From: Patescibacteria group bacterium
Lineage (GTDB): Bacteria > Patescibacteriota > Minisyncoccia > Phycocordibacterales > UBA9973
Direction: 5' to 3'
NCBI GenBank assembly: GCA_028865035.1
Contig: JAGWLB010000004.1
Location: 1,294-65,293 of the forward strand
DNA length: 64,000 nt
The notes under the pieces are model-generated. The model saw only the letters and a list, made by a program, of their open reading frames with translations, searched no databases and had not been told where the DNA came from. Positions 1-64,000 of this stretch are shown one piece after another (position 1 is the first letter of the stretch; each line of letters begins with the position of its first letter). The translations under genes and the position numbers were made by a program.

Positions 1-175
1 TCTTATTCATATCGATATTTATTGGTTTCCACAAAAGACAAAATTATATCTTCTCTGGGAACAAATAAATATAAACATAATGAACGATTAAACTGCAAAT
101 TAACATATGCATATCAATTTGTCAATTTCAAATATATATTTGTATATTTAGACTTACTTGAATTTAAACGAGTTG

Positions 176-703
176 TTACAACTTAAGATATTTAAAAAGT
201 AATTCATATTCTTTTGGGCGTGACACAAAAGACGTATCTTTGCTATCTATAATTTTTTTTAACTCAACACCGGAAATATATTTCACTTCTGATACTTCTT
301 CTTCCTGTTTTTTAACATTGTTCAAATCTAAATCCATTCTAACTACATAGATAGGGTTTATTTCATTATTTATAAATCCTTTCCTTGCATATTTTTGTTG
401 TATTGTTCCGATAAGAATAAAATCCTCAGCAGAAAGTCCTAAACCTAGCTCTTCACTTGCCTCTCGTAAAGCAGCTGTTATATTATCTTCACCCGTAGAT
501 ACATGCCCTGCAACTGAAATATCCCATTTATTGGGATCGCTATCCATCAATGGAGATCTTTTTTGTATTAATAATTCATTCTTCGAGTTAATGATCCATA
601 TATGAACAGATCTATGCCAAAAACCTTTTTCATGAGCTTCATTCTTGGAAATTTTAATTCCGGTTAAATTTCCTTCCTCATCACACATATCTAAATATTC
701 CAT
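176..703 (-). CDS. NUDIX hydrolase (IDI/YfcD-like, lacks the Idi catalytic Cys)
   Basis: Nudix box GHVSTGEDNITAALREASEELGL (GX5EX7REUXEEXGU). HRSVHIWIIN...LLIQKRS pattern resembles type-1 IPP isomerase/YfcD but has Ala in place of the Cys. Confidence 0.75.
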   Translation of the reverse strand: MEYLDMCDEEGNLTGIKISKNEAHEKGFWHRSVHIWIINSKNELLIQKRSPLMDSDPNKWDISVAGHVSTGEDNITAALREASEELGLGLSAEDFILIGTIQQKYARKGFINNEINPIYVVRMDLDLNNVKKQEEEVSEVKYISGVELKKIIDSKDTSFVSRPKEYELLFKYLKL

Positions 704-779
704 AATAAAATTATAACAAAAGTTCTTAGATCACTAAAGTAATAAATAAACATTATTATGTTCTAGTTAAGATGCTATA

Positions 780-1406
780 TTGACTAATACCAAGGAAATG
801 GTAATGTATAGAAAAACTATTCATTTAAATATAATTATTATGGAAACAACAGATATTCGTAAGAAACTGATTAGTCCTAAACTTTTGAGTGATCAAATTA
901 GCATTACTGAAATACCTAAAAAAATCTACGAACACTTCTATACAAAGAGAATTTCTGAAGAGATAAAAAGAATAGAAAGTGATGGAAAAATTAGATTATG
1001 GTATCGACTACAAATTAAACCTGAATATAAAAATGACCAGGTAATTGCTAGTTTTATAAAAAGAGATGATGGAGATGCTATTGAAACTAGATTTACTCTA
1101 ATGACATGGTATCCGCCTCTTGAGCGCTTCGGGGATCCTTATGATTTTGAAATTTTTTCTAATTTGCAATCAAGAGGATGGTCTCATAATGATGGTAATC
1201 GTTTTATAGAAGTTCTTTCTTATAGGACAAATACTATTAACAATCACGCTATTGAAGCAAATCATTCATTAACAGATTATGTAGCAATGGCATTAATAGA
1301 GATGAGAAATTTGCTTATGGACAAAAAAATTGTTCAGCAAGAATTTATTGATAATTCTCCCAGCCATATAGTTAATAATTCTGCAAAAAATAAAACAAAG
1401 GTGTAA
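780..1406 (+). CDS. hypothetical protein
   Basis: 208-aa ORF with no recognisable motif. Followed by a hairpin terminator. Confidence 0.5.
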   Translation: MTNTKEMVMYRKTIHLNIIIMETTDIRKKLISPKLLSDQISITEIPKKIYEHFYTKRISEEIKRIESDGKIRLWYRLQIKPEYKNDQVIASFIKRDDGDAIETRFTLMTWYPPLERFGDPYDFEIFSNLQSRGWSHNDGNRFIEVLSYRTNTINNHAIEANHSLTDYVAMALIEMRNLLMDKKIVQQEFIDNSPSHIVNNSAKNKTKV

Positions 1407-1500
1407 TATCCTTTGTTTTTTATTTCTAAATATTTATGTAATCATTTACGTATAGAACTATAACTCCATTTTTATATATATAAAATATTTAAATTAGAAA

Positions 1501-1536
1501 ATGACCTGTCGTATGACAGGTCATTTCTTGATTTTT
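1501..1536. terminator. rho-independent terminator (10-bp stem atgacctgtc/gacaggtcat, T-rich tail). Probably bidirectional.
   Basis: Perfect inverted repeat 1501-1510/1515-1524 followed by TTCTTGATTTTT. The complementary strand is also T-rich. Confidence 0.6.
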
Positions 1537-1682
1537 GGCTGTTTGTGAGTAGGTTGAACCATCATATCCTTAACCTTACCATCAAGACGTGGAGGACGAG
1601 TTAAATGGTTTTGTTCTCGTATGAGTTTCTTTTTATCAGCCACTCGTACGCTGCTTAATTTTTTAATTTTTAAAGTATTCAT
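1521..1682 (-). CDS. possible small basic protein (53 aa, MNTLKIKKLSSVRVADKKKLIREQNHLTRPPRLDGKVKDMMVQPTHKQPKIKK)
   Basis: ATG-initiated ORF below the ORF-track cutoff. Lys-rich, downstream of the secreted-protein gene. No recognisable family. Confidence 0.2.
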   Translation of the reverse strand: MNTLKIKKLSSVRVADKKKLIREQNHLTRPPRLDGKVKDMMVQPTHKQPKIKK

Positions 1683-1750
1683 ATATATAGTAACGCTAAT
1701 TAATTTGTATAAGATATCAATCTTTATAATCTATTTTATTTATTTTAGAA

Positions 1751-2614
1751 TTAAGTGGTCTGTGCCCTAAATCTCCAACTAAAGATTCCCCATTGCCCTA
1801 ATTCTTTGTCTGCTAGTTGCATTAAGCGTGTCTGTTCTGCCTCCATATTACGAATCTGTTCCATAAGAGTTGCCTGTACTTGTGCATTAGTAGATTCATT
1901 TATAAGTTTTTTAAGCTCCTGTATCCTAAGCATATTCTGCTCTTGTTCTTGCTGGATGATACGTGCATTTGTCTTATCGCCACCAAAGAATAGGCGTGCC
2001 CAAAATCCTCGGGATTGAATCCCTGCTTCTGCATTAATCGTTGATTGCACGGTATTATTTATTTGATTTGCAATTTGCATCGCTTGTGGCCCAACTGTTC
2101 CTAGTAAACCCTCCGAAGAATATATAGCCTGTACCGCAAGCCTAGTCCTATTTTGATTTTGTATAACTTCGCGATACTGTTGTGTTTCGTTAGTTGCCTC
2201 TTGGTTTAGTTCTTGTTCTCGATTCTGTATTGTATTCTGAAGTTGTTGAGGACTTCCTGCAGGAGTTCCAGGAGTTTCTAAATCAACATTTATAATGTTT
2301 CTGTTTTGCTGTTGCATCTGGTTTTGGCTTGGCACTGCAGTAGTTGTACTACTTGTGGGATCCTGTATACGATCCTGGTCCCGTGTTTGATCTTGAATAG
2401 GTTCGTCTCCTGTGTGGGTAGTAGGATCTTGGATTCTATCTCTATCCTGTATTTGATCCCCAGAGCCTGAACCTGAACCTGCTGCTGTTGTGCCACTTCC
2501 ACCTGCTGACCCACCTTGTGCAAACACATCATGTTGTGCAAAAGACAGCGTAATTATAAGTGCTAGAGTAAACGTAAACATGAACGTATTTAATTTTTGT
2601 TTTTTATTTTTCAT
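1751..2614 (-). CDS. secreted low-complexity repeat protein (signal peptide, G/S-rich tract, DRIQDPT-type tandem repeats, Q/N-rich coiled region)
   Basis: N-terminal hydrophobic signal MKNKKQKLNTFMFTFTLALIITLSFAQ. Repeats DQIQDRDRIQDPTTHTGDEPIQDQTRDQDRIQDPT. Confidence 0.6.
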   Translation of the reverse strand: MKNKKQKLNTFMFTFTLALIITLSFAQHDVFAQGGSAGGSGTTAAGSGSGSGDQIQDRDRIQDPTTHTGDEPIQDQTRDQDRIQDPTSSTTTAVPSQNQMQQQNRNIINVDLETPGTPAGSPQQLQNTIQNREQELNQEATNETQQYREVIQNQNRTRLAVQAIYSSEGLLGTVGPQAMQIANQINNTVQSTINAEAGIQSRGFWARLFFGGDKTNARIIQQEQEQNMLRIQELKKLINESTNAQVQATLMEQIRNMEAEQTRLMQLADKELGQWGIFSWRFRAQTT

Positions 2615-2923
2615 AATATTTAATAGTTAATATTAATAGCACTATTTTAATTTTCGTATTGATATCTAAATATGTCCATAATTTTCAATGAAAATTATGG
2701 ACTCTAAAAAAACACTTATTTTACAATGAAAAATCACCGACAAAATGACAACAAAAAAGTTGTCATTTAATGATTATTAATTATCATATTCCTTTGCATG
2801 ATTGAATAATTCTAGCCATGAATATTATGCTTCCAATTTGGCTTCTTAGTTTTAAAAAGTAAATATTAGACTGAAAAATTTTTTTAACATTTCTACGAGT
2901 TTGAAACAAAATTTTAAATAAAA

Positions 2924-2952
2924 AAACTAGCAAAACTTCCGCTTTGCTAGTT
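2924..2952 (-). terminator. rho-independent terminator for the 2973..3680 gene
   Basis: Stem ctagcaaa/tttgctag. On the minus strand it is followed by TTTTTTTATTT. Confidence 0.6.
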
Positions 2953-2972
2953 TATATTGTAATAAAAAGATA

Positions 2973-3680
2973 TTAAGTTTCTTTTTTCAATGACTTTATT
3001 CCAGTTTCAATAAATGCATCTCTTGTTAAATTAGGAATAACAATTCTGCCCTCGACAATCTGAATTTGAACATCAGTTGAATAGAATTCGACATTACTTT
3101 GTTTCATATTGTCAAATATCTGTCCCAGCATTTCTCTCAACGAAAGCCTTTTTAAAACAAACTCATCCATTATTGTTTCTAATCGATTACCCAGTTTGTT
3201 AAGACGAACCAACTCTAAGTTAAAAACTTCAGTAGGTTCATTCACTTTTTCAGGTGGTTCAATAAGTTTTCCATTTCCATTTTTGTGGATTACTGTATCT
3301 AACAGTTCTCTGGGAACATCAACTTTTTGATCACTTTTATAGCTACCATCTTCCTGGTCACTAATATTTGATAAATTACCTGAAACAGAGTTAAGAGTTC
3401 TTTTCTTTCTTTCATCGAATATCCATGACTTATTAACAACACTAATTGAATCTCCTTTGATTTCAATTAAGGAACCAGATGGTAGTTTTTCTCTAAAATC
3501 TTTACATAAAGATTCCATACTTTCCTGAAATCCTAGTGTTAAACCTAAAACAGAAAACCTTTTATCCTTATTAGCGATTATTAGTCTAAAATCCCCTTTT
3601 CCAGTTTTTGGATCATATCCTTTTAACTCTTTGTTGTATAAAAGATTTTTAGCAATCTTTTTAGCTTCATTTACGTGCAT
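2973..3680 (-). CDS. hypothetical protein (235 aa)
   Basis: ORF only. Diverges from the XRE gene. A 19-bp inverted repeat lies 20 nt upstream of its ATG. Confidence 0.5.
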   Translation of the reverse strand: MHVNEAKKIAKNLLYNKELKGYDPKTGKGDFRLIIANKDKRFSVLGLTLGFQESMESLCKDFREKLPSGSLIEIKGDSISVVNKSWIFDERKKRTLNSVSGNLSNISDQEDGSYKSDQKVDVPRELLDTVIHKNGNGKLIEPPEKVNEPTEVFNLELVRLNKLGNRLETIMDEFVLKRLSLREMLGQIFDNMKQSNVEFYSTDVQIQIVEGRIVIPNLTRDAFIETGIKSLKKET

Positions 3681-3700
3681 AAAAATAGTTTTTAGATGAA

Positions 3701-3757
3701 TTAATATTGTTTATTGATTAAATAATCTTGCTCTCCAATAGTGAAGTTCAAGATTAT
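3701..3757. promoter_or_regulatory. 19/20-bp inverted repeat (ttattgattaaataatcttg ... caagattatttaatcaatag) with a 17-nt spacer. Candidate operator or 5'-UTR hairpin.
   Basis: Read directly. The arms are 3701-3720 and 3738-3757 and match in reverse complement at 19/20 positions. Lies in the divergent region between the 2973..3680 gene and the XRE gene. Confidence 0.5.
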
Positions 3758-3943
3758 TTAATCAATAGCAATAAGATTGTGGTTTATTTAAAAGAACGAA
3801 TATTGTCGAATACTATCATAAAATAAATTTAAGTCAAATTAGTTAAAAATATATTTAAATTCTCACTCACCTCCCATATGTCTTAACTAATGCAGTATAC
3901 CCTGCCTTATTTCTTCTTATCAATTTAGTTATATTAAAATCAT

Positions 3944-4165
3944 ATGAAAAACACAAAATTTTTACATCCAAATACATTAAAGGAACATAGGTTAAAAGCA
4001 GGTCTTACACAAAGACAAGTATCCAGTTATATGGGATTTAATAGCGAAGATAGGATCAGTCGTTGGGAACAAGGACAAGCCTTCCCTAGTCTTCAGAATA
4101 CATTGAAATTAGCGAAGTTGTTTAATGTGCATCCTGGAGAATTGTATCCGGAGTTGAATATTTAA
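3944..4165 (+). CDS. XRE-family (Cro/C1-type) HTH transcriptional regulator
   Basis: LKEHRLKAGLTQRQVSSYMGFNSEDRISRWEQGQAFPSLQNTLKLAKLF is a typical HTH_XRE helix-turn-helix. Confidence 0.8.
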   Translation: MKNTKFLHPNTLKEHRLKAGLTQRQVSSYMGFNSEDRISRWEQGQAFPSLQNTLKLAKLFNVHPGELYPELNI

Positions 4166-4301
4166 GCCAGATAGTAAACTTGACTTTTACCTAATATTAA
4201 GTATAATGAAGCAAAACAAATACAGGTTGATTTTTGGAGCCATTCCTAAATAAATGGATTCAGTAATCAACCTATATTTTGAAACTTATAAACCTTAAAA
4301 A

Positions 4302-4889
4302 ATGGAAAAAACGTCTTCTTTATCTAAAGGATTTGATCTTTTAGAATTTTGCAAAAAATACGACTTGGATCTTCAACGCACAGCTAATCAGCTGGGAGTA
4401 AAGATTCCTAAAGCCAAATTTAAAAAAGTCAGGCAGTTATCTGAAGCAAAAAATGGGCTTATGAGAGCCAGTGGTGATAACAGCGATGAAGTTAAATTTT
4501 ATGCTGAAAAGTGGATTGAATTAGCCACTTGCCCGGAAGAACTTTCAGATATTTTTGATGAATTGAGTGCAGATAAAGCTCAAGGAAATGACAACAGGGG
4601 TGAACTTTACACAAAAGCGAATAATAAGTTCAAAAAATTATGTTTCGCTAAAATTAAAACCTCAAATTTACAGGAATTAAAAGATTTACATCTTTTAATA
4701 AAAGACCGGGCGTATGAGAAAGTTGATATTGAGCTTTTTAAAAAATGGGGAGATAAAGCACACAACCTTAAAGAATTGGCTGAACTTCATGAGGCACTCG
4801 ATGATTATTTAGGATTAGAACCTTTTGATAAATTAAGTAAAGATGTTTTGGTAAGACTAGCCAGTTTCCATGGGTTTGAACCCAAATAA
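4302..4889 (+). CDS. hypothetical protein (195 aa)
   Basis: ORF with a terminator downstream. No recognisable motif. Confidence 0.5.
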   Translation: MEKTSSLSKGFDLLEFCKKYDLDLQRTANQLGVKIPKAKFKKVRQLSEAKNGLMRASGDNSDEVKFYAEKWIELATCPEELSDIFDELSADKAQGNDNRGELYTKANNKFKKLCFAKIKTSNLQELKDLHLLIKDRAYEKVDIELFKKWGDKAHNLKELAELHEALDDYLGLEPFDKLSKDVLVRLASFHGFEPK

Positions 4890-4904
4890 AGCAAGTTCCT
4901 AAAA

Positions 4905-4938
4905 CTGTTACTTATAATAAATGAGTAACAGTTTTTTT
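4905..4938 (+). terminator. rho-independent terminator
   Basis: Stem ctgttact/agtaacag followed by TTTTTTT. Confidence 0.65.
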
Positions 4939-5019
4939 ATTGCCTAACAATATGCTTGAGGTCAATTAAGGATTATTCCCTTTCTTATACTTCCCTATTT
5001 ATTTGTTTATATTATTCAT

Positions 5020-5256
5020 ATGAACAAATATTATAAAAAGGATGAGGACACTATTATTAGCCCAATGAGAACAGAAAAAGAATTATTAAATTTAGAAGAC
5101 AATTTGCATACAGATGAAATAGCAGAAACTATGAATGAGTTAGGTAGTGTTTTACAGAAAATACGCAATCGACTTATCAAAGAAGGTTATAGGATTGAGG
5201 ATGGTGTGTTATATTCACCTGATGGAAGTGTGGAATATAGAGGACCCAAAAGATAG
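5020..5256 (+). CDS. hypothetical small protein (78 aa)
   Basis: ORF only. Confidence 0.4.
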   Translation: MNKYYKKDEDTIISPMRTEKELLNLEDNLHTDEIAETMNELGSVLQKIRNRLIKEGYRIEDGVLYSPDGSVEYRGPKR

Positions 5257-5502
5257 ATCTGTTATTTTTAAATTATAGATATATCAAATGTTAAATATAA
5301 TATCAGGTGTACCACACACAACCTGCCCTTCAGAATTGCAAATCTACCCTCCAAAATACACTGAAGAGTATAAGACGAATTAAGTAATTATAGTAAGGAT
5401 CACTCACACTAAGTATGTGAAAAACTATGATATAATATCATTGATAATATTTTAGATAGGATGAGAGGTGTCTTTCTTAAGTCCTCCAAGTGACTCATAT
5501 AT

Positions 5503-6366
5503 ATGTGGATACCAGATGAAATGAAAAAGTGTGTTGCCTTTCTTTGTATAAAAAACAAAGAGGGAGTAATAACACCTGGAGGAACTGGGTTTTTTATCTC
5601 TGTGGCATCTAAAACAAATTCTAATAGGATTTACACATACTTTGTAACCGCAAGGCATAATATTATTGCAATAGGACAAAAAGATTTTTGGCTTAGAATA
5701 AATAGTAAGGACGGAAAATTATTAGAATTACCTGGTAATAGTAATGTTAAGTGGTTCTATAACCCTAATCATGAACAAAACCCTGCCGATGTTGCTCTTA
5801 TGCGATTTCCTATCTTTGAGAATAAAATTGACGCACTAGCAGTTCCTCCACCTATGTATGAAAAGACTGAGGAGTTGATAAATAGTGGAGAGCTTGGAAT
5901 CGGAAACGAGGTTTTTATAACTGGTCTTTTTACTAGACTTTCAGGGAAGCAAGAAAATTTACCTATTATTAGAATGGGTAATATTGCTATGATTCCTAAT
6001 GAAAAGGTTCCTACTAAAGATTTTGGCAACATGGACGCTTATCTTATTGAAGCTCGTTCAATTGGAGGTGTTAGTGGTTCTCCAGTATTCTTTTGCAAGC
6101 CTCAACAAACCAATAAGGGATTTATACCTGGTGTTGAATTTTATTTAGGAGGTCTTATACATGGCCATTGGGACACACTAGAAGAAAATATAGACTCTTT
6201 TTTAGCAACTGAGGATGCAAAAGAGAGTAAGAATATAAATATGGGAATTGCGATTGTAACACCAATAGCAAAAATTATAGAGACATTAAATTGTGAAGAA
6301 CTAATGCAAGAGAGAGTAGAGAATGATAAACTAATGGAAAAGGGAAACACCCCCATTGCCGATTAG
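5503..6366 (+). CDS. cytoplasmic trypsin-like (chymotrypsin-fold) serine protease
   Basis: Catalytic triad context: TARHNI (His), NPADVALMRF (Asp), GGVSGSPVF (Ser in a GxSGxP motif). No signal peptide and no PDZ domain. Confidence 0.7.
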   Translation: MWIPDEMKKCVAFLCIKNKEGVITPGGTGFFISVASKTNSNRIYTYFVTARHNIIAIGQKDFWLRINSKDGKLLELPGNSNVKWFYNPNHEQNPADVALMRFPIFENKIDALAVPPPMYEKTEELINSGELGIGNEVFITGLFTRLSGKQENLPIIRMGNIAMIPNEKVPTKDFGNMDAYLIEARSIGGVSGSPVFFCKPQQTNKGFIPGVEFYLGGLIHGHWDTLEENIDSFLATEDAKESKNINMGIAIVTPIAKIIETLNCEELMQERVENDKLMEKGNTPIAD

Positions 6367-6481
6367 TTGTTAGTTATATAATTTCGCGTATGAATAAAAA
6401 ATAGTTTTTAATTGATTGTTAGATATACCATTGAGTAACCATTTGTGTAAATAATTCGAATTTAAGTGGTAAATATAAGTA

Positions 6482-7165
6482 TTAAGCTGCTTTAATAAGT
6501 TTATAGTTATCAATATTTTGATTAATCCTTATTGCATGCTCAATATAGTAATTTACATTTACCCTAAAATTATCCCATGTAACTGGGTAAATATACGAAT
6601 GATCATCACCAGTATGAATCACACCACATATTCCATTAGGGCATCCTATAGTTTTGGGTTGTATCCTGTTGAACATATTACCTCCTAGAATTTTAAATAA
6701 AGTATCTTGTTTCCATCTAGTATTATTACAATTAGTGCATCCTGATGGCTCAACAAAATATTCATAACTTCCATTTTCGTCTGGAATAACTACAGCCAAC
6801 ATGGCATTAGTTCTACTTTTCCTATCCCATCTTGTTTTTTCTCTTAAAGAATAAGCTATTTCCCAGGGTATCCATTGATCTGTCTCGGGCATATAATTAT
6901 CTTTCATATTTTTAGAAATTAAGACTATTGTAACAGAGCTATCATAAATTTTATCTCGTAAATTAGAAGCAATCGTATCGTCTTTAAATCCACTCATATC
7001 TTCTCCGTCATCTTCACCTTTATTTATGTGATCATTAGAATCTATAAGACCTTGAATAAAGTCAACATAGTGTCTAACTGTTGTGGGGTCGTTTTCTCCG
7101 TACCTAGGAATATGTAATACACTAGAATCGCTATATTTATAACTTACAAAAATTTTCCTGGCCAT
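6482..7165 (-). CDS. TIR-like domain protein, ThsB-like (DUF1863-type)
   Basis: N-terminal MARKIFVSYKYSD, then SSVTIVLISKNM and DQWIPWEIAYSL. These parallel the ThsB/TIR-like motifs (K/R)(I/V)F(I/F)S(Y/F)xxxD, VxxVLIxxxT and RWVxYEI. The start codon overlaps the upstream gene by 4 bp (ATGA). Confidence 0.65.
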   Translation of the reverse strand: MARKIFVSYKYSDSSVLHIPRYGENDPTTVRHYVDFIQGLIDSNDHINKGEDDGEDMSGFKDDTIASNLRDKIYDSSVTIVLISKNMKDNYMPETDQWIPWEIAYSLREKTRWDRKSRTNAMLAVVIPDENGSYEYFVEPSGCTNCNNTRWKQDTLFKILGGNMFNRIQPKTIGCPNGICGVIHTGDDHSYIYPVTWDNFRVNVNYYIEHAIRINQNIDNYKLIKAA

Positions 7166-7168
7166 AAT

Positions 7169-7645
7169 TTATATAAAAAAATAAATAATAATTAAAACTA
7201 TAATTAAAGAAAGATAAAAAAATGATATAGTATTTGCACAAAAAGTAGCGCAAAGATTATTCCCTATCTCATTTCTATAGGGTTTTGTATTCATTGAAAA
7301 ATCAATTTCCTTTCCTTCAAGTTTTCTTACATGATTATACAAACTACGGAACAATCTTTCTTCAAGTAGATAATATCCATCTAAAACCCAAAAAATAAAA
7401 ATCGGAAATAGAGCAAGCCAAATATACTTATGATTGGCATCTTTTGCAGACAAAGCAAAAATACCCGCAATAAGAGTAATAGTCCATCCTTTTAACAAGA
7501 AAGAATTAACTGCCATTCTTGTAATAATTATCTGTATAAAATCCAAATGTTTATGTTTATCTGATATATCTGTCATATTTTCATCATTTATTGCAAAAAA
7601 TAATAACAATTTAATTGTATGCCTATTTACATAGAAATCAAGCAC
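7169..7645 (-). CDS. small multi-pass membrane protein (about 3 TM). Candidate membrane effector coupled to the TIR-like gene.
   Basis: Hydrophobic helices WTITLIAGIFALSA, YIWLALFPIFIFWVLDGYYLL and ISFFYLSLIIVLIIIYFFI. Translationally coupled to 6482..7165. Confidence 0.55.
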   Translation of the reverse strand: MLDFYVNRHTIKLLLFFAINDENMTDISDKHKHLDFIQIIITRMAVNSFLLKGWTITLIAGIFALSAKDANHKYIWLALFPIFIFWVLDGYYLLEERLFRSLYNHVRKLEGKEIDFSMNTKPYRNEIGNNLCATFCANTISFFYLSLIIVLIIIYFFI

Positions 7646-7760
7646 ATAAATTAAATTAAAAGTTCGACTCCCTGTAGGGTTTAACTCAAATTGTGGGAAA
7701 TAGCAATTTCTATATCCTTTATTTTAAAAGGATATTTACTTACTTGGTAGATATACCATT

Positions 7761-7835
7761 GGGTGACCCTACAGGGAATCGAACCCTGATTACCGCCTTG
7801 AGAAGGCGATGTCCTAACCGTTAGACGATAGGGCC
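7761..7835 (-). tRNA. tRNA-Glu (anticodon CUC)
   Basis: Reverse complement is GGCCCTATCGTCTAACGGTTAGGACATCGCCTTCTCAAGGCGGTAATCAGGGTTCGATTCCCTGTAGGGTCACCCA. Cloverleaf with acceptor GGCCCTA/TAGGGTC, anticodon loop TTCTCAA and TTCGATT T-loop. Confidence 0.85.
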
Positions 7836-7840
7836 ATGCA

Positions 7841-7880
7841 GCGATGTCCGCTATATTCTAACTTGGTTAGACGATAGGGC
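7841..7880 (-). repeat. degenerate partial copy of the tRNA-Glu 5' region (gcgatgtcc...ttagacgatagggcc) directly upstream of the tRNA
   Basis: Identical 9-nt and 15-nt blocks shared with 7805-7835, with a diverged insert between them. Confidence 0.6.
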
Positions 7881-7995
7881 CATATGTACACGCAAGAAAA
7901 ATATAGCATTTTTATATGAAAAATCAAAAATAATTTATCATAAAAAAAACAGCCACACATAGTGTAGTGACTGGTTTTAAGATTATAAATAATTG

Positions 7996-8238
7996 TTAGA
8001 CAACAGCAGAAGCATTATTACTTTGTGAAATAAAAGCAAAATTGTTTTTAGTATTACAAGATTTTTTTGCTTGCTCTATAATGCTTTTAGAAGCACCGGC
8101 TTGCCGTAATAATGTTACTACGGTTTGTACATTTTTTGATGCACTAATGGCAAGTTGTGATTTTGACTTTTGGACGGGATTAGAGACTCTCATTAATTTC
8201 ATAACTAACAATATTTTTTGGGTTTTAAAAAATAACAA
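7996..8238 (-). CDS. possible small hypothetical protein (80 aa)
   Basis: Hydrophilic Lys-rich ORF in the tRNA-Glu/murF intergenic region. Could be spurious. Confidence 0.25.
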   Translation of the reverse strand: MLFFKTQKILLVMKLMRVSNPVQKSKSQLAISASKNVQTVVTLLRQAGASKSIIEQAKKSCNTKNNFAFISQSNNASAVV

Positions 8239-8295
8239 TACAATTTATACAATTGATAAGTATTATACATTTTACTGTATTTATGTCAATAAATA

Positions 8296-9597
8296 CTATC
8301 TATTTTTCCATTCTGGTTCTTGTCGGCACAAAAGCTTAGTTTTGAGCTCTGGGTGGGCCATAATGGCCTCTACAGCGCGCTCTAAGCGTATTCCTTGTGA
8401 ACCTTTAAGTAAGACTGCATCTCCTTCTTTTATATATCCTTTAAGGAATTCTGCGGCCATTGTCGAAGTATCGAATATCTCTATCTTATTATCAGGATAA
8501 CCTTGATCAAAAGCTCCTTCAGCTATGTACTTTGCTCTAGGTCCTACTACTATAAGTAAATCAACTATAGGAAAAACTTTCTCCCCCACTTCACGATGAG
8601 CACTTTCGGTCATTTTCCCAAGCTCAAGCATATCACCCAAGACAGCTATCTTTCTTTTGCTTTTTATATCGGCGAGCACATTAATAGCAGCTTCCATAGC
8701 TACAGGTGAAGAGTTGTAAGTATCATCAATGATAATTGAATTATGAATACCTTCTATGTACGACAGACGGCCAGGAGGTGTTGTATACTCAGCAATTGCA
8801 TTTATAGACTGGAGTAAATCACAACCAATTTCGTGTGCAACCGCAATTGCTGCTAGGGCTTGGCCAATATAATGCATACCAATCAGATGAGGCAACATTA
8901 CTGGGAAAGTATTCCCATCATACTCTAACTTGAAGCTAATGCCTTCCGGTAAAGTTAAGTCGTTCTCATTTTTATATTTGTATGCCGGATAAGTAGCATG
9001 AAATGTAGAATTTTCATGAAATCCATATGATATAGTTTTACGATTTGCTTTCTCGTGAAGAGCATAGACTTTCTCATCATCATGATTTAAGACCAAAATA
9101 CCATCCGGCTTTAAAGCAAAAGCTAAATAACTTTTTTCTTCAATAATTTTATCTACGCTACCAAAGAATTCCACATGGACTGGTTTATCTGGAAAGCAAG
9201 TTATTACAACAATGTCTGGGGATAGCCAAGTGGTAACATTCTTAATGTCATTAGGCTTCCCTGCTCCGACTTCTAATATGAGCCACTCTGGATATGGTTG
9301 CTTTTTTAGAATCAAAATAAAGCTACGTATTATATTCTCAAACCATATTAATGGGTTGTTCCATCCATTCGGGCAACCTAATATCGTAAGAGGTAAACCT
9401 ATTTCGCTATTGTAACTTTTTTCACTTTTGCGAACGGTTTTAAATTTAGAAAGTATAGTAAAAATAGCATCCTTAGTAGAAGTCTTACCGACAGATCCGG
9501 TGATAGCTATGATTTTCGGATGGTAGCGTTTGAGGACTAGACGTGCTTGCCAAGTAATAATAGTAACGGTAATTTTTTTAAATGTTTTTTTAATCAT
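8296..9597 (-). CDS. murF: UDP-N-acetylmuramoyl-tripeptide--D-alanyl-D-alanine ligase (MurF), short form
   Basis: Mur ligase P-loop IAITGSVGKTSTKDAI. Position directly after ftsI in the dcw cluster. Carries the Mur ligase C-terminal domain. Confidence 0.75.
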   Translation of the reverse strand: MIKKTFKKITVTIITWQARLVLKRYHPKIIAITGSVGKTSTKDAIFTILSKFKTVRKSEKSYNSEIGLPLTILGCPNGWNNPLIWFENIIRSFILILKKQPYPEWLILEVGAGKPNDIKNVTTWLSPDIVVITCFPDKPVHVEFFGSVDKIIEEKSYLAFALKPDGILVLNHDDEKVYALHEKANRKTISYGFHENSTFHATYPAYKYKNENDLTLPEGISFKLEYDGNTFPVMLPHLIGMHYIGQALAAIAVAHEIGCDLLQSINAIAEYTTPPGRLSYIEGIHNSIIIDDTYNSSPVAMEAAINVLADIKSKRKIAVLGDMLELGKMTESAHREVGEKVFPIVDLLIVVGPRAKYIAEGAFDQGYPDNKIEIFDTSTMAAEFLKGYIKEGDAVLLKGSQGIRLERAVEAIMAHPELKTKLLCRQEPEWKNR

Positions 9598-9599
9598 AA

Positions 9600-11312
9600 T
9601 TATCTATCTGGTGGAACATCGTAATAGTTCATAAGGAATTTAGTAATGTCGACAAATGGTCCGATGAGTGTCTCTGAAGAGTAATCTACATGTTTAGGAT
9701 TCTTTAGGAAAAGGAAAATTATAAATTTGGGATCATAAGCTGGAAAAAATCCAAAGAAAGAGTGAGTATGGCGGTCTGGGTAGTAACCTTTACCATTCTC
9801 CATAGCTATCTGAGCAGTTCCAGTCTTTGAACCAACACTGTAATGCGTAAATTTATACTTGCCATTGTAATAAGATTCAAAGACATGCACAAGCATACGA
9901 CTGATAGTCACAGATGTCTCCTTTTTTATTATACCTTGTTTTGTTATTGGATAGTCAATAGTTTTAGATGATCCATCATTGTAACGAATCTGCTTCACAA
10001 GATGCGGAGTTACTAAATTACCACCATTTATAATAGAAGAAAAAGCTCGTACTGCCTCTATGGGTGTAATAGCTATACCTTGACCGAAAGCAGCATCGGC
10101 ATACTCTATGTCGCGTGGACTCTCTAGATTCTTTATAAGGCCTGATGTTTCATTTGGTAAATCAATACCGGTCTTATCACCTAAACCATAAGCTTTCAGG
10201 TATGTACGCATATTATCATGCCCAAGTTTACCAGCAACAAAAACCATTCCAGTATTTAATGATTGATCTAAGACAGTCTGCATAGTTGCGAGACCACGAC
10301 CTTTTTTATCAAAGTTATAAATATCATGATTATTCACAGTTACTACACCTTTATCAAAGTAAGTTGTATCTGGTGTTAATAAATTCAGATCAAGTGCAGC
10401 TGCCATAACAAGAGGTTTAATTACTGATCCAAATTCAAATACATTTTCAATGTCTGGGTTTCTGTAATAATCAACGTTTGATACATTTCCGAAATCATTT
10501 AAATCAAAGTCAGGTAGTCCAGCTATTGCATATATCTCTCCGTTTTGTGGATTCATAATAATACCGCCGGCTTGATCTGCACTCCAAGTATTAAGAGCTC
10601 CAGACAACTCAGATTCTAGTATATGCTGAGTAGATGGCTCAATAGTTGTAACAATATCACCCTGTTTTACTTTATCACTTGAGATAGAATCACGTAAGTT
10701 TGAAAATACTTCAGCAAAAAAATTCACATCTTCCTGATTTTTAGGTTTAGATAAAACAGAGTCATAATAACGCTCTAAACCATACTGACCAACCTTATCG
10801 TTACCTTTATAAGCCAAGAATCCTAGTGTCTGTGATGCAAGTGTACCTCCTGGATAAAAACGCCAATTATCTTTATAAATAGATACGCCATGCAAATGTA
10901 AGCTATCGATTTGATCAGCTTGTTCTTTAGTCAAATGCGTAGCGATTTCTTCATATGGATCGTTAGGCTTTGATGCTCTATCAATAAAAGTGGTATGGTC
11001 TATTTTTATATATGGACTTAGTGCTGCATATATAGCTTCTTTGTCTACTATTTCATTTGGGTCTATAGCAAGCTTATATCCACTAGCGACAGTCCCAGCA
11101 GCGACAAGAGTATTATCTTTTTTTGAGAAAAAGATTGTTCCACGGTCAAAAATATTACCAGCAGGTGTAGCGTATTGTTTATCTGCACGCTCGGCATAAT
11201 AATTTTTATGTATTATCTGAACAAAAACAAGTTTTGTGATGAGTATACTAGAAAAGATGAATATGATTATCGAAATAAATCGTATTCTTGATTTGAACAA
11301 CGATGGTTTCAT
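9600..11312 (-). CDS. ftsI: penicillin-binding protein (class B transpeptidase), FtsI
   Basis: N-terminal TM. SXXK motif at SVIKP and KTG motif at KTGTAQ. Follows ftsL. Confidence 0.8.
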   Translation of the reverse strand: MKPSLFKSRIRFISIIIFIFSSILITKLVFVQIIHKNYYAERADKQYATPAGNIFDRGTIFFSKKDNTLVAAGTVASGYKLAIDPNEIVDKEAIYAALSPYIKIDHTTFIDRASKPNDPYEEIATHLTKEQADQIDSLHLHGVSIYKDNWRFYPGGTLASQTLGFLAYKGNDKVGQYGLERYYDSVLSKPKNQEDVNFFAEVFSNLRDSISSDKVKQGDIVTTIEPSTQHILESELSGALNTWSADQAGGIIMNPQNGEIYAIAGLPDFDLNDFGNVSNVDYYRNPDIENVFEFGSVIKPLVMAAALDLNLLTPDTTYFDKGVVTVNNHDIYNFDKKGRGLATMQTVLDQSLNTGMVFVAGKLGHDNMRTYLKAYGLGDKTGIDLPNETSGLIKNLESPRDIEYADAAFGQGIAITPIEAVRAFSSIINGGNLVTPHLVKQIRYNDGSSKTIDYPITKQGIIKKETSVTISRMLVHVFESYYNGKYKFTHYSVGSKTGTAQIAMENGKGYYPDRHTHSFFGFFPAYDPKFIIFLFLKNPKHVDYSSETLIGPFVDITKFLMNYYDVPPDR

Positions 11313-11638
11313 TATCGTATCGCGACACTATCGGTGTTATTGCGAGTAATAAATATATTATTTTTCGCATCAACAAACCCTAAAGACATAGCGTAACTTT
11401 TATCAATTTTATTTGTACTATTCAAATAAGTGAGTTCCAGATTACTAACCTTAGAGCTGAGGGTTAATACAGTAGACTCTAAAGATTTACGGGCAAGAAT
11501 ATTAAAAGTAATAGCTCCAATTAAATACGCATAAACTATAGATAGAACAATAAGCATACTGACAAATACACGAAATATAACTTTTCGAGTATCTCTATCT
11601 TTTACAATTTCTATAGTTAATGTTTTTGCTTTATTCAT
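11312..11638 (-). CDS. ftsL: cell division protein FtsL-like (small TM protein)
   Basis: 108 aa with a single TM helix, located between rsmH and ftsI. Confidence 0.55.
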   Translation of the reverse strand: MNKAKTLTIEIVKDRDTRKVIFRVFVSMLIVLSIVYAYLIGAITFNILARKSLESTVLTLSSKVSNLELTYLNSTNKIDKSYAMSLGFVDAKNNIFITRNNTDSVAIR

Positions 11639-12528
11639 ATCTTTTCTATTATTCTTAATTTTGCACTACGTGAACGTGTATTTTGATTAATTTCTAATGA
11701 TGTTGGTATAATTGGCTTTTTTGTAATAATGTTTGCATATCCTTTTTGCTTAAGTGAGATGAACGCTTTCTTTACAATACGATCTTCTAAACTATGAAAG
11801 GTAATAATAGCTATGCGTCCTCCTTTCGATAACTTTTCCCAGCCATTTTCGATAACTTTCTCTAGATTAGTAAGTTCAGCATTAGTAGCAATTCGTAGTG
11901 CTTGGAAAGTACGAGTAGATGGATGAATTTTCATATTTCGGTAAGCTTTGCCCACTGCTTTGTCAATAATGTCTACAAGATCAAAAGTTGTTTCAATTTT
12001 TTTCTCTTTTCTGGCTTCGACGATAGCTTTAGCAATCTTTCTAGAATACTTCTCTTCACCAAAACCATAGATAATGTCGGCTAGTGTTTTCTCTTCCCAG
12101 GTATTTACGATATCAAGAGCTGTTAAATCTTCATCATTAGGATTTTTCTTCATTGTCATTAAAAGTGGTTCATCTTTAAGGAAAGAAAATCCTCGCCCTG
12201 CGTCTTCTAATTGGAATGAACTTAAACCTAAATCAAGCAAGATTCGATCAACATATGTGATATGTAACTCATCTAAGACTTTACAGATATCTTGAAAGCC
12301 AACAGTCTTGAAAGTAATATCAGAAGACATATCAGCGATAAGATCTTTTGTCCTAGCAATAGCATCGGAATCAAAATCGAGAGCTATTATCTTCACACTT
12401 GAACCAAAACGCTTAATGATCTCAAGAGTATGACCTCCACCACCCAAAGTACCGTCAACTATAGTATCGCCTGGCTTAATCTGTAGACCATCGATTAATT
12501 CATCTTTAAGCACGGATATATGTGTCAT
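11635..12528 (-). CDS. rsmH: 16S rRNA (cytosine1402-N4)-methyltransferase RsmH (MraW)
   Basis: HISVLKDELIDGL...DGTLGGGGHT N-terminal signature. Confidence 0.9.
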   Translation of the reverse strand: MTHISVLKDELIDGLQIKPGDTIVDGTLGGGGHTLEIIKRFGSSVKIIALDFDSDAIARTKDLIADMSSDITFKTVGFQDICKVLDELHITYVDRILLDLGLSSFQLEDAGRGFSFLKDEPLLMTMKKNPNDEDLTALDIVNTWEEKTLADIIYGFGEEKYSRKIAKAIVEARKEKKIETTFDLVDIIDKAVGKAYRNMKIHPSTRTFQALRIATNAELTNLEKVIENGWEKLSKGGRIAIITFHSLEDRIVKKAFISLKQKGYANIITKKPIIPTSLEINQNTRSRSAKLRIIEKI

Positions 12529-12529
12529 A

Positions 12530-12964
12530 TTAAAGAACTCCTATTTGCCCTAATTTATCAGCGAGGGCGTCAGCCTGTGTCTCTACAATCTTTTTGTAAT
12601 CATTCCATGCTTTCTCATTCCAGATTTCTACTCGGTTTTGAACTCCTATTACAGTCACCTTACTAGACAAGCCTGAACGATTCTTTAAATTTTCCGGGAT
12701 TAGTATTCGGCCACTTACATCTACATCTACAACGACAGCCTGACCAAACATAAATCTCGAGAAACTTCTATTATCTGTTGCTAGCATCGATGAATCAGAA
12801 AGCTTTTTTGATATTTTCTCCCATTCCTTTGCAGTAAAAATCGAGAGACAATTATCCAAGCCTGGTGCAACCACAACACTCTTCCCCATTTCTTTTCGGA
12901 ATTTGACTGGCAATGACATACGATTCTTGTCATCTAATGTGTGAGTGTATTCTCCGATGAGCAT
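12530..12964 (-). CDS. mraZ: transcriptional regulator MraZ (start trimmed to MLIGEY)
   Basis: MLIGEYTHTLDDKNRMSLPVKFR duplicated-domain MraZ signature. The longer ORF-track N-terminus overlaps the promoter and GTGGG boxes. Confidence 0.85.
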   Translation of the reverse strand: MLIGEYTHTLDDKNRMSLPVKFRKEMGKSVVVAPGLDNCLSIFTAKEWEKISKKLSDSSMLATDNRSFSRFMFGQAVVVDVDVSGRILIPENLKNRSGLSSKVTVIGVQNRVEIWNEKAWNDYKKIVETQADALADKLGQIGVL

Positions 12965-12989
12965 AATATTTTTAGGGATGAAATTATTT

Positions 12990-13060
12990 ACTTCCCACTT
13001 CATCCCACTGCATTTAATTATATACCACTCTGTCCCACAATACAAACACAATCCCCCACT
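12990..13060 (-). promoter_or_regulatory. mraZ (Pmra) promoter with GTGGG direct repeats (candidate MraZ boxes)
   Basis: On the minus strand: TTGTAT, 17 nt, TATAAT (plus 13017-13045). GTGGG repeats at plus 12995-12999 and 13004-13008 (10-nt period), 13034-13038 and 13055-13059. Confidence 0.5.
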
Positions 13061-13092
13061 TTAACTGTGGATAACTAGAAAAATTATTTACT

Positions 13093-13121
13093 TTGACATT
13101 ATATTAAAAATATGCTACTAT
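13093..13121 (+). promoter_or_regulatory. sigma-70-like promoter (TTGACA, 17 nt, TACTAT)
   Basis: Read directly. A consensus -35 with 17-nt spacing. Confidence 0.4.
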
Positions 13122-13293
13122 ATGATTAGGTATAAAACAATTGTTCTTTCAAGAATAAATCTAGCTACTTAAAATATCTAGATTTAAAATTTCAATAAGG
13201 AGGTACTTGTGCCAAATAAAATTATTTAGGCATGTTACAAAACTTACTTCCCGATAAACACTGCCGTAATTGGAATTTTCAAAAAGAACACAG

Positions 13294-13328
13294 CACCCGT
13301 ATCCTTAAGGCTACGGGTGTTTTTTATT
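13294..13328 (+). terminator. rho-independent terminator (cacccgta/tacgggtg followed by TTTTTTATT)
   Basis: 8-bp stem followed by a T-run. Lies between the 13093 promoter and the 13405 gene. Confidence 0.6.
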
Positions 13329-13404
13329 AAGCTTGCTAATTTTTCTACACTATTGTAAAATTCCACAAAATCAAATATTAATTATCTAAAATAAGGAGGT
13401 CAAA

Positions 13405-13656
13405 ATGAGGACAAAATTAGACATTAACCATCCTTACAAAAGATGGCTAATATCAAAGATACTTCAGGAATCAAAACTAAAACTAAACAATTTAGAAGAA
13501 AACGAAAAAGTTATGAATACTTTAAATGATGAAATTGATTGTTTCTTTCTAAAAGACCCACATCAATGCATCTTCTTTAAAGATTTTATAGATCAATTAG
13601 TAAAAATTGCTGATGAAGTAATTAAAAAAATAAATACACAGAAATGCAGTGTGTAA
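13405..13656 (+). CDS. hypothetical protein (83 aa)
   Basis: Strong RBS AAGGAGGT 6 nt before the ATG. Terminator downstream. Confidence 0.55.
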   Translation: MRTKLDINHPYKRWLISKILQESKLKLNNLEENEKVMNTLNDEIDCFFLKDPHQCIFFKDFIDQLVKIADEVIKKINTQKCSV

Positions 13657-13658
13657 AT

Positions 13659-13690
13659 TTAAAAATCGCCTTAAAAAGCGATTTTTTTAT
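13659..13690. terminator. bidirectional rho-independent terminator (aatcgc/gcgatt flanked by A- and T-runs)
   Basis: aaaaatcgccttaaaaagcgattttttt lies between the convergent 13405 gene and lysS. Confidence 0.6.
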
Positions 13691-15144
13691 TCTCTGGGTT
13701 TCATTAATGGAAATAGTTGTGTTTCTCTAATTGGTTTATCTACCATAAAAGAAAATAGTCTCTCTCCAAATCCAAATCCACAAGTTGGTGGCATACCATG
13801 CTCAAGCATTTCGACGAATTCCCATTCAGGTTGCATTGCTTCCTCGTCACCTTTATCAATGAGTTTCTGTTGTAATTCAAAACGAGCACGTTGATCAATA
13901 GGATCATTGAGTTCTGAGAATCCATTACCTACTTCACTTCCAGCAATAATTATTTGAAATCTCTCTGTTAATTCTGGATTATCAGTACAAGATTTAGAAA
14001 GTGGCGATACAAGTTTAGGGTGATGAACCAAAAACACAGGTCCAGCAATATTCTTACGGCAATACTTCCAAAGTGTATCCATTAATCTTTCACGATTATC
14101 TCCTTCATATTTTACATCAAGTTCATCTAGCTTACTTTTCATATCTTGATCTGATGATCTTAATACATCTATACCTGTTTGTCTCAGAACTTCTGTTTGA
14201 TAATCAACAATAGGCCAATCGCTACCAAGATCAAAAGTATGGCCACGTGTTGAAAAAACGGTTGTCCCAAAAACTTCTTTTGCAATAGTCTGGTATAAAT
14301 CTTGGGTTAACTTCATACCATCTTTATAATTCGCATATGCCCAATAGAATTCCATATTAGTAAACTCTTGTATATGATCTGCGCTTGTACCTTCATTCCT
14401 ATAAGCGCGACCGATTTCAAATGTTTTTGGAAAACCTGCGGCCATAAGACGCTTTTGCCATAATTCTCCTATTGAAATACGTAAAAATATATCAATATCA
14501 AAGTCTTTATGATAAGTCTTAAAAGGATTAGCTTCTGCCCCACCGGTAGTAATCTCAAGTGTAGGTGTCTCAACTTCTAAGAATCCGTGATCTTTCATAA
14601 AAGATCTTGTTACTTCCCAGAAGCGTGATTTTTTAATAAAAAGATCTTGAAGTTCTGATGTTGTAAGAATATCTAAATATCTTTTTCTGAAACGTTCTTC
14701 TATGTCTTGTAATCCGTGCCATTTATCTGGTAAGGGAGCAAGTGCTTTAGTTAATATTCTCCAATTTTTAACAAGGATAGTTTTTTCGTTTGTTTTAGTC
14801 AAGAATAAAGTTCCAGTGACTTCAATAAAATCTGCATTATCTATTGTCTGAGTGAAAAGTGAAAATAGATTATCATCTAACTCTCCTTTTTTGACTAATG
14901 CTTGGAAAGTACCTGTACCATCAGTAAAATTAAAAAACATTATTGCTCCTTGTCCGCGTATAATCATAATGCGACCAGAAAGTGTAACACTTTGAGATGA
15001 TTCAGAAAGTAAAGGAAAACCAGTAACAGCTTCGCTTATAGTATGTGTACGAAACGATGAAGAAGAGAATGGGTTCATTCCAGCTTCTTTTAACTTTTCA
15101 ATTTTTGCAATTCTAGTTTGCTTTAATTCTTCTAGTGAGGCCAT
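13687..15144 (-). CDS. lysS: lysyl-tRNA synthetase (class II)
   Basis: Class II motifs including FELQQ...; ...AGSEVGNGFSELNDP; GMPPTCGFGFGERL. Confidence 0.9.
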   Translation of the reverse strand: MASLEELKQTRIAKIEKLKEAGMNPFSSSSFRTHTISEAVTGFPLLSESSQSVTLSGRIMIIRGQGAIMFFNFTDGTGTFQALVKKGELDDNLFSLFTQTIDNADFIEVTGTLFLTKTNEKTILVKNWRILTKALAPLPDKWHGLQDIEERFRKRYLDILTTSELQDLFIKKSRFWEVTRSFMKDHGFLEVETPTLEITTGGAEANPFKTYHKDFDIDIFLRISIGELWQKRLMAAGFPKTFEIGRAYRNEGTSADHIQEFTNMEFYWAYANYKDGMKLTQDLYQTIAKEVFGTTVFSTRGHTFDLGSDWPIVDYQTEVLRQTGIDVLRSSDQDMKSKLDELDVKYEGDNRERLMDTLWKYCRKNIAGPVFLVHHPKLVSPLSKSCTDNPELTERFQIIIAGSEVGNGFSELNDPIDQRARFELQQKLIDKGDEEAMQPEWEFVEMLEHGMPPTCGFGFGERLFSFMVDKPIRETQLFPLMKPRE

Positions 15145-15149
15145 ATCTT

Positions 15150-15614
15150 CTATTGTATATCAACAATAGTGTATTTGACTAGTCCTTTAGGTGTACTAAT
15201 AGATACAACATCATTTTTAGTCTTACCAAAAAGTGCTTCTCCAAGTGGTGATTTATTTGAAATTTTATTCTTTGTCATATCTGCTTCTTCAGATCCTACA
15301 ATACTGTATGACACTGTATCTTTTGAATGTTCTTTTTTTACGATTACTGTCGTGCCTATTTCTACTTTATTACTATGATGCTTTTTTACAACTACAGCCG
15401 ACTGCAACATATACTCTATCTGATTTATACGATCTTCAGTCTTACCTTGATCTTCACGAGCTTGATGGTATTCAGCATTCTCAGAAAGATCCCCTAAGGC
15501 TTTAGCGGCCTCTAAAGACTCTAATATTTCTTTACGTTTAACGGTTTTTAGATTATTAAGTTCTACTATTAATGCTTGTTTTTTTTCTTCTGTTATATAA
15601 TGTATTTCATCCAT
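15150..15614 (-). CDS. greA: transcription elongation factor GreA
   Basis: N-terminal coiled-coil (LSENAEYHQAREDQG) and a C-terminal FKBP-like domain. Confidence 0.85.
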   Translation of the reverse strand: MDEIHYITEEKKQALIVELNNLKTVKRKEILESLEAAKALGDLSENAEYHQAREDQGKTEDRINQIEYMLQSAVVVKKHHSNKVEIGTTVIVKKEHSKDTVSYSIVGSEEADMTKNKISNKSPLGEALFGKTKNDVVSISTPKGLVKYTIVDIQ

Positions 15615-15655
15615 AATCGCTATAGTATATAGACTTTTAATGAATAAGTCAAAGG

Positions 15656-17353
15656 TTATTTAAAGTATTCTGGTGTATTTGCTGTCATATAATCTATAAC
15701 TTCACTCATAACTCTCGTTGCGTTACCAGAAGCTGCTTTTGGACCTTTCTCCATTAAAATAGCGAATGAATATCTAGGGTGATCATATGGGAAAAATCCA
15801 ACAATCCAAGAGTTAGTATTCGTATTGCCGTAGCCTATCTGAGCAGTACCAGACTTGGCTGCTACTTTTACTGTAGGTAGATCAAGGGCTCTAGCAGTTC
15901 CTTCTATGACAACATCACGCATAGCATTCTGGATGATTTTAAGATAATCGGGATTTAAGTTAATATTTGTCTTTTTTGCTTCCATTTCTTTGTCCCCTAA
16001 TCTTATGTGTGGAGTAGGAATTATGCCATTATTTGCAATTCCTGCTACAGCTCTAACCATCTGTATGGGTGTGACTTGAAATCCATATTGACCAATCGAG
16101 GTATTGTAAGTGTCACCAACTCTCCACTCTTCTCCATTAAAGGTTTTGGCTTTCCATTCTGGTGTTGGGATAATACCATTTTTTTCTCCACCAAGATCTA
16201 TTCCTGTTTTTGCAGCAATCCCGAACAAGCTAACATATTTATCAATATTATCTATACCTAATCCTTTTTGATCTTGGAAACCTCCTCCTACTTCATAAAA
16301 ATAAACATCAGATGAAACTGTAATAGCTTTGGTCATATCTATATATCCAAATGAACCGTGGTCTTTAAAAATTGTTTTCATATCTGGGAAAAATGGATTA
16401 GGTATTGAGATAGAACCATTTGCTAAGATCTTTTTTAATGGATCAATAACATTCTCTGCAAGTGCTCCATAAGCGATGAATGGTTTGATGATCGAACCTG
16501 GAGTATAAAGACCAGAAACAGCACGATTTAAAAACACCTTTCTTTTATCAGAAAAATATTCATTAATTGTTTTTGTATCCTGACCAGAAGAAAGAATCGT
16601 AGAATTGTATTCTGGGTAACTTGTTAAGGCTATTAGCTCTCCTGTTTTAATATCCATTAAAGCACCGGCTCCACCAGAGAAAGAAACATCTTTGGCCATA
16701 GATTCGATGTAGTTATACATTGCTTTTTCTATACGTGAATCTATAGAGAGCTTAATATCTTCACCAGCTTTTGGTAATGAAACTGTATTTTCAGATTGAA
16801 TCTGACCACGAACATCTGTCTCTGTTATGCGTACACCATTTACTCCAGTAAGTTGATCGTTGTAGTATTTTTCCACACCATCTTTTCCTATGAAAGTATC
16901 TTGCCAATAATTACCTGACGAATCACGAGACGGTGAGCTTGTATAACCTAGTAAAAGACCAAAACCAGGATCAGCAATATATGTCCTTTGCGGTGCTGAA
17001 AATTTATTAATATCATTCTTATCCCAAGTATTCCAAGCCAATAGAACATTATCCCTATCATAAATTAATCCCCTGTCTGCAAAGATAGGTTGCTCAGATA
17101 AAGTATTATTTTCACTTTTTTTATAAAAAGCTTCACCACGGATAATTTGTAAATCACTTAATTTAAATATAAATACAAAAGCAGTAAAAATAAAAAATGC
17201 TCCTAGGAAAAAGATAGAGCTTTTAGGGATTGCCTTTTCTAGTCTTCCTTCAAACTGTTGAGTATTAAAATTAGGTAAATTCTTAGAATCAAGGAAAATT
17301 TCATCCAGATCAATCTCCTGTTTTATCTTTTTTTTATTAATTTTAAATTTCAT
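15656..17353 (-). CDS. penicillin-binding protein 2-like class B transpeptidase (MrdA-like)
   Basis: N-terminal TM. SXXK at SIIKP and KSGTAQ. It is the second class B PBP in the window. Confidence 0.7.
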   Translation of the reverse strand: MKFKINKKKIKQEIDLDEIFLDSKNLPNFNTQQFEGRLEKAIPKSSIFFLGAFFIFTAFVFIFKLSDLQIIRGEAFYKKSENNTLSEQPIFADRGLIYDRDNVLLAWNTWDKNDINKFSAPQRTYIADPGFGLLLGYTSSPSRDSSGNYWQDTFIGKDGVEKYYNDQLTGVNGVRITETDVRGQIQSENTVSLPKAGEDIKLSIDSRIEKAMYNYIESMAKDVSFSGGAGALMDIKTGELIALTSYPEYNSTILSSGQDTKTINEYFSDKRKVFLNRAVSGLYTPGSIIKPFIAYGALAENVIDPLKKILANGSISIPNPFFPDMKTIFKDHGSFGYIDMTKAITVSSDVYFYEVGGGFQDQKGLGIDNIDKYVSLFGIAAKTGIDLGGEKNGIIPTPEWKAKTFNGEEWRVGDTYNTSIGQYGFQVTPIQMVRAVAGIANNGIIPTPHIRLGDKEMEAKKTNINLNPDYLKIIQNAMRDVVIEGTARALDLPTVKVAAKSGTAQIGYGNTNTNSWIVGFFPYDHPRYSFAILMEKGPKAASGNATRVMSEVIDYMTANTPEYFK

Positions 17354-17612
17354 TTTTATATATAATTATATATCTGCGAAGTGTCTGAATACCTGTATAG
17401 ACCAAGCCAACAGCTAAAAAATACCAAATGGGTGAAGATATAAATCGATGTCCAGGTATAGAGTATAGTGAATATATAATAATCCACATTAATATAAATT
17501 CATAAAACTGCTTGAATATAAATATACCTATAAATACTATAATCGTGGATATCCACCAAGGCATAGTAAACACAGAAATAAAAAGCAATAAATCAAAAAT
17601 AACTCGCTTCAT
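17343..17612 (-). CDS. small integral membrane protein (hypothetical, possibly MreD-like)
   Basis: 89 aa with 2-3 TM helices. Overlaps the PBP2 start. Confidence 0.4.
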   Translation of the reverse strand: MKRVIFDLLLFISVFTMPWWISTIIVFIGIFIFKQFYEFILMWIIIYSLYSIPGHRFISSPIWYFLAVGLVYTGIQTLRRYIIIYKNEI

Positions 17613-17654
17613 AAAGACAATTATACTTTATAATATCGATATTGACAAACACTG

Positions 17655-18476
17655 CTATATGTTTCTTATTTTTCTGTAAATATATCGTAGAATAATAAAC
17701 AAAATGAATGCGCCTAAACCATAGAAGATTAATTTATTCCCAAAAATGAATTCTAAAACTGAAAGGAAGAAAAGTTTTACATAAGCAATGGGTTCTTGTG
17801 TTGCATCTAATGCTTTCGAATTATTTATGGTTTTTGATTTCTTTGGATCATTAAGTATCTTAATTTCATTTTGAGTAGCTGTACTGGCGTCTTTTATTTT
17901 AATATAGGTATCACTTCTTAATCCATCTATTGTATTAATTTTATCTGATACTTTTGAAGAAATATTTGTAGGAATAATATTATCTAATCCTGCAGTCGCA
18001 GCCTTAATCTGATTTTTAATAATTTCAGCACTAGAAATTGGTACGCCATCGACTTTTTCGATAGTCACAGGAATAAATTTATGATCTTGCATTGTCTGAC
18101 TAACGCTTACTGAAGTTGGTTCGTTCTTACCACTTATGCTGGTAGTAGATGACACTATTTGAGCAGATATAATATGATCTCCTGATGTTACTTGCCAAGA
18201 AATATAAACGTCTTTTAATTCTGATGGTAAGACTGTAACATCACGTGTACCTAAAATCGTACTTTTGTCATAAAATTCAACTTTTACAGAAAGACTTTCG
18301 CTACCGCCATTCCAAACTGCTGTATGTATTTTTACATTATCATTCTGATTAAGGGTTTCTTTTGAATACCAAATAGGTCCTGGTATAAATCCAGTAGTAG
18401 GCACAACACTAGCATAAGATACAGATGAGCAAAGAGTAAGAAAACAAACAAATGCTATGAATAAATATTTTTTCAT
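17655..18476 (-). CDS. secreted or membrane-anchored hypothetical protein (signal peptide plus C-terminal TM)
   Basis: MKKYLFIAFVCFLTLCSSVSYA signal peptide. C-terminal hydrophobic FYGLGAFILFIILRYIY. Confidence 0.5.
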   Translation of the reverse strand: MKKYLFIAFVCFLTLCSSVSYASVVPTTGFIPGPIWYSKETLNQNDNVKIHTAVWNGGSESLSVKVEFYDKSTILGTRDVTVLPSELKDVYISWQVTSGDHIISAQIVSSTTSISGKNEPTSVSVSQTMQDHKFIPVTIEKVDGVPISSAEIIKNQIKAATAGLDNIIPTNISSKVSDKINTIDGLRSDTYIKIKDASTATQNEIKILNDPKKSKTINNSKALDATQEPIAYVKLFFLSVLEFIFGNKLIFYGLGAFILFIILRYIYRKIRNI

Positions 18477-18524
18477 TTTATAAATGTATAAAAATTAATG
18501 ATAGTGTCATTTATTAAAAATAAA

Positions 18525-19847
18525 TTATTTATTTAATAAATTATCACCTATTTTAAATGCCTCACCTGCTCCCATAGTTATTATAACATCTTTATTATTC
18601 ATATTTGTAACCATAGACATTAAATACTCTTCGGCATTTTTAAAATTATCAAAAGATAGCACATTGGGATTATTAGCCATTATTTCTTTCGCTAAAATTG
18701 CAGGTGAAATCGTACCGTCGTCTTCTTCTCTAGCATAGTAAATAGGTAAAATAAGAACACTGTCACTTTGGTTGAAACTTTTTGCAAAATCTTTGAGTAA
18801 TAATTTGGTACGGCTGAATAAATGAGGTTGAAACACTGTAGTTATATGCCAACCTTCATTTTCGGGGTATAACTCTCGAAAACCTTCTAACGTTGCCACT
18901 ATTTCCACAGGATGGTGGGCATAATCGTCATAAACTAACACACCCGATGGTAAGGTTCCTTTAAATTCAAATCTTCTCCAAGTCCCTGGAAATGTACTTA
19001 GATCCTTGTCGCTATCCTCTTTTGAAATAGATAGCAAGCTTGCGACAGCCTTGGCGGCGGCGGCATTTTTCTTATTATGAATTCCTGGTATTTTTAAAAT
19101 TTGATTTTTATCAAAGAAATCTTGGTAGTCTACAATCTCAGCCGGAACATCTGCAATTACATCTTTTATATTTTTATCATTTGGATCACAAACAATAAAG
19201 CCATCTTTAGGGACTTTCATAGCAATCTCCCTAAAAGCATTTTTGATATCATTTATATCTTTATAGTAATCAAGGTGATCTTCGTCTATATTTGTAATTA
19301 CTAAAATCTTTGGATTAATATTTAAAAATGATCTTCTGTATTCACAGGCTTCAACGACAAAATACTTTGACTTCCCAGCTATAAAGTTACTCTTATCACC
19401 GATAAGTAGACTACCGACAATAACTGTCGGATCTATATTCTCATCACGTAGAATACTTGCAATCATTGCTGTTGTTGTAGTTTTACCGTGAGTACCAGAT
19501 ATGGCGATCGTGTATTTCCCTTCACTTACAATATGAAGCATTTGTGGGTATGAATATGCTGGTATATTTTTCTGTTCTTTTATTTTTTCAAAAAGATTTT
19601 TATCATGAACCTCAATAGCTATAGTATAAATTATTAAATCTGTATCCTTTGGAATAGCCTCATATGATTGACCTATAGAAATCTCTGCTCCAGCACTTCT
19701 AAGCGCAGAAATAACATCAGAATCTTGCATATCCTGGCCACTGACTTTTTTCCCTTCGTGGATCATCATCCTTGCAATCGCCGAAATCCCGATACCACCG
19801 ATACCAATAAAATGAACGTGTTTAATTTTTGATAGATTTAAGTTCAT
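18525..19847 (-). CDS. murC: UDP-N-acetylmuramate--L-alanine ligase MurC
   Basis: HFIGIGGIGISAIARMM and GTHGKTTTTAMIASIL. Confidence 0.9.
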   Translation of the reverse strand: MNLNLSKIKHVHFIGIGGIGISAIARMMIHEGKKVSGQDMQDSDVISALRSAGAEISIGQSYEAIPKDTDLIIYTIAIEVHDKNLFEKIKEQKNIPAYSYPQMLHIVSEGKYTIAISGTHGKTTTTAMIASILRDENIDPTVIVGSLLIGDKSNFIAGKSKYFVVEACEYRRSFLNINPKILVITNIDEDHLDYYKDINDIKNAFREIAMKVPKDGFIVCDPNDKNIKDVIADVPAEIVDYQDFFDKNQILKIPGIHNKKNAAAAKAVASLLSISKEDSDKDLSTFPGTWRRFEFKGTLPSGVLVYDDYAHHPVEIVATLEGFRELYPENEGWHITTVFQPHLFSRTKLLLKDFAKSFNQSDSVLILPIYYAREEDDGTISPAILAKEIMANNPNVLSFDNFKNAEEYLMSMVTNMNNKDVIITMGAGEAFKIGDNLLNK

Positions 19848-20464
19848 ATTTTCTTTGCATCTTCCTTAATCATTTTAACAATTTCAGGAAATGTAGATAT
19901 ATTAAAATGGCCATTTTTACTCTTATAAATTATAATTTTTGCATTTTTTAACTTAGCTCTATATTTTTCAGCATGAGAAACAGGAACACTATCATCATCT
20001 TTAGAGAATAATAATGTAAGATTTTTAGAATTTTTCTCAATTAAAGACAAATCAGACTTCAATTTAAATCCCCCCACCAAATCTTCTGTAAAACAAGTGT
20101 CATCAAAAGGCGGGCAAACTAGATAAGTTGCCAATATTTTTTTAGGAAATTTATTTTCAGATAAGTATTGAGCCAAGAATATACTACCTAGAGAATTCCC
20201 TATTAGTATTATATTATTCCTTAAATAAGGGAAATACCTTTCGAAATGAATTTTCCAATCTTCATATTTTGAATCTTGTTTCAAAGGCATTTCTGGTCTT
20301 ATAATTTCAAATTTACTCCCTAATTTTTCATCCATGTAATCAGTTGCCCATCTTTTCTTCATTTTGATTGATATATTTCTTGTTTTTAAATAATGTAAAT
20401 AATCCTTTCTATTTTTAAAAGTTTCTCCTCCATGAATCATTAATATTTGTGGTTTACTTTTCAT
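19844..20464 (-). CDS. alpha/beta-fold serine hydrolase (YdeN-like)
   Basis: GNSLG nucleophile elbow (GxSxG). About 200 aa, with a His near the C-terminus (KNGHF). Confidence 0.55.
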   Translation of the reverse strand: MKSKPQILMIHGGETFKNRKDYLHYLKTRNISIKMKKRWATDYMDEKLGSKFEIIRPEMPLKQDSKYEDWKIHFERYFPYLRNNIILIGNSLGSIFLAQYLSENKFPKKILATYLVCPPFDDTCFTEDLVGGFKLKSDLSLIEKNSKNLTLLFSKDDDSVPVSHAEKYRAKLKNAKIIIYKSKNGHFNISTFPEIVKMIKEDAKKI

Positions 20465-20465
20465 A

Positions 20466-21794
20466 CTATTTTAATTTTTCAATAATTTTCATAAACTGGT
20501 CATTTCGATCGTATTCATTGGTAAACATTCCAAAGGATGCAAAAGCTGGAGATAGTAGTATTATATCCCCTTTTCGTGAGGTATTGATAGCTTCTTTGAC
20601 AGCATCTTTTAGATTATGAACTATTGTTTTATTTATCTTGATTTTATTTTTCAAAAAAGAATCGGTACCAGTACCAGAAAGCAAAACTAAAGCTTTGCAA
20701 TATTTATCTATAGTTTTGGATAAATTTTTAGTATCAAGCTTTTTATCTGCTCCACCTGCTATTAGGATTATGTTTTTATTTTTTGAGCCCAGAGCTTCCA
20801 AGCCTGCTATTGTCGCCTCTGGAGTCGTAGCGTTGTTATCATTATAAATTTTTATACCTTTATAAGTCCCGAGTAATTGCATTCTTCCTTCTAGGTCTTT
20901 GAAGCTTTCCACTGATTTCTGAATTTTTGTAATCGGTATCTTTAATTCTTTTGCAACTTCCACTGCGCATGACATATTCTCTATATGATGTCTACCGGGA
21001 ACATTAAATTTCCAATTCATAAAATTCTTTGGGTTTACAACGATCAGCCTACCCTTTGTATCAGATTTATTTATGAATTTTTTCATTTCTGGTCGGATTA
21101 TTAGGAGATCTTCTTTATTTTGATATTTAAAAATATTTGCTTTATCAGAAAAATATTTTTTCATCGAACCCTTATAATAATTCATATGGTCTGGCATAAA
21201 AGTCGTAAAGACTGAAATATGTGGAGAAATTTTACTATCCCCAAATCCTTGTAGTTGCCATGAGTCGAGCTCGCAGACTAATATATCTTTATCTTTTACT
21301 TTTTTAAGAAGAGGTAGGGTTGCGACTCCTCGTACATTCCCACCTATATAGACATTTCTATCTTTTATATTATCTTTCAATATTTTAAAGATAACGGCTG
21401 TGGTCATACTCTTTCCACGTGTTCCGGTCACTCCGACTATCATTACCTTATCTGCAATTTTCACAAATAAAGAGACATCCATCTCAACTGGGATTTTATT
21501 TTTCTTGGCTTCTTTTATATAAATAGAATCAAGTGGAACCCCGGCAGCTTTTATAACCATATCTCTATTTTTAAAATCTTCTAGTCTATGCTCACCTAAA
21601 ACAAACTTAATATTTTTATACTTTGATAATTCTTTTGCAGAAGTTTTAAGCTGGTCTTTAGTCTTCAGATCAGTCACGATCAAGTCAGCGCCACACTCGG
21701 CTAAGAATTTTGTATAACCAATCCCTCGCCCCAAAAGACCCAAACCCATAACGGTAATCTTTTTATCTTTAAAATATTTATTGTAGTTTATCAT
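20466..21794 (-). CDS. murD: UDP-N-acetylmuramoylalanine--D-glutamate ligase MurD
   Basis: N-terminal Rossmann VMGLGLLGRGIGYTKFL and P-loop GVTGTRGKSMTT. Confidence 0.85.
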   Translation of the reverse strand: MINYNKYFKDKKITVMGLGLLGRGIGYTKFLAECGADLIVTDLKTKDQLKTSAKELSKYKNIKFVLGEHRLEDFKNRDMVIKAAGVPLDSIYIKEAKKNKIPVEMDVSLFVKIADKVMIVGVTGTRGKSMTTAVIFKILKDNIKDRNVYIGGNVRGVATLPLLKKVKDKDILVCELDSWQLQGFGDSKISPHISVFTTFMPDHMNYYKGSMKKYFSDKANIFKYQNKEDLLIIRPEMKKFINKSDTKGRLIVVNPKNFMNWKFNVPGRHHIENMSCAVEVAKELKIPITKIQKSVESFKDLEGRMQLLGTYKGIKIYNDNNATTPEATIAGLEALGSKNKNIILIAGGADKKLDTKNLSKTIDKYCKALVLLSGTGTDSFLKNKIKINKTIVHNLKDAVKEAINTSRKGDIILLSPAFASFGMFTNEYDRNDQFMKIIEKLK

Positions 21795-21803
21795 TTAGAT
21801 ATT

Positions 21804-23222
21804 TTAATATTCAAAACAATTTGTTAACTCTTCCATATCATCAAAATGTATTTTCTTACCATTTATTTCTTGGTAATTCTCGTGACCTTTTCCTGCCACT
21901 AATATATAATCACCGCTATTTGAAAGCGAGCAAGCTTTTCGTATAGCTTCTCTACGATCTGGAATGATATAAACTTTGTTTTGGTTAAGTGACTCTATGC
22001 CTTTTTTCATATCATCTAAAATACTTTCTGGATCTTCAGTTCGAGGATTATCAGATGTAAGAACAAGGATATCACTCATAACATAACCAATTTTTGCCAT
22101 TATTGGTCTTTTTGTTTTATCTCGATCTCCACCACAGCCAACCACAGTTATAACTTTATTTTTATTTTTCATTCCAGTAATTGTCTTTAAAACATTCTCT
22201 AATGCATCGGGTGTATGAGCATAATCTACTATACCAATTATTCCATTCTTACTTTTTATATATTGGAATCTGCCAGCTACCGGTTCGAGACTTTTTATTT
22301 CTTCTTTAACTTCTTGTGGGTTCAACCCAAGAACTATAGCAGTTCCGTATATGGCAAGTACATTGTATGCATTAAACTCACCAATTAACTTTGTCTCTAA
22401 GTGACCAGTGAAACTTGCCTGCGCAGGCAGGTCTGTATTATTTTTGAGTGAGTAAAAATACTTTTTTGCTTTTGTGTCTTTGAGCATATATTCACCATTA
22501 GGATCGTCAAGATTTGAAATAGCAAATGCATTTTCGTGTAAATTATCAAAGAATAACTTTTTAGCGTCTCGATAATTTTCGAATGTCTTATGGTAATCTA
22601 GATGGTCAAGAGTTAGGTTAGTAAAAACTCCACCTGAGAAAATTATCCCTTCTATTCTGCTTTCGCTGACAGCGTGTGAGCTAACTTCCATAAAACAGTA
22701 TTCACACTCCGCTTCTACCATCTTATCAAGTAATAAATTTAAAGTTATTGGGTCCGGTGTAGTACGTACTGATTCATATGATTCATCGTTTATCTTATTA
22801 ACAACTGTACCAATCATTCCTACCTTGTAACCAAGATTCTTAAAAAGTTGATATAGAAGTGTCGTAGTAGTTGTTTTACCGTTTGTACCTGTCACTCCAA
22901 TTAATTTTAATTTATGAGACGGATTATCGTAGAAATTATTTGCTATATACCCAAGGGCCTTATGGCTATCAGAAACTTTTATGTAAGTTACATTTTCTTT
23001 AAATATTTTTGGTTCATTTTCATACACGATAGCTATTGCACCATTTTCTAAAGCTTGATCAATATATAGATGACCATCAGTGCTATTCCCTACTTGTGCT
23101 ACAAAAAGTGAGTTTGGTTTAGTTTCTTTTGAATTTATAGAAATCGAAGAAACTGCAACGTCCACATTCCCATGTGAACTTAAAATAGAGACTCCTTCTA
23201 GTAGATTGCTTAGGATTTTCAT
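21804..23222 (-). CDS. murE: UDP-N-acetylmuramoyl-L-alanyl-D-glutamate--2,6-diaminopimelate ligase MurE
   Basis: GVTGTNGKTTTTTLL P-loop and the DNPR motif (DNPRTEDP) typical of meso-DAP-adding MurE. Confidence 0.85.
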   Translation of the reverse strand: MKILSNLLEGVSILSSHGNVDVAVSSISINSKETKPNSLFVAQVGNSTDGHLYIDQALENGAIAIVYENEPKIFKENVTYIKVSDSHKALGYIANNFYDNPSHKLKLIGVTGTNGKTTTTTLLYQLFKNLGYKVGMIGTVVNKINDESYESVRTTPDPITLNLLLDKMVEAECEYCFMEVSSHAVSESRIEGIIFSGGVFTNLTLDHLDYHKTFENYRDAKKLFFDNLHENAFAISNLDDPNGEYMLKDTKAKKYFYSLKNNTDLPAQASFTGHLETKLIGEFNAYNVLAIYGTAIVLGLNPQEVKEEIKSLEPVAGRFQYIKSKNGIIGIVDYAHTPDALENVLKTITGMKNKNKVITVVGCGGDRDKTKRPIMAKIGYVMSDILVLTSDNPRTEDPESILDDMKKGIESLNQNKVYIIPDRREAIRKACSLSNSGDYILVAGKGHENYQEINGKKIHFDDMEELTNCFEY

Positions 23223-23225
23223 ATA

Positions 23226-23834
23226 TTAATTTATCAACCATTTTTTATAAGCTTCCATAATTGTATTAACAACTTTATCTAATGGAATTTTTTCTGTATT
23301 TATTACTAAATCAAAATTATTATAAGAAGTATGATCTTCGATGTTGTATAATTCCTTATACCTTTTTCTTTCACTTAGAAGTCTATTATTAATTTTTTCA
23401 GTTATGGATTCTTTTGTATCAAAACTTCCAGTAGCTTCAGTTTGTCTATTTGAATTAACCTTTTTATCTTCTAGAATTCTTTCTGATGCGATCGTAGGGT
23501 CCAAGTCAAGAAAAACTTTGAATGACTCAGGTATGAAATGAAAACCGAGACGTGAATCTAAAACTATATTTTCTTGCTTACCAATTTCAATATTATTTTT
23601 ATCTAATATTTCATCTATGGATGTATCAGTTTCAGCAAGTAAACTTAAATCGTTAAGAGAGATACCTCTCTTATTGGCAATATCTCTCATAAAATCACCT
23701 GTCGAATAGTGCTTATAATTAAGAAGCTCAGACAAGCTTTTTGCAGTGGAAGATTTACCGCTTCCTAATTTACCTGCGATTGTAATAATATGCTTCTTTT
23801 TCATTATTTTATATTTTATCATAATAATAGCCAA
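23226..23834 (-). CDS. cmk: cytidylate kinase, archaeal-type (Cytidylate_kin2)
   Basis: IITIAGKLGSGKSS P-loop, VLDSRLGFHF, SERKRYKELYNIED, FDLVINTEKIP. The true start may be MKKKHIIT at 23804. Confidence 0.7.
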   Translation of the reverse strand: MAIIMIKYKIMKKKHIITIAGKLGSGKSSTAKSLSELLNYKHYSTGDFMRDIANKRGISLNDLSLLAETDTSIDEILDKNNIEIGKQENIVLDSRLGFHFIPESFKVFLDLDPTIASERILEDKKVNSNRQTEATGSFDTKESITEKINNRLLSERKRYKELYNIEDHTSYNNFDLVINTEKIPLDKVVNTIMEAYKKWLIN

Positions 23835-23862
23835 ATAAAAACCCTTATGGTATCATACTTTT

Positions 23863-25044
23863 ATGAAAATACTCGCTATCGAAACCTCTTGTGATGAGAC
23901 TGCAATTGCAATTGTAGATGTTAAAAAAAATGGAACTAAAACTAATTTTAAAATCCTAGGCAACGATTTGGCTTCACAAGTAGCAATACACACACAGTAC
24001 GGTGGTGTATTCCCTATGATGGCTAAACGTGAACACTCTAAAAATATAATTCCTATTTTTGTTAGCGCTCTAAAGAAAGCCAAAATTTATAAAAAAGTAA
24101 ATAAAATTAAATACAGCATAGAACTTAATAATAAAATAATAGATACACTAGTACGTGAACAAGAGCTAATAAAAAAATGGCATAAAACTATGCCTTATAT
24201 AGCAAAACCTAAAATTGATGCCATTGCGGTTACAGTAGGACCTGGACTTGAACCAGCACTTTGGGTAGGTATTAATTTTGCCCAAGCCTTAAGCTTGCTC
24301 TGGGATATACCTATAATACCAGTGAATCATATGGAGGGTCATATTTTTTCAATATTCCCAAACAAAACAAAAACATTTACCGTAGATATGAATAAAAAAA
24401 TGTTTCCTGTTATTTCACTTCTTGTTTCTGGTGGCCATACAGAAATAGTAGTTATGAAGGATTTTATGAAATATAAAATAATCGGATCAACTCGTGACGA
24501 TGCTGTAGGTGAGGCTTTCGATAAAGTTGCCCGTATGCTTGGACTTCCTTATCCAGGAGGGCCAGAGATTTCCAAACTAGCAAGAATAGAAAGAGAGAAC
24601 GATTTACCATCCACAATAACGCTACCTCGTCCGATGTTACATTCCAAAGATTATGATTTTTCTTTTTCTGGTTTAAAAACATCAGTATTGTATTTTATTC
24701 GTGATTTGCCAAAAGGTAAATTTGACGACAATATGAAACAAAAAATTGCTAGAGAATTTGAAGATGCTGCTGTGGATGTATTAACAGCAAAAACGCTTCG
24801 CGCTGTGAAATTTTATAAAGCAAAAAACCTGATAGTAGGTGGTGGAGTATCAGCAAATACACATTTACAAAAAAATCTTACAAAAGCATTACAAGAAACA
24901 GATTCAAAAATAAACTTCCCGACTAAAGATTTATGCACAGATAATGCATTAATGATAGCCATAGCTGGATATTTTCAGTCAAAAAGTAAAAAAATTAAAA
25001 ATATGAATTCTAAAATAATAGCAAACGGAAATCTAGCCTTGTAA
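23863..25044 (+). CDS. tsaD: tRNA N6-adenosine threonylcarbamoyltransferase TsaD (Kae1/YgjD)
   Basis: MKILAIETSCDETAIAIVD and HMEGH signatures. Confidence 0.9.
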   Translation: MKILAIETSCDETAIAIVDVKKNGTKTNFKILGNDLASQVAIHTQYGGVFPMMAKREHSKNIIPIFVSALKKAKIYKKVNKIKYSIELNNKIIDTLVREQELIKKWHKTMPYIAKPKIDAIAVTVGPGLEPALWVGINFAQALSLLWDIPIIPVNHMEGHIFSIFPNKTKTFTVDMNKKMFPVISLLVSGGHTEIVVMKDFMKYKIIGSTRDDAVGEAFDKVARMLGLPYPGGPEISKLARIERENDLPSTITLPRPMLHSKDYDFSFSGLKTSVLYFIRDLPKGKFDDNMKQKIAREFEDAAVDVLTAKTLRAVKFYKAKNLIVGGGVSANTHLQKNLTKALQETDSKINFPTKDLCTDNALMIAIAGYFQSKSKKIKNMNSKIIANGNLAL

Positions 25045-25081
25045 TATTGGAAAAATAACCTTAAAATGCTATATTTTACAT

Positions 25082-27283
25082 ATGAATAATGGACAACCGG
25101 ACATAAACCCTAAATTACTTTCACCATATAACCCAGAAGAAACAGAAGGTCGCATTTATAAACTTTGGGAAGAGAGTGGCTTTTTTAACCCTGATATTTG
25201 TATTGAAAAGAATGTGACAGATAAAGATGCTGAACCTTTTTCAATAGTCTTACCTCCTCCAAACGTCACGGGTACGCTTCATATAGGCCACGCCTCAATG
25301 CTCGCTATTGAAGATATTATGGTTCGTTTTGCACGTATGCAAGGTAAACGTACTTTATGGCTACCTGGTACAGATCATGCTGCGATTGCCACACAATCAA
25401 AAGTAGAAAAAATTATTGAGAAAGAGGAAGGTAAAAGGAAAAATGATTTGGGTCGCGAAGAATTCTTAAAACGTGTTAATACTTTTGCTCAGGACAGTCA
25501 CGACACTATCATTGACCAGGCAAAAAAAATGGGAGCCTCCCTGGATTGGTCGCGTGAAGCTTTTACTCTTGATGATAAACGTAGCCTAGCTGTCAGAACT
25601 GCTTTCAAAAAAATGTATGACGATGGTTTGATTTATAGAGGTAACCGTATCGTAAACTGGGACCCTAAAGGCCAGACGGTTATTTCAGATGATGAGATAG
25701 TATATGAGGAACGTAAGGCAAAGCTTTATACATTTAAATACTCAAAAGACTTCCCTATTTCTATATCAACTACTCGTCCAGAAACAAAAGTTGGTGATGT
25801 GGCTGTCGCAGTCCATCCAGAAGATGCTAGGTATAAAGAATATGTAGGAAAAGAATATGATGAAATATTTTGTGGTGTACCAATACACATTAAAATAATT
25901 GCTGATGCTGCTGTCGAAAAAGATTTCGGGACTGGCGCGCTTGGTGTCACTCCAGCGCATAGCCAAATAGATGCTGATATTGCATATAAACATAACTTAC
26001 CAACTGTCCAAGTTATAAATGAATACGCCAAAATGATAGTGGGTGGTGAAAACTTGCTTGGTAAAAAAACAACTGAAGCAAGAGATATTATCGTCGAATG
26101 GCTTCGCACTGAAGGTTTACTTGAAAAAGAAGAAGAGATAACTCAGAATGTCTCAACAGCAGAGAGAACTGGTGGAATTATAGAACCATTACCAAAACTT
26201 CAGTGGTTTATAAATGTAAACAAACCAATTAAAGACCGTGATAATAAGACCCTAAAAGATCTTATGCTTGAACCAATACGTGGTAAGAACATAAATATAC
26301 TTCCAGATAGATTTGAGAAGGTTTACTATAATTGGGTAGAAAACCTACGAGATTGGTGTATTTCAAGACAAATATGGTATGGGCATAGAATACCCGTTTG
26401 GTACAAAGGAAATGAAATATATTGTGACGTAGAAGAACCGAAAGAAGCTGACTGGGAACAAGACCCAGATACTCTTGATACATGGTTCTCTTCTGGACTT
26501 TGGACATTCTCAACTTTAGGTTGGCCAGATTTAGAATCTAAAGATTTACAAATATATCATCCTACAACCGTACTAGAAACAGGTTACGATATAATATTCT
26601 TTTGGGTCGCCCGAATGATACTTATGTCCCAGTATCTTCTAGATGAAATACCATTTAAAACTGTATATCTTCACGGTCTTGTTCGCGATGCGCAAGGGAG
26701 GAAAATGAGTAAATCTCTTGGAAATATTATTGATCCATTAGATGTAGCCAAGAAATATGGAGCGGATGCTGTTCGTATGTCTTTAGTCATGGGAACCGGA
26801 CCAGGAAATGACAGCAAGATGAGTGAGGATAAAATTAAGTCATATAAAAATTACGCAAATAAACTTTGGAATATTACACGCTTTGTACTTTCAAATACGA
26901 ATGAAATTAAATACAATGATAACTTCCAAGAATATACAAAAAAAGATAAAGAGCTGCTAACTGAGAGAGATGAGATATTTAAAACAATTACAAAAGAAAT
27001 GGAAGAATATAAATTTTATTTAGCTGGTGATAAAATATACCAATACACTTGGGCTCGCTTTGCCGATATAATAATAGAAGAAAGTAAACCAATTTTGAAT
27101 GGAGAGAATGATGAAGATAAAAGTTCTAGAGCTCAATTTTTGCTTGATACACTCATAAAAATAAATATTATCCTTCACCCATTTATGCCATTCGTTACCG
27201 AAGAGATATGGTCATTACTACCAGTCGAAAATAAAAACCTACTCATGGTAACACCATGGCCAATAAATGATACAACTAATTAA
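25082..27283 (+). CDS. valS: valyl-tRNA synthetase (reduced, 733 aa, without the long C-terminal coiled coil)
   Basis: PPPNVTGTLHIGHA (HIGH) and KMSKSLGN (KMSKS). N-terminal YNPEETEGRIYKLWEESGFF. Confidence 0.85.
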   Translation: MNNGQPDINPKLLSPYNPEETEGRIYKLWEESGFFNPDICIEKNVTDKDAEPFSIVLPPPNVTGTLHIGHASMLAIEDIMVRFARMQGKRTLWLPGTDHAAIATQSKVEKIIEKEEGKRKNDLGREEFLKRVNTFAQDSHDTIIDQAKKMGASLDWSREAFTLDDKRSLAVRTAFKKMYDDGLIYRGNRIVNWDPKGQTVISDDEIVYEERKAKLYTFKYSKDFPISISTTRPETKVGDVAVAVHPEDARYKEYVGKEYDEIFCGVPIHIKIIADAAVEKDFGTGALGVTPAHSQIDADIAYKHNLPTVQVINEYAKMIVGGENLLGKKTTEARDIIVEWLRTEGLLEKEEEITQNVSTAERTGGIIEPLPKLQWFINVNKPIKDRDNKTLKDLMLEPIRGKNINILPDRFEKVYYNWVENLRDWCISRQIWYGHRIPVWYKGNEIYCDVEEPKEADWEQDPDTLDTWFSSGLWTFSTLGWPDLESKDLQIYHPTTVLETGYDIIFFWVARMILMSQYLLDEIPFKTVYLHGLVRDAQGRKMSKSLGNIIDPLDVAKKYGADAVRMSLVMGTGPGNDSKMSEDKIKSYKNYANKLWNITRFVLSNTNEIKYNDNFQEYTKKDKELLTERDEIFKTITKEMEEYKFYLAGDKIYQYTWARFADIIIEESKPILNGENDEDKSSRAQFLLDTLIKINIILHPFMPFVTEEIWSLLPVENKNLLMVTPWPINDTTN

Positions 27284-27974
27284 AGAGCCAAAAATACTCA
27301 TCTATGCAATATTAGGCGGATTAATACCTGCAATATTTTGGCTTTGGTTTTGGCTAAAAGAGGAGGATAGTGAACAAACTGAACCTAGGATACTTATTGC
27401 CTCTGCTTTTATAATTGGTGGAGCTATGGTTATGATTGCTATACTTTTAGAAAAATACTCCTTAGTATATCTTAGTAATCACACAACGCAGATAATTGTT
27501 TGGGCAGCTATTGAAGAAATATTAAAGTTGCTAGGGGTATTTATTATAATATTAGGGACAAATATCATTCGTAAACCTATAGATTACCCAATGTATTTTA
27601 TAGCGACAGCTCTAGGTTTTGCAGCACTTGAAAACATCCTTTATCTTATACACCCACTTGATACGAATGGAACTGTTGTCGGTCTTCTTACGGGCAACTT
27701 ACGCTTTCTAGGGTCTACCCTATTGCACGCTATCGCCAGTAGTATGGTTGGTAGTGCACTTGGTTTGTCTTTCTACATAAAACAATATAGAACAATATAC
27801 CTCATAGGCGGTCTATTCTGTGCTATACTATTGCATAGTATTTTCAATTTTTTTATAATGAAAGGCAGTGGTGAAAATTTCTTGAGTGTTTTTGGTTTTC
27901 TATGGGTCGTCACAATTATTAATATACTTATTTTTGAAAAATTAAGACGTATGGGAAAATATCTTCCTGTATAA
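27267..27974 (+). CDS. PrsW-family intramembrane protease-like membrane protein
   Basis: Multi-TM protein with EExxK (AIEEILK), FAALENILY and HSIFNF motifs. Confidence 0.55.
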   Translation: MIQLIKEPKILIYAILGGLIPAIFWLWFWLKEEDSEQTEPRILIASAFIIGGAMVMIAILLEKYSLVYLSNHTTQIIVWAAIEEILKLLGVFIIILGTNIIRKPIDYPMYFIATALGFAALENILYLIHPLDTNGTVVGLLTGNLRFLGSTLLHAIASSMVGSALGLSFYIKQYRTIYLIGGLFCAILLHSIFNFFIMKGSGENFLSVFGFLWVVTIINILIFEKLRRMGKYLPV

Positions 27975-27992
27975 TAATGTTATAAATTATAT

Positions 27993-28499
27993 ATGCTAAA
28001 AAAGAAATCATTTTTACAACGTATAACTGGTGGTATAAGATTTGATGATGATGAAAAGGATGAAGAATCATTCAGTCTGCCCGATATCAAAAAAGATGGA
28101 TTAAGTTCATTAAACAAAGAAATGCTTGATGAAGATGAAAAAAAGGATTCAAAATTTGAAGAGGAAGAAGATGCGCAATTAACTATTGATCTTTACCAGA
28201 CTCCTACCGATATCATAATCCAAACAATGATTGCAGGTGTCGTTCCAGATAATCTATCTATTACTATAACTCGCGATATGATTACGATTCGTGGCAAACG
28301 TGAAGAAAATCGTTCTATAAACACTGAAAATTATTTCGTACAAGAGTTATATTGGGGATCATTCTCAAGAGTCGTTTCTTTACCTGAAGAAGTAGATCCT
28401 GAAGAAGCAGAAGCAGTAGAAAAGCACGGATTACTTATTATAAAACTTCCAAAAATAAATAAAGATAAGAAAACTGTTCTTAAAATTAAATCAATATAG
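27993..28499 (+). CDS. Hsp20/alpha-crystallin family small heat-shock protein
   Basis: Alpha-crystallin domain (LTIDLYQT...ITIRGKRE...GSFSRVVSLPEEVD...). Confidence 0.7.
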   Translation: MLKKKSFLQRITGGIRFDDDEKDEESFSLPDIKKDGLSSLNKEMLDEDEKKDSKFEEEEDAQLTIDLYQTPTDIIIQTMIAGVVPDNLSITITRDMITIRGKREENRSINTENYFVQELYWGSFSRVVSLPEEVDPEEAEAVEKHGLLIIKLPKINKDKKTVLKIKSI

Positions 28500-28500
28500 G

Positions 28501-28544
28501 CACAATAATAAAACCCCGTGTTTACACGGGGTTTTATTATTGTG
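28501..28544. terminator. perfect 20-bp palindrome (cacaataataaaaccccgtg / ttta / cacggggttttattattgtg). Bidirectional terminator that abuts the tRNA-Phe 3' end.
   Basis: Read directly. Confidence 0.65.
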
Positions 28545-28615
28545 CCTAGGCCCAGGGTCGAACTGGGGACCTATCCCTCTTCAGGGGAGCGCTCTACCAA
28601 CTGAGCTACCTAGGC
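28543..28615 (-). tRNA. tRNA-Phe (anticodon GAA)
   Basis: Reverse complement is GCCTAGGTAGCTCAGTTGGTAGAGCGCTCCCCTGAAGAGGGATAGGTCCCCAGTTCGACCCTGGGCCTAGGCA. Anticodon loop CTGAAGA. Acceptor GCCTAGG/CCTAGGC. Confidence 0.85.
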
Positions 28616-28705
28616 ATATTATACTTAATGAAACATTTTATAATAAATAACACATTCGTATTGTTTTTTCAACTAAAAACTACTTATGCAAAATTAAATT
28701 ATTTT

Positions 28706-29026
28706 TTATTTAAGTGAATTTAATAAATCCTGAACTTGTTGCTTGTTGCTATTTAAATTATTAACAACATCACCATAGTTCTTTACACCTGAAACTCCAT
28801 AGACATTAAGCAGATTTCCTAAAAATGGCTGTATAAAATAATATGCCCCTACTGATGATAAAATAATAATACCCCAGTAAACTACTCTATATATATTGGT
28901 CCATTTTTGAGAACGAACCATCTTTTTGAGCATTAGATTATTTTCTTTAGCAATATCTAAATTTTCTTGTAAAAGCTGTTTTGTCTCAGGATCCATGTCA
29001 CATACTTTAACATATTTAACTTTCAA
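28706..29026 (-). CDS. hypothetical small membrane protein (106 aa)
   Basis: Single TM helix (VVYWGIIILSSVGAYYFI). Confidence 0.45.
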   Translation of the reverse strand: MKVKYVKVCDMDPETKQLLQENLDIAKENNLMLKKMVRSQKWTNIYRVVYWGIIILSSVGAYYFIQPFLGNLLNVYGVSGVKNYGDVVNNLNSNKQQVQDLLNSLK

Positions 29027-29035
29027 TTAAAAGGG

Positions 29036-29050
29036 TGCCCTCGGCGGGAC
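29036..29050 (-). repeat. 15-nt direct duplicate of the tRNA-Arg 3' end (gtgccctcggcggga), 18 nt downstream of the tRNA
   Basis: Identical copies at 29036-29050 and 29068-29082. Confidence 0.6.
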
Positions 29051-29067
29051 CGTGATTACAATCATTG

Positions 29068-29139
29068 TGCCCTCGGCGGGAATCGAACCTACATCTATTC
29101 CTTAGGACGGAACTGTTCTATCCATTGAACTACGAGGGC
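29068..29139 (-). tRNA. tRNA-Arg (anticodon CCU)
   Basis: Reverse complement is GCCCTCGTAGTTCAATGGATAGAACAGTTCCGTCCTAAGGAATAGATGTAGGTTCGATTCCCGCCGAGGGCA. Anticodon loop GTCCTAA. One A:C mismatch in the T-stem. Confidence 0.75.
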
Positions 29140-29194
29140 AATATAAAAACACCATTGCTGGTGTCTTCATATTACGTCATTATGTAAAGAAATG

Positions 29195-29434
29195 CTACTC
29201 TTTAATACCTAGAAGTTCAGAAATTTTTGGTTTATTAAAACCAACTATTAGCTGATCACCTATTAAAATGACTGGCACTCCCATCTGACCACTTTTTGTA
29301 ATCATTTCTTGTCTCTTTTCCATATCGGTAGCGACATTAAAGTCTTGAAAATCTACATTTTTTTCCTTGAAAAAATCTTTGGCCATATGGCAGAAGTGGC
29401 AGGTCGGAGTACTATATATTGTTACTTTATTCAT
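29195..29434 (-). CDS. glutaredoxin-like protein (NrdH/YruB type)
   Basis: 79 aa with a thioredoxin-fold CxxC (TCHFC) near the N-terminus. Confidence 0.7.
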   Translation of the reverse strand: MNKVTIYSTPTCHFCHMAKDFFKEKNVDFQDFNVATDMEKRQEMITKSGQMGVPVILIGDQLIVGFNKPKISELLGIKE

Positions 29435-29516
29435 AATATTTTAGCCTAAATTGGCAGATAATTAATAATGGACTTTTATTATATCACAATAATAAATAGC
29501 GCAACACTTGACAGGG

Positions 29517-29587
29517 TGCGGAATAGGAGAATCGAACTCCTGCCCAATGCTTGGGAAGCACTAGTTCTACCACTAAACTAATTCCGC
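29517..29587 (-). tRNA. tRNA-Gly (anticodon CCC)
   Basis: Reverse complement is GCGGAATTAGTTTAGTGGTAGAACTAGTGCTTCCCAAGCATTGGGCAGGAGTTCGATTCTCCTATTCCGCA. Anticodon loop TTCCCAA. Confidence 0.85.
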
Positions 29588-29589
29588 AT

Positions 29590-29970
29590 TTATTTGCCAA
29601 AAAACTTTTTTACATAATCCCAAAAACTGTGACTAGTATTAGTCGGCGTGGAAACATTATTATTTTCTCCATCATTAACAATCACTACCATATTTTCACC
29701 AGGTTTAACAACTTGAAATTTATCTCTTATTGACTCTTCTACACCTTGAGTAGTATTTAGTTTATTAATATCACTTTGTAGACTATCTTCTCGTTTACGC
29801 AAATCATTGATTTTATTTAATTCAGCTACTTTGTTTTTATTGGTTTCTATTTCTTTCTCAAAAAGACCTTGTACATTATAAATAAAAAGCACTAAAACAC
29901 AAAAAATCAACAGAAGCATTATAGGTGAATGCCAAAATTTAGATTTATCTTTTTTCTTGAATTGTGCCAT
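29590..29970 (-). CDS. FtsB/DivIC-like septum formation initiator (TM plus coiled coil)
   Basis: N-terminal TM helix followed by a coiled coil (KNKVAELNKINDLRKREDSLQSDINKL). Confidence 0.45.
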   Translation of the reverse strand: MAQFKKKDKSKFWHSPIMLLLIFCVLVLFIYNVQGLFEKEIETNKNKVAELNKINDLRKREDSLQSDINKLNTTQGVEESIRDKFQVVKPGENMVVIVNDGENNNVSTPTNTSHSFWDYVKKFFGK

Positions 29971-30108
29971 AAAAACTAGTATAATTATAACATGATTTTC
30001 AGCGGGAAAAACAAAAAAAGAATGAGTACGATTTTTGCAGTAGTTTCAATCATAGTTATCATAAGTATGATTTTGCTTTATACATTGCCTTCATTTTTTA
30101 GTTAATTA

Positions 30109-31941
30109 TTAATCATTACCATTTTTCATCATTTTCAAGAATACATCATGAGAGATGTTTATTTTTGCTTGTGATTGCATTCTCTTTTTACCTTTCTTTT
30201 GCTTTTCTAATAGTTTCTTTTTACGACTAACGTCACCTCCTCCCACAACTTTACTACCATGCATAAGAACGTCTTTACGGAAAGATGACACTGACTCTGA
30301 AGCGATAATTCTACCTAAAGCTTTGCCTTGAATTTTAAATGCAAATTGTTGACGTGGGATGATTTTCTGCAATTTTTCTACTTGAGACCTGGCTTCTTCT
30401 TCTACTCGACGACGAGATACTACTCTTGTAAAAGCAATCATTGGTTCGTCAGCAACAATTATATCTAATCTTACAACATCAGCTTCTTTGTATTCTGATA
30501 TTTCATAAGATATCGATGCATAACCTGAAGTAATACTTTTTATATCATCAAAAAAGTTACGCATCAGTTCTCGCAAAGGCATAGTTAAATCAATGGATGA
30601 TCTATTATCTCCAAAATCTTCAGTCATTTCTACTTCAGCTTCATGATCATACAGGAAAGGCATAAGCTGACTCATATATATAGCTGGTGCAATAATTTTT
30701 ACATTAACCCACGGTTCAAATACTTTAGCTATATTGCCATCATCTGGAAAAAGATGTGGTGAATATATTATTTCTTCTTTGCCAGCTTGTCCAGATGGAC
30801 CACTACGCAATAATACTTTATATGTAATTGAAGGCATCGTAACTATAAGTTTTAAATCGAATTCACGATTTAATCTTTCTGTAATAATTTCAAGATGAAG
30901 CATTCCCAGGAAACCACATCGAAAACCTCGTCCTAAAGTACCTGAGGTCTCTTCTTCATATGAAAATGATGAATCAGACAAACGAAGTCGTCCTAAAGCA
31001 AGTTTAAGATTAGGAAAATCATCTTGGCTTTCAGGGTATATAGAAGCCCAAACAACTGGATAAGGTTTCATATAGCCTGGGAGTGCCTCCATAGGCTTCT
31101 TTGTGTAGGTTATAGTGTCCCCTACAGAAGCTATACCTGGCTTCTTAATACCAGTGACGATATAACCAATTTCTCCTGTACTTATACTGTCACGAGCTGT
31201 TTCTTCAGGTGAAAAAGTTCCAACTTCAAGTGAAATAAATTTTTCAGATGACACTGCAAAAAGAAGCGATTCCCCTTTTTTAAACATTCCATCTATTACA
31301 CGAACATAGACTATAACTCCACGATGATTATCATACTTGAAATCAAAAACTAAAGCTCTTCCAGACGAAGTATTTATTTCATTTTCTTTTGGAGCTGGAA
31401 TCCTTTTAACGATTTCATTTAGTAATTCTGATACACCTTGACCAGTTTTACCAGATACGCAAATAATACTATCTGGGTCAATATTAAGAAGAAGAGCTAC
31501 TTCCATTTTAACTTCGTCTATACGTGCAAGTGGTGAATCTATTTTAGAAATTACAGGTATAATTACTAACCCAGTATCACGTGCAAGTTGTAACGTTGTT
31601 AGAGTCTGTGCTTGTACACCTTGTGTAGCATCTACTAAAAGCAGAGATCCCTCCACAGCTTTCAAAGCTCTAGATACTTCATATGAGAAGTCTATGTGTC
31701 CCGGTGTATCTATTAGATTTAGAATATATTTATGCTCGTCGCATTCATATTCCATCCTAACTGGTTGCATCTTTATTGTAATACCACGTTCGCGTTCAAG
31801 ATCCATTGAGTCTAGAACCTGATTTTTCATCTTTCGCTTTTCAATAGTACCTGTGACTTCAAGCATACGGTCAGCCAGGGTTGATTTACCATGGTCAATA
31901 TGTGCAATTATTGAAAAATTTCTAATAGACTTAATATCCAT
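30109..31941 (-). CDS. lepA: elongation factor 4 (LepA)
   Basis: IRNFSIIAHIDHGKSTLADRML G-domain and the LepA-specific C-terminal domain. Confidence 0.9.
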   Translation of the reverse strand: MDIKSIRNFSIIAHIDHGKSTLADRMLEVTGTIEKRKMKNQVLDSMDLERERGITIKMQPVRMEYECDEHKYILNLIDTPGHIDFSYEVSRALKAVEGSLLLVDATQGVQAQTLTTLQLARDTGLVIIPVISKIDSPLARIDEVKMEVALLLNIDPDSIICVSGKTGQGVSELLNEIVKRIPAPKENEINTSSGRALVFDFKYDNHRGVIVYVRVIDGMFKKGESLLFAVSSEKFISLEVGTFSPEETARDSISTGEIGYIVTGIKKPGIASVGDTITYTKKPMEALPGYMKPYPVVWASIYPESQDDFPNLKLALGRLRLSDSSFSYEEETSGTLGRGFRCGFLGMLHLEIITERLNREFDLKLIVTMPSITYKVLLRSGPSGQAGKEEIIYSPHLFPDDGNIAKVFEPWVNVKIIAPAIYMSQLMPFLYDHEAEVEMTEDFGDNRSSIDLTMPLRELMRNFFDDIKSITSGYASISYEISEYKEADVVRLDIIVADEPMIAFTRVVSRRRVEEEARSQVEKLQKIIPRQQFAFKIQGKALGRIIASESVSSFRKDVLMHGSKVVGGGDVSRKKKLLEKQKKGKKRMQSQAKINISHDVFLKMMKNGND

Positions 31942-31985
31942 AAATCTATCCTACCAGAAAAGCATTGAAAATAAAAGGTTAAAAT

Positions 31986-33749
31986 TTATTCCATTATAAA
32001 ACCGCCAATTTGATGATTCCATAAATTGGCGTAATTGCCATTTTTAGATATAAGTTCATTATGAGTTCCTTCTTCCGAAATTTTTCCATCTTCGAAAACA
32101 ATAATTCTATCCATTTTCTGAATTGTTGATAAACGATGAGCGATAACTATGGTTGTTTTACCATTCATAAGTTCATTGAAGGCCTGCTGTATGTATTGTT
32201 CACTTATACTATCTAGTGAACTAGTTGCTTCATCAAGAATCAAGATTGGTGCATCTTTTATCATCGCTCTAGCAATAGCTATACGTTGACGTTCACCGCC
32301 AGAGAGTTTTACACCTCGTTCACCAACATATGTATCATACTTATACGGTAACTTTTCTATAAACTCATGAGCATGCGCTTTCTTTGCTACTTCTTTTATT
32401 TCTTCTTCTGTTGCATTTAGTTTACCGTAGGCAATGTTCTCACGAATTGTTCTATGAAATAAGATAGACTCTTGTGGTACATAAGATATAGCACTTCTAA
32501 GATCATCCTGGGTAACAGATTTAATATTTTGACCATCTATAGTAATAGCACCTGAATCTACGTCTGAAAAACGTAAGATTAAATTTGTGAATGTTGATTT
32601 ACCAGCGCCAGAATGACCAACAATGCCAATACGCTCTCCTGGCTTGATATCAATATTGAAATTATTAAATACTTTTTGTCCATTTTTATAAGTAAAATTA
32701 ACATTACTAAAAACAAGATGGCCTTGTTTCATTTGTAAAATTTCTGGATTTTGGGGATCTAAAATATCAGGGATCACATTGAATATATCAATCATTTCTT
32801 TCATATCTGCGGCAGATTTCATAAATTTTGTCAGAGAATTACCAAGGTTCCAAAGCCTATCAAAAACAATAACCATATATGTCTGTATTAAAACAACTGT
32901 TCCTGTACTAATCTGATTTTTAATCCACAAAGTAATCATTAGATAAAGAATGGCACTTTGAATAATGAAAATAAATACACCCTGAATAATATCGATTCTT
33001 CCAGCAAAGAACCAAGCTTTTTTACTACGAATTGCACCTTCATCAGTGTATTCTTTAAATGAATCTACCTCATTTTTTCTTGCTGAAAAAAATTTCACGG
33101 CTAAAATATTACTAAAAACATCGGCAAGACGTCCGCTTATTTTCGAATCTTGTTCGGCTTCATATAAATCATATTTAATTTTCTTTTTAACGAAAAATGA
33201 AACAACAGATATATGAATAATTATCCAACTTATAAAAATAATGCTTATTATTAATGATTGTCGAGTTAATACATAAAAAACTCCAACTAAGATAATAAAA
33301 AAATTTAAAAAATCGTAAAGGAATATATCAAACATTGTTTCAAAAGCACCTACAAAACGTCGAGATTTTGTCACTAAACTTCCAGCAAAAGTATTCGTAA
33401 AAAATGTTGGGGAATGATTTTCGATTTTCTGGAAAGCATAGTTACGCAACATACGCATTACGTTTATCTCAAATGAGTAATAAACAAATTTAAATATTCT
33501 AGCAAGCAATAAAGCAATAATACTTATACCGATAATAATAAAAACAACATTCATAAGGCTATGTGCTAGAAGAATATGATTTATATTTGTAGTAGAAAGA
33601 ATATCTATAATTTTCTTAAAATACAGAGGTCTTAGAATATTTTCTAAAAAAACCCTAAGACTAAATGCTATTATTATGACATAAAAAGCAGATGCATATT
33701 TACGCATCTGTGGCCAGATATATTTAAAGATATCTCCAAATAAAGACAT
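31986..33749 (-). CDS. ABC transporter, fused permease/ATPase exporter (MsbA-like)
   Basis: Six-TM N-terminal half. Walker A GHSGAGKST, signature LSGGERQR, Walker B ILILDEATS. Confidence 0.85.
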   Translation of the reverse strand: MSLFGDIFKYIWPQMRKYASAFYVIIIAFSLRVFLENILRPLYFKKIIDILSTTNINHILLAHSLMNVVFIIIGISIIALLLARIFKFVYYSFEINVMRMLRNYAFQKIENHSPTFFTNTFAGSLVTKSRRFVGAFETMFDIFLYDFLNFFIILVGVFYVLTRQSLIISIIFISWIIIHISVVSFFVKKKIKYDLYEAEQDSKISGRLADVFSNILAVKFFSARKNEVDSFKEYTDEGAIRSKKAWFFAGRIDIIQGVFIFIIQSAILYLMITLWIKNQISTGTVVLIQTYMVIVFDRLWNLGNSLTKFMKSAADMKEMIDIFNVIPDILDPQNPEILQMKQGHLVFSNVNFTYKNGQKVFNNFNIDIKPGERIGIVGHSGAGKSTFTNLILRFSDVDSGAITIDGQNIKSVTQDDLRSAISYVPQESILFHRTIRENIAYGKLNATEEEIKEVAKKAHAHEFIEKLPYKYDTYVGERGVKLSGGERQRIAIARAMIKDAPILILDEATSSLDSISEQYIQQAFNELMNGKTTIVIAHRLSTIQKMDRIIVFEDGKISEEGTHNELISKNGNYANLWNHQIGGFIME

Positions 33750-33791
33750 TGTTTTATACTATCAGAAAAGCATTGAAAATAAAAGGTTTTA

Positions 33792-35480
33792 TTATAATTC
33801 TTTTTGTTCTGGGGCAAGAACACGGCCACGCCAGAATTTATGACTTAGAGCACGAGCAAGATCAGATAACTCTTTGTTTTTCATCATAGCCAAAGCAAAT
33901 ACTCCAAAACTAATACCTATAATTCCCGATAAAAATCCTTGTAAAAATACCCCACGTCCAGTAGTAAGTCCAAAGATATCATCAAAATACGATAGAGCAA
34001 AATAAGTAACTACCCCCATAATAAGAGCACTAATAGTACTTTGCATAAACGTTTTAAATAATTTAAGTGAACGATTGCGTAAGAATTCTCTTCTAAATAA
34101 AAACCATATTAAGAAAAAATTCAAAAGTGAACCAAGAGCGTAAGCAAGTGGTAAAGCAAGCATTATAGTCCCGGGGACGCCTTGTACGCGAAGAAGATTT
34201 TCTAAACTCAATAGAACGTTTGGATATACAAGGAATATGTGGATGAAAAAATAAGCTAAAACAATTATCATTCCTGAAGAAAAAACATTCACCAATAAAG
34301 GTCTTTTAGTGTTTCCAGCAGCATAATAGCCTCGAACAAATAATAAAACTAGACTCTGTGATGCAAGTGAAATAATAAATAATGCAGCGGCAGCTGCAGT
34401 TAATCTTGTGTCAAACCAAGAAAAAGTATTAGAGCCAAGCACGACACGCACAATCTGTGCACGCAGAACAACAATAAGAACAATGACAGGTAGTGACCAG
34501 AATATAATTTGTCTAGCAGCAAGTATTATCTGATTAATAAAACCTTCCATATCTTTTACAGAGAATGATTTTACTAAAACAGGAAAAGCAGCAACTGAAT
34601 ATGAAATACCAATAATACCCACAGGCACTGACTGCAAATTATATGAAAAAGTAAATAAGGAAATTGATCCTGCTTTGAGAGTCGAAGCCATAGCAATAAG
34701 AGTAATGAAAGCTAAGCTATTACAGGATAAAGTAAATGTTCGTGGAGCTGATAATTTCACGACATTATATATCTCTTTCCAATCAATATGAGAGACGAAC
34801 TTTGGGAAAAATCCATGTTTTATAACAGTTGGTACTTGTATTGATAAATGCATTATTGCACCTATTATTACTCCTACCGCTAGACCGTAGACACCCATAT
34901 ATGGATATATAAATATAATTCCTGTAAGAATTCCAATATTGTAAAATATGGGAGACAAAGAAAAAATAAAGAAATTCCTAAATAGCTGAGTTATAGTGCC
35001 GATTAGATTTGATAAACCAATAAATATAGGCGAAAGTAGCATAATCCGACTCGTGGTTATTAATAGTTTAGTTTGTGTTTCAGAAAAACCGGGAGCTATA
35101 AAATGTGCAACATACGGCATAAGAATAGCAATGATAACACTAATACCAACCATAAATAACATATATGCAGTAAAAATATTATTAAGAAACTTACGAGCTT
35201 GATCTGATCCATCTTTATCTGAATGTATTTTATCAACAAGGAATGGTAGCAAAACTGTGATAGAAGCAAGTGAAGCAATAGATATATACAAGAAATCAGG
35301 TATTCGAAATGCCGCGTAATAAATATCAAGCATCGGACCTGCACCAACTATATGAGCAAGTGTTCTATCGCGAAGTAAACCTAATAACTGAGAAATAAAA
35401 GCAAAACTACCAAGAAGCAATGCGGCTTCGTTCACTCCCGTGAACTCCTTATTTAAGAATGTCAGTATTTTCTTAACCAT
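33792..35480 (-). CDS. murJ: lipid II flippase MurJ (MviN)
   Basis: About 14 TM helices. N-terminal LLGLLRDRTLAHIVGAGPMLDIYYAAFRIPDFLY. Confidence 0.8.
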   Translation of the reverse strand: MVKKILTFLNKEFTGVNEAALLLGSFAFISQLLGLLRDRTLAHIVGAGPMLDIYYAAFRIPDFLYISIASLASITVLLPFLVDKIHSDKDGSDQARKFLNNIFTAYMLFMVGISVIIAILMPYVAHFIAPGFSETQTKLLITTSRIMLLSPIFIGLSNLIGTITQLFRNFFIFSLSPIFYNIGILTGIIFIYPYMGVYGLAVGVIIGAIMHLSIQVPTVIKHGFFPKFVSHIDWKEIYNVVKLSAPRTFTLSCNSLAFITLIAMASTLKAGSISLFTFSYNLQSVPVGIIGISYSVAAFPVLVKSFSVKDMEGFINQIILAARQIIFWSLPVIVLIVVLRAQIVRVVLGSNTFSWFDTRLTAAAAALFIISLASQSLVLLFVRGYYAAGNTKRPLLVNVFSSGMIIVLAYFFIHIFLVYPNVLLSLENLLRVQGVPGTIMLALPLAYALGSLLNFFLIWFLFRREFLRNRSLKLFKTFMQSTISALIMGVVTYFALSYFDDIFGLTTGRGVFLQGFLSGIIGISFGVFALAMMKNKELSDLARALSHKFWRGRVLAPEQKEL

Positions 35481-35493
35481 TTAAACTACATTA

Positions 35494-37866
35494 TTAATGC
35501 TGAACTGGTAATGGTAGTTTTTGTGCTTTGGTTGTTGTATTTGTACTAGTTTTAAGATTTGTTGGTGGAGTTGTATTACTACTTGAAGATGGATTTGAGA
35601 TTGAATTTATAGCATCTTTAACATCCTGATTATCAGGCAAAGCTTGGCTTAGTAATTTAAATTGTGCCATTGCATCATCTGTACGTCCTACTTTTTTATA
35701 TGACTGACCAAGTAAGAAATGGGCATTTACATTACTTGGGTCAAGAGATATTGACTGTTCGAAAGCACTAATAGCTCCTTGGTAATCAGAATTATTATAA
35801 CGCAACAATCCAAGCTTAAAGAATACGGTAGGATCATTCGGTGCCGCTTGGCTAGCATTTTCTGCGTCAGCGATAGCTGCTGTTGGATTTCCTTCGTCAG
35901 TCTCAATCTGCGCAAGCAAGAACATAGCATCAGTGTAGTTAGGCTTTATTGCTAAAGCATTTGCTATGTATTTACGGGCTTCATCATTGCTTTTATTGGC
36001 AATTTCAAGTGAAGCACGTAATAAGGCTATCGATGGATTATTCGGTGCTAGAGCTTGAGCTTTGTTATAGTTTATGACAGCATTTTCATAACTATTTTGT
36101 ACAGATAAAGGTAATAGAGAGCTATCAATGTTACCTAGATTAACATAGTTCTGATATTGATTTGGGTTTTGATTGATTGCTAACTGTGCCGATTGTTGAG
36201 CAAGACTTACAAGCTGCTGGATATTTGATTTTAAAGTGTCTTTCGAAATAGTTTTATCGTTCAACATTACACTCATCTCGGCCAAATATATTTGAGAAAT
36301 AGTTCGATAATAAATATCATTCTGATCAAGCAATAATGCATTTGACAACATTTTCTCAGATTTAGAAAGAGAAGCTAAATCAGTTGCATTACTTGTAGAA
36401 CCTTTAGAGAAGTAAATGATAGAAGCAAATTTTTCAGCATAAACATAAGTAGTAGAAAGAGTAATCATCATTAGAACCATAAGCCCTAAGATAGAAAAGA
36501 AGCTATTACGTGGATCGCCTAAGAATGAAAAACTTCTAACTTTTATCGATTGATGGTAAACCAATATACCAATAATCATTCCACTTGAGATGAAAGCAAT
36601 AACGAACATAATTATATTAGGAGTATAGAATATTATTGTCGTCCACGAATAAATTGCTGTCATTAGCGCTGTCATAGTAAAGTAATTTGAAAGTGAATTA
36701 CGTAATACTTTATTCAAAGATTTAATACCTCTTAATAGAACAGTAACAAGGAAAAGTAACCAAGCAAAAATACCTAGCAATCCAGTAGTTACTGCAAATG
36801 TAAGCAGTGAACTGTAACCATTTGAAAAATCTATATTCCAAAACTGAGATTGTGCAATTGCTTTTGGTTGCCAAAGAGCCCAATCTAAATTAAATGTATT
36901 TGGTCCAGTACCAAGTAATGGATTATGCTTTATGGCTTTAAGAGCAATCTCTGATGTTGTTGTGATAAGTGGACGAACACTAGTATTAGGAACATTAATG
37001 TATCTAGTTATTAATCCACCAATAGAATTATTCCCAACCAAGAAAATCAAACATATAAATACAACAATAAGTGCGGTAAATGGAAACTTCTTTTTATTAT
37101 CACTATCATGAATAATATTTATTCCCGCTTGTTGAATTGAGATACTGTAAACAAAGATAATTATGGAAAACAAACCAACCATTACCCAAACAAGTGGTAG
37201 ATTAATAATAATAAGGAAGAATAACCCTACTACTAATAAGAAATACTGCATTACTAGGAAAAGTCCTTTATTTTTTAGAAATTCTATTGTAAATAAAGAC
37301 AGTAAAACAATTAAACCAAAAAACAAAACGAAATCATTCCAACTACCCACTAAATTACCTGATGAAATACCATTAAGTAAACCAGGGGCAAAACGTCCAA
37401 AACCAACAAATATATTTATGAGTTCGAAAACAGCTAATATAACTGCTCCCAAAAACATAACTCGATAGAAAGACCACAAACGTCTTTCAGTTTGAAAATA
37501 AATAGAAGATAAGAAAAAAAGTATGAACAAAACAAGTACAGAACCAAAAGTACCTATTTCAAAACCGCTACCGAATAGAGATACATATTTAGAAGATGAG
37601 AAGAATGATGAAATCAAAAAAACAATTGGTATTAGGGATGCAAATATTATTATCTTATCTTTTGGTATTAAAAATTTTCCTTCACCAAGACGTGCAATTA
37701 ACCAAAAGAATAGCGCTAAAGTCATACCTATAGACACAAGAAATCCTTTGCTTGCATCTAGAGTAACAGGAATATATGGTATAAAGAAAAACAAAGATAT
37801 GAATAATGTTGCTAAAATAGTAGTAAATGATAATTTATTAAAAAATTCAACTTTTTTTGATTCCAT
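35494..37866 (-). CDS. O-antigen ligase-like (Wzy_C) polytopic membrane protein with C-terminal TPR repeats
   Basis: About 12 TM helices followed by a soluble TPR-like region (AIADAENASQAAPNDPTVFFKLGLLRYNNSDYQGAISAFEQSISLDPSN). Confidence 0.5.
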   Translation of the reverse strand: MESKKVEFFNKLSFTTILATLFISLFFFIPYIPVTLDASKGFLVSIGMTLALFFWLIARLGEGKFLIPKDKIIIFASLIPIVFLISSFFSSSKYVSLFGSGFEIGTFGSVLVLFILFFLSSIYFQTERRLWSFYRVMFLGAVILAVFELINIFVGFGRFAPGLLNGISSGNLVGSWNDFVLFFGLIVLLSLFTIEFLKNKGLFLVMQYFLLVVGLFFLIIINLPLVWVMVGLFSIIIFVYSISIQQAGINIIHDSDNKKKFPFTALIVVFICLIFLVGNNSIGGLITRYINVPNTSVRPLITTTSEIALKAIKHNPLLGTGPNTFNLDWALWQPKAIAQSQFWNIDFSNGYSSLLTFAVTTGLLGIFAWLLFLVTVLLRGIKSLNKVLRNSLSNYFTMTALMTAIYSWTTIIFYTPNIIMFVIAFISSGMIIGILVYHQSIKVRSFSFLGDPRNSFFSILGLMVLMMITLSTTYVYAEKFASIIYFSKGSTSNATDLASLSKSEKMLSNALLLDQNDIYYRTISQIYLAEMSVMLNDKTISKDTLKSNIQQLVSLAQQSAQLAINQNPNQYQNYVNLGNIDSSLLPLSVQNSYENAVINYNKAQALAPNNPSIALLRASLEIANKSNDEARKYIANALAIKPNYTDAMFLLAQIETDEGNPTAAIADAENASQAAPNDPTVFFKLGLLRYNNSDYQGAISAFEQSISLDPSNVNAHFLLGQSYKKVGRTDDAMAQFKLLSQALPDNQDVKDAINSISNPSSSSNTTPPTNLKTSTNTTTKAQKLPLPVQH

Positions 37867-37921
37867 ATTTTTTCTTCTTAATATTAATGATATATATTAT
37901 ATTACAAAAAAACAAATAATA

Positions 37922-40756
37922 CTAGACAACTATATTTAGTAATCTGTTTTTTACATAAATAATACGCTTGATTTCTTTATCTTTAATCCATGGTAAAACA
38001 ACACTATTCTTCAGAGCTATATTTTTAATTTCTTCTTCGCTTGTATCAGCATCAACAAGCAATTCAGTTCTAACTTTGCCGTTTACTTGTACTACAATTT
38101 TTGTAGTTTCTTCTGCTATTAACTTATTGTTACATTTTGGCCATTTACTTTTGTGTATAGATTCTTTTTCACCTAAGCTATGCCAAATTTCTTCTGTTAT
38201 ATGCGGAGCAAAAGGTGCAAGTAATTGTAAGAAAATTTTGTAATCATTTTTAGAAATTGTATCAACCCTATCCCATTCATTGAGAACCATCATCATCTGT
38301 GCGATAGCTGTATTAAATTTATATTGTTCTATATCATCAGTTATTTTTTTAATTGATTTGTTTATAAATTTTTCAGATGAAGTATTAGAATTTTTATCTA
38401 TTCTAAAAGAAACTTTCCATACTCTCTCCAGGAACCTATGAACTCCCACCACTCCATTGGGATCCCAGGGATAATTAACTGTGACACCGTACGGACCCAT
38501 AAAAGCAAGATACATACGTACAGTATCTGCTCCAAGTCGATCCACAATCTCATCTGGGTTAATAACATTACCTTTAGATTTACTCATCTTATTGCCATCT
38601 GGGCCTAAAATAAGTCCTCTATTCCTTCTTATCTTATAGCTTTCATTTTCTTTAACTAATTTCAAACTATGAAGTGCTTTGACCCAAAAGCGTGAATACA
38701 AAAGATGCATGGTCGTATGTTCTGCGCCACCCATATATAAATCTATAGGCATCCAAGCATTACGATGCTTTACATCTGAAAATGTTTTCTTATTTTTATT
38801 ATCTAAATATCGATAAAAGTACCATGATGAATCTACGAATGTATCCATAGTCTCAACTTCAGGTTTCCATCCTTTACCAAAAATCTTTTCAGTTCTTTTA
38901 AATAATTCCTTACTTCTAGCAAGTGGAGCTGTACCGTCTGGTGTATGATCCACATCGGTAGGTAAAATCCACGGTAAATATTTGTCTGGTATAGGGTGAG
39001 CTTTACCTTTAGGATCGTAAACTATGGGTATAGGTGTGCCCCAGTATCGCTGTCTCGAAATCCCCCAATCACGTAGTCTATAAGTATTTACTATTTTTCC
39101 ACCAACCTCTTTTGTAATCTTTACCCTTGCTTCTTCTGAAGTTAAATCATTAAACTTTTCAGAATTAATTAAAACACCTTCTTCTAATAAACAAAAGTTT
39201 TGCTTTAATACCCTATCCCATATAGTTGGATCAACAAGATTATTCTTTAATACAGCTTCTAATTCTTTACTATAAACCCAATCAAATCCATGCATCTGTT
39301 TTTCTTTTTCTGCTATAGCCTCTTGTTCATCATTATCTAAAACAAAATACAAGCCTTGTTGTATGTCATCCCTATTTTGGTTTTTCCCTGGTGCAAAAAA
39401 CTTTACCTTAAATGGTGCACCGATTAAATATTTAAAAGACAAATTTTTATATCCTGTTTCTTCTAACACTTCACGCTTTGCCGCAGAAACAATATCTTCA
39501 TTATCTTCTATACCACCACTAATAAAAGTCTTCCAACCAAAAGAATTCCAAGTTAGTATTAAATATTTGTCTTCACTCCAATGCTTTACTACTGCTCTTA
39601 TGACTCTTCTTTTATTTAAAGGCAATCCTGGACGCATTGACATCTCTGGCCTTGTATCTATTTTCTCTTCTGCAATGACGTACTTTATTGGCAAGTTATA
39701 TTTCTGTGCAAATTCGAAATCTCTCTCATCGTGGGCAGGTACGGCCATAACTGCTCCAGTTCCATAGCCAGCTAAAACATAGTCAGCTATCCATACAGGA
39801 ACTTCTTCCCCATTGGCTGGATTTATAGCTTTGATACCTTCTAGTTCTACTCCTGTTTTTTCTTTAGATTGTTTACGGTCAAGCTCGGATTTCTTTTTAG
39901 TATCTGAAATATATTTCTCTACTTCTTTTTTATTTTTAATTTCTCTTATTAAATCATTTACGAGTTGGTGTTCTGGCGCAAGAACCAAGTACGTTACACC
40001 AAAGAGAGTATCAGCACGTGTAGTGAATACTTTTACTTTTTGTCCCGTAGATAACTTGAAAGTAATCTCACTTCCCTCACTTCTTCCGATCCAGTTTTTC
40101 TGTGATGTTTTTATTTCTTCAGGCCAATCTAATTTATCTAGATCGTCTATTAGTTTATCTGCATATTTAGTGATACGGAGCATCCATTGCTCTTGGTCGC
40201 GTTGTATTACTTCGGCACCACAACGTTCACAACGCCCATCTACAACTTGTTCATTAGCGAGAATAGTCTGATCTTTTGGGCACCAGTTAACTTTTGTTGC
40301 ATTACGGTAAACAAGGTCTTTTTTTAAGAATTGGTTAAACATCCATTGAGTCCATTTATAATACTCTGGATCGCACGATACGACCTCTCTATCCCAGTCA
40401 AACACAGCACCCATAGAGCGTAGTTGCATACGCATTTTGTCCATCTGCTTATATGTCCATATTTTAGGATCAGCACCTAGCTTAATAGCAGCATTCTCAG
40501 CTGGTAGACCAAAAGCATCAAAACCCATAGGGTAAAGCACGTTAAAACCTTGCATTCGTTTGTAGCGCGCAAAAATATCTGGTACTGCAAAAGCATACCA
40601 GTGACCCACATGGAGATTACCAGAAGGATAAGTAAATTCAACTAACTCATAGAAATTCTTTTTCCCTTTTACATTATCTTTGACTTTATAGAGTTTTTTA
40701 TCTTCCCACTCTTTCTGCCATTTTTTTTCAATTTTCTTATGATTATATTCTTTCAT
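37922..40756 (-). CDS. leuS: leucyl-tRNA synthetase with an inserted NUDIX hydrolase domain
   Basis: HVGHWYAFAVPDI (HIGH), KMSKSKGN. CP1 editing motifs TTRADTLFGVTYLVLAPEH and GTGAVMAVPAHDERDFEFA. After CP1 there is a ~140-aa insertion with Nudix box GGIEDNEDIVSAAKREVLEETG (residues ~380-520). Confidence 0.85.
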   Translation of the reverse strand: MKEYNHKKIEKKWQKEWEDKKLYKVKDNVKGKKNFYELVEFTYPSGNLHVGHWYAFAVPDIFARYKRMQGFNVLYPMGFDAFGLPAENAAIKLGADPKIWTYKQMDKMRMQLRSMGAVFDWDREVVSCDPEYYKWTQWMFNQFLKKDLVYRNATKVNWCPKDQTILANEQVVDGRCERCGAEVIQRDQEQWMLRITKYADKLIDDLDKLDWPEEIKTSQKNWIGRSEGSEITFKLSTGQKVKVFTTRADTLFGVTYLVLAPEHQLVNDLIREIKNKKEVEKYISDTKKKSELDRKQSKEKTGVELEGIKAINPANGEEVPVWIADYVLAGYGTGAVMAVPAHDERDFEFAQKYNLPIKYVIAEEKIDTRPEMSMRPGLPLNKRRVIRAVVKHWSEDKYLILTWNSFGWKTFISGGIEDNEDIVSAAKREVLEETGYKNLSFKYLIGAPFKVKFFAPGKNQNRDDIQQGLYFVLDNDEQEAIAEKEKQMHGFDWVYSKELEAVLKNNLVDPTIWDRVLKQNFCLLEEGVLINSEKFNDLTSEEARVKITKEVGGKIVNTYRLRDWGISRQRYWGTPIPIVYDPKGKAHPIPDKYLPWILPTDVDHTPDGTAPLARSKELFKRTEKIFGKGWKPEVETMDTFVDSSWYFYRYLDNKNKKTFSDVKHRNAWMPIDLYMGGAEHTTMHLLYSRFWVKALHSLKLVKENESYKIRRNRGLILGPDGNKMSKSKGNVINPDEIVDRLGADTVRMYLAFMGPYGVTVNYPWDPNGVVGVHRFLERVWKVSFRIDKNSNTSSEKFINKSIKKITDDIEQYKFNTAIAQMMMVLNEWDRVDTISKNDYKIFLQLLAPFAPHITEEIWHSLGEKESIHKSKWPKCNNKLIAEETTKIVVQVNGKVRTELLVDADTSEEEIKNIALKNSVVLPWIKDKEIKRIIYVKNRLLNIVV
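39197..39619 (-). other. NUDIX-fold insertion domain within LeuRS
   Basis: RVIRAVVKHW...GGIEDNEDIVSAAKREVLEETGY...GLYFVL. E. coli LeuRS has only ~30 aa at the equivalent position. Confidence 0.6.
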
Positions 40757-40777
40757 TAACTTGCTAAATTTTACTTA

Positions 40778-41335
40778 TTATTTATTGAACTTCTTTATAG
40801 CAAGCCATATCAGTAGAGAAAGTGCGAGTCCTAATATAACAACTTTAAATAAATTATCAGCGAGTGACCAATATCGCATTGATGCAATAAGAAGGGACAA
40901 AACTCCACCCCATGCAAAAGATATAGAAAGAATTTGTACAGATATAAATCCTGCAAGCACAAGCAATAGGACACCAAACACTATCAATGTTATAAATACT
41001 TTTTTCTCATACGAAACGTGAGCTTTGTTGTACTTTATATTATTTGTATAATTTTGATCGCATGATCCACTAACCATTGTTTGCCCTTTTTCAGTAGGAA
41101 AAATATTCTCATTCCACTGACCTCCAACAGAAATACATTTATCTTTTGTTGTAATAGTTCCAACCACTTGTGTTTGCGGTATGAATTCGTCGCGAACTGG
41201 TTCTTTGAAAACAAGGGAAGCTGTGTAATTTGAAAATAGATTCAAAACTATAACAATAGCTGCAATAATAGCAACGTGAATAAATTTTAAAGCCTTTTTC
41301 TCAGGCTGATTAGTTGATTGATTTTGCATATCCAT
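40778..41335 (-). CDS. hypothetical membrane protein (185 aa, 2-3 TM)
   Basis: Hydrophobic helices HVAIIAAIVIVLNLF and the C-terminal region. Confidence 0.5.
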   Translation of the reverse strand: MDMQNQSTNQPEKKALKFIHVAIIAAIVIVLNLFSNYTASLVFKEPVRDEFIPQTQVVGTITTKDKCISVGGQWNENIFPTEKGQTMVSGSCDQNYTNNIKYNKAHVSYEKKVFITLIVFGVLLLVLAGFISVQILSISFAWGGVLSLLIASMRYWSLADNLFKVVILGLALSLLIWLAIKKFNK

Positions 41336-41396
41336 AATTAAGTATTATACCAGAAAGCGAATACATAATAAACAACCAATAAAATAAAAATTTAGG

Positions 41397-41972
41397 TCAT
41401 ATTTTAACTGCTCCTTTACGCAAAACAATAAGCTTGTGATTAGTGTACTTCACTAAAGTCGAAGGCTTGGCTACCCTAGATCCACTGTTTATATATAAAT
41501 CAATTTTATCACCAAAATACATTTTAGCTTCATTGATATTTTTAGCCGGTTGAAGTCCTTGAGGGTTTGCACTCGGTGCAACAAGTGGACCAACTTTATT
41601 TATTAGATTAAATAAATTTTTATTTTTCTTTCCAATCATACGAAAAGCTATGGTATTAGTACCTCTGTGTAAATATGATAATTTCTTTTGCGAGCAAGAT
41701 AGCACGACACTTATTTGTCCTGGCCAAACTTTATCTAAAAATTCTTTTTGCTCTTCAGACAAGAAAATGCCAAGCTTTATTATCTGTGTAAATGATGACA
41801 CTAAAATAATAAATGGTTTATTTTCATCACGCCCTTTTAATTTATATATTCGACTAACTGCTTTTTTATAATGTGCGCTGGCTATGACACCATAAATGGT
41901 ATCAGTCGGAGCAACTATTACCCCGTCTTTTTTTAAAATATTTACTGCTTTATTCCAAAGTCCACTAATCAT
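41397..41972 (-). CDS. tsaC: L-threonylcarbamoyladenylate synthase TsaC (YrdC domain)
   Basis: VIVAPTDTIYGVIASA and KGRDENKPFIILVSS, the YrdC/Sua5 signature. Confidence 0.8.
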   Translation of the reverse strand: MISGLWNKAVNILKKDGVIVAPTDTIYGVIASAHYKKAVSRIYKLKGRDENKPFIILVSSFTQIIKLGIFLSEEQKEFLDKVWPGQISVVLSCSQKKLSYLHRGTNTIAFRMIGKKNKNLFNLINKVGPLVAPSANPQGLQPAKNINEAKMYFGDKIDLYINSGSRVAKPSTLVKYTNHKLIVLRKGAVKI

Positions 41973-42294
41973 GTTTGTCTATTTTCGCTGCCATAATAAA
42001 ATCATTCTGTGATAATCCTCCTATGGCATGAGTCGAAAGATTTATATTTACATATTTATAATCAACTAAATGAATATCTGGATGGTGGCCCTCAGTTTTT
42101 GCAATATCTCCGACTTTGTTTACAAACTCTAGGGCTTGATCAAAATTTTTAAATTCATAATGCTTGCTTATTGACTTAGCATCATTAGATATTACCCATC
42201 CTGGAATCTGTTTTAATAATATTTCAGCCTCTTCTTTGTTAAAGGGTATGACGTTCCCCTCGCAAGCTACACATTTTTGTTCAGTTAAATTCAT
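41965..42294 (-). CDS. pterin-4-alpha-carbinolamine dehydratase (PCD/DCoH). Start trimmed to MNLTEQK.
   Basis: EGHHPDI catalytic signature. Confidence 0.7.
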   Translation of the reverse strand: MNLTEQKCVACEGNVIPFNKEEAEILLKQIPGWVISNDAKSISKHYEFKNFDQALEFVNKVGDIAKTEGHHPDIHLVDYKYVNINLSTHAIGGLSQNDFIMAAKIDKHD

Positions 42295-42400
42295 GAGTTT
42301 AATTATACAATACAAATTGTAAAATATAATCATATTTGACTAAAATAGCTTTTTATATTATTATGAAAAAAACATTTTTTCAATCAAAAAAGAATATCAA

Positions 42401-43261
42401 ATGAGACAACTAAAAATTGCAACCCAGATTACTAACCGTAATTCACAAACAGTAGAGAAATACCTTCAGGAAATTTCAAAAATTAAAATGATTACCCCAG
42501 AAGAAGAAACTATTCTAGCTAAAAAGATTCAACTTGGTGATCAAAAAGCTTTGGAACGTCTTACAACTGCCAACTTGCGTTTTGTAGTATCTGTTGCCAA
42601 GCAGTATCAACACCAGGGTTTATCTTTAAGTGACCTTATCAATGAGGGTAACTTCGGTTTAATAAAAGCAGCGCAACGCTTTGATGAAACAAAAGGGTTT
42701 AAGTTTATTTCTTACGCTGTATGGTGGATTCGTCAATCTATACTTCAGGCACTGGCAGAGCAGGGCAGATTAGTCCGCCTGCCTCAAAACAAAATTGGCA
42801 CTTACAACAAAGCAAATAAGGCCTTTATAGCTTTTGAGCAGGAACATGAAAGAGAACCATCCACCGAAGAGCTTTCAGAAATACTCGAAATGAGCGAGAC
42901 CGAAATCAACAACATTTTTCAAAGCAATATCCGGCATACTTCCCTTGATGCACCAGTACAGGAAGCTGAAGATATTCCTATGGGTGATCTTTTAAGTAAT
43001 TCTGACGGAAAAACAGATGAAAAAGTAATGAACAATTCATTACAAACGGAAATTAGACGTACATTAAAAAAATTGAGTCCAAGAGAGGCTGAGATTATAA
43101 AAGCTTATTTTGGCCTTGATAACGAAGACGGGGAAGGTCTTGATCAAATAAGTAAGAAGTATGACCTTACTAAAGAACGTATACGTCAAATCAAAGATAG
43201 AGCAATAAAGAGAATGCAGAGATCAAAAAACAGCAGTAATCTTAAGGCCTATCTTGGGTAA
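42401..43261 (+). CDS. RNA polymerase sigma factor, sigma-70 family (regions 2-4)
   Basis: DLINEGNFGLIKAAQRFD (region 2.2), YAVWWIRQSI (2.4), region 4 HTH LTKERIRQIKDRAIKRM. Confidence 0.8.
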   Translation: MRQLKIATQITNRNSQTVEKYLQEISKIKMITPEEETILAKKIQLGDQKALERLTTANLRFVVSVAKQYQHQGLSLSDLINEGNFGLIKAAQRFDETKGFKFISYAVWWIRQSILQALAEQGRLVRLPQNKIGTYNKANKAFIAFEQEHEREPSTEELSEILEMSETEINNIFQSNIRHTSLDAPVQEAEDIPMGDLLSNSDGKTDEKVMNNSLQTEIRRTLKKLSPREAEIIKAYFGLDNEDGEGLDQISKKYDLTKERIRQIKDRAIKRMQRSKNSSNLKAYLG

Positions 43262-43274
43262 TAATTTATTAAAA

Positions 43275-43310
43275 AACAAAATCCAGCATTTATATGCTGG
43301 ATTTTTTTAT
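43275..43310. terminator. bidirectional rho-independent terminator (atccagcat/atgctggat flanked by A- and T-runs)
   Basis: Lies between the convergent sigma gene and ychF. Confidence 0.7.
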
Positions 43311-44422
43311 ATCTTAAATTCTATAACATCTCCATCTTTGACTATATAATCTTTTCCTTCAGTACGAACTTTACCTTTTGAGCGAGCTTCACCATAACTA
43401 CCAGCTTCCAACAAATCACTCCAAAAGACAACTTCTGCTCTGATAAATTTATCTTTAAAATCTGTATGGATAGCCATACCTGCAACTGGTGCTGTAGAAT
43501 TGTGCTTTATAGTCCAGGCTCGTGTCTCATCCTCGCCTGTCGTAAAGTAAGTATCAAGACCGAGCAGCTTGTAACCCTCAGTAATCAGACTATTTATACC
43601 ATCATCTTCTCCACCAAGTTCTTTTCTAAACATTTCTTTTTCTTCCCCTTCAAAATCTTTTAACTCTTCTTCGATCTTCGCATCAAGTATTACATAACGT
43701 GAACCAGACTTTTCTATATAATCCGTAAGTTCTTTAAAAATTTCTGGATTCATTTCGTCTAAATTTTTAACTCCGCCCTTTTTATTAAGTCCATAGATGA
43801 AAGGTTTTAGTGTAAGCAGATTTAACATTTTAACTTTTTCTAATTCTTTTTCATCTAGCACACAAGCATTAGCAAGTTTACCTGATTCGAAAGTAGATTC
43901 AAGTTTAGCAAGAGCTTCATTTTCAATAATAGCTTCCTTGTCTCCTTTCTTTACATCTTTATTAATATTATTTTTGCGTTTAGATACAGTCTCAAGATCT
44001 GCTAAAATAAGTTCTAGATTTATAACTTCTATGTCACGTAGTGGATCTATATCACCATAGACGTGTATGATATCATTCCCTTTACCTTCATTCTTGATTG
44101 GAAAAATACGAACCATTTCTAAAATAGCATCAACTTCGCGAATGTTTGCTAAAAACTTATTGCCGAGCCCTTCCCCTTTTGAAGCTCCAGCAACCAGTCC
44201 AGCAATATCTACGAATTCTATAACTGCCGGAATAGTTTTAGCCGAATTTGAGAATTTTGATAGTTTCCATAAGCGTTCATCTGGCACAGGCACAATACCA
44301 ACAGATGGATCAATCGTACAAAATGGATAATTCTCGGCGGGCACACCTTTTTTGGTTAGCGCATTAAAAAGCGTCGACTTCCCCACGTTTGGCAGACCTA
44401 CAATTCCGATTGATAGTGACAT
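43307..44422 (-). CDS. ychF: ribosome-binding ATPase YchF (Obg family)
   Basis: IGIVGLPNVGKSTLFNALT G1 motif. C-terminal TGS domain. Confidence 0.9.
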   Translation of the reverse strand: MSLSIGIVGLPNVGKSTLFNALTKKGVPAENYPFCTIDPSVGIVPVPDERLWKLSKFSNSAKTIPAVIEFVDIAGLVAGASKGEGLGNKFLANIREVDAILEMVRIFPIKNEGKGNDIIHVYGDIDPLRDIEVINLELILADLETVSKRKNNINKDVKKGDKEAIIENEALAKLESTFESGKLANACVLDEKELEKVKMLNLLTLKPFIYGLNKKGGVKNLDEMNPEIFKELTDYIEKSGSRYVILDAKIEEELKDFEGEEKEMFRKELGGEDDGINSLITEGYKLLGLDTYFTTGEDETRAWTIKHNSTAPVAGMAIHTDFKDKFIRAEVVFWSDLLEAGSYGEARSKGKVRTEGKDYIVKDGDVIEFKI

Positions 44423-44471
44423 AATAGAATGAATATAACAGAAAACTAATAAAAAAGCATCTTATAAGTAA

Positions 44472-45095
44472 TTAAACTTTCGAAAAACTTCGAGCTTTGA
44501 GTTTGGCCTTATGTATCTTGTATTCTGTAGAAAATGAAGCTACCAAATCCCAGAAATTTTTTGAATGATTCATCTCAACCAAGTGACACAGCTCGTGGGC
44601 AATAACATACTCCCTCTCCTCTTTTGAAACAAATAGCAGACGATAATTGAAATTTAAATTCTTCTTTTTTGAACAACTTCCCCATCGAGTTTTTTGATCA
44701 CGAATTGCAACTCTAGCATATTTGAATTTATATATTTCATTTATTCTTTCCAAATCAGAAAGAATAACCCTTCGGGCTTCTTCTTTATTTTTCAAATATT
44801 CTAGCCTCTCCTCTTTCCTTTTTAATCGTAATTTTAAAAGATGCTCCTTCCTAGCTTCCTTTATTAGATTAACTTTTTCTATTCGTGATAATTTTTTCGT
44901 TGTCGCTTCCGCTATTGAAGCCGATGATCTATCGGGAAAATCTTTTACGTAGACAAGTCTAACTGGACCTCTGGCTCGCGTGTATTTTGCTCCTAAGATA
45001 GAAGTATTATGTTCTTTGAGTCGTCGTTTTAGATCAGTCGTAATACCTGTATAAAGACTGCCATCTTTACATTGAACAATATATAAATAATACAT
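44472..45095 (-). CDS. fusion protein: N-terminal GIY-YIG (YhbQ/UPF0213-like) plus C-terminal YgjP/DUF45 metal-dependent hydrolase
   Basis: YYLYIVQCKDGSLYTGITTDLKRRLKEHN (GIY-YIG). WGSCSKKKN...YVIAHELCHLVEMNHSKNFW (DUF45 H-E-x-x-H-like). Confidence 0.65.
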   Translation of the reverse strand: MYYLYIVQCKDGSLYTGITTDLKRRLKEHNTSILGAKYTRARGPVRLVYVKDFPDRSSASIAEATTKKLSRIEKVNLIKEARKEHLLKLRLKRKEERLEYLKNKEEARRVILSDLERINEIYKFKYARVAIRDQKTRWGSCSKKKNLNFNYRLLFVSKEEREYVIAHELCHLVEMNHSKNFWDLVASFSTEYKIHKAKLKARSFSKV

Positions 45096-45221
45096 AAAAG
45101 GTATTATAACTTATTGTTTTATTTTCTTATATGTTAGTCAGATTTTTATGTATACATCAGATAAATAGCCAGTGCGCAATTAATAAAAAATAGAAGAAAT
45201 ATAATTTTTAAAAATTTTCAG

Positions 45222-47894
45222 TTATTTATTTTTTTGCCCATTCCTATAAAATAATTTTCTAATTTCTTCTAAGAAGATAATGCTTGCGGCAGTTGATATT
45301 ACAGCCAACCAATCATATAAATTCAAAGGAACTGTATGTAATATACTTTGCATAAATGGTGTATAAATAGCTAGAAGCTGTAAAATAATAACTAATAATG
45401 TCGCTTCAACTAAATACATATTCTTAAACGGGTTTACTGAAAAAATTGATTGATTTTCACTTTTACAATTCCAGGCATTAAACCATTGAAAAACTGCAAG
45501 TGTCGTCATAGATACAGTTAGGGCCTTATCTAATTCAAAATTAAGATATCTTGAAAAAATAAACAATGAACCAAATGCAATTATTAAACCCATAAATATC
45601 ATTCTTCTAGATGAAGACCAATCAAGGATATATTTAGAATGTTTTACACGGTGCTTCAGCAATCCATCTTCTTTTGGTTCCATACCAAGCGACACATCTA
45701 AAAATCCATCTGTTACAAAATTCAACCATATGATTTGTGACGGTAGTACAATAAGTGGAAAACCTAAAAATATAGATCCAATGATTGCTAACACTTCACC
45801 TATGCTCGTAGAAAAAAGATAAAGAACAACCTTTTTTATAGTTTTATATATACTTCTACCTTCTTCAACGGCTAAAATAATATTCCCAAAATTATCATCA
45901 AGTAATATTATATCTGATGCTTCTTTTGCTACTTCTGTTCCTATACCACCCATCGCTACACCTAGATCTGCATCAGCTAACGAAGGCGCATCGTTTACCC
46001 CATCTCCAGTCATAGCCACTATATCGCCTTTCTTTTTAAAGAGTTCTATTATTTTTAATTTATGAGACGGAGTAACTCTGGCAAACACGCTTACTTTATC
46101 AAATCTATCTAAAAGTTCTGCATCTGATAATTTGTCTAATTCTTCTCCTAGAATCACTTCATCTCCTTCATGTAAAATGCCTGCTTCTTTTGCGATTGCG
46201 CTGGCTGTGATCTTGTGATCCCCAGTTATCATTACAACTCGAATACCAGCAGAATTGGCTTGCAAGATAGAGTTATGGACTTCTTCACGTATAGGATCTT
46301 TTAATCCATAAAATCCTATGAAAGTAAGATGAGACAATTCGTCTATATGTACTACTTCCTTACTATTAGTATCTATAGCTATAGCTAACATTCTATATCC
46401 TTGATTCGACATTTCTAAGAATATTTTCTCAATCTCATCCTTTTCTTCTTTTAGCAATTTCTCTGATTTTTGTTTCCTCCAAACTCTATCGCATAGATTA
46501 AGCACTTGCTCTGGTGCACCCACAGCAGTTAGAAAATTTTTGTCTTCAAATTTATGAATATTTAAATGGTACTTTGTTATATAATCGAATGGTATTTCAA
46601 ATATTTTTTCTGATTCACTCTTTGAATTATTGAAACCAATCTTCTGTGCAAAAACTCCCATAGCCACCTCAGTAGGATCTCCAGAAACTTTCCATTTCTT
46701 TGATTCTTCTATATAAACCGCTTTAGCGTTAACACAGAAACTGGCTACTCTGCCTGCCATTAATAGATCAGGATGATTCAGTGGGTCAATTACAAGATTA
46801 TCTAATGATATTTCTCCCTTTGGCTCATAGCCTAACCCACCAATAGAATACATCTTGCTATCCACATACACTTTCTCTAATACCATTTCATTCTTAGTTA
46901 GAGTTCCTGTTTTGTCGACTGCGATAACATTCACTTGCCCTAGAGCTTCAACCGCTTGTAATTTCTTCACTAAAACATTTCTTTGGGTCATTCTCCAAAC
47001 TCCTGATGCTAAAACAATGGTCATAACAATAGGTAAACCTTCTGGGATAATAGATACTGACATTGATACAACAATAGCGAACATCTCTCTTGCACTATCT
47101 CCATGAGAAATACCTAAAAAGAATACAATCAAACCAATTACGAACACTGCGGCTATTATGATCTTTGAAAGATTGGCAATATTCTTACGTAATGGCACAT
47201 CTTCATCTATTGAAGTTATAGATTTAGATATTTTCCCTATTTCGGTTGATATACCAGTAGCTACTACTACACCATGAGCATAACCACTAGCAACATTCGT
47301 GCCTTTCCAAACCATATTTCTTTTATCTAAAATTTGTACGTTTTCAAAATATACTTCATCAGCATTTTTTTCTACAGGAATAGATTCTCCTGTTAGACTA
47401 GATTCATCTGCTTTTAATGAATTAGTTATTATTAATCTAGCATCTGCTGGTACTTTCTCGCCTTCTTGTAATATTATGATGTCACCTACAACTACTTCCT
47501 TGTCTGGTATTATGGAAATTTTATTATCACGTATAACAGTAGCTGAGCCTTCGATATAATTCTTTAAGGCTTTTAGAGTATTCTGCGCTCTACCTTCTTG
47601 AACTGTACCTACAATTGCGTTAAAGAAAATAACAAAAAGTATAATCACTCCGTCTACAAACTCTCCCATAAAGAGAACAATAATAGAAGCTATTATAAGT
47701 ATAATTATAAGCGGACTAAAAAATTGTGATAAAAAATTGTAGAAAAGGCCAGGAGTTTTTTCTTCGGGTAAAATATTCGGGCCATAAGTAATAAACCTTC
47801 TATTTGCTTCTTCTAAAGACAAACCTTTTTCAGTGGAATCCGCTTTTTTTAGAGCTTCAACTATTGAAATTGAATGCCATTTCGTTTCAATCAT
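45222..47894 (-). CDS. cation-transporting P-type ATPase (P2-type, Ca2+/Mg2+-like)
   Basis: DKTGTLT phosphorylation site, PEGLP, TGDGVNDAP, 10 TM helices. Confidence 0.85.
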   Translation of the reverse strand: MIETKWHSISIVEALKKADSTEKGLSLEEANRRFITYGPNILPEEKTPGLFYNFLSQFFSPLIIILIIASIIVLFMGEFVDGVIILFVIFFNAIVGTVQEGRAQNTLKALKNYIEGSATVIRDNKISIIPDKEVVVGDIIILQEGEKVPADARLIITNSLKADESSLTGESIPVEKNADEVYFENVQILDKRNMVWKGTNVASGYAHGVVVATGISTEIGKISKSITSIDEDVPLRKNIANLSKIIIAAVFVIGLIVFFLGISHGDSAREMFAIVVSMSVSIIPEGLPIVMTIVLASGVWRMTQRNVLVKKLQAVEALGQVNVIAVDKTGTLTKNEMVLEKVYVDSKMYSIGGLGYEPKGEISLDNLVIDPLNHPDLLMAGRVASFCVNAKAVYIEESKKWKVSGDPTEVAMGVFAQKIGFNNSKSESEKIFEIPFDYITKYHLNIHKFEDKNFLTAVGAPEQVLNLCDRVWRKQKSEKLLKEEKDEIEKIFLEMSNQGYRMLAIAIDTNSKEVVHIDELSHLTFIGFYGLKDPIREEVHNSILQANSAGIRVVMITGDHKITASAIAKEAGILHEGDEVILGEELDKLSDAELLDRFDKVSVFARVTPSHKLKIIELFKKKGDIVAMTGDGVNDAPSLADADLGVAMGGIGTEVAKEASDIILLDDNFGNIILAVEEGRSIYKTIKKVVLYLFSTSIGEVLAIIGSIFLGFPLIVLPSQIIWLNFVTDGFLDVSLGMEPKEDGLLKHRVKHSKYILDWSSSRRMIFMGLIIAFGSLFIFSRYLNFELDKALTVSMTTLAVFQWFNAWNCKSENQSIFSVNPFKNMYLVEATLLVIILQLLAIYTPFMQSILHTVPLNLYDWLAVISTAASIIFLEEIRKLFYRNGQKNK

Positions 47895-47927
47895 TATAGT
47901 TATATATTATAACAGATTTTGAATGTA

Positions 47928-48155
47928 TTATTGCATTGCCTTTTGGATTTCAGCTTGATGCATACGCATAACATGCATAGTAGCACTCATCTCACTCATA
48001 CCACCCTTGGTAAGAGCCTTCACTTCTTCTCCTATTTTTTTAAAAAGCTCAGGATTTTCGTTGATAAGTTTTATAAACATATCTTGCTGAGCTTTGGGCA
48101 AATCCTTCATTTTGGCACGTATTAATTTTTCAGCTACAAAACTTTTTATTGACAT
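47928..48155 (-). CDS. hypothetical small protein (75 aa)
   Basis: ORF only. Confidence 0.35.
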   Translation of the reverse strand: MSIKSFVAEKLIRAKMKDLPKAQQDMFIKLINENPELFKKIGEEVKALTKGGMSEMSATMHVMRMHQAEIQKAMQ

Positions 48156-48203
48156 ATAGCCACTATAACAAAAAAAATGTTAGTATGCGAGTGAGTAAAT
48201 CAT

Positions 48204-49112
48204 ATGAAAACAAAACCCAAAATTATAGTAATTCTAGGCCAAACAAGCACCGGTAAGAGTGACTTTGCTGTCCAAATAGCCAAGGAAGTAAGTGGCGAGA
48301 TTATCTCTGCTGACTCTAGACAGGTTTATAAAGGAATGAACCTAGGGGCTGGTAAGATAACTAAAAAGGAAATGAAGGGCATCCCCCATCATTTACTTGA
48401 TGTGGCTAGTCCTTCAAAAATATTCACAGTAAGTGAGTTCAAAAAAATTGCTGATAAAAAAATAGAAGAAATAATAAAAAGAGGTAAAACTCCTGTCCTC
48501 TGTGGTGGTACAGGGTTTTATATAGATGCAGTCATTGATGATATAGCACTGCCAGAAGTTCCTCCAAATAAAAAACTGAGAGAGTCGCTTGAAAACAAAA
48601 CACCATTGCAGTTATTTGCTATGCTCCAAAAACTTGATCCAACTCGAGCTAAAAATATTGATACTCAGAACAAGGTACGATTAGTCCGTGCGATAGAGGT
48701 AGCTAAGGCTATTGGCAAGGTTCCACAAAATCCAAAGAAAATTGAAAGGAAATATGAAGTGATAAAAGTGGGCCTAACCCTACCAGATAAAATATTGAAG
48801 GGTAAAATAAAAACTAGACTGCTTAATAGAATTAATAAAGGAATGCTTAGAGAAATTTCAAATCTCCACAAGCAAAGACTTTCTTGGAAACGCATGGAAA
48901 TGCTCGGATTGGAATATAGATATGGAGCACTTTATCTTCAAAAGAAAATTAGCAAGGATGAAATGATTGAGCAGATTTGCAAACAAACATGGCAATATGC
49001 CAAGCGTCAGAGAACATGGTTCAAGCGAGATAAAGCTATACTCTGGGTAAATTCTCAAGAGATTCACGAGAAGGCTAAAGCTCTAAAAATGATAAAAGTT
49101 TTTTTGAAATAA
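48204..49112 (+). CDS. miaA: tRNA dimethylallyltransferase MiaA
   Basis: IIVILGQTSTGKSDFAV P-loop and ISADSRQVYKGMNLGAGKIT. Confidence 0.9.
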   Translation: MKTKPKIIVILGQTSTGKSDFAVQIAKEVSGEIISADSRQVYKGMNLGAGKITKKEMKGIPHHLLDVASPSKIFTVSEFKKIADKKIEEIIKRGKTPVLCGGTGFYIDAVIDDIALPEVPPNKKLRESLENKTPLQLFAMLQKLDPTRAKNIDTQNKVRLVRAIEVAKAIGKVPQNPKKIERKYEVIKVGLTLPDKILKGKIKTRLLNRINKGMLREISNLHKQRLSWKRMEMLGLEYRYGALYLQKKISKDEMIEQICKQTWQYAKRQRTWFKRDKAILWVNSQEIHEKAKALKMIKVFLK

Positions 49113-49202
49113 TTGAGCCATCTTTTGCTAATGAATTATAAATAGCAGTAGCAATTTGACTACGAAATATATTTCCTCGACAAATAAATATAACTTTTTT
49201 CA

Positions 49203-49276
49203 TGGCGGGCGATGGAGGAATCGAACCCCCACCAAAGGTTTTGGAGACCTTCGTTCTACCACTAAACTAATCGCCC
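49203..49276 (-). tRNA. tRNA-Trp (anticodon CCA)
   Basis: Reverse complement is GGGCGATTAGTTTAGTGGTAGAACGAAGGTCTCCAAAACCTTTGGTGGGGGTTCGATTCCTCCATCGCCCGCCA. Anticodon loop CTCCAAA. CCA is encoded. Confidence 0.85.
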
Positions 49277-49332
49277 TTGTAAAACAACAAAATCCGCAAC
49301 TTGCGGAGTTATTGTAACAAAATTAAGCTCTC

Positions 49333-49497
49333 TTAACCAGTAATCTTAGCTTCTTTGTGTTTTGTGTTTTTACCACATTTTTTGCAGAATTTCTTAAGCT
49401 CGATCTTTTTAGTGACGAGTTTTTTGTTCTTGCTTGTATAGTAATTAGCGCTTTTACAAACGCTACATTTCAATCTTAAAAGTCTATCTTGTGACAT
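49333..49497 (-). CDS. rpmG: 50S ribosomal protein L33 (below ORF-track cutoff)
   Basis: [54 protein letters not shown]. Zinc-ribbon CxxC...CxxC L33 pattern. The rpmG-tRNA-Trp order is typical. Confidence 0.8.
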
Positions 49498-49552
49498 AGT
49501 GGGTAAAGAATACTATAAACTATACAAAAATGCAACTTTTATAAGGCTAGTT

Positions 49553-50686
49553 TTATTTAATAATTCTAGGTAATAGAGGGCTTATACGAGTAGTGACTTC
49601 GTAGTTTATAGTCTGTGTTTTAGACGCTATCTCTTCAGCAGATATTTCTTCTCCTTTCTGTGAACCAAGTATAACTACTTCGTCTTCAGTTTTTACACCC
49701 TTAATATGACTCACATCTACTACAAACATATTCATAGCAATACGTCCTATTATTTGTGCTTTTTTACCTTTAACTATAACTTCGCCATTGTTCGAAGACA
49801 ACCTACTAACACCATTTGAATACCCTTGGGGAATTATAGCTATAGTAGTTTTATTTTTTGTTTTGTAAGTTAGACCATAACCAATAAATTCTGAAGCTTC
49901 TACCTCTTTTATTTGTGCAATATGAGTGATATAACGCATCACCGGTGAAAGAGTAATTTTTTTTTGCCACATTTTTTGTAATTCTATGCTTGGCCACATA
50001 CCATACAACCCGACACCTACACGAACTATGTTATGTAATCCTCTCCACTTCTCATAAGCAAGTATTCCAGATGTAGCAGAAAGATGGGTTTTTATTTTTC
50101 TATACCCAGACCCTTTAAAAATATTAACTACATCTTCGTAAGTTTTGATTTGCAGATTTGCATGAGAGAAATCTGTAGTATCTTCTATATTTGCGAAGTG
50201 AGCATAAACACCATCAACATTTATATGCTGCATCTTTTTAATTTCTTGAATAAAAATACTGACTTGAGCTGGAATCAATCCTTCTCGCCCCAAATGAGCA
50301 TCAATAGCTATATGAACTTTCTGTTTTATATGCAAACGTTTAGCAGACTCGTTTATAAGTAGAGCATGTTCTAAATCAAAAACAGAAAGAATGCACCCGA
50401 GCTTTATAGCTTTAGGTATATCGTTTTTATCTACATAACCAAGCACGAGGATAGGTTTTTTCGTCAGTGGCCGTATTCTTACTAATTCTTCTATACTATT
50501 AATCTGAAAATAATCTACATATGGACTAAGAATTTTTACGACTTCAATATCAGAGTGGCCATAAGCATTGGCTTTGACCACTGCCGCGATCTTAGTTCCC
50601 TTTCTTACAATACGACGAAACTGCCCAATATTATGAATTAGATTTTTTTTAGAAAGTTCTACGTATGAAAGAGGAATATTTTTCAT
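49553..50686 (-). CDS. alr: alanine racemase (start trimmed to MKNIPLSY to avoid overlapping tRNA-Leu)
   Basis: PLP-binding AAVVKANAYGHS, and the C-terminal domain. Confidence 0.8.
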   Translation of the reverse strand: MKNIPLSYVELSKKNLIHNIGQFRRIVRKGTKIAAVVKANAYGHSDIEVVKILSPYVDYFQINSIEELVRIRPLTKKPILVLGYVDKNDIPKAIKLGCILSVFDLEHALLINESAKRLHIKQKVHIAIDAHLGREGLIPAQVSIFIQEIKKMQHINVDGVYAHFANIEDTTDFSHANLQIKTYEDVVNIFKGSGYRKIKTHLSATSGILAYEKWRGLHNIVRVGVGLYGMWPSIELQKMWQKKITLSPVMRYITHIAQIKEVEASEFIGYGLTYKTKNKTTIAIIPQGYSNGVSRLSSNNGEVIVKGKKAQIIGRIAMNMFVVDVSHIKGVKTEDEVVILGSQKGEEISAEEIASKTQTINYEVTTRISPLLPRIIK

Positions 50687-50688
50687 TG

Positions 50689-50770
50689 TGCCGGAGGAGA
50701 GACTTGAACTCTCATCCCTTGCGAGACGCGATTTTGAGTCGCGCGCGTATACCAATTCCGCCACTCCGGC
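50689..50770 (-). tRNA. tRNA-Leu (anticodon CAA), long variable arm
   Basis: Reverse complement is GCCGGAGTGGCGGAATTGGTATACGCGCGCGACTCAAAATCGCGTCTCGCAAGGGATGAGAGTTCAAGTCTCTCCTCCGGCA. Confidence 0.85.
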
Positions 50771-50812
50771 AACTAAAAGAAATATACTTCGTATTTCTTT
50801 AAAACCTAGCTA

Positions 50813-50881
50813 CCGGAGTGGCGGTCCTCACCGCGCATGCGCTGGTAAAAAATAAAGCAGTTTATTTTTTACCCACTCCGG
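50813..50881. repeat. inverted pair of tRNA-Leu 5'-end fragments (ccggagtggcgg at 50813-50824, ccactccggc at 50871-50880) enclosing GC-rich palindromes
   Basis: Read directly. Both match the GCCGGAGTGGCGG 5' segment of the adjacent tRNA-Leu. Confidence 0.55.
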
Positions 50882-50929
50882 CCTTTTGCTTATTACGGCA
50901 ATACAAGAAATATACATTAATATAAGAAT

Positions 50930-51952
50930 TTAGACAAATTCTGGTTCGGTTTCTAACCTAATACCAAAGGTATTATAAACCTTTTCTATTATCTCATTTT
51001 TGACTTTTTCTACATCAGCAAAAGAAGCTTTGCCATTATTTACCAAAACTAAGGCGTTATTTTTATATACAGAAATCGAACCAAAGTTTTGCCCCTTCAA
51101 TCCACTATTTTCAATAAGCCAGCCTGCTGGTATTTTTGTGAATTCATTATCTACGGGATACACCACTAGGCTGGAATTATCTCTCTTTAAATTGTCAGCC
51201 AACTCTTTTTTCACGATTGGGTTTTTGAAAAATGAACCAACATTTGGAATTTCTTTAGGATTTGGCAATTTATTTTTCCTAATTTCGATTATGGCATTGC
51301 GTACTTCAGCTAAAGTTGGATTATTGATATTGTTATCAATAAAGTATTTCTTTACTCCAGGGTAGTTTGGGGTCGAGTACTTTCTTTTTAATAATCTTAG
51401 ATAAATAGCAGTAATAACATATTTACCACGTGCACTTTCCTTGAAGATACTACTTCTATAACTAAAATTACATTCCTCGTTTGAAATTGATTTAAATATT
51501 CCTTCTTTAATATCAAAAACATCTACAGACACCAGAGTATCTTTAATCTCCTGTCCGTAAGCACCAACATTTTGTACTGGTGTTGCCCCTGCACTACCAG
51601 GAATCGCTGAAAGCGCTTCGATACCAGATAAACCCATATCTACTGTACGTGCAACCACAAAATCCCAATTTTCTCCTGCCCCTATTTTTATATCAGTAAA
51701 CTTTTCTGTATCATCTACTATATCAAAGCCAAGGAACTCTATTCGTAAGGCTACTATATCCAACACACCATCCGAGAAAACCATATTCGATCCTCCTCCT
51801 AAAATACGGATTGGTAGATTTTTTTCTTTTGCGAATTTATATACTTCAACTAGCTGTCCAATATCACTAAGTTCAATAAAATATCGAAACTTCCCACCCA
51901 CCTTGAAGGTTGTAAAGTCTGAGATGTCCACATATTCTTGTATTTTGAGCAT
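50930..51952 (-). CDS. murB: UDP-N-acetylenolpyruvoylglucosamine reductase MurB
   Basis: FAD-binding N-terminus FTTFKVGG...ILGGGSNMVF and the MurB C-terminal domain. Confidence 0.85.
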   Translation of the reverse strand: MLKIQEYVDISDFTTFKVGGKFRYFIELSDIGQLVEVYKFAKEKNLPIRILGGGSNMVFSDGVLDIVALRIEFLGFDIVDDTEKFTDIKIGAGENWDFVVARTVDMGLSGIEALSAIPGSAGATPVQNVGAYGQEIKDTLVSVDVFDIKEGIFKSISNEECNFSYRSSIFKESARGKYVITAIYLRLLKRKYSTPNYPGVKKYFIDNNINNPTLAEVRNAIIEIRKNKLPNPKEIPNVGSFFKNPIVKKELADNLKRDNSSLVVYPVDNEFTKIPAGWLIENSGLKGQNFGSISVYKNNALVLVNNGKASFADVEKVKNEIIEKVYNTFGIRLETEPEFV

Positions 51953-51990
51953 ATTGCTATTATATCATATATGATATATACTACACAAAT

Positions 51991-53499
51991 ATGAAACAAA
52001 GCGATCAACAAAAGATAGGTTTCTTTATTAAAAATTTAAGAGAACAACGAGGTTTAACGCAAGGAGCATTTGCAAAATTACTTAATACTTCACAAAGTGC
52101 AGTGGCTCGGATGGAAAAAGGTCAACAAAACTTTAGCACTGAGTTACTTTCTAAAATAAGCACAGTTCTTGAACACAAAATAGTGTCTATTAATAATTCT
52201 ATAGACTTTGAGATTGTTGGTGGTAAAAAGTTGCACGGTGCCATATCTACTGGCTATTCAAAAAATGGATCAGTGGGACTCTTGTGTGCTTCACTATTAA
52301 ACAGAGGAGTAACGATATTACACGGGATAGCAAGAATAGAAGAAGTGTACAGAGTTATAGAAATACTAGAGAGTATTGGTGTCCAAGTTAAATGGATTGA
52401 CCAAAATTCTATAGAGATAACACCACCAAAAATATTTAATCTCAAGAAGTTAAATGTAGCATCTGCAATTAGAACTCGCTCTATTATAATGCTAATAGGT
52501 CCGCTAATACACATTTTGCCTTCTTTCTCTATCCCCCATGCTTCTGGTTGCAAGCTCGGTAAACGCACAATCTCTGCACATACATACGCCCTAGAGGAAG
52601 TAGGTGTAAAAATAAAGACATTGGCAAGTAGTTATGAGGTAAAAGTTAGTAAGTTGAAGCCGGCAAATATTGTCATGTATGAGACTGGTGATACTGCCTG
52701 TGAAAATATCATAATGGCTGCATCTAAAATAAAAGGTAAAACCACGATAGAGTGTGCGAGTGGCAACTATATGGTTCAAGAAATGTGCTTCTTTTTAGAA
52801 AAGCTTGGTGTAAAAGTAGAAGGTATAGGCACAGGCACAATAACCATCCACGGTGTCAGTGAGATTGATCAAAGAGTAGAATATACAAATAGTGAGGACC
52901 CTATAGAATCAATGATGTTCATTTCAGCTGCCATTGCGACTGACTCAGAACTTACCATAAATCGTTGCCCTATAGATTTCTTGACTCTCGAATTATACAA
53001 ACTTAAAAAAATGGGACTAAAATATAAAATCCTAAAAAGATATTTCTCTAAAAATGGAAAAACTAAACTTGTCGATATAAAAATAATGCCAAGTACTCTA
53101 AAGGCTCCCGAAGATAAGATTCATGCTAATCCTTACCCTGGAATAAACATAGACAATCTCCCATTTTTCGTACCTATTGCCATACGTGCTAAGGGTACTA
53201 CTATTATTCACGATTGGTTCTACGAGAATCGCGCTATCTACGCAACTGAGTTAAATAGATTAGAGGCAAATGTCACTCTAGCTGACACTCACCGTATATA
53301 CATAACAGGCGGAACGCCACTCACAGGAGCCCAGATAGTCTGCCCACCAGCATTACGGCCATCTATGGTCATACTTATATCTATGCTTGCTTCCTCTGGC
53401 AAATCTATACTAAGAAATGTTTATATGATAAGTAGAGGTTACGAAGATGTAGCAAAACGCTTGAACTCTATAGGTGCAGATATTACAATACTGAAGTAA
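51991..53499 (+). CDS. murA: XRE-type HTH domain fused to UDP-N-acetylglucosamine 1-carboxyvinyltransferase (MurA)
   Basis: Residues ~1-70 form an HTH_XRE (LREQRGLTQGAFAKLLNTSQSAVARMEKGQ). The rest is MurA (EIVGGKKLHGAISTGYSKNGSVGLLCASLL..., Cys in ASGCKLGKRT). No internal Met lies near the MurA domain start. Confidence 0.7.
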   Translation: MKQSDQQKIGFFIKNLREQRGLTQGAFAKLLNTSQSAVARMEKGQQNFSTELLSKISTVLEHKIVSINNSIDFEIVGGKKLHGAISTGYSKNGSVGLLCASLLNRGVTILHGIARIEEVYRVIEILESIGVQVKWIDQNSIEITPPKIFNLKKLNVASAIRTRSIIMLIGPLIHILPSFSIPHASGCKLGKRTISAHTYALEEVGVKIKTLASSYEVKVSKLKPANIVMYETGDTACENIIMAASKIKGKTTIECASGNYMVQEMCFFLEKLGVKVEGIGTGTITIHGVSEIDQRVEYTNSEDPIESMMFISAAIATDSELTINRCPIDFLTLELYKLKKMGLKYKILKRYFSKNGKTKLVDIKIMPSTLKAPEDKIHANPYPGINIDNLPFFVPIAIRAKGTTIIHDWFYENRAIYATELNRLEANVTLADTHRIYITGGTPLTGAQIVCPPALRPSMVILISMLASSGKSILRNVYMISRGYEDVAKRLNSIGADITILK

Positions 53500-54077
53500 T
53501 GACAAAACGTGAACAGCTTGATGAGCTCAATAAATACTGGCAAGAGAATTGCGAGTGTGGTTTAAAAGTAACTGCAACACAAGCTGTTTTTGGTGATGGA
53601 AATGCAAATAGCGATATAGTATTTATCGGTGAAGCTCCAGGGAAAAATGAAGACTTACAAGGCAAACCCTTCATTGGAGCCGGAGGAAAATTCTTAGCAG
53701 AAATGCTCGAGAGTATAAAAATAAAAAGAGAAGATGTATATATTACAAACATTGTAAAATACCGTCCACCAAATAATCGTGATCCCCTGCCAGAAGAAAA
53801 AGAGGAATGTAATGAATGGCTTATGAATGAGCTACGAATTATATCACCAAAATTAATTGTCTTTTTAGGTCGCCACCCCATGGGACGGTTCTTCCCTACT
53901 GAAAAAATATCAGATATTCATGGCAAGCTTCTTATTAAGAAAATTCCAGAATTAGGAGAAAAACAAGCATTTCTAGCACTCTATCACCCTGCTGCTGCAC
54001 TCTATAACGGAGGACTACGTGAGACACTTATAAAAGATTTCAAAAAAATTCCTAAAGCGTTAGAAAAAATTTTATAA
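53499..54077 (+). CDS. uracil-DNA glycosylase, family 4
   Basis: GEAPGKNEDLQGKPFIGAGGKFL and YITNIVKYRPP, plus Cys ligands for an Fe-S cluster. Confidence 0.8.
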   Translation: MTKREQLDELNKYWQENCECGLKVTATQAVFGDGNANSDIVFIGEAPGKNEDLQGKPFIGAGGKFLAEMLESIKIKREDVYITNIVKYRPPNNRDPLPEEKEECNEWLMNELRIISPKLIVFLGRHPMGRFFPTEKISDIHGKLLIKKIPELGEKQAFLALYHPAAALYNGGLRETLIKDFKKIPKALEKIL

Positions 54078-54090
54078 TTCCTTGTGAAAA

Positions 54091-55518
54091 TTATTCTATG
54101 ATTTTCATATCTTCAGCCTTAATGTCTAAATCGTCATTAAGAGGACGATTTTTCTTCTGTAAAAGCAATACGACAACAGAAGAAGTAACAATAACTCCTA
54201 AAAATCCTGCCCATGCAAGCATTGTGTTTGACATACCATTTGTGGAAGGTATCGTACTTGCACTTGCTTCTAAGTTATCAAGATTTATAACTTCTGGAAT
54301 GTTTGCTTTCGTATTACTGACCGATTTCACAACAATATCTGATTTCGGTGTATAATTTACAATATTTGGTGCTACCGTTGGCAATGGGTAATTAGCAAAA
54401 ACTTCTCCCGTAGGACTATACAAACTCACAGAATTTATATCTTGGTCATTAAATAAAGTAACCTTGGGTGAGAACTTTAATTTCTTATTTGGTAATAAGA
54501 TAGTACCTGTCGGTATATAAAATTTATTCACAGCACCTTGGATGTACCATTTAGATAAATCTAACTCTATAGATGATTTATTTTCAATTTCAACATACGG
54601 ATCAATAGCACTTCCGACAGAACTAATAGAAACTCCACTAGGTATAACTTTTATTATAAGTCTATCAGTAGCATCGGGTGTAATATTAAAATAATTCTGG
54701 TAGTAGGATAATGTTAGAACATATTCACCTGGATATGAGTAAGTATAATCAAATGGTTTTAGTTCTTTTTCTTCTTTTGTACTACCATCGCCAAAGTTCC
54801 ATATGAATTTGCCGTATTTAAGTAACTCTTTATTGTAACCTGTAACAACTGCATTAACCGGAAATGAAACGCCTGAAGAAATAATATTTTTGACTATAAT
54901 GTTTGCAATAATTCTAGGAGCCTCAATTTCTTTCGGTTTTGCATAAGATGTTATAGTCGAATTGACTACTGTAGTACTGCTTCCACCGCTAATGGTTCCA
55001 CCTCCACTTGAGGTGACAATTACATTTTCTAAACCTGGAGTAGGAGTAGCATCAACCCAGGAACCGCCAATATTTTGCAAAGAGTTTCCATTACCTGCAC
55101 CACCCATACTTGAAGTAAAATTTACAGAGCTCACAATATTTAAATCTGGGTCTTTAAGTGCGATAGTCTCACTCTCATTATTAAACCCTGTCCAGCTACT
55201 GTCGAACAACATACCACTAAAGTTTGGCCAGTCTACTTTAAATTTTGTTGGGTTTTGAGCGATCACAGCATAACCACCAGCTTGAACCATCGACTCACCT
55301 TCTGGGGTTAATGAATGCTTTGTATTGTCTGAGAATAAATACCATTTAGATAGATCGTCTTCAGTGGAACCGGTATTCTTTACTTCTACCCACTCACGAT
55401 TAGTATCGGTACCGTCTAAGTCGTACATTATCTCTGTTATCTCGAAACCGGCAAAAGCAAGAGGCACTCTGGTAAATAATATCAGCGCTACGACAATACA
55501 ATATTTAGTGTATTTCAT
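54091..55518 (-). CDS. secreted lamin-tail-domain (LTD) protein with a C-terminal TM anchor
   Basis: Signal peptide. Two LTD-like segments (EITEIMYDLDGTDTNREWVEVKNTG and VEIENKSSIELDLSKWYIQGAV). C-terminal hydrophobic helix. Confidence 0.55.
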   Translation of the reverse strand: MKYTKYCIVVALILFTRVPLAFAGFEITEIMYDLDGTDTNREWVEVKNTGSTEDDLSKWYLFSDNTKHSLTPEGESMVQAGGYAVIAQNPTKFKVDWPNFSGMLFDSSWTGFNNESETIALKDPDLNIVSSVNFTSSMGGAGNGNSLQNIGGSWVDATPTPGLENVIVTSSGGGTISGGSSTTVVNSTITSYAKPKEIEAPRIIANIIVKNIISSGVSFPVNAVVTGYNKELLKYGKFIWNFGDGSTKEEKELKPFDYTYSYPGEYVLTLSYYQNYFNITPDATDRLIIKVIPSGVSISSVGSAIDPYVEIENKSSIELDLSKWYIQGAVNKFYIPTGTILLPNKKLKFSPKVTLFNDQDINSVSLYSPTGEVFANYPLPTVAPNIVNYTPKSDIVVKSVSNTKANIPEVINLDNLEASASTIPSTNGMSNTMLAWAGFLGVIVTSSVVVLLLQKKNRPLNDDLDIKAEDMKIIE

Positions 55519-55528
55519 ATTTTTTAAA

Positions 55529-57691
55529 TTATTCTAATACTTTACGTAATACTTCCTCAGGGACTTCTTTACCAACTTTACGTTTTTGCCAGGTACTAGT
55601 TTTAGAATCATCTGTTTTTTGATTCTCTGGAGTTTGCACTGTAGCAATTGGTGTATCTTCTGGTTTAGGTATATCTTTATTAACTTTATCGTCTAGTATA
55701 TCCTTTGTATCTGACATAGTTGCTTTCATTAATACATCTTTTAAAGTTGCTTTTTTCTCTTCGGAAGCCTCTTTGAGTGGTATTTGATGATTTTTGTGAT
55801 CATTGTTGTTTACTTTCTTTAAAGCAGAAAGTGATATAGATGGTGGTGTAACCTTAACTTCAATCGGTTCACTTTTATGTATTGTGGTTTTATTATTAAT
55901 TTCTTTATTTTCTGCTTCAATTTTCTGGAGCAAACCTTTTAATAAAGGAGAGGGAGCGGAATGCCTATGTTCACCTGTAGTGTGTCCATTATGATGAGTG
56001 TTATGATTGGCGTGATTGTTGTGGTTGCTAGCGTGGTTGATATTATTATTACTAAAATGAGGTTTATTATTATTCTTATTGTTGGAATCTGTAATGCTTC
56101 TTTGAGAAGATTTTTGTTGCCCAAAATCAACTGGGTTATTTGTATTATTACTTGCAAACTCTATACCAAGGGCGGCTAATGGTTCGGTAGATACTTTTTC
56201 TTCCTGACGTGCAGAACGTGAAGCCACAAATCCATGTTGCGGTTTAAGTTCACCACTTTTTATTTTAAACATACAATCTTTACAGTAAACTGGCCTACCC
56301 TCCTTGGGTTCAAAAGGTACCATAGTTACTTTGCCACAATTCGAGCAATCTGCTTTATATTTAGTGTCTCCTTCACCTACCTGAAGCATACCACTCCACT
56401 TAGCAATTTCATCTTCAACTTCTTCGCGGGGGCGAGTATAAAGTTTGCGAGATGATTCTATAATCTTTTCTTTGACTCCCAAAGATTGGTCTACTGCAAT
56501 AGGAGGTAATGTTGTAGCTGAGAATGGCCGACTAGTCACTCCGTCTATCATAAGCTTTAGATATACATGATAGTTTGGTAAGTTTACTAAATCTTGAGCT
56601 GTAAATTCTGGTTCGAATTCCTTTTCTATAAACTCAGCATCATCAGCACCGACACGAAATATTGTCATTGTACCCACGTTACCAAAAACCGCATCACGAA
56701 CTGCTGTTCCATTTTCATTCGAAAGCTGAGCAGTATATTGGTGAGCGATAATAAGATTTAATCTATACTTACGCGCTTCAGACAGAATGTTTGCGAATGA
56801 GTCAGTAGCAAAATTTTGGAATTCGTCAACATACAGATAAAAATCTTTACGCTCATTCTCTGGTATACGCACACGTTCCATTGCTGCGAGTTGGATTTTG
56901 GTAATAATCATACCTCCAAGTAATGCTGAATTATCTTCACCGACACGACCTTTGGAGACATTCACCAAAAATATCTTTCCTTCATTCATAATTTTGAAGA
57001 TATCGATAGTGGACTTGGATTGACCGACAACATTACGAATAATAGAAGTAGAAAGGAATTGACCAACTTTGTTCTGGATCGGAGCTATGGCTTCATTTCT
57101 AAATTGCTCTCTCCACTGTTCGTATTCGTGCACCCAGAAAGCTTTAACTACAGGGTCTTTCAAATTACCTATTATCATCTGACGATAATCTTTATCCACC
57201 AAAAGACGTGGAATACCCAAAAGAGTAGTACCTGGAGTATCTAGCAAAGCAAGGATGGCATTGTTGAGAATGTACTCCATACGAGAACTCCAAGCATTCG
57301 CCCAAATCTTAGTAAAGATGCCCATCAAACCTGAAGCAACTAAGTGTTTATATTTTGTATCATCAAGTGCGATAACATTAAAACCAATATGATAATCAGT
57401 ATCAGCTGGATTAAAATAAATAACATCTTTCACTCGATGAGGAGGAATAAGATTAAGAATTTCTTCTACTAGTTCACCGTGAGGATCCACAACGCAAACA
57501 CCCTCACCATTGTTTATATCTTGAACAATTAGATTGGAAAGTAGTACAGACTTACCAGTACCAGACTTACCTAGTATGTACATATGCTGACGACGATCCT
57601 TGCGCTTAATGCCAAAGATATCATCAGTACTACGAAAATTCGTCCTACCGAAATAAGTTATGTCTCTATTGTGTGGAATTTCGTCGTTCAT
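55529..57691 (-). CDS. FtsK/HerA-superfamily P-loop ATPase, TraG/VirD4 (T4CP)-like with no TM segments, C-terminal zinc ribbon and His/Asn-rich tail
   Basis: HMYILGKSGTGKS Walker A, VVDPHGEL, FYLYVDEFQNF Walker B, NLIIAHQYTAQL...GNVGTMTIFRVGADD matching the T4CP Q..QL / NC..I.F pattern. CSNCG...CKDC zinc ribbon and HNNHANHNTHHNGH tail. Confidence 0.55.
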   Translation of the reverse strand: MNDEIPHNRDITYFGRTNFRSTDDIFGIKRKDRRQHMYILGKSGTGKSVLLSNLIVQDINNGEGVCVVDPHGELVEEILNLIPPHRVKDVIYFNPADTDYHIGFNVIALDDTKYKHLVASGLMGIFTKIWANAWSSRMEYILNNAILALLDTPGTTLLGIPRLLVDKDYRQMIIGNLKDPVVKAFWVHEYEQWREQFRNEAIAPIQNKVGQFLSTSIIRNVVGQSKSTIDIFKIMNEGKIFLVNVSKGRVGEDNSALLGGMIITKIQLAAMERVRIPENERKDFYLYVDEFQNFATDSFANILSEARKYRLNLIIAHQYTAQLSNENGTAVRDAVFGNVGTMTIFRVGADDAEFIEKEFEPEFTAQDLVNLPNYHVYLKLMIDGVTSRPFSATTLPPIAVDQSLGVKEKIIESSRKLYTRPREEVEDEIAKWSGMLQVGEGDTKYKADCSNCGKVTMVPFEPKEGRPVYCKDCMFKIKSGELKPQHGFVASRSARQEEKVSTEPLAALGIEFASNNTNNPVDFGQQKSSQRSITDSNNKNNNKPHFSNNNINHASNHNNHANHNTHHNGHTTGEHRHSAPSPLLKGLLQKIEAENKEINNKTTIHKSEPIEVKVTPPSISLSALKKVNNNDHKNHQIPLKEASEEKKATLKDVLMKATMSDTKDILDDKVNKDIPKPEDTPIATVQTPENQKTDDSKTSTWQKRKVGKEVPEEVLRKVLE

Positions 57692-57744
57692 GTATTAGCT
57701 TTATTATACAAAATATATACTACAAATGCTATAATCTGTGAGTT

Positions 57745-58335
57745 ATGATTCCTGAATATTTTGCATACCTTACAATAATTCTTGGCCTTATTGGTGTATT
57801 TTTTTATATTAAAGATACTTTTCTTGGTAATACAAAACCTAACAGAGTTTCTTGGATATTTTGGACAATTGCACCATTCGTAGGAGTATACGTCGCTTAT
57901 AAATCTGGAGTTGCTTTACCATTACTTATATCGACTTTTATGGCAGGGTTCGGACCGCTTCTTGTTGTTATTGCTTCATTCTTTAATAAAAATTCCTACT
58001 GGAGAACAACAGTCTTTGATATCGTATGCGGATTGCTATCATTTTTTGCAATAATTATTTGGATAACGACCAAAAATGGAATAATTGCACTTTCTTTTGC
58101 AATACTTGCAGATTTGTTTGCTGGATTACCTACAATAATTAAATCGTGGATACATAGCGAAACAGAAAGTATTGGACCATATTTCTATGGTGTTATTAAT
58201 CAGATTATTACATTTTTAATTATTAAGAATTTTACTTTCCTAAACTTCTCTTTCCCACTTTATCTAGTAATAGCAAATGTATTAATAATTATAGGAATAA
58301 AAAGAAAGTCATTTTTTAAAAAACAATTATCTTAA
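57745..58335 (+). CDS. hypothetical polytopic membrane protein (about 6 TM)
   Basis: Hydrophobicity pattern. Confidence 0.5.
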   Translation: MIPEYFAYLTIILGLIGVFFYIKDTFLGNTKPNRVSWIFWTIAPFVGVYVAYKSGVALPLLISTFMAGFGPLLVVIASFFNKNSYWRTTVFDIVCGLLSFFAIIIWITTKNGIIALSFAILADLFAGLPTIIKSWIHSETESIGPYFYGVINQIITFLIIKNFTFLNFSFPLYLVIANVLIIIGIKRKSFFKKQLS

Positions 58336-58338
58336 TTT

Positions 58339-58779
58339 TTATTTATTAATTAATGATGAGTGAAGAGTATCTCCTTTGTGAGCCCTACCATACACTAGCT
58401 CTATTTCTGGTAAAACTTTGTCATCTATTGCTTTAGTAATACTATCAAAAAGATTTTGCTGATCATAGCCTAGGTATACGATATCTGGTTTAATTTCTTT
58501 AAGAATATTATATGTACCTAAATCTTTGTCGCCCAAAAATACTAAATCTATATCTGGAACTTTTACAAGTTCATTAATTCTATCGACTTCGTTCTTTAAA
58601 GGTAATTTATTTTTGATCTTTTTTACCATTTCATCACGAGTAACGACTGCTACAAGCTTATCACCTTTTGTTTTTGCTTCACGTATAAAGACACGATGGC
58701 CTTCGTGAATACCATCAAATACTCCAAAAATTGTAACTGTTTTGTGATTCATTGTTAGTGTATTTCTTTCATCATCCAC
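58339..58779 (-). CDS. HxGH-motif nucleotidyltransferase (FAD synthetase/RibL- or cytidylyltransferase-like)
   Basis: FGVFDGIHEGH, the (T/H)xGH motif of the nucleotidylyl-transferase alpha/beta phosphodiesterase superfamily. Confidence 0.55.
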   Translation of the reverse strand: MDDERNTLTMNHKTVTIFGVFDGIHEGHRVFIREAKTKGDKLVAVVTRDEMVKKIKNKLPLKNEVDRINELVKVPDIDLVFLGDKDLGTYNILKEIKPDIVYLGYDQQNLFDSITKAIDDKVLPEIELVYGRAHKGDTLHSSLINK

Positions 58780-59060
58780 TCTTTGTATGGATGATTGACA
58801 CGCCTGACATCCACACCTGCTATGAGGGGTACGCTATATGTATGATTATCATTTATAATATTTGTGACACTATCGATTTTTGATTCAAAAGTGGTAACCA
58901 TAAGCATAATTTGAGATAAACATTTAAAAGCACCGTCCCAATTATAACAAGATTTTATAGGCCAAAAATCAACGCAAGCACCAATTTTATTCTCAATGAT
59001 TAATGCTCCAAGCTTTTCGGCTTCTTCTGTGTTTTCACACATTGTATATATAAAAACCAT
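58755..59060 (-). CDS. cutA: divalent-cation tolerance protein CutA
   Basis: IENKIGACVDFWPIKSCYNWDGAF and HTYSVPLIAGV pattern of CutA1. Confidence 0.6.
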   Translation of the reverse strand: MVFIYTMCENTEEAEKLGALIIENKIGACVDFWPIKSCYNWDGAFKCLSQIMLMVTTFESKIDSVTNIINDNHTYSVPLIAGVDVRRVNHPYKEWMMKEIH

Positions 59061-59135
59061 AATATATAAAGCTTTATTTAAATAATGAGACCTTTATATA
59101 TTAAGTGTAGCACTCTTGGCTTAAAAAGAAAGATA

Positions 59136-60611
59136 TTATATTAAAGGCTCACTAGCACTACTATTGATAGCAGATTTATCTGCGTCATCATAATTTGAAT
59201 TCTTACCGCCAGTAATTGCTGCTTTTTCTTGAGCAGAACGAATAATGGTAGACTCTTCTTCTATAATTAACTGTTGAGCATCATCTGCAGGTATAGCATA
59301 CTTACGTCGTGATGCAGCTATAACTTGATCTCTATACGATGGATGTGTTGCAGGGAGAACACGCAATGTCTCAGCAGAGAATGGATCATAACTTTCACCA
59401 TCTATAGTCATCTTAATATAAAATTCTCCTACTCCAAGATTAATCATATCCTTAACATCAAAAATAGGAGAAAATTCTGGCTTAAGCTTTACTGCATCGT
59501 CACCACCAACACGAAATGAAATAATGGATCCGACATTTCCTAGAACTGCTTGCTGAACTTTTGGTAAAAGCTGACCGACGTACTGATGAGCTACCGTCAG
59601 ATTAATACTATATTTGCGAGCCTCAGATAATATGTTCTCAAAAGTATCTGTTACAATATTCTGGAACTCGTCTACATATAGATAGAAATCATTCCTATCT
59701 TTTGGGTCAAGCTTTGCGCGAGCCATACCAGCTTGCTTAATCTTTGTTAGGAACATAGAACCAAAGAAGGATGAATTCTCTTCACCAATTTTCCCTTTTG
59801 AAAGATTAATGAGAAGAATTTTTTGATCATTCATAATTTTCTCTAGATCAATCTTATTTTCTTTTTGACCGAAAATATTACGAAGCATAGGGTCAGACAA
59901 GAATTGTCCGAGCTTGTTAACTAGCGGGATAATAGCATCTGTATCGAACTTTTCTGACCAGTCAGCGAATTCTATTGCCCAGAATCTTTTTACCATATCG
60001 TCTTCTATATACTCTACTACTTTCTGACGATAGTTTCGGTCAGTTAGCATTGATATCATGCCTCGCATAGTAGCGTGAGGATAATCTAAAAGAGCAAGCA
60101 CTGTAAAACGAAAAACGTGCTCGAGGCGTGGTGTCCAGTTTGCACCGAACTGTTTGCGTAAAACTTCTATCAAACCTTGGGTTAACTGGTGCTTGAATGT
60201 AGGATCAACATTTGCGAGTGGATTAAACGATGAAGGAAAGTCAACATCACTAGGATCGATAATACAAACGTCTTCAATACGATCTTCTGGTATAAAATTC
60301 AATATGTCTTCTATAAGCTCACCGTGTGGGTCGATAATACAAATACCATAGCCATATGCTATGTCCTGACGAATCATAAGCTCTTGAAGCTTAGACTTAC
60401 CTACACCAGACTTACCTATAATATATAAATGACGCCTACGATCAATACGCTTAATACCGAAAACAAACTTCTTTTCTTCTAAAGAGGCTACGTAATTAGT
60501 GCGTCCAATGAAGGATACCTCACTTGGATCAGATTGACCGAGAGTTGGTAAATCGGGTGGTGGTGGAGCATATTTTATAATCTGAATCTTGTTGGGCTTA
60601 TTAAGTGACAT
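59136..60611 (-). CDS. paralogous FtsK/HerA-superfamily TraG/VirD4 (T4CP)-like ATPase, no TM
   Basis: Same motif set as 55529..57691: FIGRTNY, HLYIIGKSGVGKS, IDPHGEL, FYLYVDEFQNI, NLTVAHQYVGQL...GNVGSIISFRVGGDD. Confidence 0.55.
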   Translation of the reverse strand: MSLNKPNKIQIIKYAPPPPDLPTLGQSDPSEVSFIGRTNYVASLEEKKFVFGIKRIDRRRHLYIIGKSGVGKSKLQELMIRQDIAYGYGICIIDPHGELIEDILNFIPEDRIEDVCIIDPSDVDFPSSFNPLANVDPTFKHQLTQGLIEVLRKQFGANWTPRLEHVFRFTVLALLDYPHATMRGMISMLTDRNYRQKVVEYIEDDMVKRFWAIEFADWSEKFDTDAIIPLVNKLGQFLSDPMLRNIFGQKENKIDLEKIMNDQKILLINLSKGKIGEENSSFFGSMFLTKIKQAGMARAKLDPKDRNDFYLYVDEFQNIVTDTFENILSEARKYSINLTVAHQYVGQLLPKVQQAVLGNVGSIISFRVGGDDAVKLKPEFSPIFDVKDMINLGVGEFYIKMTIDGESYDPFSAETLRVLPATHPSYRDQVIAASRRKYAIPADDAQQLIIEEESTIIRSAQEKAAITGGKNSNYDDADKSAINSSASEPLI

Positions 60612-60629
60612 ACTATATTAAGTATACCA

Positions 60630-60668
60630 GAAAATAAAAAAGCAGGAATGGTTTAGTAGGCCATTCCT
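60630..60668 (-). terminator. rho-independent terminator for 60689..61153 (stem aggaatgg/ccattcct, minus-strand TTTTTTATTTT)
   Basis: Read directly. Confidence 0.6.
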
Positions 60669-60688
60669 GAAATATTTCTTTATAAAAG

Positions 60689-61153
60689 TTAGATAACAAA
60701 ATCATCTTTTGTTTTATAAAGATAAAAATTCTTTTCATCAATCATCAAGCGGTTTTTTAATTGTACCAATTTAAAACACCCTATATCTAAGATTTGGTCT
60801 AGGAAAGTTTTTCTTTCTTCCATTTGCTTAGCTTCAATTAATCTATGCTTAACAGAACCATTAAGTATAAGGTGAAAGGCAGAGTTGTGAGTAGTATTAA
60901 TTCTAATGTAATTAATATCACCTAATAATTTTTCTTTTCTCAGTGAAGTAGTTATTTTCTCTAAGATTTTCAACGGGGTTCCGCTTGGGTAAGTAAATAT
61001 AACAACGCCGTTATTGGGTAAATTGTCTAAAAGATATTCTATCTTTTTTACCATTTCAGATTGATTTTCCAACTGTAAAGTAAAGTAATTTTCAATATCC
61101 TTGTTGTTATTTTTTAAACTAACGAACATAATTATAAAATTTAATTTGAACAA
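60689..61153 (-). CDS. hypothetical protein (154 aa)
   Basis: ORF followed by a terminator. Confidence 0.45.
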   Translation of the reverse strand: MFKLNFIIMFVSLKNNNKDIENYFTLQLENQSEMVKKIEYLLDNLPNNGVVIFTYPSGTPLKILEKITTSLRKEKLLGDINYIRINTTHNSAFHLILNGSVKHRLIEAKQMEERKTFLDQILDIGCFKLVQLKNRLMIDEKNFYLYKTKDDFVI

Positions 61154-61228
61154 TATTATTTCTATAAGAGTATACTCTAAAACATATTTATGTCAATTTA
61201 GGTAAGCTTATAGTATAATCTATATCAT

Positions 61229-62512
61229 ATGGACGAGAATAATAAAGAAAGTCTATTTCAAGAAGGACAAAGTTATATAAAAAAACTTGGTCCTGGACTT
61301 ATCACAGGTGCAGCTGATGATGATCCATCGGGAATTGCAACTTATTCACAAACCGGAGCTCAATATGGAACCAGTCTACTATGGTTAGCTGCTTGGACAT
61401 TTCCACTTATGACAATTATTCAGGAGATGTGTGCTCGCATTGCTCTTGTAACAGGTAAGGGCCTAGCTGCAAATATTAAAAATGCTTACTCAAGAAAGGT
61501 TCTCTATGTATGTACTTTATTGCTTTTTATGGCAAATACTTTAAATATCGGAGCTGATCTAGGAGCTATAGCTAAAGCTATCGAGCTTATAATACCTAAT
61601 GCGTCATTTGTCTTTTCAGTAATATTCGTAGGAATATTTGGATTAATGCTAGAAGTTTTTATCCCCTATCAAAAATATGTAAAATATTTAAAATGGCTAG
61701 TTATCACTTTGTTCTCTTATATACTAACTGGACTAATTATACATATGAATTGGTCAACTTTATTTAAAGACGCCATGATACCTCATATGACTTTTTCAAA
61801 AACTCAAATCTTACTTATCACTGGTATCCTTGGTACAACTATTTCCCCCTATTTATTTTTCTGGCAAACTTCTCAAGAAATAGAAGAAAAAATAAAAGAA
61901 GGTAGAACCACAGTCCACTCACGCCGAGGGACAAACAAAAATGAAATAAAGAAAATGCGCACTGATGTATGGTTCGGGATGTTTGTCTCGAACTTAGTTA
62001 TGTTCTTTATTATTGCTGTCTGCGCAAACACGCTATTTGTACATGGTATTACAAACATAAATACTGCAAGTGACGCAGCACTTGCCTTGTCTCCTCTTGC
62101 TGGTCCGTGGGCCACTTTACTTTTTGCAATTGGAATTATTGGGACTGGTTTACTTGCCATACCTATACTTGCAGGGTCTGCTTCGTATGCTATATCAGAG
62201 AGTTTTGGCTGGAAAGAAGGTTTATATCGAAAGCTAAATGAAGCTCGAGCGTTTTATGGAATTATTATTATATCTATAATCATTGGAATCATTATTAATT
62301 TCATAGGTATTGATCCGATAAAAGCTCTACTCTATGCTGCTATTGTTAACGGTCTTATCGCCCCGATTATACTATTATTCATTGTTCAAATAAGCAGCAG
62401 TAAAAAAGTTATGGGGCACTATAAAAATTCTAAAATTATTAGCACTCTTGGTTGGATTGTAACTTTACTAATGGGTATCACCGCTATCGGGGCAATCTAT
62501 TCAATGTTTTAA
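61229..62512 (+). CDS. NRAMP-family divalent metal (Mn2+/Fe2+) transporter
   Basis: LGPGLITGAADDDPSGIATYSQTGAQYG NRAMP signature and 11 TM helices. Confidence 0.8.
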   Translation: MDENNKESLFQEGQSYIKKLGPGLITGAADDDPSGIATYSQTGAQYGTSLLWLAAWTFPLMTIIQEMCARIALVTGKGLAANIKNAYSRKVLYVCTLLLFMANTLNIGADLGAIAKAIELIIPNASFVFSVIFVGIFGLMLEVFIPYQKYVKYLKWLVITLFSYILTGLIIHMNWSTLFKDAMIPHMTFSKTQILLITGILGTTISPYLFFWQTSQEIEEKIKEGRTTVHSRRGTNKNEIKKMRTDVWFGMFVSNLVMFFIIAVCANTLFVHGITNINTASDAALALSPLAGPWATLLFAIGIIGTGLLAIPILAGSASYAISESFGWKEGLYRKLNEARAFYGIIIISIIIGIIINFIGIDPIKALLYAAIVNGLIAPIILLFIVQISSSKKVMGHYKNSKIISTLGWIVTLLMGITAIGAIYSMF

Positions 62513-62646
62513 CGAACCAAGTCAGTAGTATAACACTGAAATCTTGAAACCAAATATAAAACTGGATATTTAAAACGTATTAAATTATAAATATAATTAC
62601 TAAAGAATACAAAGAATTTCCATACCCAACCAAAGAGGTAAGTATT

Positions 62647-63564
62647 TTAAAATGTTTTATTAATCTGATCTTTTAAATTGTTACAGAATTTAATTATTGT
62701 TTTATATGCTTCATCATTATCAATAACATTTTGATATTTTTTAATAGTATCTTCATGATCAATAATTAATCTTTGTATTTGTGCCAGCATGTCATTATAA
62801 GATGCTGCAATGTACCGCCTTTTTTGTGCTTTTGCATATAAAGCAAAAGCTTCAAGCTGAGCCTCTATTTCAAGCAGAGTCTTAGCTTTCAAAGGATGAT
62901 CATATAGTAGATTTTCTTGTCCATCTGCCCACAACTTAAGTGCCTGTATGATTTTATTTCTTTCAACAGCAATAATAACATGAGGCATGGGCTTTTCCTT
63001 GGCATTATCAGATTCGTAAAAAGTTAAATCTGATAATTTACCTAAATTGATTTTACTCCTAACTTTATTTAATTTTTGAGTCAACCCTTTGCTATGTGAA
63101 AAAGTTACATCTGTACCTAGTGTAAATTCTCTATTTTCAGTCTCAACAACAAAATCAATACCATTAATATAATCATCAAATTTTGATGTTTTCCATACCA
63201 GAGCGTTTGGTATCCAACCCTTCTTTCCACCAAGCATATTATAAAATAATGCCTCTAAATATTTTGATATTACTTTATAATCAAGACTCTGTGTATAATT
63301 ATCGTCAATTTCGCTTTTTATACTATTTACCTTATCACTTTTTTCAAAAATATCTTCATATTCTTTGACTTTTAAATTACATTCATTTACGAACTTTTCG
63401 TCATACGGAGGTTTACCTAAAAAATCATCTGCCGTTAGAGCATCTTGTTCCATCTTTTCAAATTCTTTTTCCAAAAAAGACTCTTGTTCCGGTGAAAAAG
63501 GGTTTTCATTTTCCAAATTTTCATTAGATGTGTATTCTTTTTGATTTCTATTAAATGATTCCAT
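62647..63564 (-). CDS. hypothetical protein (305 aa, acidic N-terminus)
   Basis: ORF. TTGTAA-17-TATAAT promoter about 12 nt upstream of the ATG. Confidence 0.45.
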   Translation of the reverse strand: MESFNRNQKEYTSNENLENENPFSPEQESFLEKEFEKMEQDALTADDFLGKPPYDEKFVNECNLKVKEYEDIFEKSDKVNSIKSEIDDNYTQSLDYKVISKYLEALFYNMLGGKKGWIPNALVWKTSKFDDYINGIDFVVETENREFTLGTDVTFSHSKGLTQKLNKVRSKINLGKLSDLTFYESDNAKEKPMPHVIIAVERNKIIQALKLWADGQENLLYDHPLKAKTLLEIEAQLEAFALYAKAQKRRYIAASYNDMLAQIQRLIIDHEDTIKKYQNVIDNDEAYKTIIKFCNNLKDQINKTF

Positions 63565-63797
63565 AGTTGTCTAATTATACCTATTAATAATTAATTTTAC
63601 AAAATTGCTTCTTTGGGTATTTAATCAGACGGACCATACAGGAATCTCTCGACTTACTGTCGCGGGTACTTTTCTGAATTTGTGGTCACAAATCACTAAG
63701 TATAATTTTTCACTACGTTCAAATTCTACGTAAGTGTTCGCGACTCCAGCTCGCAGTTTTGTTTGCTAACAAAACATCGCTGCGCTTTCCACAGCTA

Positions 63798-63826
63798 AAA
63801 AACAGCACGTAGGTGCTGTTTTTCTA
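63798..63826 (-). terminator. rho-independent terminator following tRNA-Ala (aacagcac/gtgctgtt, minus-strand TTTTTT)
   Basis: Read directly. Confidence 0.6.
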
Positions 63827-63833
63827 AACGCTG

Positions 63834-63906
63834 TGGACCCTACAGGACTCGAACCTGCCACCCCCTCATTGCAAATGAGGTGCTCTACCAGATGAGCTAA
63901 GGGCCC
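63834..63906 (-). tRNA. tRNA-Ala (anticodon UGC) with the G3:U70 identity pair
   Basis: Reverse complement is GGGCCCTTAGCTCATCTGGTAGAGCACCTCATTTGCAATGAGGGGGTGGCAGGTTCGAGTCCTGTAGGGTCCA. Confidence 0.85.
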
Positions 63907-64000
63907 AATGTATATCTTTTCTCTAAACTTAAATAACTTCTACTTTACCCTCGTGGCGCTACAGATAGCTAAGGGCCCAATGTATATCTTTTCTCTAAAC
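63895..64000. repeat. 34-nt direct repeat (agctaagggcccaatgtatatcttttctctaaac) at 63895-63928 and 63967-64000. Covers the tRNA-Ala 5' end and its upstream flank, and runs to the window edge.
   Basis: Read directly. A diverged copy of additional tRNA 5' sequence precedes the second copy. Confidence 0.7.

Follow-up and report, generated by a model that had tools for sequence, protein, structure and literature searches.

Two tightly linked minus-strand genes, thsF followed by thsB, were located beside a tRNA gene in the window (the whole stretch of DNA that was analysed, 64,000 nucleotides in length), which derives from a Patescibacteria metagenome-assembled genome (MAG). The features of the locus, with coordinates counted from the first letter of the window, are as follows.

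6398..6440: left copy of an imperfect direct repeat of 43 nt, approximately 40 nt past the end of thsB
6482..7165, minus strand: thsB, 227 aa with an ATG start, encoding a TIR protein of the ThsB type (BdThsB1-like subfamily)
7166..7168, minus strand: spacer of 3 nt ('att') separating the stop codon of thsF from the start codon of thsB, read from the sequence
7169..7576, minus strand: thsF, 135 aa, three-helix membrane effector, with its stop at 7171..7169 and its start taken from the alignment of homologues
7614..7641, minus strand: sigma-70-like promoter match TTGATT-16-TACAAT from a consensus scan, 38 nt upstream of the thsF ATG
7726..7768: right copy of the 43-nt imperfect direct repeat, sharing ~9 nt with the 3' terminus of tRNA-Glu
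7760..7836, minus strand: tRNA-Glu(CTC), identified with ARAGORN, next to the cassette on its upstream side; candidate site of insertion
7866..7883: second, exact copy of 18 nt from the 5' end of tRNA-Glu, found by repeat comparison, 46 nt further on

The first-pass annotation had described two minus-strand ORFs joined by a 4-bp overlap (ATGA). Both ORFs are present, at 6482..7165 and 7169..7645, but the overlap is absent, as the junction reads TAA-att-ATG with the stop codon at 7171..7169, the spacer at 7168..7166, and the thsB start at 7165. An overlap was likewise found in none of five homologous loci, in which the thsF-thsB spacers were 4, 4, 5, and 9 nt as called and approximately 5 nt in the fifth (L090), the last value assuming an in-frame ATG start (MARKIF). 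The length of 158 aa that had been given for the upstream protein holds for the maximal ORF, 7169..7645, which opens with GTG at 7645. However, all of the membrane-protein homologues in the alignment (40/40) begin within a few residues of the ATG at 7576 (MTDISDKHKHL...), and this ATG, which would give a protein of 135 aa, is most likely the start of the gene. The promoter-like site at 7641-7614 falls within the putative N-terminal extension and constitutes weak evidence, since such sites were not enriched over shuffled sequences.

The downstream protein had been proposed to be a TIR protein of the ThsB/DUF1863 type, and the HMM search, structure prediction, and Foldseek comparison suggested for it all bore the proposal out. 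The three motifs quoted for this protein, MARKIFVSYKYSD, SSVTIVLISKNM, and DQWIPWEIAYSL, were found in its translation. ThsB matched Pfam PF08937 (ThsB_TIR/DUF1863) over residues 42-128 with a score of 29.7 bits, which is above the gathering score of 21.2, and matched the PADLOC ThsB model PDLC00428 end to end (E = 2e-79). A profile built from 40 homologues and compared with the PDB identified one solved structure, 9vyl_A, over its full length (E = 6e-93). The AlphaFold2 model of ThsB (pLDDT 79.8) was compared with solved structures using Foldseek, and 9VYL ('Crystal structure of BdThsB1 with NAD') was matched with TM scores of 0.87/0.89 and 52% identity. Weaker matches were to ThsB-Tad3 and BcThsB, the ThsB structures matched being 9vyl, 9b7d, and 8btn. 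Residue E102, which lies in the motif QWIPWEI, is invariant across the 40 homologues and was aligned by hhalign with E85 of the Bacillus cereus ThsB, at an overall probability of only 44%. The E85Q mutation abolished signal production by BcThsB (Ofir et al. preprint, 10.1101/2021.01.06.425286), and E102 is the predicted catalytic glutamate of the ThsB described here, at the position where the first-pass annotation had expected one. Because the HMM match, the fold, and E102 all agree, the results that had been listed beforehand as counting against a TIR protein (no such hit or fold, or no catalytic Glu in place) were not obtained. Sequence comparison and the structural model together identify the downstream gene product as a BdThsB1-subfamily enzyme with a TIR fold, in which the predicted catalytic glutamate is intact.

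BdThsB1 and the window ThsB have in common the fold over their full length and the catalytic motif WIPWE, whereas only some of the Cys/His positions of the C-terminal half occur in both. Their partners also differ, BdThsB1 being paired with a SIR2-SLOG ThsA NADase (type I Thoeris) and the window ThsB with the membrane protein ThsF. The ThsB proteins of B. dafuensis were named TIR1 and TIR2, and both produce the ThsA-activating isomer of cADPR (Ofir et al. preprint, 10.1101/2021.01.06.425286). The molecule name of 9VYL in the PDB is '...synthase TIR1', and from the PDB names 'BdThsB1' and 'TIR1' we infer that 'Bd' stands for Bacillus dafuensis.

The upstream protein, ThsF, is annotated by NCBI as a hypothetical protein, and searches of Pfam, NCBIfam, and the PDB gave nothing above threshold for it; an NCBIfam scan of five local proteins gave no match. 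Hydrophobic segments were located by the Kyte-Doolittle method at approximately residues 26-44, 50-71, and 112-135 (135-aa numbering). The AF2 model (mean pLDDT 89.9) contains helices at residues 2-46, 49-85, and 115-134, in agreement with the hydropathy profile; the first is an amphipathic N-terminus that runs into TM1, and the second is TM2 with a cytoplasmic extension. The topology deduced earlier, an N-terminal helix followed by two closely spaced TM helices and a C-terminal one, agrees with both. The proposal that this protein is a SLATT-type or 2TM effector was not upheld, as no SLATT model matched the window ThsF or 14 of its relatives at E<=10, none matched any of 41 alignment members of the family at E<=1, and the hydrophobic helices number three rather than two. 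All four PDC-M50A models of PADLOC were matched by ThsF, the best being PDLC04686 (E = 8.6e-50).

The ThsF family is very large, is found on plasmids as well, and is represented in a library of phage protein families, both ThsF and ThsB matching PHROG families. At least 1,482 close homologues with lengths of 132-140 aa were found; at E<=1e-3 the family comprised 5,193 representative clusters at 50% identity, and at least 551 loci were confirmed among species-representative genomes. Across 118 diverse members, the positions K7, R20, K29, R74, and R77 are basic in 92-100% and the residues D66 and E73 are conserved in 98-99%. The conservation of the basic residues could partly come from the positive-inside rule. 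In one family member (P0260), ThsF is fused to a SLOG sensor, which fits ThsF as a signal-receiving effector module.

An assignment to a described system was sought in the literature. Thoeris was recently expanded to eleven types (Yirmiya et al., bioRxiv, December 2025, 10.64898/2025.12.03.692087), of which type V consists of ThsB and ThsF, the latter described as a three-TM 'DUF2270' protein. In the same work, the type V system of B. thuringiensis DAR 81934 defended B. subtilis against phage, its ThsB made 3'cADPR upon infection, exogenous 3'cADPR was toxic only when the system was present, and defence was relieved by the Tad1 sponge. In an AF3 model, the ThsF of DAR 81934 forms a heptameric channel, and basic pockets are located between the protomers. 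The signal is not uniform within type V, as the system of 1NLA3E did not respond to 3'cADPR. Table S1 of that study (10.64898/2025.12.03.692087) classes the TIR proteins of cluster 2742576382 ('...DSSVTIVLISKNMKD...DQWIPWEISYSL...') as 'DUF2270 - Type V', and their motif structure is nearly identical to that of the window ThsB. The DAR 81934 ThsB given in Table S1 is identical (100% identity) to P0391, and the gene located 14 nt downstream of P0391 (L084 3773-4198) encodes a protein of 141 aa with no Pfam match on record. The window ThsF aligned with this protein at 45% identity over 132 residues (E = 7e-41), the comparison of the protein with the ThsF family profile in hhalign gave a probability of 100% (E = 4e-44), and it matched the same four PDC-M50A models as the window ThsF. 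Since the window membrane protein is homologous to the DAR 81934 effector and falls under the same PDC-M50A models, its gene was named thsF. On these comparisons and the models of both proteins, the locus is very probably a type V Thoeris system for defence against phage, made up of two genes arranged thsF-thsB. It is an ordinary, further instance of this type, catalogued in PADLOC and validated in a homologue.

The validated system and that of the window have effectors of the same family and of similar build, 141 aa in B. thuringiensis and 135 aa here, each with three hydrophobic helices. Each system is an operon of two genes that includes a ThsB-type TIR and is situated among defence genes. 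The gene order is thsB-thsF in B. thuringiensis and thsF-thsB here. The TIR subfamilies also differ, the B. thuringiensis protein having 252 aa with an N-terminal extension (PADLOC PDLC00430) and the protein described here having 227 aa and being BdThsB1-like. The present locus is known from its genes in a MAG, whereas the validated system is that of B. thuringiensis.

The pair had been interpreted in the first-pass annotation as a compact variant not characterised experimentally, that is, as a minimal Thoeris-like system of the TIR-2TM or SLATT type distinct from all of the described types. In line with such a reading, the effector has no match above threshold in Pfam, NCBIfam, or the PDB, its NCBI annotation is that of a hypothetical protein, and PADLOC lists it only as part of the unpublished candidate PDC-M50. 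It is largely refuted by the full-length homology of the effector to the validated type V ThsF of B. thuringiensis, and the listing of this TIR cluster together with this effector as type V and the failure of SLATT models to match at E<=10 also argue against it; a new variant is regarded as extremely improbable. Other described types were compared as well. The Macro domain that type II would require was not found in the 135-aa ThsF using Pfam, and the ThsA (SIR2-SLOG) gene that type I would require was not found next to thsB, as none of the neighbouring genes gave a SIR2 or SLOG match. Type II (TM-Macro) and type VII (SLATT) Thoeris follow the same logic as type V, in which a TIR-derived signal leads a membrane effector to kill or arrest the cell. 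However, their Macro and SLATT effectors are much larger than the window ThsF, which has neither domain, and their signals, His-ADPR and canonical cADPR, are unlike that of type V.

The name 'DUF2270' used for the published type V effector was not reproduced at threshold using HMMER. The window ThsF scored 12.1 bits against Pfam PF10028 (DUF2270), below the gathering score of 25. Among the relatives of ThsF, 30 of 41 gave sub-threshold matches to PF10028 in a consistent register (best E = 0.005), and the validated B. thuringiensis ThsF gave no match at all. The DUF2270 label is not discriminating in practice, because the validated protein also fails the Pfam model, and annotation pipelines that rely on Pfam will consequently miss type V Thoeris. 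Weak full-length matches to PF24838 (8xMP) were obtained for the B. thuringiensis ThsF and for the ThsF of a second locus (L002), and in one protein (P0312) a ThsF domain comes after an 8xMP domain. As the scores of ThsF against PF10028 and PF24838 were at most ~15-16 bits and all were below the gathering thresholds (25 and 30, respectively), the relationship is remote at most, and the two Pfam families are possibly distant relatives of ThsF rather than families to which it belongs.

PDC-x systems are unpublished computational candidates shipped with PADLOC, and PDC-M50 is among those without an assigned mechanism. The second component, PDC-M50B, matched the window TIR only weakly (E = 0.0022), since this TIR belongs to another ThsB subfamily, and the ThsB model fits it far better. 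A literature search on PDC-M50, 9VYL, and 8xMP returned nothing relevant.

Conservation of the gene pair, which had been suggested as a check, was assessed in 80 reference-genome loci with a ThsF homologue, ranked by similarity to the window ThsF. A tightly linked ORF was present downstream of the ThsF homologue in 69 of the 80 loci and upstream in 59. PF08937 was detected in 55 of the 69 downstream neighbours and in 16 of the 59 upstream neighbours, and others carried TIR_2. Using iterative searches, a TIR gene was found directly adjacent to the ThsF homologue in at least 64 of the 80 loci. The TIR subfamily of the window itself was found next to ThsF in only 3 loci. Taken alone, this last count (3/80) would have indicated poor co-conservation, a conclusion that was rejected as misleading because the Pfam scans of the neighbours revealed other ThsB/TIR subfamilies in that position. 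The loci thus keep the same effector and exchange the sensor TIR, as is expected of Thoeris, in which the TIR sets phage specificity (Ofir et al. preprint, 10.1101/2021.01.06.425286). In the reverse direction, each of five close ThsB homologues that were sampled from long contigs (5/5) had a ThsF homologue 4-9 nt upstream (E = 1e-36 to 1e-50), and these five loci usually adjoin restriction-modification genes. On plasmids of Priestia and Klebsiella, a ThsB of the B. thuringiensis type was found beside a 135-136-aa ThsF homologue annotated as 'hypothetical protein'. Tight linkage between the ThsF and ThsB/TIR families extends over hundreds of genomes, with the effector held constant and the TIR subfamily swapped. 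Together with the ThsF homology, this strong co-conservation upheld the earlier proposal of a Thoeris-type system in which the small upstream membrane protein is the effector partnering the TIR.

Among the 80 loci, which as noted are those most similar to the window ThsF, 21 were from Patescibacteria/CPR and 4 were archaeal, and the statement that such systems are rarely reported in CPR bacteria was not supported by this similarity-ranked list. TIR signalling immunity thus reaches episymbionts with reduced genomes, the ThsF family being common in Patescibacteria. Relatives of the pair in other Patescibacteria are 63-78% (ThsB) and 60-64% (ThsF) identical to the window proteins and have the same arrangement. 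This unchanged arrangement weighs against the pair being a remnant, inactive or put to another use, in a reduced genome, with intact ORFs that would be unexpressed or would serve a role other than defence, as do the full length of both ORFs and the retention of residues that are invariant in the families (E102 of ThsB; R20, K29, D66, E73, and R77 of ThsF). A remnant would be in keeping with the promoter matches, given their lack of enrichment, and with the absence of an obvious Shine-Dalgarno sequence ahead of either start; it is nevertheless considered highly improbable. For the type V reading, the value of the result lies mainly in annotation, a 135-aa 'hypothetical protein' being renamed ThsF and the locus being named type V Thoeris.

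A mechanism can be outlined by analogy with the published relatives. Upon phage infection, ThsB would sense the infection and convert NAD+ to an isomer of cADPR. The most likely candidate for this product is 3'cADPR, because the type V TIR of B. thuringiensis and the TIRs of B. dafuensis make the ThsA-activating isomer. The signal may then bind a basic cytoplasmic pocket between the protomers of a ring-shaped ThsF homo-oligomer, for which K7, R20, K29, R74, and R77, the positions that are basic throughout the family, are candidate pocket residues. Activated ThsF would compromise the membrane, and the cell would arrest or die before the phage cycle is completed, which would amount to abortive infection. 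The roles could also be reversed, such that the TIR protein is a toxic effector that depletes NAD+, comparable to the TIR effectors of CBASS, Pycsar, and pAgo systems, and the membrane protein is a sensor, an anchor, or a regulator. Yirmiya et al. (10.64898/2025.12.03.692087) caution that the TIR may be an NAD-depleting effector in unverified operons, and 2 of the 69 neighbours of ThsF homologues matched the CAP12/Pycsar effector TIR model. Against this stand the findings of the same authors that the B. thuringiensis TIR makes 3'cADPR and that toxicity of the added signal depends on the presence of the system. BdThsB1, the closest relative with a solved structure, moreover comes from a type I system whose TIRs make the ThsA-activating isomer, and the SLOG-ThsF fusion has the architecture of a signal-receiving effector. 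A reversal of roles was judged very unlikely, and ThsF is retained as the predicted effector.

The surroundings of the pair were examined for traces of its acquisition. The first-pass annotation had reported a tRNA with a partial tRNA duplication beside the pair, and the duplication is real, as an exact 18-nt copy of the 5' end of tRNA-Glu(CTC) is located at 7866-7883. The two copies of the 43-nt direct repeat bracket thsF and thsB exactly. Their ungapped score was 23, compared with a mean of 9.7 and a maximum of 16 in shuffled sequences, and was reached in 0 of 2000 shuffles. No integrase is encoded between the repeat copies. Significant flanking direct repeats were found in none of five other loci, four of which have a tRNA within ~500 nt of the cassette, so the 43-nt repeat is a local feature. 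Several other loci also have the cassette directly after a tRNA. The placement of the cassette after tRNA-Glu and between the 43-nt repeats is consistent with acquisition by insertion. A more specific reading, that the 1.3-kb thsF-thsB pair is a self-contained defence cassette that site-specific recombination acting in trans placed at the tRNA-Glu 3' end, and/or that the BdThsB1-like/ThsF combination uses a signal other than 3'cADPR, was given a small chance of being correct. If true, the tRNA-inserted thsF-thsB cassette would be a minimal mobile Thoeris unit in reduced CPR genomes.

The GC fraction of the cassette is 0.29-0.30, compared with 0.34-0.39 in the adjacent cell-wall genes; base composition was rejected as a mark of the cassette, as an equally high AT content is found elsewhere in the window. 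The description of the setting as an accessory or defence islet was upheld, with accessory and defence-type genes present around the pair and the tRNA next to it. The convergent neighbour at 5503-6366 matches the PADLOC candidate PDC-S45 and a PHROG family of unknown function. The neighbours of the pair comprise a trypsin-like protein, hypothetical proteins, the tRNA, and, on the other side, cell-wall genes, one of which is probably murF.

The thsF-thsB cassette was exactly bracketed by the two copies of an imperfect direct repeat, the right-hand copy of which overlapped the last ~9 nt of the 3' end of tRNA-Glu. The repeats and the neighboring gene are located in the window as follows.

5503-6366, plus strand: gene for a 287-aa protein, convergent with thsB
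6398-6440 and 7726-7768: 43-nt imperfect direct repeat, 33/43 identical
7820-7837 and 7866-7883: exact 18-nt duplicate of the 5' end of tRNA-Glu

The exact core common to both copies of the 43-nt repeat was TAGATATACCATTG, and the repeat score of 23 was above those of all 2000 shuffles, for which the maximum was 16. No integrase was found between the two copies. The 18-nt copy of the tRNA-Glu 5' end was located 46 nt beyond the tRNA, and a second stretch common to tRNA-Glu and this region, GGACATCGC, suggests that the duplicate is a degraded 5'-half tRNA copy. In several other genomes, a tRNA gene (tRNA-Gln, tRNA-Ser, or tRNA-Ala) was present near the cassette, lying within a few hundred bases of it at loci L002, L014, and L023, and also at L017 and L051; no significant flanking repeats were found at these tRNA-near cassettes.

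The product of the 5503-6366 gene matched PDC-S45, a single-gene candidate in PADLOC (E 2e-17), as well as phrog_7688 (E 4e-14), and it weakly resembled Trypsin_2 and LmuA. The gene may be a second defense gene of the islet. ThsF (7169-7576) and ThsB (6482-7165) matched phrog_19896 (E 2e-36) and phrog_13658 (E 3e-37), respectively, which are PHROG phage-protein families of unknown function; judging from these matches, phages or prophages carry such a system as well.

Within the ThsB subfamily, Cys/His positions were conserved in the C-terminal half of the protein (residues ~143-189), where C143, C175, H184, and H189 were invariant and C180 was nearly so. These residues could form a metal site. 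They are kept only in part in the solved relative BdThsB1.

The effector of the validated type V system, B. thuringiensis ThsF, matched 8xMP weakly along its full length, and 8xMP may therefore be a sister effector family. Two ThsF relatives were multidomain proteins: P0260 (378 aa) had a SLOG domain (LD_cluster2, E 2e-15) with the ThsF domain fused C-terminally, and in P0312 (351 aa) the ThsF domain was preceded by 8xMP, an octameric-membrane-protein domain (PF24838, E 2e-27). At some Thoeris loci, namely L081 on a Priestia plasmid, L083 on a B. cereus plasmid, and L090, two or three TIR genes were located beside one effector, and at L083 a SIR2 family gene adjoined the TIR genes.

Follow-up and report, generated by a model that had tools for sequence, protein, structure and literature searches.

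A predicted Nudix hydrolase domain nested in the CP1 editing domain of a patescibacterial leucyl-tRNA synthetase, at a putative exchangeable cassette site

In a 64,000-nucleotide stretch of DNA from a member of the Patescibacteria (the window, i.e., the whole stretch that was analyzed), the minus strand carries a leucyl-tRNA synthetase (LeuRS) gene with a second enzyme domain inside it. The features of this open reading frame (ORF), with residues numbered along its translation, are as follows.

37922..40756, minus strand: leuS ORF (944 aa) for a leucyl-tRNA synthetase of bacterial type in which a Nudix domain is nested
40601..40612, minus strand: HIGH signature HVGH, residues 49-52, from the translation; invariant in 42 homologues
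39647..40099, minus strand: N-terminal part of the CP1 editing domain, PF13603, residues 220-370, profile positions 1-149 of 185
40025..40072, minus strand: site A, a CP1 hairpin loop, SEITFKLSTGQKVKVF, empty in the query
40007..40024, minus strand: threonine-rich editing-site motif TTRADT, residues 245-250, from the translation
39719..39736, minus strand: editing-site motif AHDERD with the conserved Asp pair, residues 341-346, from the translation; invariant among homologues
39185..39670, minus strand: site B cassette, 162 aa, residues 363-524, replacing a 15-18-aa CP1 loop
39254..39577, minus strand: Nudix domain, PF00293, residues 394-501
39449..39517, minus strand: Nudix box GGIEDNEDIVSAAKREVLEETGY, residues 414-436, metal-binding catalytic motif, from the translation
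39083..39184, minus strand: remainder of CP1 C-terminal to the insert (EEGVLINS...VGGKIVNT), as far as YRLRDW, where the chain goes back into the catalytic core
38576..38590, minus strand: KMSKS signature, residues 723-727, with GPDGN before it where a leucine-specific domain would stand
38033..38365, minus strand: anticodon-binding-type helical domain, PF08264, residues 798-908

The 944-aa protein scores 939.6 bits against TIGR00396 leuS_bact (cutoff, 548.4), the match being cut into two by the insert, and Pfam recovers the PF13603 editing domain at 218.8 bits and also PF00133 in the same ORF. In alignment to solved LeuRS structures, Thermus thermophilus LeuRS is a full-length homologue (E 2.4e-210), and the full-length model superposes on Escherichia coli LeuRS-tRNA complexes with a TMt of 0.81 to 0.82. 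KMSKS, like HIGH, is invariant in 42 homologues, and T245, T246, R247, D249, and T250 of TTRADT are invariant in LeuRS homologues. The profile score and the translated motifs bear out the preliminary description, which had called this a LeuRS with HIGH, KMSKS, and an intact CP1 editing domain. The leucine-specific domain before KMSKS is absent, query residues 720-724 spanning T. thermophilus 581-638. A parallel is found in the minimal LeuRS of Mycoplasma mobile (3ZIU), in which, according to PMC3643597, this domain is replaced by the tetrapeptide GKDG, whereas the query has GPDG before KMSKS; on that account its loss is known natural variation, and membership in bacterial LeuRS still holds. 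M. mobile LeuRS also lacks CP1, however, and the query keeps and enlarges it. The locus order leuS-TPR-murJ-lepA is conserved in relatives. Judged from its sequence, the ORF is the organism's housekeeping bacterial-type LeuRS, with every synthetic and editing motif intact. Homologous genes are currently annotated as “class I tRNA ligase family protein.”

The boundaries of the insert were fixed by alignment with the T. thermophilus and E. coli enzymes: query residues 1-362 correspond to T. thermophilus 1-363 and query 525-720 to T. thermophilus 379-581, and E. coli LeuRS has ~18 residues between IKPVI and GVLFNS, fewer than the roughly 30 given for it previously. About 162 aa thus stand in place of 15-18 aa, a net gain of ~145 aa, which agrees with the ~140 aa that had been proposed for the insertion; it lies late in CP1. 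The two reference enzymes (T. thermophilus, 1H3N/2BYT; E. coli, 4AQ7/3ZGZ) share with the query the HIGH, KMSKS, and CP1 editing motifs and the anticodon-binding and C-terminal domains; they differ from it in that the query has a Nudix domain for the CP1 loop and is without the leucine-specific domain.

What is the inserted segment? PF00293 (NUDIX) matches with 41.4 bits in the whole protein and 43.6 bits for the insert alone, against a gathering score of 21.1, and the box GGIEDNEDIVSAAKREVLEETGY, described at the outset as canonical, fits GX5EX7REUXEEXGU exactly. An AF2 model of the isolated insert has a pLDDT of 94.2 and a pTM of 0.88; in the full-length model (pLDDT 84.5, pTM 0.71), the Nudix domain has a pLDDT of 83-93. 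The insert has the alpha/beta/alpha sandwich of the superfamily: searched against the PDB, its model gives 549 matches at E <= 0.001, and all 50 of the listed ones are Nudix or MutT-type proteins. Nudix folds match at a TM of 0.7-0.8, i.e., 2azw (Foldseek E 2.9e-9, TM 0.70/0.78; profile comparison E 1.2e-15), the Aquifex Ap4A hydrolase 3i7u (TMt 0.81, rmsd 2.6), NudI, RppH, and MutT1. Since the Pfam score, the exact box, and the confident Nudix-fold model coincide, we regard this as a LeuRS CP1 domain with a confirmed Nudix domain, and the models show a complete, independently folding Nudix domain nested in a late CP1 surface loop. The alternatives weighed at the outset, that the segment might fail to score as a Nudix fold or be a known LeuRS-specific domain, do not describe it.

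The fold says less about the substrate. Structural neighbors span Ap4A hydrolases, NTPases, RppH, and ADP-ribose pyrophosphatases, none of them clearly best, at 14-23% identity; human and Plasmodium Ap4A hydrolases and a Thermus Ap6A hydrolase are also among them, so that Ap4A hydrolases are represented but not dominant. No Nudix equivalog reached its cutoff in an NCBIfam scan, the best being RppH, NudE, and NudB at ~18 bits. An aromatic residue (Tyr) ~16-18 residues past the Nudix box is a marker of the Ap4A hydrolase subfamily; the family consensus is F-Y ~17-18 residues past the box, and the query has F-F there. The insert's net charge is -9 in the query and ranges from -5 to -16 across the family. 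Because the inserts are this acidic, a small-molecule rather than an RNA substrate is favored, and an RppH-like, RNA-end-directed activity appears unlikely. Stand-alone Nudix hydrolases (the Enterococcus faecalis MutT/nudix protein 2AZW, Aquifex 3I7U, NudI, and RppH) share fold and box with the insert but are free proteins, whereas the query domain is nested in another enzyme's domain, at 14-23% identity and with subfamily models below cutoff.

Two other origins were considered and rejected. An assembly or frameshift artifact is out: the ORF is unbroken, the same LeuRS-Nudix architecture recurs in dozens of independent homologues, and the two alleles of a discordant pair each lie on several contigs from different samples. 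Also out is recent duplication of the neighboring gene at 176..703, which, as had been noted, is a separate stand-alone Nudix gene (PF00293, 59.1 bits) and is unrelated to the insert apart from the box, the only part that aligns (BLASTP E 0.02).

A survey of LeuRS sequences found the same insertion to be widespread. The Nudix clade of the insert is present in at least 238 species-level Patescibacteria genomes, nearly always within leuS (79 of 80 GTDB loci and about 116 of 150 representatives are in LeuRS), and on this sequence survey the LeuRS-Nudix arrangement is common in Patescibacteria. Two different loops of CP1 host it, sometimes with two or three copies. Stand-alone members exist, and one ProRS representative carries the domain; a metagenome scan for further ProRS-Nudix genes recovered only four stand-alone relatives. 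The preliminary description, which knew of no characterized LeuRS-Nudix fusion, missed both this wide spread and the hypervariable cassette slot described below. A literature search for such a fusion likewise found no describing paper; the arrangement is real and apparently undescribed.

Within the family, box residues G414, E429, E432, E433, and G435 are invariant in 42-45 sequences, with E420 and R428 at >= 90%, despite a mean insert identity of only 31%. There are 119 canonical Nudix boxes and 13 further boxes with the E..EE triad. Among six close pairs with measurable dS, five have a dN/dS of 0.01-0.09, and the sixth, a pair of nearly identical sequences, has 0.25. These comparisons show strong purifying selection on the Nudix sequence, and the invariant box together with the low dN/dS in five of six pairs implies selection on enzymatic function; the predicted hydrolase domain is probably active. 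Could the fold instead serve as a nucleotide sensor, a steric shield, or a modulator of CP1 movement, with no catalysis at all? Degenerate boxes occur in a few lineages (P0013, AEIQQE; L068), and unrelated, non-enzymatic-looking inserts use the same slot. Against these stand the perfect box of the query and metal ligands that are invariant across highly diverged sequences, and we give a noncatalytic role almost no credence.

Site B varies in a way that its host gene does not. Strains with ~98% identical genomes carry at this site the Nudix domain, another Nudix domain, an unrelated insert, or none. In protein alignments, pairs with 93-98% identical LeuRS cores have discordant inserts, and insert identity does not track core identity (r = 0.095). 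At the DNA level, the leuS genes of L081 and L084 are identical over the first 960 nt and then unrelated for ~500 nt, within flanks that are 98.8% and 96.1% identical; each allele was assembled independently in different samples (2 and 5 contigs). Over 12 kb, L086 shares 98.4% identity with the complete genome CP064958.1, with a Nudix domain in one and a 78-aa spacer in the other. The breakpoints of the mosaic are sharp and lie in the conserved leuS flanks of site B. As regards repeated insertion as opposed to vertical descent, proteins with and without the insert are intermingled in a neighbor-joining tree of LeuRS cores; the sample being star-like, the pairwise and DNA-level comparisons were relied on rather than the tree. 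From these alignments, site B is best described as an exchangeable cassette slot, variable even between nearly identical strains. Site A, empty in the query, holds 83-200-aa cassettes in relatives: DUF559, ASCH, alpha/beta-hydrolase, Ham1, or the same Nudix clade. Taking the CP1 loops overall, the alternative cassettes are DUF559, ASCH, Ser_hydrolase, Ham1, HAD, and folds without assignment; a homologue search with a non-Nudix cassette lacking an assigned fold gave zero matches. We infer that LeuRS CP1 in Patescibacteria acts as a carrier whose two or three permissive loops accept small hydrolase domains.

Such a pattern invites comparison with inteins and homing elements, which likewise sit in frame in a conserved essential gene, are present or absent among strains, and have diverged flanks. 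One could imagine a selfish in-frame cassette that is kept because imprecise loss from an essential gene would be lethal and that spreads by co-conversion with little benefit to the host. The within-species polymorphism, the diverged flanking tracts, the DUF559 or restriction endonuclease-like cassettes at site A of some relatives, and the conserved, essential nature of both hosts, LeuRS and ProRS, would all fit. The insert itself does not look like one: Pfam finds zero Hint, intein, or homing-endonuclease domains in the 944-aa protein at E <= 0.1; the junctions read VIA|EEK and LL|EEG, with splice-junction residues absent; and no terminal or flanking repeats around the insert exceed chance. 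An intein is out on these grounds. Unlike inteins and homing elements, the insert is selected for its own catalytic motif, its box being invariant and dN/dS low in five of the six measurable close pairs. Its composition also matches the host gene (GC 0.32 versus 0.35, with matching GC3), and, repeats being at chance level, recent foreign acquisition in this genome is unsupported. We therefore hold the selfish explanation to be very unlikely.

In total, the reading that we favor, and consider rather probable, is that of a housekeeping LeuRS with an accessory, tethered Nudix hydrolase (the activity being predicted) that is exchanged by recombination. In this model, the Nudix domain would be an active Mg2+-dependent pyrophosphohydrolase, working independently while tethered to the synthetase, on a predicted small nucleoside-diphosphate-X compound. 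Dinucleoside polyphosphates (ApnA/NpnN) or aberrant nucleotides would be the likeliest substrates, a class that is our best guess. The mosaic pattern, which rests on two strain pairs, suggests exchange by homologous recombination: recombination would move the cassette and some adjacent CP1 sequence between lineages, with the conserved leuS motifs AHDERDFEFA and YRLRDWGISRQRYWG on either side serving as homology arms. Because ~98% identical strains differ at site B, some with a different Nudix allele, some with an unrelated insert, and some with an empty site, the comparisons show the Nudix domain to be accessory and not a required step of leucylation or editing.

Is the link to the synthetase nonetheless closer than this? 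The near confinement of the clade to LeuRS, its presence in two loops and up to three copies, and the one ProRS hint at a tie tighter than passive carriage. The Nudix domain might be wired into LeuRS chemistry, along the lines of the built-in proofreading or alarmone-clearing module of the preliminary description, clearing Ap4A/ApnA from the synthetic site or another adenylate-derived by-product at the enzyme, with the fusion itself being what is selected. The Ap4A hydrolases of Aquifex, humans, and Plasmodium and a Thermus Ap6A hydrolase among the structural neighbors would agree with this, as would the fact that ApnA arise chiefly as side products of aminoacyl-tRNA synthetases (PMC4734340). 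Near-identical strains without the Nudix domain or with unrelated folds at site B argue the other way, as do the stand-alone family members, and the ProRS case is one representative, with only stand-alone relatives in the metagenome scan. By established Nudix chemistry, the aminoacyl-adenylate would also be an atypical substrate, since it does not derive from a nucleoside diphosphate. We consider such integral coupling improbable.

Alternatively, the CP1 loops may hold exchangeable detoxifying or repair hydrolases engaged in an arms race, which would destroy nucleotide antibiotics that mimic aminoacyl-adenylates and target the synthetase, or reverse toxin-made changes at the tRNA 3' end, to which CP1 binds. 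GNATs detoxify such compounds in microcin C immunity. A synthetase with a GNAT domain is on record in NCBIfam (IleRS, NF040702 ileS_w_GNAT): it too is a class Ia synthetase with an extra small-molecule enzyme domain, but with another enzyme fold and another host synthetase, and the query scores 91 bits against its cutoff of 1999. In their turnover between strains and their allelic replacement, the cassettes look like loci under diversifying selection, the cassette repertoire is nearly all hydrolases, and LeuRS is a target of a natural nucleotide toxin whose producers have a resistant LeuRS; the PDB entry descriptions name agrocin 84 TM84 for 3zgz and AgnB2 for 5ah5. Set against this, a PADLOC scan of the Nudix insert and four other cassettes gave zero matches, and the acidic Nudix surface speaks against direct tRNA binding. 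We know of no toxin or antibiotic for these organisms, and cleavage of acyl-phosphoramidate or sulfamoyl adenylate mimics is not known for Nudix enzymes. We think it unlikely that the slots of patescibacterial LeuRS, and occasionally ProRS, hold recombination-shuffled protective hydrolases, each aimed at its own antagonist of the synthetase or its tRNA, and there is a similarly slim chance that the Nudix, ASCH, serine hydrolase, HAD, and Ham1 cassettes form such a set. If they did, strain-to-strain cassette diversity would reflect an arms race and a new kind of target-embedded immunity.

It is well established that aminoacyl-tRNA synthetases can carry additional domains, for the most part appended at their ends in eukaryotes. 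Here, unlike those appendages, a bacterial synthetase would carry a second complete enzyme nested in its proofreading domain. The accessory, exchangeable hydrolase that we favor raises several questions. What does a synthetase-tethered Nudix domain hydrolyze? Are ApnA by-products or nucleotide antibiotics handled at their source? How does an essential, conserved gene come to carry recombination-driven accessory enzymes in such tiny genomes? The CP1 loops are natural, tolerated insertion sites and may be usable for engineering. For the Patescibacteria themselves, hundreds of species keep the Nudix domain under strong selection, and yet strains of one species swap it.

The gene is a housekeeping leuS with intact catalytic and editing sites, and a Nudix domain under selection is nested within it. 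Its 944-aa product is a bacterial-type leucyl-tRNA synthetase (LeuRS), scoring 939.6 bits against TIGR00396 (cutoff, 548.4) in two stretches and matched by Thermus thermophilus LeuRS at an E value of 2.4e-210; translation of the exact coordinates contains HVGH, TTRADT, AHDERD, and KMSKS. Pfam places the LeuRS editing domain (PF13603) at residues 220 to 370, finds PF00133 and PF08264 as well, and among these LeuRS domains detects NUDIX (PF00293) at residues 394 to 501 with 41.4 bits (gathering score, 21.1), or 43.6 bits when the excised insert is scanned by itself. The Nudix box, GGIEDNEDIVSAAKREVLEETGY, fits GX5EX7REUXEEXGU perfectly. The observation made in the preliminary description, a LeuRS with intact signature and editing motifs and a canonical Nudix box, is thus confirmed.

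37922..40756, minus strand: leuS open reading frame, 944 aa (ORF call)
39185..39670, minus strand: insert at site B, 162 aa, residues 363 to 524 (alignment to Thermus and E. coli LeuRS)
38576..38602, minus strand: GPDGNKMSKS, residues ~718 to 727 (translation)
40025..40072, minus strand: site A, a hairpin loop after residue 235, empty in this protein (second hot spot)

Residues 1 to 362 align with Thermus 1 to 363 and residues 525 to 720 with Thermus 379 to 581, and in E. coli LeuRS ~18 residues separate IKPVI from GVLFNS, rather than the roughly 30 of the preliminary description. Based on these alignments, the 162-aa segment stands in for a 15- to 18-aa loop late in the CP1 editing domain; apart from the E. 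coli count, the preliminary description is correct. The leucine-specific domain is absent, with residues 720 to 724 bridging T. thermophilus 581 to 638. Mycoplasma mobile LeuRS carries GKDG in place of that domain (PMC3643597); our protein is alike in missing it and has GPDG instead.

An AlphaFold2 model of the insert (alignment of 45 inserts) reached a pLDDT of 94.2 and a pTM of 0.88. Foldseek returned 549 PDB matches at an E value of ≤0.001, with nothing but Nudix or MutT-type proteins among the 50 listed: an uncharacterized Enterococcus faecalis Nudix protein (2azw; E, 2.9e-9; TM, 0.70/0.78) and Aquifex Ap4A hydrolase 3i7u (TMt, 0.81; rmsd, 2.6) are the top two, and NudI, RppH, MutT1/Rv2985, and ADP-ribose pyrophosphatases then appear among the listed matches. 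A PDB-sequence profile search agrees (2azw at 1.2e-15). No curated Nudix subfamily model reached its cutoff on the protein, so the substrate class is not readable from homology. The full-length model (pLDDT, 84.5; pTM, 0.71; Nudix part, 83 to 93) has E. coli LeuRS-tRNA complexes as its best PDB matches, with a TMt of 0.81 to 0.82, which argues that the LeuRS body, as modeled, is undisturbed by the nested domain.

Mean identity is 31% among inserts and 73% among LeuRS cores. Nonetheless, G414, E429, E432, E433, and G435 do not vary across 42 full-length proteins, and conservation reaches ≥90% at E420 and R428; in the same proteins the HIGH motif and editing-site residues are conserved, M724, S725, K726, and S727 of KMSKS are invariant, and K723 is conserved at ≥90%. 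A wider census found 119 fully canonical boxes, 13 with the E..EE triad, and a few that are degenerate. For six close pairs of loci with measurable dS, dN/dS was 0.01 to 0.09 in five (L023/L025, with dN of 0.015 and dS of 1.2; L001/L002, 0.03; L041/L051, 0.07; L057/L058, 0.08; L012/L020, 0.09) and 0.25 in the nearly identical sixth (L063/L071; dS, 0.026). Retention of the box despite 31% insert identity, together with the low dN/dS, marks the domain as a functional, very probably catalytic module; that the domain is noncatalytic is, on this evidence, highly improbable.

The same architecture is widespread. NCBI has an identical protein, encoded on a 65.3-kb contig and annotated [quoted passage not shown] Among the 120 best LeuRS homologues, site B holds a Nudix domain in 65, a non-Nudix insert of 157 to 221 aa in 6, and a 29- to 84-aa spacer in the rest. 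Two peptide patterns taken from the insert, scanned against GTDB (one genome per species), gave at least 238 relatives, in Parcubacteria/Paceibacteria (Nomura-, Taylor-, Kaiser-, Adler-, Vogel-, Jorgensen-, and Magasanikbacteria) and CPR2. Of the 80 best loci, 79 have the Nudix match amid segments that code for LeuRS (N- and/or C-terminal halves), and 4 of these 79 have it upstream of where it usually sits; the remaining locus is without a neighboring LeuRS. An HMM search run exhaustively over 1.84 billion representatives yielded 181 clusters at an E value of ≤1e-30, the best 150 of which comprise ~116 LeuRS or LeuRS fragments and ~24 single-domain proteins of 126 to 200 aa, for example, a 165-aa gene adjoining ftsZ in L070. 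The sequences compared all derive from metagenome assemblies. Consistent with the preliminary description, which knew of no characterized LeuRS-Nudix fusion, the full-text literature searched contains no description of this architecture.

Two genome records labeled as DPANN archaea (Nanoarchaeota, Woesearchaeota), L011 (2.7-kb contig) and L013 (21.6-kb contig), encode bacterial-type LeuRS with the Nudix insert; the two share 72% identity, and their occurrence under these labels could reflect misbinning or gene transfer. Several other records are labeled "uncultured Gammaproteobacteria" or "Saccharibacteria," yet their leuS groups with Paceibacteria. Close relatives of ~760 aa (P0101, P0106, P0109, and others) have only 29 residues from AHD..FA to YRLRDW and lack any insert as well as the CP1-ending GxLxNS...VGGK segment.

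The window and distant relatives (L081, L083, L086) share the gene order leuS-TPR-murJ-lepA; in L081, but not in its 96 to 99% identical sister L083, an additional gene, for a nucleoside 2-deoxyribosyltransferase, separates murJ from lepA.

30865..37866, minus strand: large TPR membrane protein, murJ, and lepA (synteny with relatives)
41397..42333, minus strand: Sua5/YrdC-family gene (PF01300) and pterin-4a-carbinolamine dehydratase gene (PF01329) (Pfam)
176..703, minus strand: separate Nudix gene, 175 aa, with a canonical box of its own (PF00293, 59.1 bits)
50688..50770, minus strand: tRNA-Leu(CAA), 83 nt, one of seven tRNA genes in the window

The PF01300 and PF01329 genes overlap by 8 nt just upstream of leuS, from which a 185-aa membrane protein without a Pfam match separates them. 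The separate Nudix gene, also recognized in the preliminary description, shows no relation to the leuS insert past the box (E, 0.02). The tRNA-Leu(CAA) is the predicted natural substrate of this LeuRS.

Divergence of the core does not track that of the insert (Pearson, 0.095), and LeuRS pairs with near-identical cores differ in their inserts.

LeuRS pairs compared at site B
P0035 (Nudix) and P0061 (unrelated 163-aa insert): core 98% identical
P0013 (Nudix) and P0051 (no insert): core 97% identical
P0052 (Nudix) and P0095 (no insert): core 96% identical
P0038 and P0062 (both Nudix): core 94% identical, inserts 32% identical

The P0035/P0061 loci are syntenic, with 98.8% DNA identity upstream and 96.1% downstream; within leuS, the first 960 nt are identical, ~500 nt are unrelated, 120 nt are ~63% identical, and an 85 to 100% mosaic follows. 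Both alleles occur on several contigs from different samples. Apart from the cassette region, DNA identity over 12 kb is 98.4% in the P0013/P0051 pair, one member of which belongs to the complete 808-kb genome CP064958.1. Breakpoints lie in or beside the conserved AHDERDFEFA and YRLRDWGISRQRYWG blocks. From these two strain pairs, we infer that cassettes turn over by allelic replacement through homologous recombination. Blocks of 100% and 80 to 92% identity also alternate outside the cassette, between L081 and L084 (leuS nt 1741 to 2460 and 2641 to 2802) and between L086 and L087 (nt 241 to 480 and 1561 to 2160), in strains elsewhere ~98% identical, so the whole of leuS looks like a recombination hot spot. 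A selfish in-frame cassette, spreading for its own sake, we regard as improbable.

The non-Nudix inserts at site B (157 to 221 aa) occur in P0060/P0077, P0061/P0063/P0103, and P0110. Neither Pfam nor PADLOC matches the first two sequence types, P0110 has a weak, below-cutoff nucleotidyltransferase-like match, and a search with an unknown non-Nudix site B cassette found no homologues.

Cassettes also occupy site A in relatives: DUF559 (117 bits), Ser_hydrolase or alpha-beta hydrolases, ASCH, Ham1, and the same Nudix clade, the site A Nudix of P0057 being 60% identical to the site B Nudix of P0026. Three Nudix boxes are found in P0124, P0125, and P0134 and two in P0126, P0130, and P0068, in tandem at one loop and/or divided between both CP1 loops; in P0068 the copies share no more than 32% identity. 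In P0092, a LeuRS of 1376 aa, Ham1 (ITPase-like) occupies site A, and Nudix together with HAD_2 occupies site B; these three cassettes in one CP1 domain all have nucleotide or phosphoester hydrolase folds. The Nudix clade is further nested between the anticodon-binding and C-terminal domains of a complete archaeal/eukaryote-type ProRS, P0273 (L088 2906..4837; JGI 3300036940), the sole ProRS-Nudix representative seen; a metagenome scan for others gave only stand-alone relatives. Some proteins of 230 to 280 aa join the clade to a piece resembling the ProRS anticodon-binding domain.

We posit that the Nudix domain would act as an autonomous Mg2+-dependent pyrophosphohydrolase on a small nucleotide derivative. 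With a net charge of -9 (-5 to -16 across the family), its surface is acidic, which argues against an RNA substrate. Dinucleoside polyphosphates would be attractive substrate candidates, since they arise mainly as aminoacyl-tRNA synthetase by-products (PMC4734340) and since Ap4A hydrolases are among the structural neighbors. Overall, the interpretation in the preliminary description is partly supported. Near-identical strains lack the domain, so neither leucylation nor editing can depend on it as an obligatory step. Integral clearing of by-products by a LeuRS-borne Nudix domain seems to us unlikely, though the domain is found almost exclusively in synthetases, which leaves room for a looser functional link. 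Less likely still is an immunity or repair cassette caught in an arms race, in favor of which the toxic moiety of agrocin 84 is documented to target LeuRS, its producers having a LeuRS that resists it (PDB 3zgz, 5ah5).

Our LeuRS is of the same kind as known synthetases with an added enzyme domain; what is unusual, and apparently undescribed, is a strain-variable cassette, seemingly shuffled by recombination, in the editing domain. For the pyrophosphohydrolase that we propose, nucleotide "house-cleaning" is suggested, no less than dinucleoside polyphosphate hydrolysis, by the Ham1 and HAD cassettes that occur alongside it.
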